Source: Guillardia theta CCMP2712 (Eukaryota > Protista > Cryptophyta). Taken from it: a DNA stretch of 64,000 nucleotides. The number at the start of each line of letters is the position of its first letter. The stretch's first letter is position 1. Made by a program: the position numbers and the translations under genes. The stretch covers positions 28,490-92,489 of the forward strand of contig NW_005434555.1 of the NCBI RefSeq assembly GCF_000315625.1, in the 5' to 3' direction. Below, in pieces: positions 1 through 64,000 of the stretch. Below the pieces are notes generated by a model that was not told the origin of the DNA, did not search any database, and saw only the letters and a list, made by a program, of their open reading frames with translations.

Positions 1-1581
1 GAGAATGAGATGGGTGCGGAAAGACCAAGCAGAGAGCGAGCGATGCAGAGAGAGAAGACGTTGGGCACTGCAGGAGCCGTGAGGAGACTCATGTCCTCTT
101 TCTCTCTTCTCTTCACCTCTGCTGCTTGTCCAGCAGCACTTGTCGGCAGCGCAACAACCGGTCAAGTTTTAGCTCCATCGTGCTTCTTTCGTTGATTTCC
201 GCAGGCAGCGTGTTTGACGTGGACAAAGAATCTTCAATACTGCTGACAGACACAAACTGCTCGTAAAGCGCTTGAAACATCTTCTCCGACGAGTCCTTCA
301 CTCCTTGCACCTGATTGCTTCTTCGTGAGGAATACATGTGAGTATGGAACTTACCTGATGAATCGCCAAATTCACCCGGTCATGCAAATCTTTCATCTGA
401 AAAAAGAAAAGAATCTTACATTCCTCATCATCATCACCACCACCACATCCTCATGGCCTCCTCAGACATTATCGTCTTTATCACTACTGTCGAAGGCATT
501 GTAACACCTGAAATCGATAGACAATCTCTTTTGTTGGCGTCTTATGCTCGAGCTCGCTGTCTGAGCTGCTGCCCTTGAACAACATCTTTCTGGCTGAGTT
601 GGAATCCTGACGAGGAGACAGAAAGTCGTTTTCTGACTTTGCTGCTTCAGTAGCTTGAACGCACTCCCTCGCGAGCTCGAGCTTTAGAGCTGTCGTAGCG
701 AGATGCCTGACATATATCTCAAGTGAGCTCATATAACAATTCCAAGCTGCGTACTCAGCTGATAACGAGCAAAGACTCGAAGTTGCTTCCTGCAGAATCA
801 CTTCAGCCCCTTCAGGTCCTCTGCTCGCATGTGCTCGCATGTGCTCGCCTGCATGGCCGCCAGTTGTTGGGCAAGGGATGAAGCATATGATCGTAGATCG
901 CTAACCGTCGTACCTGCTGAAGTTCAGAATCAACAGCGCACAACGAAAGACAGCAAAGAGATGTCGAAAGAGATGTCGACCTTTTGCATCGCTGATGCAA
1001 GCTTTCTTGTCAGATTTGAGCGTGTCTTGTGTGACAGTCGATTTGACAGGAGAGAAACAGGTTCTTGGACTTGGTAGAGGAGGTTTGGACTTGAACTCAG
1101 AATGTCCATCTTCGCTTTTCCATGCCCGCTGCAATGAACGCAACGGAGGATGCCGCGATGTCTCGTTCGGGAGGAGAGGAGGAGACGGTTCTCGATCGGA
1201 GGACTGCGAGGATTGGGAACTTTGATAGTCGAACTCACTTCTTCGAGAGAACGATGTGGAAGGAAGCTTGGGCTCAGGTTGCAAGGCGTGTGGCCTGGGG
1301 GATCGAGGAGAGGTTTGAAAAGCACGAGCCAAGTTTGAGAGAGCACGAGTAGGAGGGATCTGACTTGAAGCTGTAGGTTGACCTCCTTGCACTGAGTCAG
1401 CGCGCAGCTGCGATATTTGACGATCCCAAACAAGGACAGCATTCCTCACGGCAGTCCCCCCAGCCTCGCCTGAGCCTCCTGCTCCTGCTGCCGCCTCCAT
1501 GCCTCTCGCCTCCATGCTCGGTGTGTTGTAGTAGCCTGCTGCGCCTCTTCCTCTTCCGCCTCCATCTCCTCCCTCCGCCAT
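1..1581 (-). CDS. Hypothetical multi-exon protein, Ser/Pro-rich N-terminus; continues past the window start
   Basis: ATG at 1581 (MAEGGDGG...) in ORF 901-1638, followed by minus-strand exon-like ORFs 484-840 and 113-337 separated by short GT-AG introns. No family motif recognised. Confidence 0.5.
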
Positions 1582-1994
1582 TTCTTCCTTGATGGCTCTA
1601 GTCAACCGCCCGTTATTTCGGCCGCGGGCCTCCAACAAAGGCAGGCGGCTCGGAGCGGCCGGTCTCAGTCACTCAAAGTTACGCTCTGCTTGGTTGGAGT
1701 AGAGGTGTTCGCTGCCTTTTCTGTTTCCTAGTAGTACCTTGTTGAGGCGGGTTTGTAGGATCAGTCAATACACCTTCTACAGTCTTCTCTTCTTGCCGTA
1801 TGGGCAGGATCGAGGAGATGGCGAACAGAAGGAGAATGGAAAGAGGGATGAACGAATAACGATGTGTGAGAAATGAAGAGATCACGATGAGACGAGAGAG
1901 AGAAAGAGTGAAAGGATGAGATAGATGAAATTTTGTGGATGAGGAGAAGGTATTCCTCTTCTCCTCCTTTCGCACTAAATCAGCCGCTGCAGTT

Positions 1995-3297
1995 ATGGTG
2001 CTGAAGGTAGAGAAAAGAAGCGTCAGAGTTGAGGTTCCCAATGGATCCAACCTGCTGTTTGGATCGTTCTCGATGCAGGTAGCACAACGGATGTTCAACA
2101 CAATCGGCTGACTCCCAGCCAGGTCTGGGTGAAACCCAAGTCCTGGAGCGACGAAGAAGGCTACCAGCGAGAGCCCGGATGGCCTGTCATCCTCTGCAAG
2201 AGCAGGTGAGCATTCAAGGACAGGACAGTTAGCCTCACTGTAGCACGAAGGAGCTGGACAGATGGGTTTGGCATGTATGGAAGTCCTCCGAACACGATTC
2301 ATGCGTACATCAATGAATGGAACAAGAACAACGTGTCTGCGAGGTGACTGCGCAACGAGACCTGCCAGCATGAACGGTGTCTGCAGCATCGACATCAACA
2401 AGTGGAGCTGCATCCTCATGACCTACCACTTCAAGCCGGAAGGAGGGGTCCATGCCATCCGCTGAGAGCCGTCGAGAGCATGCTGATATGATTTACTAGG
2501 TGCTTCAACTGTATGTCAATGGCAAGCTCGTAGGAAGCAGAGACGGTCTGCCGCCAATGAGGAAGAATGATGCGGTGCAGTGAATGTGCTGGTCTCAGCC
2601 TTGTGTGACCCTCATGCAGCCGCTTGTCATCGGGAGCACACAATGGGGGGACATGGGCTGGTACGCATTCCATGGAAGCATCGGCCCTGTTGGTCTCCTC
2701 CTCGTCCTTCGAGGCCTCACTTGAGTCAGGTGACCTTCTGGAATCGTGCGCTCAAGGAGAGTGAAGTTGGACGGGTGATGGATCGGCATCCTGTTAGGGG
2801 AGAGGGTAAGAGAGGAGACTGGTTCTCTTCGCACCTGACTGATTGAACATGACAAGATGTGGTTCTAAGTTTAGAGCTCAACGAGACGAACTCGAAGGAA
2901 GCGATCGACTCGAGTGCATCGGCCAGCAATGGCTTGTACATGGACAGCCTGACGCCCATCAACAGGTTACCAGCTTATGGTTCAGTCCTCATCTTTTCGC
3001 TTCTTCTATTTGCAACCTCATTGGCTGTTCATAACTTCCCTTTTCCTTTTCGTAACCCCCCCTATATTGCATATTGCCATGTGCTCACTGATGGGACATC
3101 GTTCTTATGTCGAGGATTTGCTAATGCTCTGCAGGTCACAACTACCATTCGATGAAGATGGTTCCTTGCCGTGGGAGAAGAACAAGGACAGCACAGATAT
3201 AATCCCTTCATGGTTGAACACGCGGACGATGTTAATGGGTGTGGGAGGTTCTGTTGTGCTGATATTTGTCATGAGGCGCTTACTTAAGACGTCTTGA
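1995..3297 (+). CDS. LamG/concanavalin A-like (Laminin_G_3) domain protein with C-terminal transmembrane anchor
   Basis: Spliced translation: FSMQVWVKP...WTDGFGMY...IHAYINEW...IDINKWSCILMTY...LQLYVNGKLVG...PLVIG...FHGSIG...VTFWNRALKESEV, which follows the LamG pattern. Ends MLMGVGGSVVLIFVMRRLLKTS*. Confidence 0.75.
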
Positions 3298-3430
3298 CGT
3301 TCATTGATTGAGTGAAATAACTTCATCTTCTTTGTGTTGAAGCACACTATACATACATATTAACAGCGAACAAGGTCAGGCACACGCAGAAGCTGATGGA
3401 GAGACATCAACATCAGCCTCCTTCCTGTTA

Positions 3431-4037
3431 GCTAGCGCATCAAACGAATCAATAAGCCCACTTATAGACCATCGAGGGGTTGGGCAGGCTAGTGCAGGCC
3501 ATCACACACATCTCCGTTCCGGTTGCAAGCTCAACGTCTGGTGTCTGCACAGACAGCTGGGGGTTGACGTTGAGGAGCTGCTTCACTGTAGTCGAGAACT
3601 TTCCTGTCAAGAAGGCTCAGCCCCTAGTCGTCGCCACCAACAACACCCGACCTGCGATGGAGGCGAGCGTCTCCCCGGCCATGGTGTGGTAGACAGGCCC
3701 GACCTTGATGATGTCGCCCACGGCGAGGTTCATGTCGGGATCTGGCACGCGAGTTCTGAGGCGGCAGTGAGAGCAAGTCGCAAGTCAAGATGATGATCAT
3801 TACGGGTTTGCATTCCACAGGTTGAGCCAGTTGGTGCTCAGCTGATACCTGCGGTGAGTCAGGTCGACCGCACAAGCTCCATCAACCGACCTTCGTGTGA
3901 GGGTTGTCAAGGTGTCCATGGGCACAACGGTGTAGGCGCAGAGCTCAATCTTCAAGCTCAAGGTGCTGGTGAGTGGTGGGACGATGCGTTTCGAGTCCCC
4001 ACAGGAGAAGACCCAGTTGAAGGTGTGACCCTCGTCG
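3431..4037. repeat. Outer inverted repeat, left arm (LysM cassette; partner ~36694-37300)
   Basis: Near-identical reverse complement of 36694-37300 (paired coordinates sum to 40731), including three introns. Confidence 0.95.
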
Positions 4038-5383
4038 CCTCTCAAGGGGAAGTACTTGAACAAGTAGGTCACTTCCTTCTCCCCGTTCTGATAAGTGGTG
4101 CTGTTCACCAGTGTGATGTTTCCCCTCAGCGGGCCTTGTACATCAACTCTGGGAACATAGTTGGAATAACACATCACGTGCATCGAATACTCAGTTCCGA
4201 CAAAGGCACGTTGGACCGTTGAGGGCGCCTGCAACGTCCATTTCGAATTTGGAAGCAAGATTCCAAACTTGATGGCTGACATAGGAGAAACCTTGTTTGC
4301 ACAACCATATAAAGTGGTCTGTTCCGTCTGCGCATAGAAGAAGGCATAGAGGTACTGGGTTGGTCCACCCAGCACGATAGGGTCGAGTAGGTTGTTTGCC
4401 TTGGGAGTCCAAGAGATCTTGTAGCAAGCATTCTCCGTAGAATTTGTGGGGCAGGGCTCCGGGTCCACACGCATGCCAATGGGTATTCCAGGATCAACTG
4501 CGACGAAGAATTTGGCCCTGCTGCCATAGTTGAAGGTTATGGCGGCCACGTGAACCTCGAGGGGCTCTTCAAGGAAAACTCCTCGATTAATCTGAGTGTT
4601 CATGTTGTACATGCCGAAGTCAAACACATTGATCGACTTCCCATTGATCACTTCCGTTCGCCCCGGCGTCAAGACACAAGGCTGAGTCACTCCACATGTG
4701 AACGTCTGAGCTGGAAAGGTCTGGAACTTCGGGGCACCAAGAAATGGAGTGAAATCAATCTTGGGCGTGAGCTCAAAATAAGGGTTACCGCAAACAACGA
4801 AATGAAACGTCTTGTTGCAAGCTGAGTTGTTCGAAGGCAGATTTGCAAACATGTACTCGGCTGACATGGTCATGTTGATGATGCCCGGCTTGACAGTGAC
4901 TGATTCTTGCGCTGTCAAGTTCCATGAGAAGGTCAGCAACGAGACGTTGTTGTTGGGGCGAGAGAACTTAGACCAGGCTGTCGCTGTGGCAGGGGGAGTA
5001 TAGGTGGGGTTCATGAAGTCCAAATTGGACCAGATGGTAGGCCTGAGAAGGAAGGCAACCTCGTTGGGGGTTGCGGTCTCATACGAGTTGATTCGCATGG
5101 TGACTGCCCCGTAGACAGGATGCATGGCGGCAACAGAGAAGGTGAACTTTTCCAGGAATGAGACGTTGTACCAAGCATCTGCACACTGCTGAACGACAGG
5201 GCAAGTAGGGAGGTACAAGGGCGAGGTACAAGGCTTCGTGGGGCTGACCCAGGAGGTGTTCTGACCATGAGAAGTGGGCAAGGAAGAGAGGAGGAGGAGG
5301 AGAGAAGACAAGAGGTGGGAGGAGCTTGCGAAACAGCTCCAGGAGCGCACGCACCGCTGCATGCCGCTTCTCTCACTCGGCAT
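3449..5383 (-). CDS. Secreted protein A: signal peptide, beta-rich Ig-like region, two C-terminal LysM domains
   Basis: Hydrophobic leader LLSSLLLLLSSLPTSHG in ORF 3800-5428. Spliced C-terminus CAYTVVPMDTLTTLTRRYQLSTNWLNLWNANP...YHTMAGETLASIAGKFSTTVKQLLNVNPQL...LATGTEMCV...YKWAY* matches tandem LysM. Confidence 0.8.
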
Positions 5384-5685
5384 GCCCAGTACAGACCCTC
5401 TGCTCGAAAGGTCAAGCGACAACATCAAAATTGTCTTTAAATTTCACTATGCAATTTCAAATATTTATAGTCTCATTTACGGGTATTGGACCCAATTGAG
5501 ATGAGATTTTGACAAGATGGGAGTACAAAGGGTCGGCATGAGAGTTTGACGAGAAGAGGGGAGGAAGAGGAAAGGAAAGAGGAACGACGATAGAAGCAGA
5601 GAGGCAGCTGAGGACAGGAGAAGCTTGATACCAGGAAGAACAATACGAGCATCAGAAGCTACTTCCAGTGAAAAGACGAATCGTG

Positions 5686-8600
5686 ATGTCGAGATCGTTT
5701 CTTCTCTGCATTGTGCTGCTTCTGGCTGGTCCAGCTGATTCGCAAGGTCAACTAGGTGAGTCTAGTCGCATGCCTTGTGCTCGTTTCAAACTCTCTGACC
5801 GGCTCCTCCAGCCTCTGCCCTCAGCGGCACTTTCCGCTATGGTCATTTGTTCTGGGACGCGATATCAGGAAATCGCGTGCAGTTCACCGTGGAGGCTGCT
5901 TTCACTCGCGTTGTGGATACAGGGTACTTCCGAGGGACGGAAAGGGACGGGTACGCGCAGATCGGAGACATGGTGGTGATGGTAGGACGAGAGACGCCCA
6001 TGTTTGATTTCGGGGACGGCTTCATATTGGACAGGCTGACGATGAAGATCATCGCATACTCGATCGAGAGCAACTGGATTTTAGGTCAGGCAGTGTTCGA
6101 GCATGTTTACGCTACTCCCAACAACGGCGGGTCACCTTGGGTCGTGAAGTTCTCAGGATGCTGTCGGATCTCGAACCTGCTGCAAGGAGGGAACCAGCCG
6201 TGGCTGCTGCTTGGCGAGGTTGACCTGCTCCGGAGCGTCAGCTCTCCGCGATCTTTCGTTCCTCCCATGATCGGAGGGAAGTACTGTCAGAATGCTCAAT
6301 ACGGAGACTACGTCACCGTCTTCATCCCTGCGGCCATGAGAGACCCGCAGGGTCGGTCTGTGTCTGCTCCCTACCTGAAAGTGGACGAGCCTACCCAGAC
6401 AAACACGCTGACACAGTTCGGCGATCAGACGGGCAACGGCATCGCCATGCTTCCGCTGAGCTACCACATCGCTACATCTGCAGAGCAGTGCGTCATTGGA
6501 CAAAATGTTGACTACTTGTTAGGGTTGCGAGGAGAACTGATAGTATGAGACAGAACGGGCTGCGTTGCTTGGGGTACTTGATACAGTCGCATGTCAACGT
6601 CCCTGCGTCCACGGTAATCTCACTCCCCTCATACGCTCTTGTCCTGTCTGTGTGCCACCAACATGGTGGGAGGAAGCGCTGACGAGCGGGTGTGGGGTCA
6701 GATTGAAGGCGTGGTCAGAATCGACTCGGCAGAAGGAGGAGTCGTGCTCTCCACGGGATCAAGCTCCGCGACTTGTCAAGCAAGCAAGAGCTGCGAGATA
6801 TCAATGATGTACTGAATGTGCTCGTTATGCTCCGAGAGGTGACGATGTTGTGATGTCAGCTACGTGAAAGTGAACGAGACACACGTGACGGTCGGACACG
6901 AGCTGCAAATCGACAGTAACAACAATTTTAGCTTGTCCGTTGTTGCATTTGCCATGGCGGTAATGCTTCGATGCTCTCGCGCTTCTTCGTGCTCGGCCGT
7001 AGAGCGGTAGTTGCTCACTTGGCTTGCAGGAGAAGCTGGCAGTGGGTCGCTGCATGCACTTGGCGGTAGTTCGCCATTCGTTCTCTCAGAGCTCGAAGTA
7101 CTACTCGACCTACAAAGTCTACGTCAACGGGTGTGATGATCCCTGCCCTTCCTCGATACTAGTTGCTGACGTGGCGCGCGAACCTCCGTGCAGGCAAGTG
7201 CTGAGCAAGGGAGAGTATCCTCCGTGCCAAGCAGGAGGAGGGTGCACGGGAGGGCGACGCCCGGGGATTGCGCTCAAAGCCTTGTCGGAAGGAGAATCGA
7301 ACCCGGTGAAGCTTGTCAAGCAGGAGTGACGCGGTGGACTCATGTTGACTGCAGGTCGAGGGTCCTCGCACGTCATACTCGACTGACTCCATGGGGTCGG
7401 GAGCCTACCTTCTGTTCGGAGGATATCGAGGAGCGGCGGGTCCCCCGTCCTACTTTCACGGGTGAGCCTGGACGCTGAGGAGTGAGGGAAGAATGTGAGC
7501 GATGCTGTGCAGATCGCTACGAGAATGGCGGTTCTGGCTGGGAGAAAGGAACGAAGGAGAGATAGTGCGGTGGTACCAGAGGCAGATTGAGCCGTCCTTG
7601 TCCAACAGCTATGGAGACCCAACTTCCCTGTACGGGCAGAGCATGACAAGTGCGACCGACTACCAGATAGCTTCCCAGCTGCTGCTTCTGTACAGCTTTG
7701 ACTGGAGTAAGGCATCGGCGGCAGACAGCTCATGTCCAGCCTACAGGACGACCTGCCGATACTCGCAAGTGAGGCCGACGTACCCGATGGGGGTAGACCA
7801 GTCGAACTACATCCTTAAGACTGACGTAGCGAACCCGAGAGTCTCGCATGCGAGCCAGAAGTGTGTACAGGCGCCCTCAGACTCCTCGGTCAGCCCTTAC
7901 GCTCTGTCGCTGCAGCTTCTTCCGGGCTACAACCAGTTGACCGTCTACTTGTCATGGGATGCCAACCTGACCGGAGTGCCTGTCGACATCGTCTCGCAAA
8001 CGATCGAAGCTGTGAGCTGCAGCGGCGTCAGTCAGTTCAAGGTCGGGAGCTTGACCATCAACGAGCCGAGCTTGGAGTTCTCCGGCTTCTTCTCAAGCTC
8101 AGGCTCTGCCGATGCCTCCACTAGCCTCCCACCGATGATGGCCAAGTTGTCGACGTTGAGTGTGACCGCGGGAACGTACCTGGAGCTGACCGTGACGAGC
8201 ACGGTGACCTCGTCGAGCGACTTGTCGTCGCTGCAGGTAGGCGAGAGGTGGAGCCGGGGAGGGTGCTGACATGCGTGTTGAAAAGCTGCTGCTGGACAGC
8301 GGCAGGTCGCCGAGCACGATGTTCTTCCACGCCGCGAGGTCGACGACGTCGACGACAAGTCAGAGTGTGTCGATGAAGGTGACGTGGACCCCCTGCCAGC
8401 AGGACCTGGGGATCAACTTCATCTGCTTCCAGTCGCATGCTCGCTTCCTCAACGGCTCGCTCTGCTCCAACCAGCTCGACCGATCATGCAAGTCGAACGC
8501 TGACTGCTCGTCTAACGGTCTGTGCATCGCCAACTACGCGACGGTCGCCATGTCTCCTCTCAAGTGCCTAGGCATCAACGTCATCGTGGAAGATGCTCCC

Positions 8601-9266
8601 AAGTTCAACAGCTCGATCCCAGCATCAGTCGAGCTGATCATGGGCAGGGAGACTGCAGTTGACCTCGGCGTGTCTGTGGCGGATTGTCAGTCGCAGGTAT
8701 CGCTGGAGGTGGCGTCGGGGAGCATGCTTCCTCCGGGCGCCTCCCTATCCTCCCTGCTGGTTGCGAGCTGGGGCTGTACGGGGCGGTACAAGACGCTGAG
8801 ATGGACCCCCTCGCCCAAGGTGGGCGGGTACAGCTCGCTGAGCTGCTTTGTGGCGAAGAAGCTGCTGAGCAGCTCGACCTGTGCTGGGCTCGTACCCTCG
8901 TCGTCAGAGCGGTGCATCCTTGTGACGGTGCTGCCTTGTGTGTACTCGGTGGGGCGGGACCAGCAGCTGCAGGAGATCGCGGCGCTCTTCAACATGGACT
9001 GGATCCTCTTGTGGAGCCTCAACGCCAAGGTGTTTCACCCGGACTATCTGGTCTACAGCCAGCAGAACATCAGCGTCGGGCACGTGTACAGGTCGGAGCT
9101 GGCGGACGTGGGGCTGGACGTGGTGGCGGCGAGGTTCGGGATGACGCTGAGCCAAGTGGTGGAGATGAACTTCAACCTAGCGGGTGCCGCGTTCCTGCCC
9201 AAGGGACAGCGAATGTGCGTGGTGCCCAACTCGTGTAAGGGGATGAAGCAGACGATTTATTCTTAA
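5686..9266 (+). CDS. Secreted protein B: signal peptide, HFRYGH/CCR N-domain, LamG-like domain, Ig-like (WTP) repeats, two C-terminal LysM-like domains
   Basis: Leader MSRSFLLCIVLLLAGPADS. Exon ORFs 5847-6548, 7024-7329, 7502-8269, 8271-9266. LamG-like motifs MHLAVVR..YKVYVNG..LREWRFW. C-terminus CVYSVGRDQQLQEIAALFNMDWILLWSLN and LDVVAARFGMTLSQVVEMN..LPKGQRMCV. Confidence 0.75.
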
Positions 9267-9320
9267 CCGACGTGGAGCTGTAGAGGTACAAGTGTGAGGT
9301 CAGGGAGATTGTATGATAAA
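5686..9320. repeat. Inner inverted repeat, left arm (3635 bp; partner 32195-35829)
   Basis: Reverse complement is colinear with 32195-35829 (paired coordinates sum to 41515) with scattered substitutions. Introns are included. Confidence 0.97.
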
Positions 9321-9381
9321 TCGATGGGACACAAAGGAAAATACTCTCCAGCTCGAGGTCAGCTGACTCACTGTGGGGCCC

Positions 9382-10819
9382 TCAGTGGCTGTGAGAGGAG
9401 AGGATGACGAAAGTGAAGAATCCTCCCACGATAGAGAAGAACTTGGCAGTGACGTTGTACGCTACTGACATCTCCTCCACAATCAAATCAACCGCAGCGA
9501 TGTAGACGAACGTCCCCGAGGCCATGCCGTCCAAAACTTGATCGAAGTCAGCCGAAACAAGCGAGCAGTGGAAGGCGGAGAGAGGAGACATGCCCGAGCA
9601 CACACAACGACAACGAAGGAAAGGGAGAGCGAGAGAGGGGTAGAGAAGGAGAACAAGGGGAGAAAGGAGGGAAAGTAGAGAAGGGGATGGGGAGGGGGTG
9701 AAGACAAGACACTGACTTGCTGTCATCGCCCGCGTCGAGCTCTTCGGGGCTGACTTGTGGAGGGTCCATCCCACGACGATCCCCAGGAGCGACGACGCTG
9801 CAAGTCTCGTCATGTGTCTCCCGCTCTCACTCCTCTTCCCCTCCCACCAGCAAAGGCGCAGAGGAAGCGCATCGTCGAGCTGAGGGAGGTGCCAGCACGC
9901 ACGAAGCTGACGCCGAGCGAGAACGCCTCGACCCACTTGTGGAGGACGATGGCGAGCCAGAGGAGGAAAGCCTTGTGTGCGTCCGACTGCCCGCCAGGTC
10001 TCAGCGAGAGGGAGCAGGGGCAAGAAAGTTACCTGCACCCCGAGAGCCAACCCGCTCACGAAGGAGTGGAAGGAAAGCACCACTGTGAGGATGAGAGGGA
10101 GCAACGGCAGCTCAGGGTCGAAGGAATGGCTGTGCACTGCGATCATGACCTGTCAGAACTCGTGCAGCAAAGGGCTCGAGACAGCCACCGTGTGCTTTGA
10201 CTTTGCTCTCGTCCTCGCCTTGCAAAGTCATCTCCTCATCGTCGGCCTGGTCCTTGGATGGAGGACGCTTCATGAGCACCTGGAGCAGGTGAGAAGGAGG
10301 TGCTACTGGTGCAGAGCAACCTTCTCGAGCAGCAACGTCAGGAGGAAGCCGATCCCGCAGCAGATGAACGCTCCCTTCTCCGGTGACAGGAGGTCCTGCA
10401 GCAGGTGGAGGGAGGAGAACTCGTGCACGGCCTCAGGCAGCAGGTGCGCGATGCCGCATGCCAAGAAGACGCCTGAGCTGAAGTGAGTCCAGCTGGGAGA
10501 TGAGCTGGAGGTCACCTGCTGAGAAGGAGTTGGCAAGACTGAGGATACGCGGGTCTCCTCGGAAATATCGTGGAGCCAACCCGAAGCCTATCTTAATGGC
10601 AGCGATTGTGATAATCGCCAGAAGCAAGAAGGCAAAATCTAGAGACTCTTCTCGATCCTGGGAGGAGTAACGTTTGGTGCTCAGCGAGTACACGTGATGA
10701 TCGTCGTGGTCGTGGTCGTGATCGTCGTGGTCATCGTGATCGTGATCGTGATCGTGATCGCCCAACGCGTAGCAGAGCAGAAGTTGAAATGTGAGAAGGA
10801 ATAGCGAAAACTTTGACAT
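9382..10819 (-). CDS. ZIP (SLC39) zinc/iron permease with His-Asp-rich N-terminal extension
   Basis: Signal peptide then DHDHDHDHDDHDDHDHDHDDHH. ZIP motifs SSGVFLACGIAHLLPEA, VLSFHSFVSGLALG, IVLHKWVEAFSLG, GMASGTFVYIAAVDLIVEEM. Confidence 0.92.
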
Positions 10820-10999
10820 GGCGACGGTCGTTCAAGGGGTCTACTCCGATCTCATCTTGAATAAATCCTGTCTAAAGTTACAGTTAGTGTCGCATGTAAG
10901 TGGACAAGCTACAGCAACACTGAAATGTATGTACACATCTCCCCGAATGCTTCTATAATACAACGATATGTCATGTTGCCTTCACTTTGCTTCACACCT

Positions 11000-11285
11000 C
11001 CTTCTCCTCGCCTCGCCTCCACTCCCCTCCCCTCTCCTATCTCCTTCTCCTTCCACCTCTCCCCACCTGGTCTCATCTATTTTCTGTATGTCACTCTACT
11101 CGCTGCCTCAACCCTTCCTCTCCTTCCCTCCCCTTCCCTCGCCTCTCCTCCCCTCTCCTAAATCTCCTCTCCTCCCCTCCCCTCCCCTCTTCTCCCCTCT
11201 CCTCTCCTCTCCTCTCCTCTCCTCTCCTCTCCTCCCCTCTCCTCTCCTCCCCTCATCTCCCCTCCCCTCCTCTCCTCTCCCGCCC
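11000..11285. repeat. CT-rich low-complexity tract (CCTCT-like)
   Basis: Degenerate (CCTCT)n run, seen directly. Confidence 0.85.
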
Positions 11286-11490
11286 AGCCCCGTTCCGTCC
11301 ACGTCTTCGTCTCCTCGGTTCTTTCCATGTCGTCGCTTCGCTTCGTTCAGCTCGAGCATTACGGTATGATCTAGTGCTGTCCTCTATCGTCATCATTTAA
11401 AGCACCTGAGGCGAGCTTGATTTCTCCGGCAAGAGAAGGGATGCATTGCGAAGTTCGGGAGGAACGACATAGATAGAAGAGATGGTGGGT

Positions 11491-11529
11491 TGAGGTGAGG
11501 TGAGGTGAGGTGAGGTGAGGTGAGGTGAG
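11491..11529. repeat. (TGAGG)n pentamer microsatellite just upstream of the LRR-RRM start
   Basis: About 7 perfect TGAGG units. Confidence 0.9.
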
Positions 11530-11539
11530 AGTAGGGAGC

Positions 11540-13863
11540 ATGTTGAACAAATTTGCACTAGTATGTTGGCTGTCGATGGTGTGGATTGGAGGGAAGAACG
11601 GAATTTCTTCCTCTTCTCCTCAGAATCGCGTTACTGTGTCTACCTCACATTTCAGGATCATGTCCTTACGAGGAGGAGGAGAAGGAGATGTGAATGGTGG
11701 AGTACTTTCTGCTTCATCGGCAAGAGCGCTTCAGGATTCCAGAGGGTTCCTTAAAGCAAGGGAGAGAAATTTAACGAGGATCGACGAGAATTGCGACCAG
11801 TTACAGGACGTGACACGTTTGGACCTGAGCGGCAACATGCTCATAGACCTAGGTGATAGGAATCTTGTGTCACTCGCGCTCACGAGCGAACCAGGTGGGT
11901 TCCGAAACGTGCATACCATCACTTGGTTGGACGCTTCGCGCAACTGCTTCTTGACCGACAAGCCCCTCATGGGCATGGGGTCGCTCAAGGTCCTCAATGT
12001 CGGGCACAACAACATTTCTCGACTGCAGTATGTGGGGACATGCAAGCAGCTGAGGGCTCTGATAGCAAACAACAACGAGATCTTTGACGTGGACGAACTG
12101 GACTATGAAGGATCCCTTCCGTTCCTCGAGTCACTCCTGCTCTCCTCGAATCAGTGAGTACGAGACAAGGCGTGAGCTGCTGCTATCCTTGATCTCTTGT
12201 TGACCCCTTGGGTTTTAATCCCTTGTTGACCCCCTGTTGACCTCTTGTTGGTTCCTTGAAATCTCTTGTCAACCTCTTGTTGATTCCTTCGTCCCAGATT
12301 CCGAAAGTTTCCAACCAAGTTCTTCAAACATTTCCCAAAGCTTAAGAAGATTTCTCTCTCTCATAATCGCCTTTCCAAGTTCCCAGAGATCCAGACGAAC
12401 AAAGATTTGCAAGTAACCTGCAACGATTCTGATGATCAGACTCGCTCTTGATGAGATTTGGGCAGGAGCTACGGTTGGCTTATAACAAGATCAAGGAGAT
12501 TCCGCTAGGATATTTCAGCAGTGACCTGCAGATTCTTGACTTGGGCCATAACAGAATTTCCAACATGTCTGGGATCATGGTTTGCTACATTCTCTGTGTG
12601 CAATCGTACATCTGAATGTCCACCAGGCGCTCAAAGGGTGTAAAATGCTCCGCAACCTCAACCTGGCTGGTAACTTGCTCCTGAAAACTTCAAATTTGTG
12701 TGAAAGCATGCGAAAGGAAATCCGATTTGCAATGTGTCAAGCTATCGAGATACTGTGATCAACATGTGCAAGAGACTTGAGGTAAGGCTCAGTTGACCTG
12801 ACTCTTTCACTGATCTCCCTGTCAAGATTCTCGATGGCAAAAAACTCGCTGAGAGGGAGGGTGGAAAGTCCTCGCGCGGTTTAAACAGGAAAGAAGATCC
12901 TAGAGAAGTGTTTATGAGCAACTTGCCATACTCGGCTTCTGAGTCCGACATTAAGCAGTTTTTCTCCGATCTTGGATGGGTGCTTTGACTTAGCTATCCC
13001 TCAACATGTTCTGAATTTCTTTCATTGGTTAACAGAAAGCTGTTGTTAAGATCCACCTGCTCAGACAACGCAAACCCAAGCGACCCGACGAGAGTCTCCG
13101 ATCGAAAGGAGTTGCCTTCGTTAAGTTCCGGACAGCGGAACTTGCAGAACGAGCGATCTTGGGCTTCAACAATCGAAGCATGGGGGTGGAAGGAAGCCGA
13201 GGAGAAGGAGCGATCGTACGGCAGATCTATCTACGACCATCATGGAGGGACGTGCATGGAAAACCGACTCGGAAGGTATAGGCTGGTCAGAGGGAAATCA
13301 TGGAGGTCAACACCATTGTTGCAGGTCGAGCATTCAGATGAAGACGAAGCAAGCGATGAGATGGATACTGGGGACAGAGAGGCGCCTCAGTCAGCTGACG
13401 GGGAGATAGAAGAGGTGAAGTCCTCTCCCCTCAAACCCTTCTCACTTGGTCTTCAGATGAGATCGGAGAGCCCAGAAGCCAGTGAAAGAGTCGGCCAAGG
13501 CAGCGAGCAAAAGTTCGAACTCTAGACGCTGACCTGCCATTTATCCTAACTCCAAGGACAGGTACGGAGAGTACGAATCAGAGGATCTCGAAGATATTCC
13601 TACTCGTGTACAAGAAAAGCCTGCTGTTGCTCACAACTTTGTGGTACAAGACATCCAGCAAAGTGAGACCAGCTGTGTGTTTGAATGCTTGAATTTTGTT
13701 GTTTCGTCTTTTATTGACTTGAAATGGCACGTAGAGGAGAAGAGTGAGAAGAAGCCTAAATCACTGAAAAGATCAAAAAATCTAAAGGTGACTACAAGAA
13801 TGTGCAAGACGCAATCCTCTCATGTATCAGCAGACTAAAGTTCGTACACATCTTCAAAAATGA
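11540..13863 (+). CDS. Signal peptide + LRGG leader, leucine-rich repeats with LRRcap, RRM domain, charged tail
   Basis: MLNKFALVCWLSMVWIGG...MSLRGGG. LRRs: VTRLDLSGNML, LKVLNVGHNNI, LKKISLSHNRL, LQILDLGHNRI. LRRcap YRDTVINMCKRLE.LDG. RRM RNP2 VFMSNLP and RNP1 KGVAFVKF. Confidence 0.8.
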
Positions 13864-13910
13864 AATCATCGGCCACCAAGCAAGTAGCGAGGAGAAGGAG
13901 GGTTGCTCAG

Positions 13911-16694
13911 CTAGCCCTGGAAGTGCGCCGCGTCGATGTGCGAGGAGAAGAGAGCTGCTTGGGTGGTGTGAAACGCGGCGAGGTCGGGGTTCAATCCAGA
14001 TGCGAGCAGACTGTCAAAGGAATGAGCCGTTAAGTCCGGGGTCCCAAAAGTCAGATGATGCCCTATGGACCCTGGCAGAGCTTGACCAGACGCCAAATGT
14101 ATGCCGGGGGAAGACTCAGGAAACAAGTAGCTGCTCGACACGTTCAAGTTGTCAGTCAGAATCATCTCTGAGTTGATGAAGGTGTAACACGCTGGATCCA
14201 CCACCATGGCTCCAGATGATGTCGCTGCGACTTCTCTCCCCTGCGGATGATGCGTATGCTCCTGCACGTGCGAGACGGGAGTTGCAAGCTGCCCGATGAG
14301 CGGATACACCAGCAGGTGGTTCACCGAGGAGAGGTCAGCTCCGTAAGTCTCGCGCAACTTCTGGTTGAGAAGATCGTCTTTGCCTTTGTAGAACTCGAGG
14401 ACTTGCTGCTAGCACGATCAGGACTGACTCAGGATGAGGTTGGAGCACCTGAATCTTTTGAATCTGCACAGGATTGTAGATCTTGTAGAAGTGAAAGAGA
14501 GCCTGAAACAGAGTGATGTAGTGGATCGCCTCCATCTCAATCGCTGCTTGATCATACAGGTGCTGCAGGTGACAAATCAAACTACGGTTTAAAGACCGTA
14601 CACACAATACTTTGATAGAGCTCTGCGTGCCGTTCAATCCTCCCATTGAGATATCCGCCCAATCCGCTGCTTGACCAACCCGCTGTGCCCCATTCGTACC
14701 TTTCGCTGATGCAGTTGCAGCTACATCACGAAGAATCAGGGGGGGCATAGCAGAGTCTCATCAAGACCTGAGTAGCTTCCATTCAGATCAGCGTTGTACC
14801 TCTTGCGCAAAGACTCGTTCAAGTCTTCCAGTCGGCCTGCACGGCATGTCATTCTCACACCTGAGACTGTGCCAGCGAGCGACACCTTCGAATTGATCCA
14901 GAAGAGAGCCGATTGTGTCTATCTTTGAAATGTTGTGAACACGATAGAACTCAATCAGCATTGTTCCTATTCGACTTCGCCTATCCAGACTCTCGAGAAG
15001 ATCTGCACATTTTGACAAATAATCCTTGCTCGATTTATCATGAGAGTCCTTGGAATGATGAGCCACGACGGAGTTCAGAGATTCAATGGCTTCTAGCGTT
15101 TGTGCGGCAGTCGGTCGCAACCTATTGAGATGTCAACTTGCAGAGGCTGGAGGGTTCAGATTCATACGAGGGGTGCTGCATTTGCAGAAGCGAAAAGAGT
15201 TTCTGATAGAGTTTCCTGACATCTTCTGGTAAGCCCTTCAGTGCGTGATCAGTTGGCAATGGAAGCCCTACAGTTTACAGCATCTGTCAATATAAAGCAC
15301 ACTTCCCGATGATCTGCATTGCAACCTTTCTCGTTGATTGCAGTGCGAAGAGAGTTCATAGTGTTTGGAATGTCTGAGTACGGTGGCATTTCCATAGCAA
15401 TCTCCCACATGATGACACCATACGCCCAGACATCTACTTTCAGAGAAAGACAGCTCCCATTGATCTGCTCTGGGGCCATCCAAGGGGGGCTCCCTATCGA
15501 AATCAACAGTTAGCTGTAGACAAGAGCTATCCCTCCCGATCAACCTGATATCGTGGAAGAATTATAGCTGAGGAAACAAATGAAGGTGATTGTCAATATT
15601 GGACCAAGAAAATTGCTATCAATGTCACCTCTCATGCTGCAACTTTCTTGCACATCCGAAATCAGCAATCTTCACCTTTCCTTCGTCTGCCACGTAACCA
15701 ACCTGAGTGTCTGGAAACTTTCAGCAACGATTATGACCTGTTAAAAGAATATTCTTCGAGCTCAAATCTCGATGAACGATATTTTTTGAGTGTAGGTAAG
15801 CAATCTTGAACATAAGATTAGTCATCAAAATTTGGTGAAAGCTTATGGAATACCCCAGTAGCTAGGTCTCTAAGCATTGACATCTTTTGAAATGCAGAAA
15901 TCTTATGTTTTTTGTTTTCGTTAATCAACCTATACAAGTTTCCTCCACCACATAATTCGAAGATCTGCATCGAGCAGCATGACCACAACTAATATTGGCA
16001 ATGACATGTAGTTACCAGGCCAATAGAGAGTTTGTTGCAATCCTCTTCGTCTTTAGGAAGAGTTAAAGTAGAGCCCATGAAGGCTACAACGCTAAAGTCT
16101 CATAGTTATCGTTGATGCTTGCAGAGATCATGTTAACCTGGGATGGCGCAGCTGAGTGATAATTTCCAGTTCTAGTGACAAATCTCGAATAAGTTGAGGA
16201 AGCGATCTTCCTGACCCTGCCGTCTATGCATCGATGGGCGTCAGATCTAATCGCATGAAATACGCGTTTACCGGTTTAAGATATTTAACTGCAACTGGAC
16301 TCCCATGAAACATAGCTTTTTCAATGGACTAAAGCAATTTTCTTCGTTAGTGACACCAAAGCAAAGTGTCTGAAGTCCTTACGCCAAATGCTCCACTATC
16401 AAGATTTTCTCCTCCGTTTATGCTGGAATTGGGGACAGCAACTCCAAGAAGTCTTCAAATCAGATTAGTGATGTAGTTGATGTCAAGCCATCCATCAGTA
16501 ATCAAGGCGCACGAAAACACACCAATTCAATCATGTTCTCTATTTCCATTTGTCTCTACACGAGCAAATCAAAAGTCGAATTCTTACGTTGTGATGACGG
16601 ATACAAATTCTTGAAGCTGTTCTCCATTAAACTCTCTGCTCTTCTCTGCCCATCGTAATGCTTTTGCCATCGTTGCTTCCAGTTCCAACGACAT
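13911..16694 (-). CDS. Tyrosine kinase-like (TKL) protein kinase with two C-terminal FYxxxN helical repeats
   Basis: Spliced motifs LDSGAFG, PVAVKYL, LRHP.VVAFMG, FELCGGGNL, YLHSKNIVHRDLSSKNIL, KIADFG, GSPPWMAPE, KVDVWAYGVIMWEI. Confidence 0.9.
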
Positions 16695-17899
16695 GGCGTC
16701 GACTTCTAAAAACGCCTACCCCTGCTAGAAACATAACCCCCGTTTTTGATATTGACACACCCGGTCCGTCTCAGGCTAGGGTTCCTGTTACTTCCACCAC
16801 CCCCTTCCACCGCCACCTTCCCCGCCAAACTTTCAAATTTCACACAACCCCTACCCCCTAGGGACAACTTCTTTCTACCCTCCCTACAGCAAATTCTCTC
16901 GACTACCCTGTGGGCAACAATGATTGGGACCCCTACCCCAGCTATCAAGCTCCACTTGTCCCTCATCTCCTCACTGCCCTCCCAGTAATCGGGCCAGGCA
17001 CAGCAGGCTCAGCCTGAGTCACAACAGCCGGCCAATCGGGCCACAAAGGTTGTCGGATTCATCGCCCTCATTCCACTCAACTACCACCTCGTCCACTATG
17101 ACCCCCCCCCCCCCCCCCCTGGTCTCCCACTTCCGATATTCCATGTACCCACCCACCCCTCGGAGCTCTCGCCATTGGCTACAGATTGGCTACAGTACAC
17201 CTCGCCCTTCAGAAGGCTTGAAGTTTGACTTGGCAACTTGATAGAAGAATCTTTACCTGTCTGTACCCCCTCCTGAAGTTGAATCTCGCAACCCCCCAAC
17301 ACAACTACCACCCCCCTTCTATGAGGTTATCGAATGGTAATGACCACCCCACCTCTACATCGATTGTAAGGGTTGGAGTGCAATGTTCTGAGGCGAGGTC
17401 CTTCGGTCTAAAAAGGGGGGTCGGAGGAATTTGAAGGGGTTACTACCGGTATGCACCTGGTAAGAAGAAGGGGTCATATGAAGGAAGGGCGGGGAAAAGC
17501 GAACGATCGATCTCTTCCTGAGGGGTCCTCGAGACGGAAAAAGCGGGGTAGGCCGCAAGACTCTCAGGGGTGGGCTTTGCTTCAGGGGGTCGTGTGAGGG
17601 AGACAATAGGGGTAGGGTCCATCTGCTTCAAATCTCAAGGAAGTGAAGCTTTCGGCACGAAGCAGCACAGTTAGAGGAGATGGTAGTACACAACATGCAG
17701 AGCGAGAAAAGGATGGAAGATTCTCATAGAGCATCGCCTCACAGCTCTCCTGATTATACCCGAATCTCATGCCACATAGCGACTCGCTTCTTGCTGGTAC
17801 TCTTGATTGAAATCTGACGGTGAATTGGCAGTGCCATGACTTCCTGGGCTGAAATGAAACTCCAAGCAAACCCAAGATAAGTTCAGATTGACCTGAATC

Positions 17900-20800
17900 A
17901 TGCAAGACGAATTGTGTTCTGTCTGCGAAGAGTACATCGCAGAATTTTTTTGTCACAAATGCGACAGGAAAATATGCGTGGTATACACCATGAGATAGTT
18001 TTGCAAAATGATTCACATGAAAACTCTTGCAGGAATGTGATGAGGTGATCCATCTTATTCCTGAAAAAACTGTGCATCAGCGAGTGTCACTTCGTGGAAA
18101 GGGAGCCAATCAGTCGATCAATGCTGGGTTAGCAATTTTTACTTGTCAAACTCCTTGTTGACAAACTTGCTGCAGGCAAATGCCGTCTGATCGATACGGT
18201 TATTTGTTGAATTTTCTGACAAAACTTCTCATATGCTATTTAGGTCACAACCAATCCCAGAATGTCTCTTATCAACAGTATACTCCTAGCAAGCCTGCAT
18301 CTGACCTGACAAAATATGGTGCGGACTCAAAGATCTCTCACTACCCACTAACTTGCAAGTAGGAAATCGTGCAGACAGCATTGGATATGGCAGATCTCCG
18401 CATGATACAAGAATGGGCGGAGGGTATTTTCATGTTTCATTCCCGTTGGAACATTTCTTTTTGACCTCTGCTTCAAGAGATGCCAAGTTCCAGCAGCAAT
18501 TGAATGAGACGCTCAATCAGAATTGGACTGAGTTCCAGCAAATGACAAGTGGCCACTATGGCCAGGCACACTTGAGTGCTGAGGAAAACTCGGTGCCTGA
18601 ACAGGTCAAAATCAAATGGGAAAGAATTTCTTGAGATTGATACAATATCTCAGGTCTATGGAAGGCAGAGTTTGGTGGAGATTGAGAGGCCTCAATCGAC
18701 AAAAGCCGTCGAAGATCAAATGCCATCAATGCTCGACTATTACAAAGCAGGTAACGCTAATAGCCGAATGTGAATGAAGTGAAAGTGAATGCAGGGCAAA
18801 ATACCGACGTTTACAACGAGAATAGCGCGTATCATGACGACCAGGATTCGTTTGAAGAATGCTTCGATGATGTATATCTGTGTCTGACCTCGCCGATACC
18901 GCACTGACGGGAGATGCAAGGTACCTTGGGAGCCGCCCGATGATGATGACGACGACGACAACTCCAAACCGCTTGCCCCTCCTCCATCCAATCTTGGATA
19001 CAACAAATCAGAAGTTCAGCAACAAAAATCCAACGATCCAACTGCCGAAGCTAAGGAGCAGTACTCCGCAATGCCCACAATTGGCACTTCACCTACGGCA
19101 GAATCTGAAAATGCTCAGAAACCAGCAGCAGCTTTGGTTGCAGCGGGAATGACTGGTCTGGAAAAAAATTCAACGGTCCAAATGGTTCACTAAATTTCAA
19201 GGCAAATAATTTTATGTTGACAGGTTCCTGATGACGCTTTAGCAAAGCTCAAAGATACCCAAAGCTCTCCAAATGAGCGATCTCCGGCCTCTGGTGTCCA
19301 TGCTGACTCAAATCAGCTGCGGCAAAAATTTGTGCAGGTATCTTTGAGGACTACAGCTAAACTTTGGCTCACGTTCGGTTGTATTCAGAGAGGAGCAGCG
19401 AGTTTTGTTGCACAGCTTCGAGATACAAAAGACAATTCTGACATGCTTGTATCCTTGATTTTGACAAAGGAGATGCTTTTGGTTGCACAGAAACCAAGGT
19501 TCGTGACTGGACTAGAAAGCATTTGTACACTGACTTCAAGTTTTTGTTTCAGCTATAAGACCCTTTTCACCCTAAAGTTTACGGCGGGAATCAAAGCTTT
19601 TCCAGTACCAAGAGACCAGAATGGAGTGATTGTCATATCCTCTGAGCTTCAAGAACCTCTCGTTTTTGGTTGTGGACAGGTCAGGGAACAGGATTGGATA
19701 TTTGATCATTCCATTAAAGCCTTTTCAGGCCAAACTCTTTCAAGAGACTCTCGAGGCGTTTGTTACTCTCAGCGGCTGCTCAAATCCAAATCCTCTTAAT
19801 CGACCTCAGGTCAGTCCTGTTCTACGATCCAGAGGTCCTGATTTTGTCAAAGATGGTTGCCCCGGGCATCATGAATGTTATTGAAGTCGAACCAAAAGCT
19901 GGAGGTTGTTTTGGAGTCAACGTTTGACTTACATGACATGAGCTACAGAACAATCTGGAGCAGCAGGTCAAGTTCTTTCATCAGACAAGAAGGCTGGAGA
20001 TTCATCATCAGCATCGCAATCAAACGCAAAAGTACCACCTCCTGGTCAAGCGGTTGCTTCTCCTCCTCCTCCACCACCACCTCCTCCGCCGGCTGTTGGA
20101 GGTAGCGAAGATCTCAATATTTATTCGTTTCTTGCTGACACCATTCGACCATCAGGTCCACCACCACCACCGCCTCCTCCTCCGCCTCCTCCTCCAGCTG
20201 GCGGAGGTGATTTGACAGAAACCGTGAGAGCTTCTCTGATGCTCGCGGATAGCAGGACCTCCTGCCCCACCACCACCCCCTCCCCCACCTCCTGCCGGTG
20301 GAGCTGGGCCCCCGCCCCCGCCCCCGCCCCCGCCTCCGCCTGGAGGAAAAGGAGGTCCTCCGCCTCCTCCGCCTCCTCCGCCTCCTCCGCCTCCAGGTGA
20401 ATTGAAGCTGAGCAATCTTCAAGCACTGACTGGTAGACGTTGTAGGTGGCGGACCTCCCCCCCCACCTCCTCCCCCAGGACAAGGCCCTCCTCCGCCTCC
20501 GCCTCCTGCTGGCCTGAAGCCAGGTCAAGGGAATGCATCAGTAAGGAGCAATTTGCGAGGAAGTAGCTATCGTGATAAGGAACGCAGGTTCCTGGATTAC
20601 GACCAAAGGAAAAGAAGCAGCCTGGGAAACGAGTCAAGCAACTGCACTGGATCAAATTGAATGAGGTGACTCATGACTCTCGAATGAAGAGCTAGAACCT
20701 TGACACTTACATTCAGAGGAAAGTGCCAGGAACCATATGGGAGAGTATGAAAGATGAGGAGATTGGGTTGGAGATCGAACAGGTCGAGACATTGTTTGGA

Positions 20801-22870
20801 GTTAAAGTTGTGGCGAAGGATTTACACAAGGTTGCGAACTTCTTTAAAATCCGTCAGACGCTCCATTAAGAGTTTTTGATCAGGACGATGATCTTGACTC
20901 CTCTAACAATGCTGGGCCAAGAAGGAAGAAAGCTGTTATTCTTTTAAGCGCAAATCGCTCGCAGACAATTGGAGTCCTTCTTTCTCATCTCAAAATCCCG
21001 TCGTTTGCACTCTAACCATGCATTTAATAGCTGATTAATTTAACAGGCATGATGACTTTCGGAAAGCGATAATGTCTTTAGACACGCGAACGCTTCAGGT
21101 ATTCATTGAACAACTGGCGCTTTCTGATTGTAATGTGCTGCCGATACACAGCCAAATTTTGTAGTGCAGCTGATGAGACTCTTGCCAACGGATCAAGAAG
21201 TTGCTGCCTTACAATCATATACTGGACCAAAAGAGGACTTGGGAGTGGCAGAGCGATTTTTGTTTGAGCTACTTTGTATACCTCGCCTAAAGCCTCGCTT
21301 GCAGGTAAGCTTTCAGATTGCAATGTTGCAGGCTACCCATAACTTTGAATGACAGTGCTTTGTCTTTATCCTTGAATTCAACGCAAGATTGCATGATCTA
21401 TCAGAGAATGTAGAGGTATCAAGTGATCAACTGTTTCGCTGTTGCCAACATTCTGCAAGGTCTTCAGCTACGCAATTCATGACATCAAGAGATGCACCTC
21501 GCTCGTCAAAGTGCTGGAAATCGTGTTGGCCCTCGGCAACTATATGAACGGCCAGGGACCGAAAGGAGGAGCCTACGGTTTCAAGCTTGAGGTCTCCTTG
21601 CATCTGACGTGTACTCGACCATGATGGATCAACAGTTCTTGACCAAGTTGGCCGACACCAAGACTTCAGATAATAAGAGCACTCTCTTGCATTACCTGGT
21701 AAACTTTGAAAGCTGTTGTTTTCTTGTCTCTGAAATACTTTGAGGTTGATTACATACATCGCAAATTTCCAGAGTACATCAGTTTTCCTCAGGAGCTGAG
21801 CAACGTTGAGATTGGTGCAAAAGTGTCAGAAAACATTGTGAGCTCTGCTTGTGGGAGGCAGTCACTCTGAGCTTGACTGCAGGTGGATGAGATCAGCAAG
21901 TTTAAGAAGGAGATCAAATTCATTTACGAGGAGATGAACAAGCCTTACTACAAGAGCAATGCTAAAACAGACCCTTGCGGCTCAAAACTAGAGCAGTTCT
22001 ACCACACCGCATATCGGGACATGGAAGTGCTCGAACAAAACAAGAAAGAAGCTTTGGCGATGTACAAGGAGCTTTCCAAGATGTGAACATGAATGTTTTC
22101 ATCCGTTGCTCTGTTGATGTGAGTCTCAGGTATGGCGAGGAAGAGCTCAAGCCCGACGAGTTCATGACCTATATTCATCAATTCGCTCAAAGCTTCAAGG
22201 AGGCTCATAACGAGAACGTTCGCAAGAAAGAGGAAGAAGAACGTGTGCGGGCAAGACGGGAGCAATTCTTGAAGCAGATGCAAGAAAACGAACGTCTCGC
22301 CGAGCAGCGACGCCAGCAGAAGCAGATGGCTGGCGGTAAACCTCAGCCGCAGCCCAGCAAAGACCCGGTGAAGTAGAAGTTAATCTTGGGGTTTTGACTC
22401 ATAACCTTTCAGGTCCCTGAAAGACCCAAGCAGAACAAAAGCGAACCTCACGCTCGTCACGAGCCCCCGCAGAAACCGCCGCTGAGGCCAAGCAACGGAG
22501 CTCATGATGCTGCTCAAATCACTGACATGATCAACCAAATGCCCAAGAGTGGCAAGTTTGTATTCAAGAAGAACAACAGTGCAGGCGAAGGTCAAAACCT
22601 CCTACGCGATCACCTGGGCCAGGTAGCTGCTGGTTGTCGCTCTGTCTCAAGCCTCATGTTCCTGCAGGGCAAGAAAGGTGCCGGAACGGCGCCAGTGCAG
22701 GAGGAGGACGTTTTCTTTGATGACATCATCGATGTTCCTTCAGAGCAAAGTCAGAAGCATGCCATGCCACCGCTGCCTCCCGGCTTAGGTACGTCGCAGC
22801 AGGTGTGTCCTCATCTTGACTCGGCCGGCAGGTCCCAGGCCTGGCTCAACAGGCTCGAGCGCAAGGCTGA
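17900..22870 (+). CDS. Formin (FH1-FH2) with N-terminal B-box zinc finger and probable PH-like domain
   Basis: CSVC..FFCHKC..ICVECD..IH..HQR at the N-terminus. Polyproline FH1 at ~20030-20530. FH2 motifs VKQLHWIKL, GTIWE, ERFLFELLCIPRLKPRL, VLEIVLALGNYMNG, AYGFKLE, LTKLADTKT. The 3' end is inferred from splicing. Confidence 0.92.
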
Positions 22871-23294
22871 GCAAGGACGGAGATGGCGGAGATATCCGCT
22901 CGAACCTCAAGGACTTTGGGAAGTTCTTGTCGCCCAACCACAAGATCGCAAACAGACGCAAGTGAGAGGCCTGAACGAAAGAGACGAGAAGAGATTGAGA
23001 GGCTGATTGTAGTGGTGGGTTGCTGTTGACATGAATACATTCTAGTTCATCAGACACAGACCTTGTCTCCTCTCCTCCCCTCTCCTCCCCTCTCCTCCCC
23101 TCCCCTCTCCGCTCTCCTTGACCCGCGCTCTGTGTCTGGTATCTCTTTCTCTCTTCTCCACATGGTCCTTCTCTTGTCTTTGTCGACTCCAAAACTTTTC
23201 AGACTCTCCTGCTTGTCATGATGAGCCTTTACTTAAAAAAAGTCATGATGATTGCTAAAAAAAAGTCAACTGCAAAAAGATGTCGGGGGGGATC

Positions 23295-25325
23295 ATGACG
23301 AGAATGCAAGCGGAGGAGCGGGTGCTGGTCTCGAGGGCCCAGCAGGAGCAGGAGGCGACAAGGAGAAGAGAAGCGACAGCCAGCAGGTGAGGCGAGCGAG
23401 GAAGGAGCTCTCGTTTGACTCGCTGCTCCATGCAGGGAAGAAGAGCATCAGCGAAAGATGGGTAAGTGGGGGGGCCTGCCACAGGATTCATGCTTGATGC
23501 TCGTCCAGCTGAGCTCCAGGAGAGGCAGGAAGAGACCAAACTGTCAGAGGAATTGACAGCCATGCGGATAGCAGAGGCCAGTCGTCGTCGACATATCGTT
23601 AGCCTCGTATTACCCGTTTCAGTATGTTTGATTTGCTTTCAGTCGATCGAGATGAAAGAGCAGATCAGAGAAGATAGAGAAGAGCAGAGGAAGTGGTTCT
23701 GGGAACAAGAGCATCATCGGTCGACCTTGATGATGCTTCAAGCATTCTGTGACGATGAACTTCAGACTTTTGATCATAGAGAAGCATCGCAAAGTGCAGA
23801 TGGCGATTAGGGTCAGGGTTTCCTGCCCGTGATTGCATTTTCACTGAGCAATGGTTGCATCAAGGCTAAGGAGAAGAACCAAGACAAACTGCAACACGAA
23901 TATCTTTGTGAGGCCAGAAAGTTTCGGATCAAGAGAATATTCCACTTCTTCGATCATGACAGGTCTGTTGGGTACCTCTTGGTGAAGTAGTTTGCAAACT
24001 TAGAGCTGGTACCATAGGGATGGAGTCATATCGCTGCAAGATCTGTCCAAGAGACTCCGTCAGGTGCTTTCACTCCTCATAAGACCATCTCCGTGATGAT
24101 GCTTTCAGCTGGAGAAAACCTTCCGCAAGAAGGTTGAGCAGCTGTACCCGAGAACTTCTCTCACAGGCCTCCTAGGACGCTCAAGATATGATGGAGGAGC
24201 TTTGGAGGCATTGTCAATTGTTTCCGGGGTATTCAGATACTGTTCGATGTCGGGCTGACTCAGTCCATGGCAACAGCTTCCGAGCAGCGCAAGAGCATTG
24301 GATCCGATATGGAGAACCGAAACCTTGTCTTGTAAGGATCCATGAGTGAAAATCCTTGGATTGAAGGGTTGCAGGCACCAGGAAAGGTGTTGCAAGCACC
24401 CCGTCCCATCTTCTTTGGTGCCGAGGAATCAGTCAAGGTACCAACAGCCTCCTGCTTGTTTGCGCTCTTCTCAGCTTGTACCCCTTATGACTCTTGTCGG
24501 GCTCTACTCCAAGTCTTGGAGGTAGTCTCAGTCTACTTTCTCTCATCATATCCACTTGACGCCTCTGTGCTCCGCAAGCGCGTCAAAGGAGAGGCAAAGG
24601 GTAGAAAAGAGCGACATCGATGATTATCGAGGGAAACTTGACAAAGACGCCTTCTTTGAGGTCTGACTAGCACTTGTTGGGTGTGCTAGCCGATTGAAAA
24701 CGCGTTCAGATGGTTCTCACATGCTTGGAGGTACAGCCTGTCGCCAACACTGAATCTCAATACCAAGGGATGAAGGTGAAGTGCGATGTGATATGAGCTG
24801 CTTCTGAAGCTCTTTCTAAAGACCAGCGAGTACTACATGCCTCCCCTCCTCGTCAGCATCGTTGAGTTTCTCCTGCACGTTGAGCCATGCGATCTCGTAG
24901 CTCTGCTGGGACTTTTCTTCTCCTCCTCCTCACTGCTCGTGCCAGTCAGTTCGAAGTTACGACGAGCTCGAGAAGGAGCTGCTCTCTGGTGCTCCCAACC
25001 CTTCCCTCCTACCATCTCTTCACTCTTCAACGACTCCTTCCCCTCTCCTTCTCTTACCAGCTCTCCTCGGATTGTCATTGTCTGTCTCCTCAGGGAAGGT
25101 CACAGTCGAGGACGGTATGACTATCCTCTTCCGAAGATGCGGGACCCCAGCTCGAGTCGATTTAGGTCTGCAGACTTTCTACTTGTACGTCTCACACATG
25201 CACAGGAAACCTGCTTGGGTTCGACAGGCTCGTCGACCCATTTGCTCAATTTTCCTTCAAAGATTTCTTGCGAGCGGTTTTGAAGACGAGGAATGGCGAG
25301 TTCATGGGCGAGAACTTCTTTAGAT
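23295..25325 (+). CDS. Coiled-coil, EF-hand-containing hypothetical protein
   Basis: Glu/Arg-rich coiled-coil exons. Spliced RIFHFFDHDRDGVISLQDL fits an EF-hand loop. Ends are approximate. Confidence 0.5.
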
Positions 25326-25439
25326 AGCGATTAGAATCTGTTGTTACAATTGCCGTGTTTGTCAATTGGATAAGATGAAGGTGAAGATGAAGGTGAATAG
25401 ATGATCAAGATACAGATGAAGGTGAAGATGAAGTTGTGA

Positions 25440-27450
25440 AGGTGATATACAACAATGTTTGTCTTAAACTTTCTTGGCTATCCTTGTGCCATCCATCGGA
25501 TAAACTCGTGATCTTTTCTGAAACAGCCGAGGAACCTGAGAAAGCTTCTTATCTTCCAGTCTCGCAGATTTTCAGTTACTCACCATGTACAGGCCGCACT
25601 TGCTTCCGCTTCCCCCCCCTTCCTCCTCTTCCTCCTCCTCGCCAGTCACGATGACCTTACTCTCTAGCGGAGGCTCGAGGCGCATCGGGCGAGATGAGAA
25701 GGAGCTTTCAGGTTCAGCTCGCATGCTCCTGGCGGTCCTCGTGGAGTAGAGGTTCCAGTAGCGAAGTCCTTCCTCGAAGAGTCTCTTACCGATCAGACCG
25801 TTGATCTCTCCTCTGACTAGTCGTCGTCTGGGTTGAGACGACATGACCCTCTCGCCCTCCTCCTGTTGAGCTTCTTTTCTCAGGTCCCCGACAGAGCCAG
25901 CAGAGCTTGAAAGCTGCTCGTTACCCCTCTCCTTCCCCTCCCTCCCAATATCCTCCTTCTCCCTTGTCTCCGTTTGACTCACGTCGACCGAACAAGTAGT
26001 GACCGAGTCTCCGCAATGCTCTTTCAAGCTGAAACGAGTCAACTACAGCAGACATGGCAGAGCTCTACCTCTCGTTGACGTTGATGGAGCTGATATCCGT
26101 CAAGACCTCGCTCACCTGGCTGATTTCTTGGTAGGTCTCCTCCTCCATTCCCCCGAAGCCTTGGGTCGACTGACAGCTCTCGCTCTTGTCATTATTCGTG
26201 TTCGACTTCTCAATCTGTGTCTTAATGGCGGCGATCCTGTGCCGACGAGTCAAACTCGATTTCATTTCTCACCTCCTCTCACTGTACCACTCCATCTTCT
26301 TCTGCTCACTGTCGGCTTGAAACGTCCAGACCTGACGACAGCGTATGAGAGGAGATGATACAACGAGCGCCCAGCACCCGCTGTCTTCCTGAGCCTTCGC
26401 AAACAGTGAAACGGAGCTCATCGTGTGTGAAGGCCTTGCAGACATGGCTGAGGTACATCTTGGCTTTCTCTTTCCTCAACACTCTCGCAGTGAAATCCTC
26501 ATAGCATATCAAGCAGTGCGGGTGAAGCACAAGATGTCGTTGTCCCTTCAAACAAGCTCGTCATTTCCTCTCGTCTCTCTCGCGCTGAGTCTACCCAATT
26601 TCTTGGCCACGTCATTTCTTGCTGCAATAGCACGCCTTCTTTGATCAGGTGTGTTCGGAGACCTGTGGGTAGAGGAGAGGAGAGGAGAGGAGAAGAAGAG
26701 GAGAGGAGAAGGAGAAGGAGAGGAGAGGAGAGGAAGAGAGGAGAGGAGAGGAGAGGAGAGGAGGGGGAGAGAGGAGGAGAGGAGGAGAGGAGAGGAGAGG
26801 AGAGGAGAGGAGAGGAGAAGGAGAGGAGAAGGAGAGGAGAAGGAGAGGAGGAGGAGAGGAGGAGGAGAGGAGGAGGAGAGGAGGAGGAGGAGGAGAGGTC
26901 AAAGCAAAGAGCAGCAAGCAAGAGCGTTGCTCCTACCTCCTCGGCTCGCCTCAGCAGCAGTCTCAATCCTCGGGAGGTCACCCCACTTACTCGCAGACGC
27001 TCTTATGCTCTTGGTCTTTCTCACGGAGGGAGAGCTGCTCAAGGAGAGAGGGTCCGAGTCCCACGAGCTCCACCTTGAGTTGTCGAAGGTCTTCCATGCC
27101 GCATCCCCTAGCGTCTCCTCTCTTGCGCTGACCTGCTGTGATGTTTCATCCTCCTCCGCATGTTCGTCTAAGGATTCATGCGGTCGTGCCGGCTGCAGGT
27201 GAAAGTTCAGAGCGAGGGAGCGGGAAGGAGAAGAGAAGGTCACCCAGTTCCAATCCGAGACGTTTGCGCTGCCTTGGTCGACTGTGAATTTTGTTTGACA
27301 ACATACCCGAGGGACGTTCATCCTCTACCCTTCAAGAGACTGCGCTTGCTCTCTGTTTGCCTTCATTGTCTGTCCGGCCTCACGCTAGAGCATGAGCCTG
27401 TTCCTGCTAGGCGTCAGGCTCGTCGACGTGACCGCCTCTCCTTCATCCTT
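25440..27450 (-). CDS. Hypothetical multi-exon protein
   Basis: Minus-strand exon-like ORFs (26899-27321, 26306-26551, 26065-26265, 25572-26042) separated by GT-AG introns. No motif recognised and boundaries are uncertain. Confidence 0.35.
26670..26900. repeat. GGAGA/GGA low-complexity tract (probably intronic)
   Basis: Purine-only degenerate repeat, seen directly. Confidence 0.85.
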
Positions 27451-27854
27451 CGCTCTCCTCCTTGCTCTCCTCCTCTCCCTCCTTTGCCGTCGCTACCGGC
27501 GACCCCATGCCGCTGTGCCCAAAACAATACAAACTAATCCCGGACAGAACTAAACCCATGCGAGTCGCGCCATTGGTTTCATTCAATTTCATGTATCGCA
27601 ACAGGAAGTAACGTGTGTTGTTTGTGCGGTACAGACAAGCACATGGTTGTATCGCAACTGCTTGACTTGTCTCTACCTTGCGGCGGAAACGGTTACGCAC
27701 GCTAGGACAGGTGTGTCAAAGGCTACAACTCAGTCTGCTCGTTTCTTCCATTCATTCGGGGACGGTTTTGTTCTGCTGCAAATTCAAAGTTGACCTCACT
27801 TGTCTCGTGTCGACTCATGAAGAGACATGACTGTTTTCATGTGCGACTTCTCCA

Positions 27855-30800
27855 TCACGAGCGTCGCGTTGGCGGTTGCTCATAGTCGTCATCGTAATCC
27901 TCATCGTCTTCTTCGTCTTCCTCATCCACTTCCTCCTCGACTCGCACATCCTCCTCGTCGTCGTCAGGGGCGAGGGTGTCGGGGTCAGCCAGGTACTTGA
28001 ACTTCACTCCGAGGTGAGACTCGAAGAGACCCACTCGCTTCCTGCAGGGCAGCGTCGCGATCAGCTTCGAGCGCAAGGAAGGAGACAATCACTTACTTCA
28101 AATCCTTGACGACCAGGGTCACAACCTTTCCCTTCCTCCCCAGCCTCCCAGTCCTCCCTGCCATGTGCACATAGCTGGCGACTTCGCGGGGGAGCTGCTT
28201 GCGAGGTCAGAGCAGAAGAGAACGCAGCTGAAGGAGACCTCCCAGAGGAACACGACATCGAAGTAGAAGTCCAGGCCACGAGCGTTTGACTCGCTCATGA
28301 TGATCAGCGGTGGGTTGTCTCTGAGCAGACGTCAGAGCCAGGGAGGCCAGGAGGAGAAGACAGGAGGGAGAAGAGGAGAAGACAGGAGGGAGAAGAGGAG
28401 AAGACAGGAGGGAGAAGAGGAGAAGACAGGAGGGAGAAGAGGAGAAGAAAGGAGGGAGAAGAGGAGAAGACAGGAGGGAGAAGAGGAGAAGACAGGAGGG
28501 AGAAGAGGTCTTGCTCGCTTACTGCTCAGCGAGAGAGTTTCTCAGGTTTTCTCGCCGCTGCACAAGTTCATTGTGAATGTCCTCGGACACTGTTGGCTCG
28601 CCCGTGGCATTCTTCGCATCGTACTCGTCGAATCCCAGGGCCCGATGGATCGAGATCGCTCGTTCGATGCCGCTGCAGCAAGAAAGAGGAGAGTGAGGCG
28701 GGAGCGAGAGGGAGAGCAGCCAGGGAGCATTTTAGTGGCATGCCAGCAGCTTCACCTGTAGTGCATTTTGTCGATAATCTCGTTCACGCTCAGCCCATTG
28801 GGAAGGAATAAGATGGCAGGAGTGGTCGGACAGTAAGCGGTGAGCAGATTTTGCAGCGTGCGATATTTCTCCTCTTCTCTCCTGATGGAAAGGTACTGTA
28901 CAAGCATCAAGAGCCCAACCCTTCGCACATAGTATTCTAACGAGATGCTTGATGGTGGGGGGGATAATCGCTCCGGCTTCGAACTGCCCTCCTGTATCCA
29001 GCTTCCTGTTGTCGGCTATCAGAAAAGTCGGGTGCAGAGAATGCAAAAGTGAGAGGCAATGGTGGGAGTGATGATTTAGAGGTCAGCTCACTTCAACAGC
29101 TTGTTCTGTTGCACAAGCTCTTCTTCCGTCATGAAGTCATCTCGACTCAAGCGGACAATCTGTCAACGTTTGAATCTCAAACACATCAGGAAATTTTCAG
29201 AGAATAAAAGTAAAGATGGGGAGGGAAACATCCGTCAAAAGGGTCAGGAGGGCGAGAGGAAAAGAGACTGACGTCTAAAACTTTCATCCCGAGGGACTCG
29301 TCGAATCTGTAGGATCAGACGTTCAGAGAAGCTCATTGACAGACGAACAAGAATCATTGCCATGACAGAAAGACAAGCAGACCTGGCCAGCTCCTGCCTC
29401 AGCGACCTGCTGATGGTTGCAGAGCAAGAGACGATTTGTAGGGGAAGGCTACGTCGATTGTGATGCTGCAGGATCTGCCTTGATGTGACTGAGAGCACAG
29501 GAGGGAGCGAAGCAACTCTCACTCGCTGCATCATCAAGCTCGTGGGCATCGGATGCGCCTTCCTCATCTTCACCTTCTGCTCGACGTGTTGGTCACTTTT
29601 TCAGCTTCACTTCTCCTTCCTCTGCTGACCTTGAGAGGCGCATGCTTGTTCAACGGGTTCAACAGTTTGTCCACCTCATCCAGCACCATCACTTCCAGAT
29701 TGCCCAGCAGCTGCTGGAGCTGATCTTTATCCCTGATGGTGGCAAGAATGCTGGGAAAGCATCAAACACGGGCGAGTAAAGGAAGAAAGACACACCTTTG
29801 ATATCTGTCAGGTGTGCAAATGACGATGGGACAGGTTGTCTTCATCATCTACAGGTAGTCAGACAAATGAAATTGCAAACTCCTAAGATCTTCTTTTGGC
29901 ACTCGTCTTGTAGCGAATACGAAAAACACAAAGAGGAAACGAGGATCAAATGGTTGAACAAAGAATCCCTTTGAAATTGATAGCAACAAACAGTGCACTT
30001 TGTAGATTGGCGGCATCTAAATCGCGTTCACCTTATCCAGCTGATCTTCAAATCTTTCTGTCCCTCCCACAATCATCATTCCAAACCCTGCTCCTCGATA
30101 TCTGACGCATTCGCTGAGAATCTGCTCATAGCCGTCAGCGATTCTTGCTCCATTCCCCGCTTGGGCAGTTTCAAACATCTAACAAGACACTTCAAATCGG
30201 CCACTGTCTTACTTGCAGAGCAAGTTCTCGGGTAGGAGCGACTATCAGCCCCCTCCTCGGCTTGCTTCCTTCCTCGAACCTCGCGAACAAGGGCATGAGG
30301 TATGCGAGCGTCTTTCCGCTTCCCGTTGGAGACTGGACAATGACAGAGCGACCCTGCAGGAGGGAGTGACGTGAAATCAAGACCTTTCCCTCCAGCACAC
30401 ACCGACATGATAGAAGGGATGGCAACATGCTGGATGGGAAGAGGCGTAGAGACACCAATTGCCTGCAGCTTCTCATGCACCTGCCAGTTCGGTCAACGAC
30501 CAGCCAAAGACTTGAGATGTTGGTGGGGCAGAATCAGGTGGAGAAGCACGACAAGAGGTGGGTGAGAGCAGAGAAATTGGATGTGGAGGAGCAACAAGAA
30601 GGCAGACGGAGGGAGGGAGCAACAAGAAGGCAGACGGAGGGAGGGAGCAACAAGAAGGCAGACGGAGGGAGGGAGCAACAAGAAGGCAGACGGAGGGAGG
30701 GAGCAACAAGAAGGCAGACGGAGGGAGGGAGCAACAATAAGGCAGACGGAGGGAGGGAGCAACAAGAAGGCAGACGGAGGGAGGGAGCAACAAGAAGGCA

Positions 30801-31699
30801 GACGGAGGGAGGGAGCAACAAGAAGGCAGACGGAGGGAGGGAGCAACAAGAAGGCAGACGGAGGGAGGGAGCAACAAGAAGGCAGACGGAGGGAGGGAGC
30901 AACAAGAAGGTGGATGCAGGCAGGGATGTAGGGAGGGTAACAAAACTCGAATGTACGTCACCTGGGGCGTGCACATCAATCCAGCGAACTGGTTTGGGTT
31001 TGTCGTCTCCTCGATAGGAAGGGGACTGAGAGGTTTCAAGTTTCCTTTCATGTCCTTCAAGTCGTCAATCATAACTTCCATCTTCATCTCGGACAGCTCT
31101 TCTTCAGTTATGTTCTCTGAAGACAGGCCCATTTGGTACATTGCAATCGCAGCGGGGCCAGCAGCCTTCTTCACTACTCCGACATCACCTTCCGTCATCT
31201 CCTCCGTTGGACCCTTCTGTGCTTCACTTCTCTCGTGCTCCTCCAGCCTCTTGAGGTCCTGCGGTGAGATGGTCCCTTCCTTCCTCCTGCGCTCTAGTAG
31301 CCTTCGTTCCGAGCTCAATAGTAGCACTCTTCTCCCGCTGGGCTCGTTGCCGGAATGAAACTGCCTCGTGTCCTTCATTGTGATGATCCGTGAGAGCACT
31401 CTGCGAAGAAAGGTCACCTCAACAAAGGACAGGAGGAGCATGACGCCTATCAGGCAGCTTTACCTGCCAGTGCAGAGATAATGCCGTCCAAGTTGGCTGT
31501 ATGCAAATGTCCCACGTTTCCAAGACGCATGCAAGTTTCGTTCAATGAGATTCATCGGATCAATCCTGCTGTGCATGAAGGCAGCAAGAGTTTTCCTTGA
31601 GCTGGCTGACGTCCAGGAAGCCATGGTTGCACAGCTGGATGATACAAACACAGCAACGATGAGCGGGCGATGCAAAGGGCCACGAGCTCTTATGACCAT
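27855..31699 (-). CDS. DEAD-box RNA helicase, probably organelle-targeted
   Basis: Q motif [63 protein letters not shown]-terminal hydrophobic then Ser-rich leader. Confidence 0.9.
28351..28507. repeat. 22-bp minisatellite (GAGGAGAAGACAGGAGGGAGAA) x~7 in a helicase intron
   Basis: Head-to-tail tandem copies. Confidence 0.9.
30591..30910. repeat. 28-bp minisatellite (GCAACAAGAAGGCAGACGGAGGGAGGGA) x~11 in a helicase intron
   Basis: Head-to-tail tandem copies with no spacers. Confidence 0.95.
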
Positions 31700-32248
31700 G
31701 AACCAGCAGGCCTGTGTGTTCAGAGTGAGCTCCTGGCATGTCTCTTCTCTTCCACCAGAGCATCGAATCTATGCTCCTGCCTCCCTTGTATCGGGAGGGT
31801 AGCTATGAGACAAGCAACTTGATCTGCTATCTTTCCTTTATCTCATCTCACTCTCTCAAGCATCTCTCAGCACATCTCTCATCGTCAACTCCTCTCTGCC
31901 TCTCCCTCCTCCTCCTATCTCGCCATCTTCTCGTCATTCCTGTCCGTCCTATGGACGCATCTTTGCGAGCATGCGCGCCGTTACGTGCCGTTTTTGGGAC
32001 ACCGAATTCTTAGAGACCCGGCTGCGCCCGGGCCGCCCGGGACCGGAACGAGGGCCGCGCCGGCAAGTCACTGGCCCTTTGAGCAGGCACCGTCACGGTT
32101 CAAGTGTTCCGAGGACGGAAGGCCCGGGCAGCAGCGCTAGTCCAGACGCATGAGACCCACCAGCCCCGACGCAACAGTCATAGTCTCAGCTTCGTTTATC
32201 ATACAATCTCCCTGACCTCACACTTGTACCTCTACAGCTCCACGTCGG

Positions 32249-35200
32249 TTAAGAATAAATCGTCTGCTTCATCCCCTTACACGAGTTGGGCACCACGCAC
32301 ATTCGCTGTCCCTTGGGCAGGAACGCGGCACCCGCTAGGTTGAAGTTCATCTCCACCACTTGGCTCAGCGTCATCCCGAACCTCGCCGCCACCACGTCCA
32401 GCCCTACGTCCGCCAGCTCCGACCTGTACACGTGCCCGACGCTGATGTTCTGCTGGCTGTAGACCAGATAGTCCGGGTGAAACACCTTGGCGTTGAGGCT
32501 CCACAAGAGGATCCAGTCCATGTTGAAGAGCGCCGCGATCTCCTGCAGCTGCTGGTCCCGCCCCACCGAGTACACACAAGGCAGCACCGTCACAAGGATG
32601 CACCGCTCTGACGACGAGGGTACGAGCCCAGCACAGTTCGAGCTGCTCAGCAGCTTCTTCGCCACAAAGCAGCTCAGCGAGCTGTACCCGCCCACCTTGG
32701 GCGAGGGGGTCCATCTCAGCGTCTTGTACCGCCCCGTACAGCCCCAGCTCGCAACCAGCAGGGAGGATAGGGAGGCGCCCGGAGGAAGCATGCTCCCCGA
32801 CGCCACCTCCAGCGATACCTGCGACTGACAATCCGCCACAGACACGCCGAGGTCAACTGCAGTCTCCCTGCCCATGATCAGCTCGACTGATGCTGGGATC
32901 GAGCTGTTGAACTTGGGAGCATCTTCTACGATGACGTTGATGCCTAGGCACTTGAGAGGAGACATGGCGACCGTCGCGTAGTTGGCGATGCACAGACCGT
33001 TAGACGAGCAGTCAGCGTTCGACTTGCATGATCGGTCGAGCTGGTTGGAGCAGAGCGAGCCGTTGAGGAAGCGAGCATGCGACTGGAAGCAGATGAAGTT
33101 CATCCCCAGGTCCTGCTGGCAGGGGGTCCACGTCACCTTCATCGACACACTCTGACTTGTCGTCGACGTCGTCGACCTCGCAGCGTGGAAGAACATCGTG
33201 CTCGGCGACCTGCCGCTGTCCAGCAGCAGCTTTGCAACACGCATGTCAGCACCCTCCCCTGCTCCACCTCTCGCCTACCTGCAGCGACGACAAGTCGCTC
33301 GACGAGGTCACCGTGCTCGTCAGGGTCAGCTCCAGGTACGTTCCCGCGGTCACACTCAACGTCGACAACTTGGCCATCATCGGTGGGAGGCTAGTGGAGG
33401 CATCGGCAGAGCCTGAGCTTGAGAAGAAGCCGGAGAACTCCAAGCTCGGCTCGTTGATGGTCAAGCTCCCGACCTTGAACTGACTGACGCCGCTGCAGCT
33501 CACAGCTTCGATCGTTTGCGAGACGATGTCGACAGGCACTCCGGTCAGGTTGGCATCCCATGACAAGTAGACAGTCAACTGGTTGTAGCCCGGAAGAAGC
33601 TGCAGCGACAGAGCGTAAGGGCTGACCGACGAGTCTGAGGGCGCCTGTACACACTTCTGGCTCGCATGCGAGACTCTCGGGTTCGCTACGTCAGTCTGAA
33701 GGATGTAGTTCGACTGGTCTACCCCCATCGGGTACGTCGGCCTCACTTGCGAGTATCGGCAGGTCGTCCTGTAGGCTGGACATGAGCTTTCTGCCGCCGA
33801 TGCCTTACCCCAGTCAAAGCTGTACAGAAGCAGCAGCTGGGAAGCTATCTGGTAGTCGGTCGCACTTGTCATGCTCTGCCCGTACAGGGAAGTTGGGTCT
33901 CCATAGCTGTTGGACAAGGACGGCTCAATCTGCCTCTGGTACCACCGCACTATCTCTCCTTCGTTCCTTTCTCCCAGCCAGAACCGCCATTCTCGTAGCG
34001 ATCTGCACAGCATCGCTCACTTTCTTCCCTCACCCCTCAGCGTCCAGGCTCACCCGTGAAAGTAGGACGGGGGACCCGCCGCTCCTCGATATCCTCCGAA
34101 CAGAAGGTAGGCTCCCGACCCCATGGAGTCAGTCGAGTATGACGTGCGAGGACCCTCGACCTGCAGTCAACATGAGTCCACCGCGTCACTCCTGCTTGAC
34201 AAGCTTCACCGGGTTCGATTCTCCTTCCGACAAGGCTTTGAGCGCAATCCCTGGGCGTCGCCCTCCCGTGCACCCTCCTCCTGCTTGGCACGGAGGATAC
34301 TCCCCCTTGCTCAGCACTTGCCTGTACGGAGGTTCGCGCGCCACGTCAGCAACTAGTATCGAGGAAGGGCAGGGATCATCGCACCCGTTGACGTAGACTT
34401 TGTAGGTAGAGTAGTACTTCGAGCTCTGAGAGAACGAATGGCGAACTACTGCCAAGTGCATGCAGCGACCCACTGCCAGCTTCTCCTGCAAGCCAAGTGA
34501 GCAACTACCGCTCTACGGCCGAGCACGAAGAAGCGCGAGAGCATCGAAGCATTACCGCCATGGCAAATGCAACAACGGACAGAGCAAAGTTGTTGTCACT
34601 GTCGATTTGCAGCTCGTGTCCGACCGTCACGTGTGTCTCGTTCACTTTCACGTAGCTGACATCACAACGTCGTCACCTCTCGGAGCATAACGAGCACATT
34701 CAGTACATCATTGATATCTCGCAGCTCTTGCTTGCTTGACAAGTCGCGGAGCTTGATCCCGTGGAGAGCACGACTCCTCCTTCTGCCGAGTCGATTCTGA
34801 CCACGCCTTCAATCTGACCCCACACCCGCTCGTCAGCGCTTCCTCCCACCATGTTGGTGGCACACAGACAGGACAAGAGCGTATGAGGGGAGTGAGATTA
34901 CCGTGGACGCAGGGACGTTGACATGCGACTGTATCAAGTACCCAAAGCATCGCAGCCCGTTCTGTCTCATACTATCAGTTCTCCTCGCAACCCTTACAAG
35001 TACTCAACATTTTGTCCAATGACGCACTGCTCTGCAGATGTAGCGATGTGGTAGCTCAGCGGAAGCATGGCGATGCCGTTGCCCGTCTGATCGCCGAACT
35101 GTGTCAGCGTGTTTGTCTGGGTAGGCTCGTCCACTTTCAGGTAGGGAGCAGACACAGACCGACCCTGCGGGTCTCTCATGGCCGCAGGGATGAAGACCGT

Positions 35201-35829
35201 GACGTAGTCTCCGTATTGAGCGTTCTGACAGTACTTCCCTCCGATCATGGGAGGAACGAAAGATCGCGGAGAGCTGACGCTCCGGAGCAGGTCAACCTCG
35301 CCAAGCAGCAGCCACGGCTGGTTCCCTCCTTGCAGCAGGTTCGAGATCCGACAGCATCCTGAGAACTTCACGACCCAAGGAGACCCGCCGTTGTTGGGAG
35401 TAGCGTAAACATGCTCGAACACTGCCTGACCTAAAATCCAGTTGCTCTCGATCGAGTATGCGATGATCTTCATCGTCAGCCTGTCCAATATGAAGCCGTC
35501 CCCGAAATCAAACATGGGCGTCTCTCGTCCTACCATCACCACCATGTCTCCGATCTGCGCGTACCCGTCCCTTTCCGTCCCTCGGAAGTACCCTGTATCC
35601 ACAACGCGAGTGAAAGCAGCCTCCACGGTGAACTGCACGCGATTTCCTGATATCACGTTCCAGAACAAATGGCCATAGCGGAAAGTGCCGCTGAGAGCAG
35701 AGGCTGGAGGAGCCGGTCAGAGAGTTTGAAACGAGCACATGGCATGCGGCTAGACTCACCTAGTTGACCTTGCGAATCAGCTGGACCAGCCAGAAGCAGC
35801 ACAATGCAGAGAAGAAACGATCTCAACAT
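32249..35829 (-). CDS. Secreted LysM protein B' (near-identical inverted paralog of 5686-9266)
   Basis: Same exon ORFs (34994-35668, 34186-34491, 33246-34013, 32249-33244) with a few substitutions, e.g. WDAISG/WNVISG and GINF/GMNF. Confidence 0.75.
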
Positions 35830-36334
35830 TGTGCGCGGATAGTGGTATGAAGACAGGGAAGAGAGAACAAGGAGAGGGGGAACACACAGAGAAATGGCAA
35901 CACGAGTGACGAGTGGGAAGTGAAAGGAACACGAGGAAAGTAAATGGGAGGGACGGGAAGCAGAAGGAGGAAGAAGGAAGAGAAGCAGCTAGAGAGATCG
36001 GAGACTTTGAATCTCAACGACCAAGACGTTCTCCTCTCAATGTCTCATCTTCATCTTCTCACTCCTCCTCCCTCCCCTTCTTCCTTGGTAGCGCCATGGC
36101 GACAGGAATTTAGACTCATTGCTGGTGAAGGGTGCTCAATGATCAATAAAATTGCTATAAACACCCACCCCTCACCTCATTAATCAAAAGTTACAATACA
36201 CTTTATTTAGGAATTTACCATTATTCTTTTAGTTAATTTTAACCACCTACAAGTGAAGGACCCCCTTCGGAACACCCGAGCACTGACTCTTCGATCTAAA
36301 GGTTTACCTGCCAGTAGTCCCTTGGCCTGAGAGA

Positions 36335-37282
36335 ATGGCGGCAGTGCGTGATTGCCGCTGGCTCTTCCCGCGCCATGGCATCGGACTCTGCTGTCCCTCC
36401 CACTACCTCCTCCTCCTCCTCCTCCTCCTTGCTCTCGCTCCTAGCCACGTCTCCTCTCAAGGAACTGTAACCATCAACCATTGGTACTTGGAAGTGCCGA
36501 CAGTTGTCCAACATACAGTTGTGGGTACCGAGTTTTCAACGGAAGTGACATGCTCATCAAGAGACACCAGCATGCTCCCTCTATTTCAAGTCCAGGGTCT
36601 TCCTCAAGGGAACCTCTCACTCACCATGAACAGCACCATGATGCCGCGAGGGGTTCAAGTTGTGTATAACTTCAGGTACATGCCCGTAAGGGGAGACGAG
36701 GGTCACACCTTCAACTGGGTCTTCTCCTGTGGGGATCAGGATCAAATCCTCCCACCGCTAACCAGCACCTTGAGCTTGAAGATCGAGCTCTGCGCCTACA
36801 CCGTTGTGCCCATGGACACCTTGACAACCCTCACACGAAGGTCGGTTGATGGAGCTTGTGCGGTCGACCTGACTCACCGCAGGTATCAGCTGAGCACCAA
36901 CTGGCTCAACCTGTGGAATGCAAACCCGTAATGATCATCATCTTGACTTGCGACTTGCTCTCACTGCCGCCTCAGAACTCGCGTGCCAGATCCCGACATG
37001 AACCTCGCCGTGGGCGACATCATCAAGGTCGGGCCTGTCTACCACACCATGGCCGGGGAGACGCTCGCCTCCATCGCAGGTCGGGTGTTGTTGGTGGCCA
37101 CGACTAGGGGCTGAGCCTTCTTGACAGGAAAGTTCTCCACTACAGTGAAGCAGCTCCTCAACGTCAACCCCCAGCTGTCTGTGCAGACACCAGACGTTGA
37201 GCTTGCAACCGGAACGGAGATGTGCGTGATGGCCTGCACTAGCCTGCCCAACCCATGGATGGTGTACAAGTGGGCTTATTGA
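36335..37282 (+). CDS. Secreted LysM protein A' (short paralog of A: one Ig-like domain plus two LysM)
   Basis: Leader ...HYLLLLLLLLALAPSHVSS. The next domain is a divergent homolog of A's last Ig-like domain. The LysM cassette is near-identical to A. Confidence 0.8.
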
Positions 37283-37329
37283 TTCGTTTGATGCGCTAGC
37301 AAGACAACAGTCAATCCTTGGCTCTCATG

Positions 37330-37965
37330 GTTGATTCAGAGAGTCCAATGATGATGAATCCACAAGCGATTCCACAGAGACACAGATCTGCCGAGAACCG
37401 AACTAGAAGGAGCTCAGAGCCTGTCGAAGAAATCAGATCCCTCTCATTGCAGGCCTCAACATTCAGAACAATGCGTGCTGCACAAGCCAATAAGTAGAAC
37501 CAATCACAACCACCATGGGGTTGGACCTCAAGCAGGAGAGAAGCTGTTTGCGCTCGACCTTGTGATAGTCATCAGGTGGGATGTGGTCATCGAGCACACG
37601 ATTCAGCACAGCCATGCAGAGGAAGAGGGCTATCACAGGTGCAGTCTGATAAGGATCGATACCGGATCAAAGCCGCGACGCTCACTCCAAGCTCTCCAGG
37701 CGACCCAAACATTGTTGAGTTTGCCAGGAACTTCAACGGAGTCACAACAAGAACACTTTGGACGTGGACCCTCTTGCCACTCAATCGTGTATGTCTTTAG
37801 TCGATATATTGCAACATTCATCTGAGCGAATGATAAATTGTGATTACAGCGCCTCTGCGATTGCTGTGCACGTACCCTTGTGGAGCATCAAAGTTCGAAT
37901 CCTTCTCATTATATTGTCGTTTTCTCTTCTCTTCTTCATCTTCTTCCTCCTCTTCTTGCATCATT
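37330..37965 (-). CDS. Small hypothetical spliced protein with a hydrophobic segment
   Basis: Possible exons MQEEEEEDEEEKRK..., ...KCSCCDSVEVPGKLNNVWVAWRAW and TAPVIALFLCMAVLNRVLDDH.... Boundaries are uncertain. Confidence 0.3.
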
Positions 37966-38673
37966 CTCTTCACTTCTTGCTTGCTTCTCGCCACAAATTC
38001 GTTTCTTCACGTCCTGCAAACTTACTACTACTGTCTTTCGTTAATTGATTTATAAATATTTTTTGGCATTTCTGGTATGATCCAGATACATTAAAAAATA
38101 TTTATCTCATATTGGTAACAGTTATATTGCAACATAGTTTTGAACCTTGGATCTTATTTTATTTGTTTCTACTAAGTAAAACAATTTATTTATTTTCCCA
38201 ACAAATTACTACATTATTAAAACTTTCTTTGTACTTTTCTATTACCATTTCTGAACAAAGTACGTTTTTAAAAGGTTTTCACTTGTAAAGCTTTTAAGTG
38301 ACACCCCTCTGCGCCCTTGTATGGTGCGGATGGCTTGCAAGCCAGGGCAAAGATGGCATGAGAGAGGAAGGAGAGAGCGCGAGGAGCGAGGAGCTCAGTC
38401 TCGATTGATCCCTTCATGACCATGACACTTCCTCTCGTGCCATGAAATCTAAACTGATCCCGAGCTCGATTGTTTGGTCGGATGGTTCACGCTTCAGGGG
38501 CGTAGAGCTTGCTGTTCCTTGTTATGCACATCTCTTCCAGTGGGTTCGATATCGACTGTGAGAGATCACAGTAGTTTCAATCAGGAAGGAAAAATAGTAG
38601 GGAAGATAATCCCAATGATTTGAGGACAGGGCCAACGCTGTGACGACTATGTGACCTTTAACTCAGGCACAAC

Positions 38674-39974
38674 ATGAAGTACGCCTTGGTCGCGCTGTTT
38701 GTTGCACAGCTTCTCTGTGCAGAGGCTTCTGTCTTGACCGCAACTTCGACTCTCCCTGTGAGAACACTCTTGAATGCCGAGAAGCTGAACACGAGGAACT
38801 GACTGCAGCTCAGGTGTCGAGCGCCTTCACTACTTTGGAACCTTCGAGTACCTCAAGACTTGCACTTCGTGGTGGAAGTGCTGAAGGTGAAAGCCTCGTG
38901 ATCCGATGAGTTAGCATCTTCACGATCTTACTATCTCTAAAAACAGATGATGAGATCGCAAAGGAGGCTGCCGCCCTCGGCAAGGTGATGCGAGTTTGCT
39001 ACGAGTTTAGGAGCTGACCCTTCCCCTCAGGTCGCCGTCACTTTCGAGGTTTCAGTTCACCACCTGAGGCCCGCCAACGGCCCACCAGTGAAGGTTGACG
39101 ACCAGTGGCATCGGAGGCGAAGCTTGTGATCCGTTGGTTCTTTCAGGTAATGGTGGTTGGCAACACCCCCGACCTTGGCCAGTGGGACGTCAGCAAGGTA
39201 TGAAGATGAGATGGCCTGTGCTCTTGGAGGAGGAGGAGGAGGAGGAGGAGGACAAGGAGGGCGAGGTCGAAGGCGAGGAGGAGATGGCCTGTGCTCTTGG
39301 AGGAGACATGTGCTGACTTGTTCCGTCCTCTTGCAGGGAATCTCCTTGATCACGACACCTGAGAACTTTCCTATCTTCACTGGAGTTGCCTTCACCGACC
39401 CCAACACCGAGGTGGGAGCTCGTCGTCCTGTGCTTGTTCGTGTTTGTTGTCCGTTCCCTGCTCTCCCCGTGCAGATCGGCATCGGAGGGATCGGACCCTG
39501 CCCCTTTGCCATTCCTTCTTCACCTTCGCTCTTCTTTAGAGCACCTCCTGCTTTCCCGTCTGACGTCAACATGGCAGTTGGAGTACAAGTACGTCATCGT
39601 CAAGGCACAGCCTGGAGGCCAGGGACCTGATAGCCAGTGGGAGGTGCAGTAGCGGGCTGGAAGCTCATCTCTAGTGACTTGATGAGCAGGCAAACAACAG
39701 ACAACTCAAGGTTGGTACCAACGGTGTCATGCACGTGAAGAACGCCTACATCGAGAACCGCCTGTCCGATCCGAGAATCACCGACGAGCCCTTCCAGGTA
39801 CAGAGGGAGGGAGGAGGGAGGGGATGAGAGGAGTGGAAGAGGTGTACAGGGGAAGGTGGTTGTGGAGGACGAGGGGGGGGAGATACGGTGCACGAGTGCA
39901 GCTCGTGACTGTCCTTGCAGCTCACCGCGCAAGAATGGTCGAGGTGGTTCAGGCATCACCTTAGCGTACACTAG
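38674..39974 (+). CDS. CBM20 starch-binding domain protein with signal peptide + LRGG leader (probably periplastidial)
   Basis: MKYALVALFVAQLLCAEA...RLALRGG. CBM20 pattern VAVTFEV...CDPLG..W...LITTPENFPIFTG...LEYKYVIV...SQWE.NNRQL. Confidence 0.8.
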
Positions 39975-40139
39975 GCTGAGAGTTGATCGCGCTCTGCCTG
40001 AGCTGTCTATCTGATCTTGACTGTGACAACATTGTTCCTGTGATTCCGAGACATCTGAGCTCGTGTGAAACTCCTAGATCTGAACGCGTTCACTTCCTCT
40101 TAGCCTCTTCTTCCGCTCCTATTCTCTCCTGACGTCAAA

Positions 40140-40191
40140 TCCTCCGCTCCTCCTCCTCCTGCTCCTCCTGCTCCTGCTCCTCCTGCTCCTT

Positions 40192-40256
<65 letters not shown>

Positions 40257-40292
40257 CCTGCCCCTCCTGCTCCATCTCCTGCTCCTGCTCCT
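40140..40292. repeat. (CCTGCT)n microsatellite
   Basis: Seen directly. Confidence 0.9.
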
Positions 40293-40629
40293 AGCCTCTT
40301 CGCTCCCAACTTCTCTTTGCACTTTCCCCGACAAACCACTCCTCCCACCCCCGTGTGGTCAAATCACCACCGGTCATTTCCAGACAAATACCAAGAGGAT
40401 GGTAGGGGTGGTCACCCTCCCCCATTAGGGCAATGCGTCTCTAACCAAAGCAAGCAGCCAGATCCCTTCTCCATCTGCCCTCGTTCCTCCCTCCCTCCCT
40501 CCCTCCCCTCCCTCCTTCCTTCCTCCCCCTCCCCTGCCTCCCTCCCTCCCTCTCCTCTGTCCCTCCTCCCTTCCCTCCCTTCCTCTCATCCACCTCGTTT
40601 CTTTCGGGGCATTGGGCATCCACGCTGAG

Positions 40630-43600
40630 ATGAAGTGTCATGATGTGATACTTGTTCTCTGCTTCTTGGCTCAACCTCTGCACGGCGAGGAGAAGCAACA
40701 AGAGGAGAGATATCCCTCCGACTCTGTGCAAAGATTCGTAGAAGAATACTTCAAGACTTCGTCGAGACACACTCTCTGTCTCCTCTGGGGCCCCTTGCCG
40801 AGGTGGTTTGCTCCCTCTTCTCAACTCTGTCACTCCGTCCCTTCCTCTCCTCTCCTCTCAGCTCCCGTCTGCCTCCCTCGCTCTTGTCCTCTCCAACCCT
40901 CTTCTCTTCCTTGCTGACCTCTCCTTCCTGCGGCAGGAGTCGTCTCCTGCCGACGTTGCGCAGGGGCTGCGAGGCGATCATGGAAGTTGCCGATGCATGG
41001 GAAGTGGACTTGAGATGCCGGCGCAGCCATGGCCTTGTGCTCAACACGTCGAGCCTGGAAGAGCCGGGGATCGTCTGCGGAGGAGGAGACGAAGTCAGCG
41101 ATCTCCTCCTCGACTCCTCCTGGGGTCTGCCAGATGCTGTCATTTACTCTCTTCCCTTCTCCCCTTCGCTCGAGCCCTTCAGCAATGAGCAGGCGGCACA
41201 GGTTCTGTCCCATCCCCACGACGACCCCCTGACGCACCCGGCAGCTCCGACAAGTCCTGAGGCCCGGGGGTACCCTCCTCTTCGCCTCCCCGACAGTCTT
41301 CCGATCCGCTCCCTCCTTTCTTGACGTCAGCATGCTCCCTGAGAGAAAGTTCTCTGTAGCCTCCCGCCTCTCCCCGAGGAAACTGCCAGTCTCTCGTGCA
41401 GCCTACGCTAGTGACACTTGCTGCCAGGCTGGTGAAACAGAGCCTGGAGGCAGCTGGACTGTGCGTGAAGGATGTGAGCGCACGAGGATCGCCGACATTC
41501 ATGGTATCCTGCTCCTGCTCCCGCTCCCGCTCTTGCTCCATGCTGCTCCCGCTCCCGCTCCATCCTGCTCCTGCTCCTTCTCCTTCTCCTTCTGCTCTTC
41601 CTCGCTTCGACATCATCACCCTCCTCTCTGCAGGTCGGTGTCATGCACGGAATGGGGTTCAGCGACTTCTCCAGCGAGACGATCGTCGGAGGAGGTGAAG
41701 GGGAGGAGGAGGAGATGAAGGGGAGCAGGAGGAGGTGAAGGGGAGGAGGAGGAGGTGAAGGGGAGCATGGAGGCCGAGTATCGAAGGAGAGGCAGATGAA
41801 AGGAGGGGCAGGGGGGGAGGACAGTCTTACAGAGGCTCTCAGGAGCTAGGGAGGAAACTTTTCGATGGTAGACTGGAGAGAAGCGGAGGAGGAACGAGGA
41901 AGCAATGCGGAAAAAGAAAGAAGGGATGGGGAGGAGAAGGGGATTTGAGGAGAAAGGGGAGAGGGAGGAGGAGAGTGATGAGATGGAAAGAAGAGCGCAA
42001 AAAGTCAGAGGAAGTGATGGAGAGGAAGGATATTGCTGTTGGAGGCTCATGAAGGATGACAGGAGACGTGGATGAGAATTTTCCCCACACCCTGACGGCC
42101 ATGGCGGTGAGAGGAGAGAAATGCGAAGAGAGTGCGAGGGAGGACAGAGGAGATGGGAAGCGGAGAGAGGACGAGGAGGGAATCAAGGTGCTGGTGATGA
42201 CGCAAGCGACACACACGTACTACAGGTGCGACGGATGAAGATGAGGAAGAGGAGGGAAGGGGAGGGGAGGCAAGGGAGGATGGGTGGGAGGCGGGGAGAC
42301 GGGGGAGGAGGAGATCAGAGGAAGGAGGAAGGAGCAGATGCAAGAACGAGTAAGAAAGGAGGATGGTGGAGAGGAAACTGTCAAGGGAGAAGAATGACGT
42401 GATGCTTCCAGGTATGTCGCTGGACTTGCAAAATCCCTGGATGAGTATCTAGCGGGGCAGGGCTGGGAGATCATGTCCTCGTCCTCGTCCTCCTCGTCCT
42501 CGTCCTCCTCCTCGTCCTCGTCCTCCTCCTCGTCCTCGTCCTCCTCGTCCTCCTTCTCCTCCTCCTCCTCCTCCTCCTCCTTCTCCTCCTCCTCGTCCTC
42601 TTCCCCTTCCTCGTCCCCGTCCTCTCAGATTCACGTTCGCCTCATCGTCTTCACCGACAACTCGGTCTGTCCTCGTCTCCTCCCGTCGGCTCCTCACCCT
42701 CCCACAAGAATTTCGACCATCACCGGGAGACTTGTCGTGATCTCAAGAGGTATCCCAGCTGGAGCCCTGCAACTCCCAGCTGAACTTCAGTACAGAGTGC
42801 GGGTAGAGCACAAACACGTCCCTCACTGGGGCTGGCCAGGTTGCTCTTGATAGCGTCTTCCTCCTCCCTCTGATTGGACCTGTAGAGCTTGCGCTGAGAC
42901 GGTGGCAGACGTACTTGCAGGCAGACCTCCTCCTCCTTCTTTTCTTCCTCCTCCTCCTTCTTTTCTTCCTCCTCCTCCTTCTTTTCTTCCTCCTCCTCCT
43001 TCTTTCCTCCTCCTCCTTCTTTTTTTCCTCCTCCTCCTCCTCCTCCTCCTCCTCCTCCTCCTCCTCCTCCTCCTCCTCCTCCTCCTCCTCCTCCTCCTCC
43101 TCCTCCTCCTTCTTTTCTTCCTCCTCCTTGTCTTTGTCTCTTGTCTCTTGTCTCTTTTCTCTTCCTCGTCCTCGTCCTCGTCCTCTTCCTCGACCTCCTC
43201 TACTTCGTCCTCGTCCTCGTCCTTTTCGTTCTCCTTCTGATTCTGTATCCTTTAGTTCTCCTCTCTTTCCCCCCCCCCTCTTTTCCTTCTACCATTTGAC
43301 TTTCCAGCAGGCGGAGGAAGCAATCCGAGACGTCGACTTCGTTTTTCACATTGGTAACACAGAAGATGAGAAGAGAGGCAGGAGGGGGAGGTGGAACGAG
43401 ATGAAGATCTTGAGGAGCGAGGAGGAGCAAAGGATAGGGAGGTAACGAGGAGAGAGAGAGGAGAGCAAGAGGACAAGGAAGAGAGAAAAAGAAGGAGAGG
43501 AGAAAGGGGAAGAGGGTAGCCTTGGAAGATTCACAGTAGGAGCAGCACAGCATTAGGATGTGATTGACTCCGCAGACTGCGATGCTCGATTGGTCAGGAA

Positions 43601-45221
43601 CATCGCTCCTCTCATCTTGTGGGGCAAGGTGTAGGCTCTGAACTGCTGCTCGTGCTCCTGCCCCTGCTCCTGCTCGTGCTCTTGCTCGTGCTCTTGCTCG
43701 TGCTCCTGCTCCTGCGCATCTTCTCATTCTCATTAACATCTCAGTGTTTCTCCGCTCTCTTTCTCTCGCGCCCTCTCCTCCCCATCAAACTTTCATCTCA
43801 CCGCTGCACAGTCCTTTGGAGTCGTGCATGCGGACAATGCCTACTACTCGGGGGAGGAGGTGGTCTCGCTGGAGGAGGGGGAGGGCAGGTGAGGGATAGG
43901 ATTACCAGTTGCCTCACACGCTGAGAGAGGAGCAGAGAGACGCGGGACCTTCCTTTCTTCCTCAACGAGCTGAGGTCGCAACCACGAGGATATTTCGATC
44001 AGGAAAGAGCCTTCCTCTCTTGCTCTCCTGCTCTCCTGCTCTCCTGCTCTCCTGCTCTCCTGCTCTCCTGCTTTCCTCCTCCCTTGCATACACCTCACTC
44101 TCCCATTCTTCCTTGTGTCTTCCTGTCTCCTCCTCCTGCCCTCCTCTCCCACTGTCCTCCTGCATCTCATTTTCTCTCCTGACTCTACGACAGGCTTGCT
44201 TCCCTCGCTTTTGCCGAAGAGATCCTCCGTATCACGTGGCGGACAAGCAGGTCAGGGAGGGAGGGAGGGAGGGAGGGGAGGGAGGGGAGGGAGGGGAGGG
44301 AGGGGAGGGGAGGGGAGGGAAGGGAGGGAGGAGAGAGAGGGAGGGAGGGGGGAAGGGAGGGAGGGCGAAGGTGTTGGAACCTGACGATCATGAGCAGAGA
44401 TGCAGTATGCTTTCCCATGAAGGACTTTACTACTTCTACTCTGGTATCCTCCTGCTTCCTGTCTCCTCCTCCTCCTCCTCCTCTCCCCCCTCCCTCCTCT
44501 TTTCTTGTCATCGTCTCCCTTCCCGCGCTTGCTTTTGTCCCTCAGATCTGCTCGAGCTGCCCTTCATACCTGCCTGCTTACCTGCCTGCTTTCCTGTGTC
44601 CTCTCCTCCCCTCCATCCCTGAACCACCACAACCACCTCCTCCTCCTGCCTCCTCCTGCCTCCTCCTGCCTCCTCCTGCCTCCTCCTCCTCCGATGGCTG
44701 TTCTGAATTCTCCTCATGCTTTCTCAAGGCTTTTTCGGGGGCCCAGCAAACTGGATGCTCAACGCACTTCACACTCTTGTTGCCTTCACTGCAGAGGTGA
44801 TCCTTTTCTCTCTTCCCTCTTTTGCCTCCTTCTTGCTGGTCCTCGCTGGTCCTTGCTGATCCTTGCTGGTCCTCGCTGGTCCTTGCTGGTCCTTGCTGGT
44901 CCTTGCTGGTCCTTGCTGGTCCTTGCTGGTCCTTGCTGGTCCTTGCTGGTCCTTGCTGGTCCTTGCTGGTCCTTGCTGGTCCTTGCTGGTCCTTGCTGGT
45001 CCTTGCTGGTCCTTGCTCCTCCTCCCTCTCCTTCCCTTTTCTCCCTCAGGGTTTCAGCTCGTCTTGCTTCTGCTCCATCTCCTCACATGATCCTCCCCTC
45101 CCCCGTTTCTCACTGATTGGAGCTGGCAGGATGTGACGAGAGGGTTTGTTGGAGCTCGAGTTGATGATGAAAGTTATCTCAACCGCTTCTTCTGGGAACA
45201 GCCGCCCGACCGCATTCTCAC
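40630..45221 (+). CDS. Signal peptide + methyltransferase-like domain + GT6 (ABO/alpha-1,3-Gal(NAc) transferase family) glycosyltransferase; 3' end probably lost in the gap
   Basis: MTase-like motifs LRQVLRPGGTLLFASP, SLEAAGL, DENFPHTLTAMAVR. GT6 motifs IKVLVMTQATHTYYRY, LIVFTD, WP.LALRRW, DFVFHIDCD, GVVHA..YY, EGLYYFYSGFFGG, DDESYLNRFFWEQPPDRIL. The GT6 exons join in frame. Confidence 0.82.
44830..45016. repeat. (CCTTGCTGGT)n decamer repeat in a GT6 intron
   Basis: Roughly 18 tandem units. Confidence 0.92.
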
Positions 45222-45475
45222 GTAACTCTCCTCCTGTCCTCTCCTCTCTCCTCTCCTCTCCTCTCTCCTCTCTCCTCTCTCCTCTCTCCTCTCTCCTCTC
45301 TCCTCTCTCCTCCCTCCTCCCTCCTCCCTCCTCCCTCCTCCCCTCCCCTTTCCCCTTTCTTTCTCCCTTCCCTCTNNNNNNNNNNNNNNNNNNNNNNNNN
45401 NNNNNNNNNNNNNNNNNNNNNNNNNNNNNNNNNNNNNNNNNNNNNNNNNNNNNNNNNNNNNNNNNNNNNNNNNNN

Positions 45476-46664
45476 GGGGCGTTGGGTGGGGGGGAAGGGA
45501 GGGAGTTCCCACCTCCTGGATCGTTTCAGAGGGGTCGCCCTTGGCAGCGACGACACAGATGGGAACCTTCAGATTCTTGGCAAAGTCCTTCTCCTGTTCC
45601 CGAAGCACATCAGATCCTCCTCCTCCCCCCTCACTTTCTCCTGCTTCTCCTGTCTCTTCTACTCCTCTTCCTGTGCCTCCTGATCCCCCTGCCTCTCTTT
45701 CTCTCCCTCCTCTCGCCTTCTCCTTCTTCTTCTTCACCTTTTCCTTCTCCTCAGCGCCTCCCTCCCCCCCCCTCCCTCCCTTCCTCCTCCTCCACGTCTC
45801 AAGGTCCTCTTCATCCTCCTTCTAACCTTGTCCCAGAAGGCCGCATGCACGGCGATGGTGCTGCGAAGTCCCTCGGTGGCCTCACCACCGAAGCGCATGC
45901 AGATGTATCCTCCCCAGCAGAAGCTGCCGCGAGCATGAGTACAGCAGCTGCTATAGGAGGGGAAGGCGTACCCCATGGTGCTGTGGGAGGTGACGCCCTT
46001 GCCCGCAAGGTACTTCTTGCACACCTGCAGCTGGAGAGGGAGGTCAGAACAGAGCTTGGAGGTGAACATGACTGAGGGGGAGACGAGCCATGCAAGAGGC
46101 ACGTGTGGCGTTCGAGTCGACGGTGGTGAAGCAAGAAAAGGGCCTACATGTGTGTACCTGGCTCAGACACTCTGTGTAGAAGAAGCTGCCATCGGAACCA
46201 GCGATCCAAGCTGAGAGGTTGTCCTCAGGCTTGGGAGGGAACTTGTCGATAGGCCATGGCTTGTTGTTGTTGTTGACGAAGATGTCGGGGACGACAACGA
46301 GGAAGCCGTAGGCAGCAAGACGATCACAAACTTGCTTCACCTGAGGGCACTGGTCCTGAAAGCCGAAAATGTCGTAGATGACAATGACGGCATGGGATCC
46401 TTACAACGAAATATAAGAACCTAACCATCATACACGCAAATTCATCATAGACTCTGTTTGCTCTGACTGGTTCCACATCAAACTTTACCCTTAGACACCC
46501 GCCTCTGAACGAACAAACAACAAGGCGGGGAGGAGTGAGAGTGTTAGAGATCAACCTGATCCAGTGACGTACATGTTGTTTCCCTCGAACGTTTCCATCT
46601 TGCCAACAGGGTTGTACTCTGCCTGCAGCGGCTTACCCGCCTCCAAACAGCATGCCGACGCCAT
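45476..46664 (-). CDS. Dienelactone hydrolase family protein (3' end in the gap)
   Basis: MASACC, VIVIYDIFG, CDRLAAYGFLVVVPDIF, nucleophile motif G.CWGG, VPICVVAAKGD. Confidence 0.88.
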
Positions 46665-48506
46665 TGCCTTGCTAGGTTCTCTAAGAACAGGGGAGGGCAC
46701 CTGGCAAGATAAGGGTGGGTGATCCTCGTAAGGGGCACCGACACCGATATAGTCAGACCCCTTCCTTCTACTATTTTGAAAGGGGTGATCGTTTCGCTGA
46801 GGGTAGTGTGGGTGGGGTGGTGGTGAATAATCTCCTCGGCGAAGCACTCCGCATCCCCCAAATAAAGAGACCCTACCCCTACCCCCTCAAAAAATCCTCC
46901 ACCCCTTCTTCGATAGGTAATTCATTGGGTCTTCACCTACCCAACGTCATCTATCACCCCACGCATTGGGTACACATAAAGAAAGATCTCGAAGGATCCC
47001 ATCCGACCTAGCTGAAGGCTCGGAGTCACCATATTTCAGAACCGCACGGTTCGGAAGTTCGACTTGAAGTTCCGACCGGTGACCCGGCACGGTCCCCGGC
47101 GGGCAAGGCCGGAGGCTCCGCAGCCGCTGAGAGCAGCCTTGCTGCACACACTGTGACAGCGGCAGCACTTGTGCATGGCCCCGGCCGCCGCTGCATGGCA
47201 CTGAAAGTGCAACTGAGGCTGGTCCGAGGCTGGTTCACAGGGCTGTCTCAGCCGAGCCTGATCACAACGGTCTTGTGAATCATTGGGTGGCATGGCACTG
47301 TCGGACTGACTGCCAGCCTGAGAGTCCGGCACACAGAGGCCCGGTTCCGAAGTTCAACGCCGCTTGGCCGGTCACGCCGCCGGGCGCGGCCGGGGGCCCC
47401 GGCGACCCCGGGCCGGCCGGTCCGGCGGCCGGGCCGGGCGGGACGGGGCCATGGTGGCCGGCGGCCCTGCCGCGGCAACTTGGTACTACGGTACGACTGT
47501 TTCAAGAGGTCTTATAGCTTTCAAGTATTTTATAGGAAAAGACATGTATTCGAAAATTAAAAATTATTTATTATATAGGTTCCATTTTACAATCAGGTTT
47601 TGGTAAAAAATCATCGAATAAACTAGTTTTCATAATTTAAAAGTTTTTTCGAGTTTACGGCGTTTTGTTTTCGGGGGTCATGATCGATTGAACCCCACCC
47701 CCTCTTGGACCTCACTACCCAATCTTACCCACAGATTTCCCATCTAATCTACCCCTACCTGTGTACCCCCACCCATCTTCCTCATTCACACTTTCTTTCT
47801 TCATAGGGGTACCCCAACCGTTGCTCAAAGAGGGGGTGGGGTGGACTGGGGATTGGAATGTTTGTCAACATATTCCTGAGTTGGGGGGTGCTCGGAGTTA
47901 GTGCGATGGGGTGGGGTAGTGCAGTGTGGTGTAACCTGGTACCCACGGAATAGGTCGAAAGGGGGGTAGGGGTCATGGAGTCGGAAGACAATGGGGGTAA
48001 AGGGGTATTTTCATATGTTTCTTGATCAAAGGTAGGGTGTGTTTGACTGGATATGCGAGGGGTGGGGTACTTGATCTCAAGACGTTTCTTCATGGAGCAT
48101 GCCGCGATACACGCGACCTTTCCTCCCCTCCTCCTCCCCCCCGCCCCTCCTCCGCCCCTCCTCCCCTCCTCTTCCCTCCTACCTCATCTTCTCCTTACTC
48201 CTTTCATATCATGGCAAAGCACTCTTTATGCACCGCCTGCGTCTCATTCTCCTCTTCTCATGACACATGTTTGCCCCCTTTTTCCCATACGTCCTTCCAT
48301 CGCATCGAACTTGCTTGTATTGTTGCCAACCTGATGCCCGTCTGGAAAATCATTGATACAAAAAGACCAGTTGTTTGTTGTATCGCAGTCCCTTTGGACC
48401 TCTTGGTCGACATATCCCGTACTGTTCTTTACTTGTCTGAAGCTGTGTACCTTTGTGAATACGCCCAGGTAATGCTCGCGGGCTTTTCTGATTTTCCCTG
48501 CAGACA

Positions 48507-50208
48507 ATGATAAGGAGCGTCAATATCTAGGAATTCAGCTGACTGCACTACTCTGCCACTAGCGTTGAGAACATTCCAGACGATCCACGAACTCTCCTGG
48601 TCCTGCCCATGTCCTTCGAAAGGACAAGTTTGTCTTGTAGCTCGTATTGTTGAGGTCTGGGCAAACGCACCAGCAGTCTCTCCCCCACTGTTCTCCCCTA
48701 AGAATGTCGGCGGCAGAGATGTTGCAGGTCAAACGGCTGCAAAAGCGGCGAACCGTGAGCAGACTAAGTCGCTCGTTGAGCTTCTGGACGACCTTGTACC
48801 TCGGCTGGTGAAGTGCAGGCGGCACAGGTCAGGGCTCAAGTCAGGACGGAGCGTCAAGCAGCTGCTGGAGGACCTGAGGGTTCACATCGGTAGGCTGCTG
48901 AAGACTCCGATGGAGGTGAAGGTGATAGACGAAGTGAGCATAGACGAGGGCATCACGGACCTGGTACTGAGGAGGGGGTTCTTGGAAGCGCAGGGGACGC
49001 TGATGATGACTGTGAAGCTCCCTTGCTTCACCATCCTCTCCTTGAGTCATGGCATCCGCAAGTACTTCTCGGGGATCCCGTTCTCCGGCCCTGTGGGCCA
49101 GTCCCTTGCTCACTTCGTCCCTGCATGGGACCTCCCCAAGTTCAGTGAGTTCGTGAGGGTCCTTGTAGAGTCCGGGGGCCGGCAGATCTCAAACGCCGAG
49201 TTCTGCCTCCTGACCTTCAGGTCGAACCTCATCCAGTGTCTTCCCTGCACCGTTGAGAGCGCCTGGCTGCAAGACGACCGCTATGCCTTCCTCTTCTTCA
49301 GCCTGCCTGAGCCTGGACCCCCCAGCAAGTTCCCCTCCAATGTCGACCTGGACGCGCTGGAGACGATGTACATGTACGACGACCTGGCATCCTCCATCGC
49401 GCCGTGGGATCTGGAGAAGGAGATGCACAACATTGAGATCGAGCAGCTTGACAGCACTTTCTGCGTCGACTGGAACTCTCTCTGGAGCAACTTGGAGATC
49501 AGAGCGGCACTGGACAGCGTGAGTGAGCAGATGGGCGCAAGGCCGACGCAGCTTGCGGCGAGGAGGCTGCAGGTGAAGCAGCAGGTGAAGGACGAGAACG
49601 GGCCGGTAGTGGTGTCGGAGTTCCGGATCAAACTGCCCTCGTTCCTGGGGTCGTACCAGAGCGAGTGGTTCGGGTGGAAGCAGGTCAGGCTAGACGGGAC
49701 AATCTTCAAGATCGGGGATGGAACTTTCGCCACCTTCTGCGCACATTCAGACTCGCCGAAAGACGCTCTGCGCATCACTGAGTTCAAGTTCAAGCAGGTT
49801 GGGCGAGGATGGTCGGTCGTGGGAGCCGTAGTGGGGCCGGTGGGAGGGGAAGGGGAAGTAGGAAGGATGAGAGGTGGAAGAAGGAGAGGAGAGGAGAGGA
49901 GAGAAGAAAAAAGGAGAGAAGAGGAGAAAAAGGAGAGAAGAGAAGAAAAAAGGAGAGAAGAGGAGAAAAAGGAGAGAAGAGAAGAAAAAAGGAGAGAAGA
50001 GGAGAAAAAAGGAGAGAAGAGGAGAAAAAATGAGAGAAGAGGAGAAAAAAGGAGAGGGGAGGAGAGAAGGAGGAAGGGAGGAGAGGGGAGTTAGTGATGA
50101 AGGTGTGCAGGAGGGCAAGATGATGCGATGTTATCATACAAGGAGCATCACGATAACAAAGGAGAATCGATTGTTTCAAGGTCACGTGTATCCCACGCGG
50201 TCGGGCAA
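48507..50208 (+). CDS. Putative bHLH-like + PAS domain protein
   Basis: ANREQTKSLVELLDDLVP...RSVKQLLEDLRVHIGRL resembles helix-loop-helix. LMMTVKLPCFTILSLS...GQSLAHFVPAWD resembles PAS. Long exon within ORF 48565-50094; both ends uncertain. Confidence 0.5.
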
Positions 50209-50659
50209 GTGAGTTCAAGGTCGATGCTGGTGTGAGGAGAAGTGACGGGAGAGCAGGCAGCAGTTTGAGTTCAAGCTCGTCGCTCAGAGGGTGGAGGAGA
50301 ACGGAAAGGTGAGGAGGCTGAGGGAGAGGAGGGAGCGATCGGCTCTCCTGTGACGAAGATGACAGGAGGTGGAGGGGGGGGGGGGGGGCTGGGCCGAGGA
50401 GTGGGAGGCACCGGAGGAATGTAAAGTTGAAGGACGAGGAAGAAGTGTCTGCTGATTNNNNNNNNNNNNNNNNNNNNNNNNNNNNNNNNNNNNNNNNNNN
50501 NNNNNNNNNNNNNNNNNNNNNNNNNNNNNNNNNNNNNNNNNNNNNNNNNNNNNNNNNGAGGAGGAGGAGGAGGAGGAGGAGGAGGAGGAGGAGAAGGAAA
50601 GGAGGGGGAGGGGGAGGAGGATTGGGGAGGGAGGAGATGCGATCTAGAGGAGTCTGACG

Positions 50660-52104
50660 TGTAAGCAGGGATGCTTTCGGCTGAACGAAGGCCTTGAGAG
50701 AGCATGTCGCAGATATCTGTGAGAAGACGTGAGACGCGAGGACAAGGTTGAATAAGAGAAGGGGGGAAGAGGTTGGGGAGAGGACGTAGGGTGAGCAAGC
50801 AATAAGGATCAAAGCTCTAGACTTAAAGAGGTGGGGAGAGGACGTAGGGTGAGCAAGCAATAAGGATCAAAGCTCTAGACTTAAAGAGGTGGGGAGAGGA
50901 CGTAGGGTGAGCAAGCAATAAGGATCAAAGCTCTAGACTTAAAGAGGTGGGGAGAGGACGTAGGGTGAGCAAGCAATAAGGATCAAAGCTCTAGACTTAA
51001 AGAGGTGGGAGAGGAGGAGGAGAGGAGTGAGAGGGGGAGCTAAAGGCTGGTGACCTCGAGCAGTCTTGCCGCTCTTGATAAGCGATGTAGGTGACATCTG
51101 AAGGTTCATGATGTTCTTCTCTACCTGTGCATTCCCGTCACCTTGTTTGCGGAGCAGAGGAACCAAGAGAGAGAGGGAGAGAGGGAGAGAGGGAGTGGTA
51201 GAGAAGGAGGGAGGAGGGGGACAGAGTAGAGCAGGAGAGCAGTAGAGTGAGACAGAAGAAGGGCAGGAGGTCGATAGCTCACAATGGATATGGTCTCGTC
51301 TGATGCCCCGGGCAGCATCTGAACCAGCCATCCACCCGCTACCACCACTCCCTCCGTCTCCGTCTCCACCAGCACGCCAGCTCCGAGCGCGCAAGGCGTC
51401 TGCTCGCTCTCTGTGAGGTAGTTGGCCATGTCTTCGGCAATCTCCCCGGACACGATGGAAGTGATACCGTTGTACGGCTGCTTCCAGAACGGATTGTTGC
51501 GCACAACAGTAATGAAGCCCTTGCCTACCGCCCTCGACACGTCAAGTTTTCCCTTGTCGTTGGGAGGCAGCAAGACGAAGGGATTAGCTGTGTACCCTCT
51601 CACCTCCCCTGCACCATCAGCGATGGCGAACACCTGCTTGATGGGTCCATCGCCCCTGATGTCAATCTGTAGCGTCTCCTTCGCCTGATCTCCGTACATC
51701 TCCGCGTCCTTCTTCCCCTGCGCCATCAGCAGGGCACAGATCATTGTCCTCCCCAGCGCTGCGGAGCAGACAGGAGAAGTCTTCTGCATGCCACAGGCGC
51801 CACGGACGAGGCCAGTGGCGACGACGGCCTTGAAAGAAACCTCTCCGTTGTCTGAGAGCATGCCTACCAGCTCGTCACCCTCCACAGGCTTCAGCATGAA
51901 CCCGTAACTGTCATCCTGCATCCTCAATCTTGCTTGCCTTCTCGTGCTCACCACCGAACACCGTCTGCTTCCCGCCCGAGCCAGTGGTCGAGCCTGGGAC
52001 AGCGTTCCCACGAACCTCAGGGACGGTGCAAACCCAGTGCTAAACGCTTGCGCGCCCCGCACCTCGAGGAGGAGCAAGAGGAGAGTAGCCAGGGACTTCA
52101 TCAT
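50660..52104 (-). CDS. hslO: Plastid-targeted Hsp33 (HslO) redox chaperone; C-terminus probably in the gap
   Basis: Bipartite leader MMKSLATLLLLLLEVRGAQA-F. Hsp33 motifs SAALGRT, GDGPIKQVFA, EVRGY, GKLDVSRAVG, SGEIAEDMANYLTESEQTP, AGGWLVQMLPG. Confidence 0.93.
50769..51012. repeat. 58-bp tandem repeat x~4 in an Hsp33 intron
   Basis: Unit ...GAGAGGACGTAGGGTGAGCAAGCAATAAGGATCAAAGCTCTAGACTTAAAGAGGTGG... recurs with period 58. Confidence 0.93.
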
Positions 52105-54316
52105 CTGCGATAAGAATGAGATCATAGTACCCCTCTCCCTCTCCCTCTATTCTCATCAGGCGCTCAATTCTGTAAACCCCTCCTTGCTCCCCCATACATC
52201 TCAAGAATGGTTCTGTAAGATTGTCTCATTCCTCGCAAACTCTTTCCCCGCTCTCCATCCCGCCGTCTCTCCGTCCCTGCCTGCCTCGCTCCATCCGTCC
52301 GTCCGTCCGTCCGTCCGTCCGTCCGTCCCTCGCTCGCTCGCTCCCTCGCTCGCTCCCCCTCCCTCGCTCCCTCCTCGCTCCCTCGCTCCCCTNNNNNNNN
52401 NNNNNNNNNNNNNNNNNNNNNNNNNNNNNNNNNNNNNNNNNNNNNNNNNNNNNNNNNNNNNNNNNNNNNNNNNNNNNNNNNNNNNNNNNNNNNNNNNNNN
52501 NNNNNNNNNNNNNNNNNNNNNNNNNNNNNNNNNNNNNNNNNNNNNNNNNNNNNNNNNNNNNNNNNNNNNNNNNNNNNNNNNNNNNNNNNNNNNNNNNNNN
52601 NNNNNNNNNNNNNNNNNNNNNNNNNNNNNNNNNNNNNNNNNNNNNNNNNNNNNNNNNNNNNNNNNNNNNNNNNNNNNNNNNNNNNNNNNNNNNNNNNNNN
52701 NNNNNNNNNNNNNNNNNNNNNNNNNNNNNNNNNNNNNNNNNNNNNNNNNNNNNNNNNNNNNNNNNNNNNNNNNNNNNNNNNNNNNNNNNNNNNNNNNNNN
52801 NNNNNNNNNNNNNNNNNNNNNNNNNNNNNNNNNNNNNNNNNNNNNNNNNNNNNNNNNNNNNNNNNNNNNNNNNNNNNNNNNNNNNNNNNNNNNNNNNNNN
52901 NNNNNNNNNNNNNNNNNNNNNNNNNNNNNNNNNNNNNNNNNNNNNNNNNNNNNNNNNNNNNNNNNNNNNNNNNNNNNNNNNNNNNNNNNNNNNNNNNNNN
53001 NNNNNNNNNNNNNNNNNNNNNNNNNNNNNNNNNNNNNNNNNNNNNNNNNNNNNNNNNNNNNNNNNNNNNNNNNNNNNNNNNNNNNNNNNNNNNNNNNNNN
53101 NNNNNNNNNNNNNNNNNNNNNNNNNNNNNNNNNNNNNNNNNNNNNNNNNNNNNNNNNNNNNNNTCCCCTCGCTCCCTCCGCCTCCCTCCGCTTCCTCCGC
53201 TCCCCCCCCCCCTCCCCTCCGCTCCCCCCCCTCCCCTCCGCTCCCTCCCCTCGCTCCCTCGCTCCCTCGCTCCGGCATGTTCGGCCGCCTTTCTGCTCCT
53301 TCTATGTTCCTCCATAGCTGGAGGGCTCGGTGTCCCATCGGGGCAATATGCAAAACGGCAGGACCATATCCGGTGAAATTAAGTTATTTATTTTAACTTT
53401 CTTTAATCAGGATTTGAAGGAGGTTTCAACAAGAGGCCACAACGAGCGCATATCCAGTGCGACCGTACGGGACCCCCCACCCCCTCATGAAGTACCCCTA
53501 CCCACCTATCATTTTTGACCCCCACAACTAACACCCGCCCACACAAAGCCCTTGGTGCTCTTGTCGTGCCAAAACACTACCTACCCTAAATTTTGACCAC
53601 CCACCCATCCCAGGTGTGGGCAAGGACCCCCTCTCGAGAGCTCCAAGATATCCTTTTCTGGCTCCCCACGTCATGCTCAAGTCACGTTACTGACTACCTG
53701 TATGACTCATGGGTCACGAGTGGGTGGGGGGTCAGCTACAATCCCGACATGCGCACCGTCTAGGGGAGGGGTGGGGTCTAACGATCGGCTGTCAGACTTG
53801 GTCTATTTTTCCTATTGCCTCTATCAGTAAAACCACCAGGTGCAGCTCGGTGGTCAGGAGACCGAGAAGAAGAGAGCTAGAGGGTGGTCCGGAGTATTTT
53901 GGAGTAGGGTACTGAGGAAAAAGGGGGTACTGAATCGATGATCCAGGGGTGGTACAACCCTCTACTCCTCCTTTCTATCGCGGTAGAGCCAAATCCCTCC
54001 TAATAAAATACTTGCCACTGCCACTCCCTCCATTCCTCCGTTACACCCTACCTCCCTCCTCCCTCCTCCCTCCTCCCTCCTCCCTCCTCCCTCCTTCCTC
54101 CTCCATCCTCTCTCCTTTCTCACAGTATATCAAATCCTACGTTCCAAACCTTCCAACTTCTCCAACGCCTAACTCCTCTCTACTTCCATACACATCCCAT
54201 CTCTCTTCCCTCACGCCCTCTAGCACTGCTTGTCTGTTCCCTGCCTCGTACCTCACATCCTTCCTATCGCCTTCCCTTCCCTTCAGGACATCACGCGCTT
54301 GTGACATCCTTGTACC

Positions 54317-55159
54317 ATGAGCATCGACGAGCCCGACACGGCGCACTCGAGGGAGGACGTCGCGAGGCATCGCGAGCTCTCGAGCGAGCAGAGTCAGGGG
54401 GTGCAATCGAGGTCAGAGAAGAGGGGATACGACGATGGCGGCTTGCGTGGAGGGGGCGGGAAGAGGCTGGGGAGCGTCGGGGCCGCGGCGAGCTCAGACA
54501 TGCTTGAGAGCGTGTTTATGCCATGGCGCGCTGCGGGGGCGCAGAGCTTCGAGGATAGGGAGATGGAGGAGGCATACGGGCAGTTTTTCATTGACTCCAT
54601 GTACCGCGGGATGGTGCCTTTCATGCAGTTTATCCTTGCAGTCGCTAGTTGTTTCCAGGTAATCTACTTCATGTCAAGAGCATGGAAGCGGCGGCCGCTG
54701 CAGGCGGAGGACTTGTTCATGCTTGTGAGGATGGGGATGATTGGGGTGGGGTGGGTATCAACGATGCGGTGGAGCCGATGGACAGGGGAGGTGAAGAGGA
54801 GGGCATCGAGGCTGATGGTGTGGATGGTGAGACTCAGAATCTTTGCACTGATGGCTGAGCACCTAATCTCGGACGTCCCCTTGGAGAAATCCTTCCTCGC
54901 AGTGTTCACTGTCTCATTGTCGTCGACAGTCTTGTCGTGGAGCTGGAGGCATCACGTTCTCAACACGGTGGTCCTAACGCTGTCACGTCATCTGTCAGTT
55001 TTTTTTCAACCGGAGCTGCTTCAGAAGCGAGGGTACGAGCCCGCCTACTTCTGCGTGTTCTTCCTCATCTTCAATGCCGCCTCGCTGCTGTCGCTGTCGC
55101 TGCACGAGCGCCACAGGAGCTCCTTCCGGAAGATCTGGGACCCAGCCAAGAAGGACTGA
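54317..55159 (+). CDS. Intronless 280-aa multi-pass (about 5-6 TM) membrane protein, copy 1
   Basis: Single ORF with several hydrophobic helices. The paralog at 56701-57543 keeps the same frame and length. Confidence 0.75.
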   Translation: MSIDEPDTAHSREDVARHRELSSEQSQGVQSRSEKRGYDDGGLRGGGGKRLGSVGAAASSDMLESVFMPWRAAGAQSFEDREMEEAYGQFFIDSMYRGMVPFMQFILAVASCFQVIYFMSRAWKRRPLQAEDLFMLVRMGMIGVGWVSTMRWSRWTGEVKRRASRLMVWMVRLRIFALMAEHLISDVPLEKSFLAVFTVSLSSTVLSWSWRHHVLNTVVLTLSRHLSVFFQPELLQKRGYEPAYFCVFFLIFNAASLLSLSLHERHRSSFRKIWDPAKKD

Positions 55160-55747
55160 TGGACGTGGGCAGAGGTGGAATGGCAGGGGAGCAGTGGGAG
55201 CTCTGGGACAGCTTGAGGGTCTAGAGGACCACGAGGCGTTGTTTACAGCTGTGGGGCAGTTTTGCGCTTCTTGGTGGGCGGGGTGTCGAGTCCGCGCTTC
55301 TGGAAGGAGAAGGGGATCTCAGCTCGCTTGATAGCGGCCCACCATCTAGAGGCCAGTGGGGTCAGCGAGAGATGAGAGGTAGTTTTTGATAGAGGAATGA
55401 ATATTAAGTTGGTGTGATGTTGATGGAATGCTGATTGAGCATCTCAACAAGGCATGTCACTTACCTTGCAAACAATAAAATCTTGTTTCAAGATGCTTTT
55501 CGAAGTCAAGGCCTCTTCAGGAAGAATCGTTTCCAATTTCTTACTGTCAATGTTGTCGTTGATCTGACACTCAATCTCGTACACATTTTGTCGCAGTGAT
55601 TGCAGTCAATTTTGATGAAATGAGATTGAGCAGGTTACCAATGTGGTACATCTTTTCAATGTCATGTATTCCAATCGCCGCAGAGAATGTTTGTAAAGGA
55701 TATTTCAGTGAATCGATTCCTCGATGCTGTTGATAGATACGAGGTCA

Positions 55748-56090
55748 ACTCGCCAAACAAGTCCAAGACCAGTTTCCTCCTGCACTTGTCCTGCTCCATC
55801 GCAAACGTTCGCAGATAGCTCGTGGAGTTCTCCACCGCCACTTTGTTGTCTTGACTCAAACCATGGAGGTAGAAGTCGTCGTTGTACAGTGACTTAGAAA
55901 AGTCGCTGATCGGAGAGGTTAAACCGCCCCTCCCATGTTGTTCTCTCAGCCATCAGATACAGGAGTATGTATAGAGTAGCAACGACTACCTTGATCAATC
56001 ATGACAGCTCAACATGTGATTGGGTTTCTTTCATCTGCCATGTGGCTGCTTGCCTCGACCATCGTCCACTGATATTTCTTGCCATGGACA
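55748..56090 (-). pseudogene. Decayed RecQ helicase fragment
   Basis: 55748-55915 closely matches 59471-59631 with small insertions. 55975-55997 matches ~59772-59794. Deletions lie between the pieces. Confidence 0.85.
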
Positions 56091-56700
56091 CCACCAGTAA
56101 CGTGACCCGGTGTCGTGACTGATCATCCGCTTCCGAAAGCCCTTTTAACCCTGGGGGTAGGTGTGAAGGGATGGGTATGACCTTATGGTACTTTACATAT
56201 TGTCATCACTATAGAAACTGAGAAGGATAAGGCAGGCAATGATTGGAAGCTCATACTATGTCGGGATATTAGGGGGTGGGGTTTATTTGGGAGGGCGAGT
56301 AGGGGTGTACGTTCGAGGAAAAAGAGGAAATGGAGGCAAAGGTCCACACATGGTCCAGTTTTGCTATAGTGTCTATTAGTAAAATTGCCAGGTTACGCTT
56401 CCAAGAACAAGTTGAAAGCCATCAATCATAAAACAGGGGTGGTAGTGGTCAATTCCCCCAACCAACTCGTTTTTCTGCATCTTCCTCTTCCCAGTCAGAC
56501 TCCGATCTTCGTTCCAACCCTCCTGCAACACGCTCCTATCCTACCCTACTGCCTAACTCCTGTCCACTTCCATACACATCCCATCTCTCTTCCCTCACGC
56601 CCTCTAGCACTGCTTGTCTGTTCCCTGCCTCGTACCTCACATCCTTCCTATCGCCTTCCCTGCCCCTCAGGACATCTCGCGCTCGTGACATCCTTGTACC

Positions 56701-57543
56701 ATGAGCATCGACGAGCCCGACACGGCGCACTCGAGGGAGGACGTCGCGAGGCATCGCGAGCTCTCAAGCGAGCAGAGTCAGGGGGTGCAACCGAGGTCAG
56801 AGAAGAGGGGATACGACGATGGCGGCTTGCGTGGAGGGGGCGGGAAGAGGCTGGGGAGCGTCGGGGCTGCGGCGAGCTCAGACATGCTTGAGAGCGTGTT
56901 TATGCCATGGCGCGCTGCGGGGGCGCAGAGCTTCGAGGATAGGGAGATGGAGGAGGCATACGGGCAGTTTTTCATTGACTCCATGTACCGCGGGATGGTG
57001 CCTTTCATGCAGTTTATCCTTGCAGTCGCTAGTTGTTTCCATGGGATGTACTTCATGTCAAGGGCATGGAAGCGGCGGCCGCTGCAGGCGGAGGACTTGT
57101 TCATGCTTGTGAGGATGGGGATGATCGGGGTGGGGTGGGTTACAACGATGCGGTGGAGCCGATGGACAGGGGAGGTGAAGAGGAGGGCATCGAGGCTGAT
57201 GGTGTGGATGGTGAGACTCAGAATCTTTACAGTGCTAGTTGAGAATTTTCTCTTTGACGTCTCCTTGGAGAAATCCTTCCTGTCTGTATTTGTCAATTCT
57301 TTGGCGTCGACAGTCGTGTCGTGGAGCTGGAGGCATCACGTTCTCAACACGGTAGTCCTAACGCTGTCACGTCACTTTGCAACTTTCATCCGGCCAAGTC
57401 TGCTTGAGAAGCGAGGATACGAGACCGCCTACTTCTGCGTCTTCTTCCTCATCTTCAATGCCGCCTCGCTGTTGTCGCTGTCGCTGCACGAGCGCCACAG
57501 GAACTCCTTCCGGAAGATCTGGGACCCAGCCAAGCAGGACTGA
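56701..57543 (+). CDS. Intronless 280-aa multi-pass membrane protein, copy 2
   Basis: Direct duplicate at an offset of 2384 bp. The duplicated block is ~54167-55379 vs 56551-57763. Confidence 0.75.
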   Translation: MSIDEPDTAHSREDVARHRELSSEQSQGVQPRSEKRGYDDGGLRGGGGKRLGSVGAAASSDMLESVFMPWRAAGAQSFEDREMEEAYGQFFIDSMYRGMVPFMQFILAVASCFHGMYFMSRAWKRRPLQAEDLFMLVRMGMIGVGWVTTMRWSRWTGEVKRRASRLMVWMVRLRIFTVLVENFLFDVSLEKSFLSVFVNSLASTVVSWSWRHHVLNTVVLTLSRHFATFIRPSLLEKRGYETAYFCVFFLIFNAASLLSLSLHERHRNSFRKIWDPAKQD

Positions 57544-57772
57544 TGGACATGGGCAGAGGTGGAATGGCAGGGGAGCAGTGGGAGCTCTGGGACAGCTTGA
57601 GGGTCTAGAGGACCAGGGGGCGTTGTTTACAGCTGTGGGGCAGTTTTGCGCTTCTTGGTGGGCGGGGTGTCGAGTCCGCGCTTCTGGAAGGAGAAGGGGA
57701 TCTCAGCTCTCTTGATAGCGGCCCACCATCTACAGGCCAGTGGGGTCAGCGAGAGATGAGAGGAAGAGTGTT

Positions 57773-60700
57773 TCAAATAAGATTCACCTGATCTTGTCGT
57801 ACCATGTACGCTCCTGCTCCTGCTCCTTGCTTGTCTTGTCTTGGTGTGGGATCTCCGCTCTTCCCACGATAGTAAGCATCATCTAATATATGAATTAATA
57901 AACGTTTTGTTAATTCAGCATAAAGCATCCCCTTCCTCGATCTGTCCTGTTCCACTCTCCCCCTCTCCCTCTCCCTGGTTCAACATTACCTCCTTCATCG
58001 GCAAAGTTTCTTGGTTGACGGGGTCTATTTTATGTACTGCTGCCTGTACGTTTGAGGTCAGGAACAACACCTGGAGTCGTGAATGATCAAGCACGCACCG
58101 CATCTTCCATAGCCTCCCATTCCTTCTGGTTTGGTAAGCAGCCCTCACCCATGTATTCCACAAGGCCTCGGAGATTGACAGTCTTGTTTGCATGCAGCAA
58201 AGCATCTAGTATGTGCCTGACGATGGTTTCAGCCTTGCCAGAGCATCAGACACAGTGCAGCCCTCGTCGAATAAAATCAAACCTGCACAGGCTTGCCGCT
58301 TTCTTGATTCATAGCAATGGCTTCAATATGTTCCCCTGCAGAGGAAAATTCACGATACACAGCACACTAAGGAGATGGTATTAGACCATTCTTGAATCTT
58401 TCATAGGATTGCTCCCATTTGGGTATCGTTCCTCCCCTCCCAGTCTACATGTTTCATCAGATTCATCATAATCCTGAAACCACAATGTAGTCATCTGCCG
58501 CTGACCTTGTAAACAGCGTATTTCCAGCTCTTCTTGGTAGTGAAGACTTCTTCCATGAGAAGCATTTCCATCCCGTTGTCATAATCGTCGTTCGTCTCCT
58601 CAGCTTCAGAATCCTTTGCTGACTCACTGTCTATATTTGCTTTCAAATGTGATGATATGAGGTCGGCCAACTCATCAATGTCGTTAATCCTGATTCCCGA
58701 TTCTCTCAGAGCCTCTACGCTTTTTGCTTTCGAGTAGGCAATGCGCATTGCCAAGTGGTCTGGAAAGATCATGTGAGGAGAAACATTGATTTTGATAGCC
58801 TTCTGATTTCTCCACTCGATGATAGCGCTCAGCAGGTCTTCCAGCGTCTTTGCAAGATCTTCACGCCCCCGAGCTCGGTATTTCTCCAAGACCGCAATCC
58901 ACATCAAATGCATATCCAACACAATCCCCTTGCCTTCCTTCAGCTCGTGTGCAGGAATCTGTTCGATCGCGATACCTCGTGCGGAGAACTTTTGAATCGC
59001 ATCTGAGACCTTCTCCTCAAGTATTTTCTCTTGTTTCATAATCAAGGCTGGTATCGGAAGAAGCAAAGCCCGGGGAGACCTCAGGAACTCTCTTCCCTTC
59101 TCAGTGACAGCATATCCCTCCCATGTGTACTTCTGATACCTCTCGACACAGATTTTGATCAATTGCTTTTCTCTCAATGAAGCCAAGATATCTTTCAAAC
59201 ATTCATCCTTGCGAGAGACAGGCGATAGTTTTTGCCTTTCATTTCTGATCTCTTCTCGAAGTGCAGGGCAGAGTGAAGACGGCGCAGACTTGATTTCTCC
59301 TTGTGAAAGATACTGAAAGATTGCAGTCACAGCTGGATTTTTCACTCCAAATGCTTCAATCGCCCTGAGAAGGACAGATGCCTCCTTGCTGAAATCTCTC
59401 GAACTCGCCCCATTCGTAGCAATCTTAGCACAGTTGTCGCAATCCCCGCATCGATCCCCCCATGCTGATGACTCTCCAAAGAAGTCCAAGACCAGTTTCC
59501 TCCTGCACTTGTCCTGCTCCATCGCAAACGTTCGCAGATAGCTCGTGGAGTTCTTCACCGCCACTTTGTTGTCTTGACTCAATCCATTGAGGTAGAAGTC
59601 GTCGTTGTACTTAGAAAAGTCGCTGTCGGAGCAGATCATGATACAGTCAGACTGCAATCCATCTCTCCCAGCCCGACCAATGTGTTGGTAGTATTCCTCA
59701 AAGGTTTTGGGAGCTCCGTAATGTATGACACATCGAATATCTGGCTTGTCGATACCCATTCCAAAGGCAGTAGTAGCAACGACTACCTTGATCACTCCCG
59801 TCAAGAACTGATGATGCGTTGTATCCCTTGCCTCCATCTTGTCTTTTCCATGGTAATAACGAGCTGTTATCTTATTCTCCGACTTTTGCAAAATAGCAGT
59901 ACATAACTTCTCCGCCTCTCCGGTGGTAGCAACATAAACTATTGCTGAGCCTGACATTTTCGATAGAATATCACAAATATAATTTACATCTGCAGCAAAC
60001 GTCTGTTTCCTGCTAACAGTAATCTTCAAGTTTGGCCTATCACAAGTAGACACACTGATGATAGGAGATCTTAGATTCAATATACTGAATAAATCATCGC
60101 GAACTCTTGGCACAGCACTTGCCGTCAAAGCCATGATGGGAACATTGTCGAATGATTCACGTAGCTTCCGTAGCAAAGCATACGATGGTCGAAAATCTAC
60201 ACCCCATTGTGATACACAGTGGGCCTGCAAGTACAAGAGAGAATCAGATCCAAATGGGCATTGTTTGCAGCAAAATCACCTCATCAATAGCAAAAAGAGC
60301 GAGCTGTCCTGAACTAGCAAGAGCCTCAAGTTGATTCAAAAATCCACCGTCAAATATTTTCTCTGGGGTCAAGTATAGCAATGCACAACGTCCACTGCGA
60401 GCAAGGTTTTCCGCGTCTGGATCTTTGTTCCCTTGCCCAAGGAATACAGCTGCCCGCTTCCCCGTTGGCATCAATGACCCAACCTTGTGGTTGATTGCAT
60501 TCACTTGGTCATTCATCAAGCTGATCAGAGGGGAAACAACAACGACTGTCTTGTTTGAGACGAAGGCCGGCAACTATCATACAAGGTCACATCTAGAAAT
60601 TTCGGAATCAGAGCAAACCTGGTAGCAAATACTCTTGCCCGATCCAGTAGCCCAAAAGACAGCAGAATCCCGCCCTTGAAGAGCTGCTCTGCAAATGACC

Positions 60701-61034
60701 TCTTGCTCTCCAACAAAGCTACAAAAACTTCCTTCAGAATTTCACAGGCACAAGAACGCAACACCACCTCTCGAATCCGAAGAAGTGCTTGAGTTTTTGC
60801 TTCAGAACGTCTTGGGAAAACGCATCGCTCCTGTCGGGTTGATGGGTGAAAGGACGGGACGCCCGTACCGGCGACATCAGTCCTGGTCTTTTGGTTGAGT
60901 ACCTGTTCTGAACTTTGTAAGGACTTGTCCCTCTCAGAGGTTCAGGGCTCTCAGGTATGAGGCATAAGGTAGACAATAACTTTCCCGCAAAGACAATGTG
61001 ATGGAAACCGCAAATTCTCTTGCCGAAGCGCATT
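57773..61034 (-). CDS. RecQ-family DNA helicase (helicase, RQC Zn-binding, winged helix, HRDC, C-terminal HTH)
   Basis: ATGSGKSICYQ, VVSPLISLMNDQV, AIDE|AHCVSQWGVDFRP, ALTASA, ATTAFGMGIDKPDIR, QHIGRAGRDG, CRR..CGDCDNC, HRDC-like IEWRNQKA..PHMIFPD. Start and end are approximate. Confidence 0.95.
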
Positions 61035-61551
61035 ATCAGCCTAACATGGTCTAGGATCCTGAATAACTCCAGCCCAAATCTGGAATCAACCTTCACTTTG
61101 TGCTTCGACAGGGGGAAAGGAATAAATCCGCAACTATACGTCTATCCTCGATCCAACCATTTTCTCGTCCCCCCCCCTCCCTCCCAACATCATCCTCCCA
61201 TCGTTGCTTCCATCTCTTCGTTCTACTCCTCTTCATTCGTGGTTCTCCTCCCTCCTCTCTCCTCGCTCCTCGCTCCTCCCTCCTCCCTCCTCGCTCCTCG
61301 CTCCTCGCTCCTCCGTCCACCAGGTCGTTCGCCATTTGCTACAAAAAACGCGGGAAACGTCCCAATGAGTGGTGAAATATTGGAAGGGGTAGGGGGTCCT
61401 CAACCATTGAAAAGGTATGCAAGGGTAACTAAGTACCGGTTTAAAAGAAGTTAAAGTTACGGGTACTATGGGCAAAATCAAAGGTACTCATCCTCGGGGG
61501 TCTTTACCTGGGGGTAGTGGATACCAGGGGGTGTTTTCTAGGCTCGCGGGG

Positions 61552-62526
61552 ATGGCGGAGGCGGCGGAGGCGGTGGTGCAGCAACTGCAGGAGATGAAGA
61601 ACGAAGCGAATCAGCTGGGAATGAAGATCAACGAGCTTGACCAGGTCTCTTCCATCCTTCTGCTCCTTGCAACCCTCCTGCTCCTCCCCTCCGGTCACTC
61701 CCGCGCTCCTGCTGCTCGCACTACCCGCTCCTCACCATCCCGCTGGTGCCTTTTATCCTTCTGCTTCCTCCTTGACGCACTTTCCCGTCTACTTTCCTGT
61801 TTTCCGTGCTCACTGGTTTCATCCTGCCTAAAGTCTGAACTTGTCTTGGTGATCTGTTTAATGATTCCATTTCATCGTTATACCTTCAACCTTTCCTGAC
61901 CTCAAGTGCTCTCCCCTCGAATGCCTCTTCCCCAACCCAAGTCGTTTGTTTAATTTTCTCTGCCTACTGACCTCAACTCATGTTCTTCTTTCTGCTGTCT
62001 TGCACCCTCCTTCCTTCCGCAACACCTCGAGGGTTGCACTGATCACCATGTGCCATGGCTACTCCATCTCACCCTCTCTTGCTGCATACACGTAACACAG
62101 ACATGCAAGCATAGCGCATGCGCATGACCCCACCAGGAGATCTGGTGGTTTGACGATGGAGTTTGCAGGAGCGCCACGAGCACAGCTTGGTCGTGGAGAC
62201 TCTCTCAAAGATGGAGGGGGAGAGGAAGTGTTACAGGCGAGATATCTCAGTCTCCCTCTCCTGCCTCTTCTCATTCTTCTTAGGATGGTTGGCGGAGTTC
62301 TCACAGAGCGAACCGTCTCAACAGTCTTACCTGCAGTAAAGGAGAACATGGACAAGGCAAGTTCTTCACTTTCCATCTTTCTCGTCTCATCCTCTACGTA
62401 CAGCTGCAGGCGCTCTGCGATGATTTGTACGCCAGGCTGCAGAAAAAGGAGAAGGAGATGCAGGAATTTCAAGCGAAGCACAACATTCGACTGCGAGATC
62501 AGCCGGAGAAGGCAGCTCCCAAGTAA
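61552..62526 (+). CDS. PFDN2: Prefoldin subunit 2
   Basis: Spliced: ...KINELDQ|ERHEHSLVVETLSKMEGERKCYR|MVGGVLTERTVSTVLPAV...FQAKHNIRL. Confidence 0.92.
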
Positions 62527-62699
62527 CAAGGCTGAGAGATCTGAGAAGAGGGGGGAACTGCGGGTGAACGTGGGGGAACGAAGGAGGTAGCATGGGTGGG
62601 CAAACGAGACTTCGATGAATTTCAATGATAATGAGAAGATTTAGATGCAAAGGGGTGAAGTTTAAAAACCATCGAGAACTCCTTTCTTTACCTGCTCCA

Positions 62700-63752
62700 C
62701 GTCACCTTGGATACATGAAGTTTGCTTTCATGTATACCTGCTCAAGCGCCCATTGCTTCTCTTTCAGCTGCACCTTCAGCTCGCCCATCCTGCAAGAAGA
62801 AAGGAGGAACATGAAAGAGGAAAGAAGCAGTCGAGCGAGTGCAGAACGTTCGTGAGGGAGAGGAAGAAGTAGAGGTCATGACAAGACTTCGAATAGTTGA
62901 GGGTGACGTACTCGTGCGCTAGTCGCTCCATCATGCTGCCTCCGGCCTCATACTCTGCACAAACTCTTGAGTATTCGCAGGGGAAACGAGCAGCAGCACC
63001 GGCCAGCTGCTTCTCCAAGTTTGATTTCTCAGCTTGTGCCTCTGCTTTGGCTTGCTGGAGAAGCTCGAGGATCCTGCACGTGACGTAAAGTGGAGGCCAA
63101 GGCAGGGCAAAGGCTCCACACCTGCTCAGAGCTGGGACTGTCCGCGAGTTGTAAGTGTCATGTCGGATCTCTGCTTGTAGCTTGGCAACTTTGAGCACCT
63201 GCAGGTCAATTGGGTTTAGGGAGGGCGGACAAGACAGTGGGCGAGAAGATCGCGAGTAGGATAGACTTGGAAGGAGGAGGAGGAGGAGGAGGAGGAGGAG
63301 GAGGGAGCAGGGCATTAGACCGTGATGAGTCCATGCATGAGTCACCTGAGCCTCACAGAAGGCGAGGAGAAAGTCCTTCTTGGTCTCATCCCACTGCCAC
63401 TTGACATGAGCCCAGCTCAGCCCCAGCTGAGACTCTCACCTTGGGCATCCCCTTGATCTTATACTCTCTAACGATCACCTCCATGTCCTCCACAAGGTCT
63501 GAGGCAGGCTTGTTATGCGCTCGCCCCAGCGGCTCCTGAGCCTCACCATGCTGGAGCTTGACAAGATTCGTGCAGATGTTGAGATGTTTCTCCTCCTGCG
63601 AGGTATGTCAGCGGGAGGAAGAGGGGGGGAAGAGGAGGGAGCGAGGAGAAAGGGAGTTCAACGCGGGGGAGGAGTGAAGAAGGAGGAGGAAGGAGGAAGA
63701 AGGAGGAGGTTTCACCGATCGGCGTACAGATTCACGGAGAGCCTGAAGCTCG
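62700..63752 (-). CDS. HAUS4: HAUS4/augmin subunit 4-like protein (5' part beyond the window end)
   Basis: Spliced C-terminus LKVAKLQAEIRHDTYNSRTVPALSRI...EYEAGG..MERLAHEY...LKEKQWALEQ matches the HAUS4 DTY..TVPAL / EY / QW pattern. Confidence 0.7.
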
Positions 63753-63866
63753 TCCCTCTGAAGGCGCAAATGAGTGTAAGGTTGAGGAAAGAGAGGATGG
63801 GAAAGAACGCGATGCTCGCAGGCCACAGAGAAGAATGGAAGACGAGGAGTCAAGAGAGATAACAAG

Positions 63867-64000
63867 GAGGAGGAGGAGGAGGAGGAGGAGGAGGAGGAGG
63901 AGGAGGAGGAGGAGGAGGAGGAGGAGGAGGAGGAGGAGGAGGAGGAGGAGGAGGAGGAGGAGGAGGAGGAGGAGGAGGAGGAGGAGGAGGAGGAGGAGGA
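63867..64000. repeat. (GGA)n microsatellite
   Basis: Perfect GGA run to the window end. Confidence 0.97.

Follow-up and report, generated by a model that had tools for sequence, protein, structure and literature searches.

The window, a stretch of 64,000 nucleotides (contig NW_005434555.1), comes from the genome of the cryptophyte alga Guillardia theta CCMP2712 and carries a gene that is transcribed, is split into at least 18 small exons and encodes a protein with a GT6 (ABO-blood-group-type) glycosyltransferase domain. RNA contigs (Logan) from the RNA-like runs X1, X2 and X3 carry the exon joints without introns; in the DNA-like run X21 the introns are read through unspliced and the spliced joints are absent. 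The RNA contigs start about 60 nt 5' of the ATG at 40630, from which the reading frame is open over 18 exons (582 codons, 17 introns), all on the plus strand. The genes flanking the locus are eukaryotic.

Exon 1 (40630..40802) begins with the first in-frame ATG of the transcribed region; its N-terminus, a short hydrophobic stretch followed by a charged run, was judged by eye to be a putative signal peptide. Exon 2 (40937..41201; 88 aa) is covered by X1 record 2 and X2 record 9 at 40935-41198. Exon 3 (41245..41378) leaves through a joint from 41376 to 41426 seen in X1 and X3, across a 49-nt intron with a GA donor, and exon 4 (41428..41503) is present as a piece in X3 record 20. Exon 5 (41634..41694) is in frame with exon 6, the first GT6 exon (42063..42225; X1 record 4 and X3 record 21). 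The exons of the first-pass annotation began at 42063; the gene itself starts at the ATG at 40630, since RNA contigs tie 42063 to the five upstream exons. The joint 41694|42063 spans a GT..AG intron, preserves the frame and occurs in X1 record 4 and X3 record 20, and in X2 record 9 by arithmetic; X1 record 4 extends 183 nt 5' of 42061, equal to exons 5 and 4 plus 48 nt of exon 3, and X3 record 20 shows exactly four mismatches, as expected if the contig resumes at 42063. We regard it as improbable that two genes are present, an upstream one that encodes the N-terminal domain over 40630-41694 and soon reaches a stop, and a GT6 gene starting at ATG 42102, the joining contigs then being read-through or assembly chimeras. 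An in-frame ATG does lie at 42102, the upstream frame would stop at about 41735 if the donor at 41694 were not used, and contigs do not resolve single molecules; against this stand the joint itself and the fact that a GT6 protein starting at 42102 would be without a signal or anchor sequence.

Exon 6 encodes an acidic linker and the first GT6 strand and helix (A-T-x-x-Y motif; profile positions 12-44). Exon 7 (42412..42664) encodes a helix, a run of about 50 Ser and then a strand closing in F-T-D. The Ser run is coded by a (GTCCTC)n microsatellite (tandem repeat at 42475-42624), which the RNA contigs reach from both sides, direct cover excluding the middle of the repeat. Exon 8 (42709..42749) is bounded by the joints 42664|42709 (X2) and 42749|42796 (X1, X2 and X3). 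Exon 9 (42796..42839), whose joints are found in all three runs, carries the conserved W-P as W402-P403 and is spliced to exon 10 (42886..42920) at 42839|42886. Exon 10 encodes R409, which corresponds to Arg73, a donor-binding residue of BoGT6a; the intron after this exon is 390 nt long and opens with a GC donor. The joint 42920|43311 was obtained from contig-length arithmetic (X1 record 5 is 124 nt, or 2+44+35+43). Such arithmetic agrees with the exon model to the base. Exon 11 (43311..43353) encodes the strand before the DxD motif and supplies base 1 of the D430 codon; the joint 43353|43576 (X1 and X2) leads to exon 12 (43576..43628), which completes the D430-C-D432 metal-binding motif, with C431 and D432 at 43578-43583.

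Exon 13 (43812..43888; joints 43628|43812 and 43888|43936 in X1, X2 and X3) holds H453, the counterpart of the acceptor-binding His122 of BoGT6a and His233 of GTA, and the insertion of the algal subgroup begins within it. The first-pass annotation had placed the start of this exon at 43812, which stands, and its end is supplied here. Exon 14 (43936..44002) encodes part of the insertion, which is about 40 residues long and common to the algal subgroup. It had been missed in the first-pass annotation; its joints, 43888|43936 and 44002|44194, occur in all three runs, with pieces at 43932-43999 in X2 record 11 and X3 record 23, and it restores the reading frame, which breaks without it and is open with it. 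Its exit joint, from 43999 to 44191, crosses a 191-nt intron with a GA donor in three runs. Exon 15 (44194..44250) is present in X2 record 11 and is joined at 44250|44398 to exon 16 (44398..44443), where the Y-F-Y-S-G-F-F-G-G donor loop begins. The joint 44443|44729 (X1, X2 and X3) leads to exon 17 (44729..44796), which carries G533-G534.

The donor side of the last intron (44796) is RNA-backed: X2 record 11 and X3 record 23 depart from the genome at 44797. A 10-bp tandem repeat lies at 44875-45017, and the comparison of RNA with genome ended at 44874. The acceptor of exon 18 (45130..45221) was placed from frame and homology, and its position is accordingly a predicted one. The exon reads V563-D564-D565-E566-S567, with the codon of the catalytic Glu (E566) at 45169-45171; it is in frame and collinear with the GT6 profile up to position 212, and tblastn to six GT6 proteins and a profile match within the same genome also back it. 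Since exon 18 closes with a GT donor, the gene continues past 45221, and X2 record 11 holds about 154 nt of extra RNA sequence beyond it. The 3' end of the gene is lost in an assembly gap of 100 N (45377..45476), which conceals the last exon or exons, corresponding to about 40 profile positions; a search for a C-terminal exon, downstream of the gap and in the rest of the genome, found none. In GT6 enzymes, C-terminal basic residues close over the UDP-sugar (Lys231 in BoGT6a; Lys359 and Arg365 in alpha3GT). As the coding sequence past residue 582 falls in the gap, this donor-closing tail is absent from the assembly. A dienelactone-hydrolase-like gene on the minus strand abuts the same gap.

All twelve exon blocks of the first-pass annotation are present in the sequence, in frame and with splice signals, and, the predicted acceptor at 45130 apart, their junctions appear in contigs of the three RNA-like runs. 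Acceptors at these blocks are AG and donors GT, the exception being the GC donor at 42921. The introns after exons 3 and 14 were assigned as GA..AG because in each case this was the sole placement yielding an AG acceptor; both are RNA-supported, and if common in the Guillardia theta genome such introns would be important for gene prediction there. Two apparent joints (41710 to 43163, and 43187-43201 to 43691-43695) were rejected as repeat artefacts, their short sides being 21-22 nt long and GT..AG signals being absent. The RNA-backed joints and the 582 open codons bear out the proposal that this is a resident, intron-rich and transcribed eukaryotic gene.

The GT6 profile was built from 74 single-domain proteins, all of which (74/74) pass Pfam PF03414 (gathering score 25 bits). 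Aligned over profile positions 12-212, the spliced product scored 108.8 bits, whereas the highest score among 1000 shuffles was 2.9 bits, and the proposed membership in GT6 is thereby upheld. With phmmer it gave 83.7 bits against the contig-4 paralogue, GUITHDRAFT_100270 (EKX54020.1), and 68-73 bits against P0002-P0004, all of which pass PF03414. Single exons (22-84 aa) searched one at a time against Pfam gave no GT6 match, the small exons of this gene escaped the PF03414 scan of the genome, and a PDB search with the last exon returned only chance matches, to phycobilisome linkers, and no GT6. Stop codons are scarce in the microsatellite introns, which makes long open frames common in this region, and one might suspect that repeat-rich DNA had produced the in-frame pattern by chance or that the assembly was contaminated by bacterial or phage DNA. 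Chance is excluded by the open 18-exon chain together with the difference between 108.8 and at most 2.9 bits; RNA-backed spliceosomal introns, eukaryotic neighbours and the presence of three paralogues elsewhere in this genome, on other large scaffolds, leave contamination, too, with a negligible probability.

The gene had been described as hidden, and probably it is: length-limited database searches found no public protein model of the locus. Searches limited by length and shared words returned neither a public model nor an orthologue for stop-free frames of exons 15-16 (132-420 aa) or for the exon 2 frame (124-395 aa), and a search with the paralogue domain (275-875 aa), limited in the same way, did not return the window protein. 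A profile search gave no orthologue among the best 150 of 2855 matches, the best of these being the paralogue (82.5 bits). Guillardia theta gene models can thus miss genes made of 35-90-base exons in microsatellite introns, and reading exon by exon can recover them.

Four GT6-like loci were found in the Guillardia theta CCMP2712 genome. The other three lie on other large scaffolds, and two of them reach the Pfam cut-off directly. Three GT6 proteins in Guillardia theta and three in Goniomonas avonlea are already on record in a published CAZy table (PMC6260743). Algal GT6 is therefore not new, and the view of GT6 as chiefly a family of vertebrates, bacteria and phages overstated the novelty of the find; what is added is a fourth, fast-evolving and unusually divergent copy in an alga credited with three. 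In the tree the window protein forms a clade with GUITHDRAFT_100270 (SH-aLRT 98), on a terminal branch of 4.59 against a median of 0.97. The algal subgroup is marked by the insertion and by Val in place of the acceptor-stacking Trp.

Exons 1-5 encode the signal-peptide-like start and a domain of about 200 residues of no recognised type. Exons 1-3, searched exon by exon against Pfam (E<=1), gave no match; exons 2 and 3 had no related structure in the PDB and no methyltransferase among the matches; and exon 2 had no relatives in the length-limited search of 5.8 billion proteins and matched only itself in its own genome. A language model pointed to a methyltransferase over residues ~40-236 (score 0.82, rank 29), and exon 3 encodes a motif that resembles R-V-L-K-P-G-G and recalls the post-II region in class I methyltransferases. 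Assignment as a class I SAM-dependent methyltransferase is not supported: the exons tested singly gave no profile match and the motif I position, read by eye, is W-G-P-L-P and not Gly-rich. A distant relationship may exist, and methyltransferase identity is a weak lead.

Conserved GT6 columns retained in the product are F-T-D, W-P, R409, D430, D432, H453, Y526, G533-G534, D565, E566, S567 and N570. The two Asp of D430-C431-D432 align to columns with 99% and 96% Asp, and E566, within D565-E566-S567, falls in a column that is invariant (Glu) in 74/74 profile sequences; the DxD motif and catalytic Glu are thus kept, as had been proposed. E566 is equivalent to Glu303 of GTA, Glu317 of alpha3GT and Glu192 of BoGT6a. 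This Glu is conserved in all known GT6, and its replacement in E192Q costs BoGT6a a factor of 2x10^4 in kcat (PMC3516806). Among the donor-sugar ligands of BoGT6a, Arg73 and Asp191 are kept as R409 and D565, and His190 is replaced by Asp564, a change seen in the window copy only: the position holds His in 88% of GT6 and in every other subgroup member. The acceptor-stacking Trp (Trp189 in BoGT6a, Trp300 in GTA) is Val563. Val stands there in all six other algal subgroup members, and on this alignment Val563 is a subgroup trait and no defect of the gene. At the positions that determine A/B specificity (266 and 268 in GTA numbering), the window protein has, by our own alignment, Tyr and Gly. At five columns with a conservation of 84% or more in GT6, it has residues that no other subgroup member shows (E442L, E509H, S514Q, A516C and H564D). 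The copy is unusual in its replacements near the donor pocket.

With a probability of about 0.7, we read the locus (40630-45221) as an expressed nuclear GT6 gene of at least 18 exons, a fast-evolving paralogue of the algal subgroup. The product would consist of a signal-peptide-like N-terminus, the ~200-residue domain and a GT6-family GT-A catalytic domain. It would enter the secretory pathway and may act as a divalent-metal-dependent, retaining glycosyltransferase that moves a hexose from a UDP-sugar to a glycan acceptor, like other DxD-bearing GT6 enzymes. An alpha-1,3-Gal/GalNAc product had been suggested; given Val for Trp in the subgroup and, in the window copy alone, Asp for the His that bonds donor O6, donor and acceptor probably differ from those of the A/B-antigen reaction.

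In a rival reading the gene is expressed but the classical reaction would have been lost, its GT6 domain degenerating or repurposed to bind carbohydrate, to serve as a pseudo-enzyme or to transfer from a quite different donor. The very long terminal branch, the unique replacements, which include H564D and the conserved Glu, Ser and Ala of the Y-E-R-R-x-x-S-x-A loop, and the failure of the stop-free-frame searches and the best 150 of 2855 profile matches to yield an orthologue in which constraint could be tested would fit such a loss. We consider it unlikely, though to be taken seriously, because 582 codons are still open over 17 introns, spliced transcripts occur in three data sets, and the catalytic Glu, both Asp of the DxD, the Gly-Gly loop, Arg409 and His453 are retained. 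Quite doubtful is a bolder version of the enzymatic reading, in which a unique methyltransferase-like module and a GT6 domain with a remodelled pocket form a secreted two-domain enzyme building a novel alpha-linked cell-surface glycan. The remodelling would lie in the His-to-Asp change at the O6 ligand and the Tyr at the A/B-specificity position; if true, the cryptophyte cell surface would bear a modified alpha-linked glycan unseen in other organisms.

Set beside known systems, the fast-evolving paralogue shares the DxD and the catalytic Glu in D-E-S with human GTA and GTB and bovine alpha-1,3-galactosyltransferase, which are secretory-pathway proteins. Vertebrate GT6 enzymes have a type II membrane topology and the sequence W-H-D-E-S, and the loop that separates their acceptor His from Y-E-R-R is short. 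The GT6 proteins of Parachlamydia acanthamoebae, cyanophage P-SSM2 and many marine metagenomes keep the DxD, as the window protein does, and that of Parachlamydia acanthamoebae was shown to require divalent metal (PMC3516806). The consensus of the 74-protein profile, D-A-D-M ... [10 protein letters not shown], is the same as in these DxD-bearing bacterial and phage proteins. They consist, however, of one domain (220-320 residues) and lack the algal insertion, and the window protein falls outside their group, within the algal clade.

Among solved structures, BoGT6a of Bacteroides ovatus (PDB 4AYJ, 4AYL and 4CJ8) matches the paralogue GUITHDRAFT_100270 best. The GT6 domain of this paralogue matches BoGT6a and the ABO transferases by sequence (E 7e-25), and a fold search with its structure model, a mediocre one from a 5-row alignment (mean pLDDT 58, pTM 0.62), gave GT6 structures as 50/50 of the best PDB matches, with BoGT6a the best. 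Glu192, Asp191, Arg73 and His122 of BoGT6a correspond to E566, D565, R409 and H453, whereas its Trp189 and His190 correspond to Val563 and Asp564. BoGT6a has N-x-N in place of D-x-D and is metal-independent (PMC3516806), in contrast to the D-C-D of the window protein, and it is without the insertion and the N-terminal domain, both of which the window protein has.

The closest relative is GUITHDRAFT_100270 itself, an uncharacterised protein of the same genome and the same GT6 subgroup. The two share the Y-F-Y-S-G-F-F-G-G loop, A-R-V-x-D-E-S, D-N-A-x-Y-S-G-E-E and the insertion before the Y-E-R-R region. GUITHDRAFT_100270 passes PF03414 directly (95 bits), runs for more than 1000 codons with no intron and, in place of the N-terminal domain, carries a long extension at its C-terminus, whereas the window copy has 17 introns, its own N-terminal domain, the Ser run and the five unique replacements. 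The intron-rich copy and its intronless paralogue form a natural pair with which the role of ABO-type transferases outside vertebrates and bacteria can be probed.

Short coding-looking blocks lie between 40.6 and 45.4 kb, with microsatellite arrays between them (CTCCTG, CCT, CTGCTC, CTCTCCTG, AGGG, CTTGCTGGTC and CTCTCCT). The first-pass annotation, made from the sequence alone, had read 12 of these blocks (42063-45221) as exons of a hidden GT6 glycosyltransferase gene. All 12 were preceded by AG and 11 were followed by GT, the block ending at 42920 standing before GC; with the blocks joined as listed, the frame broke past the one that starts at 43812.

Contigs from three RNA-like sequencing runs of different studies (X1, X2 and X3) and from one DNA-like run (X21) were aligned on positions 40400-44874; a 10-bp tandem repeat occupies 44875-45017. 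Intron-less joints were recovered in the RNA-like contigs (42664/42709, 42749/42796, 42839/42886, 43353/43576, 43628/43812, 43888/43936, 44002/44194, 44250/44398 and 44443/44729), most of them in all three runs. None of these joints was present in X21, in which introns were spanned unspliced (e.g. 42037-42466 and 43271-43849). The RNA contigs also revealed an exon missed in the first reading (43936-44002), and with this exon included the GT6 part was open over 345 codons. The RNA runs also contain unspliced pieces of two introns (e.g. 43324-43604), which stem from pre-mRNA, retained introns or DNA carry-over.

The gene proved to be longer than originally modelled. Five further exons upstream (40630-40802, 40937-41201, 41245-41378, 41428-41503 and 41634-41694, forward strand) were joined to it by RNA contigs and the reading frame. 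One assembled contig of X3 (record 20) aligned in the pieces 41242-41376, 41426-41501 and 41633-41708, the last with four mismatches, precisely as many as a continuation from 41694 into 42063 would produce. The 183 nt upstream of 42061 in X1 record 4 correspond to exon 5, exon 4 and 48 nt of exon 3, and X2 record 9 (1026 nt), by contig-length arithmetic, begins some 60 nt ahead of the ATG and reaches 42504. Joined together, the 18 exons form a single open frame of 582 codons starting at the ATG at 40630. The gene is real, and it is spliced, open and expressed.

Three introns do not begin with GT. Two could be placed solely as GA-AG, at 41379-41427 (after 41378) and 44003-44193 (after 44002); both read AG/GAAA at the exon/intron boundary, each has contig support from two or three of the RNA-like runs, and the reading frame requires both. 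The third, 42921-43310, is a GC-AG intron, the joint 42920/43311 agreeing to the base with the length of X1 record 5. A (GTCCTC)n microsatellite at 42475-42624 lies inside exon 7 and encodes about 50 consecutive Ser residues; they fall in a GT6-domain loop that leads from the first helix to the F-T-D strand.

Exon 18 (45130-45221) terminates at a GT donor, after which the assembly reaches 100 N (45377-45476). A C-terminal GT6 exon was sought past the gap and elsewhere in the genome and was not found. X2 record 11 continues for about 154 nt past exon 18, and the missing 3' part is therefore present in RNA. The convergent downstream neighbour (45477-46400, reverse strand), whose 3' end adjoins the gap, is dienelactone-hydrolase-like by eye; upstream, the exons of a multi-exon gene (38800-39975, forward strand) resemble by eye a starch-binding CBM20 module. 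Elsewhere in the window, two ORF pairs of equal lengths (255 and 331 residues), one forward (7502-9266) and one reverse (32249-34013) and separated by about 23 kb, suggest a large inverted duplication. Two 280-residue forward ORFs spaced by 2.4 kb (54317-55159 and 56701-57543), with near-identical spurious tblastn alignments, suggest a tandem duplication.

An exhaustive profile search yielded 2855 GT6-like cluster representatives. The family profile comprised 74 single-domain representatives, none from the subgroup of the window protein; all 74 pass the Pfam family Glyco_transf_6 (PF03414). The spliced protein scored 108.8 bits against this profile (profile positions 12-212), compared with 2.9 bits for the best of 1000 shuffled sequences, which bears out the original GT6 assignment. 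The match ends at the same point as the assembly. Searches using phmmer gave 83.7 bits against the paralogue on contig 4 (GUITHDRAFT_100270) and 68-73 bits against three further PF03414-positive proteins (P0002-P0004), these targets themselves passing PF03414 with 95-107 bits. Single exons, too short alone, gave no match in Pfam or the PDB.

Residues were compared in columns with at least 80% agreement among the 74 profile proteins. Conserved residues kept in the window protein are F-T-D, W402-P403, R409, D424, D430, D432, H453, Y526, F531, G533-G534, D553, D565-E566-S567, N570, P578 and L582. The protein is homologous to GT6 and, as had been claimed, keeps the DxD motif (D430 and D432) and the catalytic Glu (E566). 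S529 (Gly in the family) and V563 (Trp) differ as they do across the whole algal subgroup, the clade holding this protein and the contig-4 paralogue; L442 (Glu), H509 (Glu), Q514 (Ser), C516 (Ala) and D564 (His) are replacements in this copy only. In BoGT6a, the Bacteroides ovatus GT6 of solved structure, Glu192 is catalytic and conserved across all known GT6; Asp191, His190 and Arg73 bond to O4', O6' and O3' of the donor sugar, respectively, Trp189 stacks on the acceptor and His122 binds it (PMC3516806). Read with these roles, the column comparison shows an intact catalytic core and metal site; the acceptor platform is altered, as is one of the donor ligands.

Residues 1-19 are signal-peptide-like by eye. 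Residues ~40-236 recall class I methyltransferases in their pattern of strands and helices and in an R-V-L-R-P-G-G motif. This identity was not adopted, since the Gly-rich motif I is absent from this region, the N-terminal exon pieces had no match in Pfam, the PDB, the organism's own genome or a set of 5.8 billion proteins, and a language-model search returned weak methyltransferase leads only.

The genome (87.1 Mb, 669 contigs) was scanned and four GT6-like loci were found, the window gene among them. That on contig 4 (396946-400206) is intronless, with an open frame exceeding 1070 codons, and is EKX54020.1 (GUITHDRAFT_100270, Guillardia theta CCMP2712; 914 of 919 30-residue words identical). 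The deposited model (948 residues) starts 131 residues into this frame, and the ~500 residues C-terminal of its GT6 domain matched no Pfam family. The contig-12 locus is of the canonical W-H-D-E-S type. The contig-1 locus (~1254.5-1259 kb; 1254500-1259050, reverse strand) has many small exons, like the window gene; an intron falls within its H-D-E-S/N-R-Y motif, and its C-terminal C-x-R-D-E-x-H-P-W-L-W is common to the contig-4 protein and P0004.

GT6 had been described at first pass as known mainly from vertebrates, some bacteria and phages. That description makes an algal GT6 look newer than it is: three GT6 are listed for G. theta, and three for Goniomonas avonlea, a cryptomonad without a plastid, in a published CAZy table (PMC6260743), so the family is known in cryptomonads and is probably old there. 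GT6 in G. theta is thus already on record, with three paralogues, and the window gene is an additional divergent member. No model of it was found in public protein sets within the length limits of the searches, and it is probably absent from them.

A maximum-likelihood tree built on 76 domains placed the window protein in one clade (SH-aLRT 98) together with the contig-4 paralogue and six proteins of environmental or transcriptome origin. Its end branch is so long (4.59, median 0.97) that the placement is less certain than this value implies. Two of these relatives are single long ORFs on contigs where the other calls (PAP_fibrillin and protein kinase) look like eukaryotic genes in fragments. 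The long branch, together with the replacements unique to this copy, makes it credible that the gene is an expressed copy with lost or changed activity, the main rival reading, which we consider unlikely. In the reading we favour, that of an active GT6 enzyme, the protein would enter the secretory pathway and bind a UDP-hexose in a metal-dependent manner via D430 and D432, and E566 would be the main catalytic residue of a retaining transfer; the acceptor, and possibly also the donor, would be unlike those of the A/B reaction.

The domain of the contig-4 paralogue matched BoGT6a (E = 7e-25) and the ABO transferases (E ~ 1e-20) in sequence, and its modest model (mean pLDDT 58) retrieved GT6 structures only among the 50 best fold matches.

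What the first reader, a model, noticed from the sequence alone, without database searches (positions are those of the whole stretch)
40630..42225. Methyltransferase-like domain fused in frame upstream of GT6: possible bifunctional glycan-modifying enzyme
Seen: signal-like MKCHDVILVLCFLAQPLHG, then LRQVLRPGGTLLFASPTVF, LVKQSLEAAGL and VGVMHGMG. The single exon 42063-42225 encodes both the domain end (DENFPHTLTAMAVR) and the GT6 start (GIKVLVMTQAT), so the fusion does not depend on a splice guess. Established: RxLxPGGxL is typical of class I SAM methyltransferases. Inference: a secretory-pathway enzyme coupling sugar transfer with O-methylation. The SAM-binding GxG motif looks degenerate (LLWGP), and one junction near 41320-41430 is unresolved.
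Basis: partly seen in the sequence, partly recalled or inferred. Interest (0 to 1): 0.75.

Follow-up and report, generated by a model that had tools for sequence, protein, structure and literature searches.

The report
Blood-group-type glycosyltransferase with doubtful methyltransferase-like head
In the alga Guillardia theta a real blood-group-type (GT6) sugar-transferase gene is preceded on the same strand by six short coding-looking exons carrying one methyltransferase motif. Neither the methyltransferase fold nor the join into one protein could be shown, and the cofactor-binding loop is missing.

Summary
The window is Guillardia theta CCMP2712 nuclear DNA.

**What holds up**
- The GT6 half is real. 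A GT6 profile and a paralogue hit the + strand exon by exon, in order, from 42554 to 45222. The DXD motif (DCD) and the DDES catalytic glutamate are kept.
- The six upstream exons (40630-42225) show coding codon usage in the proposed frames. Frame-keeping GT-AG junctions exist, with intron sizes normal for this genome.

**What does not**
- The methyltransferase reading rests on one 14-residue VLRPGG match in exon C, motif spacing, and weak language-model leads.
- Exon B (88 aa) has no homologue in 1.84 billion proteins, Pfam, NCBIfam, PDB or metagenomes.
- The glycine loop that binds SAM is replaced by LLWGPLP.
- The fusion does depend on a splice guess (41695 to 42062). The exon F frame is closed by TGA at 42050 and has its own ATG at 42056.

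**Limits.** The spliced model was not searched or folded as one piece, by instruction.

**Verdict.** Probably one secretory protein with a dead methyltransferase-like head, but unproven. Moderate interest.

The parts
40630..40802 (+). Exon A: ATG, signal-peptide-like MKCHDVILVLCFLAQPLHG, then the degenerate motif-I position LCLLWGPLP
   Evidence: First in-frame ATG of the open stretch 40429-40914. Codon usage is best in this frame. GT donor at 40803.
40937..41201 (+). Exon B, 88 aa: the core of the putative alpha/beta domain (MEVAD, GGGDEV, PDAVIYS)
   Evidence: Codon usage and the GC1/2/3 pattern look coding. ESM recognition score is 2729. No homologue was found anywhere. The AF2 model has pLDDT 53.
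41245..41355 (+). Exon C with QVLRPGGTLLF, the only real methyltransferase-type motif. The 3' end is uncertain (41325, 41348 or 41355).
   Evidence: hmmsearch gives 6.5 bits and hhalign gives probability 81%, P 1.2e-5, against a profile of 20 G. theta Methyltransf_11 domains. The 43-nt intron 41202-41244 is close to the genome's modal intron size of 47 nt.
41402..41503 (+). Exon D (ARLVKQSLEAAGLCVKDVSARGSPTFM). The 5' end could also be 41390 or 41428.
   Evidence: Codon usage is best in this frame. There are several frame-keeping GT-AG options. A weak colinear match to LKAAGL..DVKV lies about 45 aa after the PGG motif of one G. theta methyltransferase, L014 (E 5.9, not significant).
41634..41694 (+). 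Exon E (VGVMHGMGFSDFSSETIVGG). With exon D it could form the beta6-beta7 hairpin.
   Evidence: Codon usage. Acceptor ends at 41633 and the GTGAAG donor is at 41695.
41736..41738 (+). Stop codon reached if exon E is not spliced. This would be the end of a stand-alone upstream protein.
   Evidence: The open stretch 41478-41735 ends here.
42050..42058 (+). TGA that closes the exon F frame (42050-42052) and an in-frame ATG (42056-42058), the alternative start of a stand-alone GT6
42063..42225 (+). Exon F: DVDENFPHTLTAMAVR, a charged linker (GEKCEESAREDRGDGKRREDEE), then the GT6 start GIKVLVMTQATHTYY
   Evidence: One open frame. Codon usage is best in this frame, including the part before the GT6 start. 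The GT6 start aligns with GKRVTLVSVASGRY of the C4 paralogue.
42412..42839 (+). GT6 exon (YVAGLAKSLDEYL ... IHVRLIVFTDNS ... VPHWGWP) holding an in-frame (TCC/TCG)n tract at 42473-42628
   Evidence: GT6 profile positions 14-64. VRLIVFTD matches LRIVIFTD of the paralogue. No frame-keeping GT-AG intron could remove the Ser tract.
42886..42910 (+). GT6 mini-exon ELALRRWQ
   Evidence: Unique junction through the 46-nt intron 42840-42885.
43256..43353 (+). GT6 exon ending in EEAIRDVDFVFHI
   Evidence: Unique frame-keeping junctions. Similar to LLEDADFLFSI of the paralogue.
43576..43628 (+). GT6 exon with the DXD motif (HI|DCDARLVRNIAPLILWGK)
   Evidence: GT6 profile positions 95-106.
43812..43888 (+). 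GT6 exon SFGVVHADNAYYSGEE... The stretch 43889-44193 after it is unresolved and may hold a further small exon.
   Evidence: hmmsearch i-E 6.9e-6. tblastn E 6e-4 to the paralogue. There are many junction options.
44194..44250 (+). GT6 exon. The frame is uncertain: ACFPRFCRRDPPYHVADKQ fits the GT6 consensus better, while LASLAFAEEILRITWRTS fits the GTGAGG donor.
44398..44443 (+). GT6 exon ...EGLYYFYSG. The 5' end is uncertain.
44729..44796 (+). GT6 exon FFGGPANWMLNALHTL...
   Evidence: Unique acceptor. GT6 profile positions 198-219.
45130..45221 (+). GT6 exon DVTRGFVGARVDDESYLNRFFWEQPPDRIL with the catalytic-Glu motif DES
   Evidence: hmmsearch i-E 1e-8. tblastn E 4e-6. GTAACT donor at 45222.
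45376..45475 (.). Assembly gap (100 N) inside the last intron
45506..45683 (+). Probable last exon (SHLLDRF...ILGKVLLLFPKHIR...) and the stop codon
   Evidence: Frame-keeping junction. The resemblance to the C-terminal ...PKNH... of GT6 enzymes comes from direct reading and my own knowledge. Stop at 45681-45683.

Best explanation
One nuclear gene of Guillardia theta (+ strand, 40630 to about 45683) encodes a protein of the secretory pathway. It has four parts: a cleavable signal peptide; a roughly 230-residue alpha/beta head domain; a highly charged linker; and a complete, probably active retaining GT6 glycosyltransferase. The head domain is a strongly diverged, catalytically dead descendant of a class I SAM methyltransferase. 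It keeps the VLRPGG helix-strand motif, a DAVIYS beta4 and acidic residues at the beta2 and beta3 positions, but has LLWGPLP in place of the GxGxG SAM loop. The GT6 part keeps the DXD motif (DCD), YYFYSGFFGG and the DDES catalytic glutamate. The head supplies what GT6 enzymes otherwise get from a membrane anchor and stem: entry into the ER/Golgi lumen and spacing, or perhaps acceptor binding. It does not methylate.

Shown: the GT6 exons, the coding signal of the upstream exons, the single motif, and the availability of splice junctions.

Inferred: the methyltransferase fold, the loss of activity, the E->F splice, and the location of the protein.
For: **GT6 half.** Hits run in order, exon by exon, to a GT6 profile and to the paralogue GUITHDRAFT_100270.

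**Upstream exons.**
- All six exons score best in the proposed frame. Their GC1/GC2/GC3 pattern matches G. theta coding sequence, while the spacers show no frame preference.
- Every junction has a frame-keeping GT-AG solution. Introns of 43 and 46 nt lie next to the published modal intron size of 47 nt (PMC6260743).

**Methyltransferase signal.**
- Exon C matches the PGG motif of G. theta Methyltransf_11 domains (6.5 bits; hhalign probability 81%, P 1.2e-5).
- The D of DAVIYS lies 25 residues before the R position of the motif once exons B and C are joined, the same spacing as in the Methyltransf_11 consensus as I recall it (direct reading of the sequence; the consensus spacing rests on my own knowledge, not on a tool result).
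- The nearest named ESM-Atlas clusters of exon B, which lacks the motif, are all methyltransferases, but at scores of only 0.79-0.85.

**Analogy with the paralogues.** Both other GT6 genes of this genome are multidomain and begin with a signal peptide or a transmembrane stretch. A GT6 starting at ATG 42056 would have neither.
Against:
- No annotated or transcript-derived protein in the libraries holds exon B or the GT6 exons at 44190-44445 in the length range 132-420 aa.
- Exon B has no detectable similarity to any methyltransferase profile. Own-genome scans with PF08241 and PF13489 do not list this locus.
- The AF2 model of exon B alone has low confidence and Foldseek gives nothing.
- An in-frame ATG with A at -3 lies at 42056, just after a stop. 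Exon E read without splicing ends at a stop at 41736, so a two-gene reading is fully open.
- Frame-keeping GT-AG pairs are common by chance.
Confidence: 0.38

Rival explanations
1. There are two adjacent same-strand genes. The first is a small secreted protein (exons A-E) that ends at the TGA at 41736. The second is a stand-alone, signal-less GT6 that starts at ATG 42056. No fusion exists.
For: - A stop at 42050-42052 and an ATG at 42056, with A at -3, sit just upstream of the proposed acceptor.
- Exon E read through reaches a stop at 41736.
- The beta6-beta7 hairpin of a methyltransferase fold could already be complete within exons D-E (direct reading).
- The acceptor at 42062 has no pyrimidine tract.
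- Very short intergenic spacers occur in this genome. In L006 the 507-aa minus-strand ORF (973..2496) and the GT6 ORF (2495..5725) abut head to head.
- Bacterial GT6 enzymes and most chlorovirus glycosyltransferases lack an anchor (the former from my own knowledge; the latter in PMC9614988).
Against: - A GT6 starting at 42056 would carry a 42-residue charged tail and no signal peptide or membrane anchor. The two paralogues begin with such signals.
- The 368-nt GA-rich spacer resembles the homology-bracketed introns 42226-42411 and 43354-43575 of the same gene.
- A GTGAAG donor follows exon E directly.
Confidence: 0.27
2. The gene is fused, but the head domain is an orphan stem or spacer domain unrelated to methyltransferases. 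The VLRPGG motif is a chance resemblance.
For: - Only 14 residues match any methyltransferase profile.
- Exon B, which should carry motifs post-I to IV, scores below zero.
- It has no homologue in 1.84 billion proteins, Pfam, NCBIfam, PDB or metagenome contigs.
- Motif I is absent.
- A reader who scans many windows will meet chance motifs of this strength.
Against: - The spacing from DAVIYS to the motif, and from the beta1-like LCLLWG (about 100 residues), fits Methyltransf_11 (my reading and my recollection of the consensus).
- The amphipathic LEAAGLCVKDV element follows at the usual distance.
- The ESM-Atlas named neighbours of exon B are all methyltransferases, though weakly.
- The per-exon Pfam search, and the own-genome PF03414 scan, also miss the true GT6 exons of this gene, so these negatives are weak.
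Confidence: 0.2
3. This is the first reader's version: an active bifunctional enzyme that transfers Gal or GalNAc and O-methylates the product in the secretory pathway.
For: - Glycosyltransferase-methyltransferase fusions that work this way exist. In chlorovirus PBCV-1, domain 3 of A064R methylates O-2 of the rhamnose added by domain 2 (PMC9614988).
- Acidic residues at the beta2 and beta3 positions and the PGG motif are kept (direct reading).
Against: - The glycine-rich SAM loop is replaced by LLWGPLP, with a Trp at the position of the first glycine.
- No methyltransferase profile recognises the domain.
- The fusion itself is unproven.
Confidence: 0.08
4. The upstream 'exons' are not translated at all, being a 5' leader or decayed sequence. 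Alternatively, the whole locus is a decaying, unexpressed GT6 copy.
For: - No protein from annotation or transcriptomes matches exon B, or the GT6 exons that were tested.
- The 43889-44250 part of the GT6 region has no clean junction solution.
- A microsatellite sits in frame inside a GT6 exon.
Against: - The codon-usage and GC3 signal is consistent in all six upstream exons and in the GT6 exons.
- The catalytic motifs are intact.
- Exon B is recognised as protein-like by the ESM Atlas.
Confidence: 0.07

Closest known systems
Chlorovirus PBCV-1 A064R (two rhamnosyltransferase domains plus a C-terminal class I SAM methyltransferase domain)
   Same: One polypeptide combines glycosyltransferase and methyltransferase-type domains that act on the same glycan (PMC9614988).
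   Different: - In A064R the methyltransferase is C-terminal, readily recognised by BLAST, and shown to be active.
- Its glycosyltransferase domains are not GT6, and the protein is cytosolic.
- Here the methyltransferase-like part is N-terminal, unrecognisable to profiles, lacks the SAM loop and follows a signal peptide.
GT6 family (vertebrate ABO A/B transferases and alpha-1,3-galactosyltransferase; bacterial BoGT6a)
   Same: The order of conserved blocks is the same: an N-terminal beta strand, VFTD, DXD, H.D..YY, YYxGxFFGG and HDES-type motifs.
   Different: - Vertebrate enzymes have a type II anchor and a stem. Bacterial ones have no extension and lack DXD (PMC3961637 abstract).
- Here there is a signal peptide plus a globular head, a roughly 52-residue Ser tract in a loop, and many tiny exons between microsatellites.
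The other two GT6 genes of G. theta: GUITHDRAFT_100270 (C4) and the GT2-GT6-GT11-like gene on C12
   Same: In each, GT6 is one module of a longer protein that begins with a signal peptide or a transmembrane stretch (scan note s1-432896).
   Different: The partners differ: an unknown N-terminal region plus an unknown 470-aa C-terminal region on C4, and GT2 plus GT11-like on C12. Neither contains anything like exons A-E.
Catalytically dead class I methyltransferase folds (pseudo-methyltransferases)
   Same: The fold-level motifs are partly retained while the SAM-binding glycine loop is lost (direct reading of the sequence).
   Different: Known cases are identified by clear homology to active relatives. 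No such relative was found here.

Membership tests
Class I SAM-dependent methyltransferase (Methyltransf_11-like) | Significant match to a family profile | tested here: not met
   - Pfam and NCBIfam, run exon by exon, gave no family.
- Own-genome scans with PF08241 and PF13489 list 73 and 24 matches but none in C119.
- A home-made profile of 20 G. theta domains hits only exon C, at 6.5 bits.
- The joined model was not searched, by instruction.
Class I SAM-dependent methyltransferase (Methyltransf_11-like) | Motif I glycine-rich loop (E/D-x-G-x-G-x-G) after beta1 | tested here: not met
   The position about 100 residues before the PGG motif reads LCLLWGPLP (40780-40802).
Class I SAM-dependent methyltransferase (Methyltransf_11-like) | R-V-L-K-P-G-G type motif leading into beta5, about 25 residues after the D-x-V-x-S beta4 | tested here: met
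   QVLRPGGTLLF at 41251-41283 (hhalign probability 81%). PDAVIYS ends exon B, 25 residues upstream once B and C are joined (direct reading).
Class I SAM-dependent methyltransferase (Methyltransf_11-like) | Seven-stranded Rossmann-like sheet (order 3-2-1-4-5-7-6) | tested here: inconclusive
   Only exon B could be folded by reference: pLDDT 53, an alternating helix/strand pattern, and no Foldseek match. The whole domain has no reference, so it was not folded.
Class I SAM-dependent methyltransferase (Methyltransf_11-like) | SAM binding and methyl transfer | not testable with these tools
   This needs recombinant protein.
Glycosyltransferase family 6 (PF03414) | Profile or homologue match over the catalytic domain | tested here: met
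   - There are colinear exon-by-exon hits to a profile of four PF03414 proteins, with best i-E values of 1e-8 and 6.9e-6.
- There are also hits to the paralogue whose Pfam GT6 E-value is 4.7e-27.
- The Pfam model itself does not reach these short exons.
Glycosyltransferase family 6 (PF03414) | DXD metal/donor motif and the catalytic Glu of the HDES block | tested here: met
   HI|DCD across the 43353/43576 junction, and VDDESYLNRFF at 45130-45221.
Single-polypeptide glycosyltransferase + methyltransferase (A064R-like) | Both domains on one transcript and in one reading frame | not testable with these tools
- No transcript-derived protein was found.
- A frame-keeping junction exists, but so do an independent ATG and stop.

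The most novel reading that the evidence does not exclude
A eukaryotic alga makes a luminal GT6 enzyme whose N-terminal domain is a working, highly unorthodox methyltransferase that binds SAM without a glycine loop. The protein would then build and cap methylated alpha-Gal/GalNAc (blood-group-like) epitopes on cryptophyte surface glycans. That would be the first GT6-methyltransferase enzyme and a cellular counterpart of chlorovirus A064R.
Probability: 0.07. Interest if true: 0.7.

Novelty: new variant of a known kind. Interest (0 to 1): 0.33.

Why it matters
GT6 enzymes make the ABO and alpha-Gal epitopes and are best known from vertebrates and a few bacteria and phages. Guillardia theta carries three GT6 genes, each wired to different partner domains. 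That points to modular, possibly virus-derived, glycan assembly proteins in cryptophytes.

If the head domain is confirmed as a dead methyltransferase fused to GT6, it would be an example of an enzyme fold reused as a luminal stem or acceptor-binding module. If it were active, it would be a new bifunctional glycan-capping enzyme. As it stands, the locus is mainly a gene-model problem: an apparently unannotated GT6 gene hidden among microsatellites.

Tried and rejected
**Searches with exon B (88 aa) that found nothing useful**
- phmmer against 1.84 billion representative proteins gave only a repetitive bacterial adhesin, which is spurious.
- The own-genome search found no paralogue.
- Metagenome contigs held no relative.
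- PDB by sequence gave nothing below E 0.4.

**Family and profile searches of the upstream exons**
- Pfam and NCBIfam, exon by exon, gave nothing.
- PF08241 and PF13489 scans of the genome do not list this locus.
- A local HMM and hhalign, using 20 G. theta methyltransferase domains, hit only exon C.
- Local BLAST of the exons against those domains, four GT6 proteins and the C12 locus gave only the PGG motif.

**Structure and language-model tools**
- AF2 on exon B gave pLDDT 53, and Foldseek on that model was meaningless.
- The ESM Atlas gave leads only, all below 0.9.

**Protein library searches**
- A search for a protein holding the GT6 exons at 44190-44445 found none in the 132-420 aa range, so longer products remain unseen.
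- The other two searches went on identifying the organism and GT6 relatives and on a neighbouring gene.

**RNA reads**
I did not try again, and read laying was therefore not used.

**Left out by instruction**
- No search or fold was run on the spliced (joined) model.

**Idea rejected**
- IVCGGGDEV in exon B is not the true motif I. It lies only about 45 residues before the PGG motif, whereas the usual spacing is about 90.
Full report
**Source of the window.** The window is contig C119 of an 87.1-Mb, 669-contig assembly. A paralogue elsewhere in the assembly is 100% identical to the NCBI protein GUITHDRAFT_100270 of Guillardia theta CCMP2712. The published assembly figures agree: 87.1 Mb, 669 scaffolds, 52.9% GC, mean intron 106 nt and modal intron 47 nt (PMC6260743). 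This is therefore nuclear DNA of a cryptophyte alga. Here short exons lie between microsatellite-rich spacers.

**Observation.** Two points need correcting.
- The motif reads QVLRPGGTL, with Gln at the canonical Arg position.
- Exon 42063-42225 does encode both DENFPHTLTAMAVR and the GT6 start GIKVLVMTQAT. However, its frame is closed just upstream by TGA (42050-42052) and contains an ATG at 42056. So the fusion does depend on a splice guess, namely 41695 -> 42062.

**The GT6 half is real.**
- The genome-wide PF03414 scan found two other GT6 loci (C4 and C12) but missed this one, because its exons are too short.
- I used the intronless C4 paralogue (1076-aa ORF; Pfam GT6 E 4.7e-27) and a profile built from four PF03414 proteins.
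- With these, the + strand gives colinear hits at 42554-42748, 43569-43604, 43806-43868 (i-E 6.9e-6), 44407-44448, 44725-44790 and 45124-45222 (i-E 1e-8).
- Most junctions have a single frame-keeping GT-AG solution. They restore HI|DCD (the DXD motif), YYFYSG|FFGG and VDDESYLNRFF (the catalytic-Glu block).
- Two oddities remain. A (TCC/TCG)n tract at 42473-42628 is in frame and cannot be removed by any frame-keeping GT-AG intron. The stretch 43889-44250 has no unique solution.
- A 100-N gap lies in the last intron.

**The upstream exons look coding.** I trained a codon table on 28.9 kb of G. theta ORFs. All six proposed exons then score best in the proposed frame:

| Exon | Coordinates |
|---|---|
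| A | 40630-40802 |
| B | 40937-41201 |
| C | 41245-41355 |
| D | 41402-41503 |
| E | 41634-41694 |
| F | 42063-42225 |

- The margins are 0.16-0.32 nats per codon, within the range of true coding chunks. The exons show the genome's GC2 < GC1 < GC3 pattern. The spacers show no frame preference.
- Every junction has a frame-keeping GT-AG solution. The 43-nt B/C intron, and a 46-nt option for the 'unresolved' C/D junction, lie next to the modal intron size of 47 nt.
- Such junctions are easy to find by chance, so this only shows the model is possible.
- The ESM Atlas 'recognition' value of exon B (2729) is in the range of real proteins.

**The methyltransferase reading is weakly founded.**
- Exon B should carry most of the Rossmann core, yet it has no homologue:
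  - not in 1.84 billion representative proteins, where the one hit is a repetitive adhesin;
  - not in its own genome, in metagenome contigs or in the PDB by sequence;
  - not in Pfam or NCBIfam.
- Own-genome scans with Methyltransf_11 and Methyltransf_23 list dozens of loci but not this one.
- Against a profile of 20 G. theta Methyltransf_11 domains, only exon C matches: 6.5 bits, hhalign probability 81% and P 1.2e-5, over 14 columns.
- AF2 on exon B alone gives pLDDT 53, and Foldseek finds nothing.

In favour of the reading:
- Joining exons B and C puts PDAVIYS (beta4-like) exactly 25 residues before the motif, as in the Methyltransf_11 consensus as I recall it.
- A hydrophobic beta1-like LCLLWG lies about 100 residues upstream.
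- LEAAGLCVKDV...TFMVGVMHG follows like the usual alphaE-beta6-beta7 (my reading of the sequence).
- The nearest named Atlas clusters of exon B are all methyltransferases, at scores of 0.79-0.85. The tool itself calls these scores leads only.
- The exon-wise Pfam test, and the own-genome PF03414 scan, also miss the genuine GT6 exons, so these negatives are not strong.

Even on the favourable reading, LLWGPLP stands where the glycine loop should be. An active SAM site is therefore unlikely.

**Fusion or two genes?**

For one gene:
- The exons are on the same strand, in order, with coding signal.
- A GTGAAG donor follows exon E directly.
- The GA-rich spacer resembles the homology-bracketed introns of the same gene.
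- Only exon A provides a signal peptide.
- Both other GT6 proteins of this alga are multidomain and start with a signal peptide or a transmembrane stretch. Scan note s1-432896 reports the C12 gene as spliced and expressed.

For two genes:
- Exon E read through ends at a stop at 41736.
- The ATG at 42056 has A at -3.
- The acceptor at 42062 lacks a pyrimidine tract.
- Intergenic spacers in this genome can be very short.
- A methyltransferase fold could already be complete within exons D-E.

No annotated or transcript-derived protein matched the parts of this locus that I tested, in the searches I could run. A neighbouring gene, by contrast, does have transcriptome-derived relatives. So the gene is probably weakly expressed or simply unsampled.

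**What could not be done.**
I stopped there, so no reads were laid.
The joined protein was neither searched nor folded. That is exactly the step that would decide the fold question.

**Verdict.**

| Reading | Confidence |
|---|---|
| One secretory protein: signal peptide, dead methyltransferase-like head, charged linker, active GT6 | 0.38 |
| Two separate genes | 0.27 |
| Fused gene with an orphan head unrelated to methyltransferases | 0.20 |
| Upstream part not coding, or a decaying locus | 0.07 |

The closest known architecture is chlorovirus PBCV-1 A064R, two glycosyltransferase domains plus an active C-terminal methyltransferase (PMC9614988). This locus differs from it in domain order, GT family, location in the cell and the missing SAM loop. 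The solid finding is a GT6 gene with no matching protein in the libraries searched (apparently unannotated), with an unusual N-terminal extension. The methyltransferase label and the bifunctional mechanism remain hypotheses.

Noticed in passing
window 42473-42628: A (TCC/TCG)n microsatellite lies in frame inside the GT6 exon 42412-42839. No frame-keeping GT-AG intron can remove it, so about 52 serines are probably translated in a loop between the first helix and the VFTD strand of the GT6 domain.
   Followed up: partly
L006:2495-5722 (G000 C4, GUITHDRAFT_100270): This is an intronless 1076-aa ORF with GT6 in the middle. It has a roughly 300-aa N-terminal region with a TM-like stretch, and a roughly 470-aa C-terminal region with no Pfam family. 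The NCBI model (948 aa) starts 128 residues later and drops the TM-like stretch. GT6-domain relatives of 758-848 aa exist in Logan, JGI and ENA data (P0003-P0005).
   Followed up: partly
L005:6599-9792 minus strand (G000 C12): An ORF with a signal-peptide-like start and a GT2 domain (Pfam E 3.7e-5) lies directly upstream of GT6 exons on the same strand. This is the locus of scan note s1-432896 (GT2+GT6+GT11-like).
   Followed up: partly
window 43889-44250: This is the variable region of the GT6 gene. The 44194-44250 exon reads in the GT6-like frame (ACFPRFCRRDPPYHVADKQ) only with weaker donors. The strong GTGAGG donor at 43889 puts it in another frame. A further mini-exon (…DLPFFLNELRSQPRGYFDQERAF, about 43936-44010) is possible.
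   Followed up: partly
window 48742-50308: A gene without any Pfam family has transcript-derived relatives: P0006, 98% identical, from ENA; and P0007, 90% identical, from MMETSP, which also shows an intron at 49801-50107. No NCBI G. theta protein appeared in the length range searched.
   Followed up: partly
L010, L013, L016, L017, L025 (G000 C7, C72, C2, C70, C142): Several ordinary Methyltransf_11 ORFs of G. theta begin with signal-peptide-like hydrophobic N-termini. Methyltransferase folds addressed to the secretory pathway or the plastid therefore do not seem rare in this alga.
   Followed up: no
window 45376-45475, 50458-50557, 52393-53163: Three assembly gaps (runs of N). The first lies inside the last intron of the GT6 gene and could hide sequence.
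   Followed up: no
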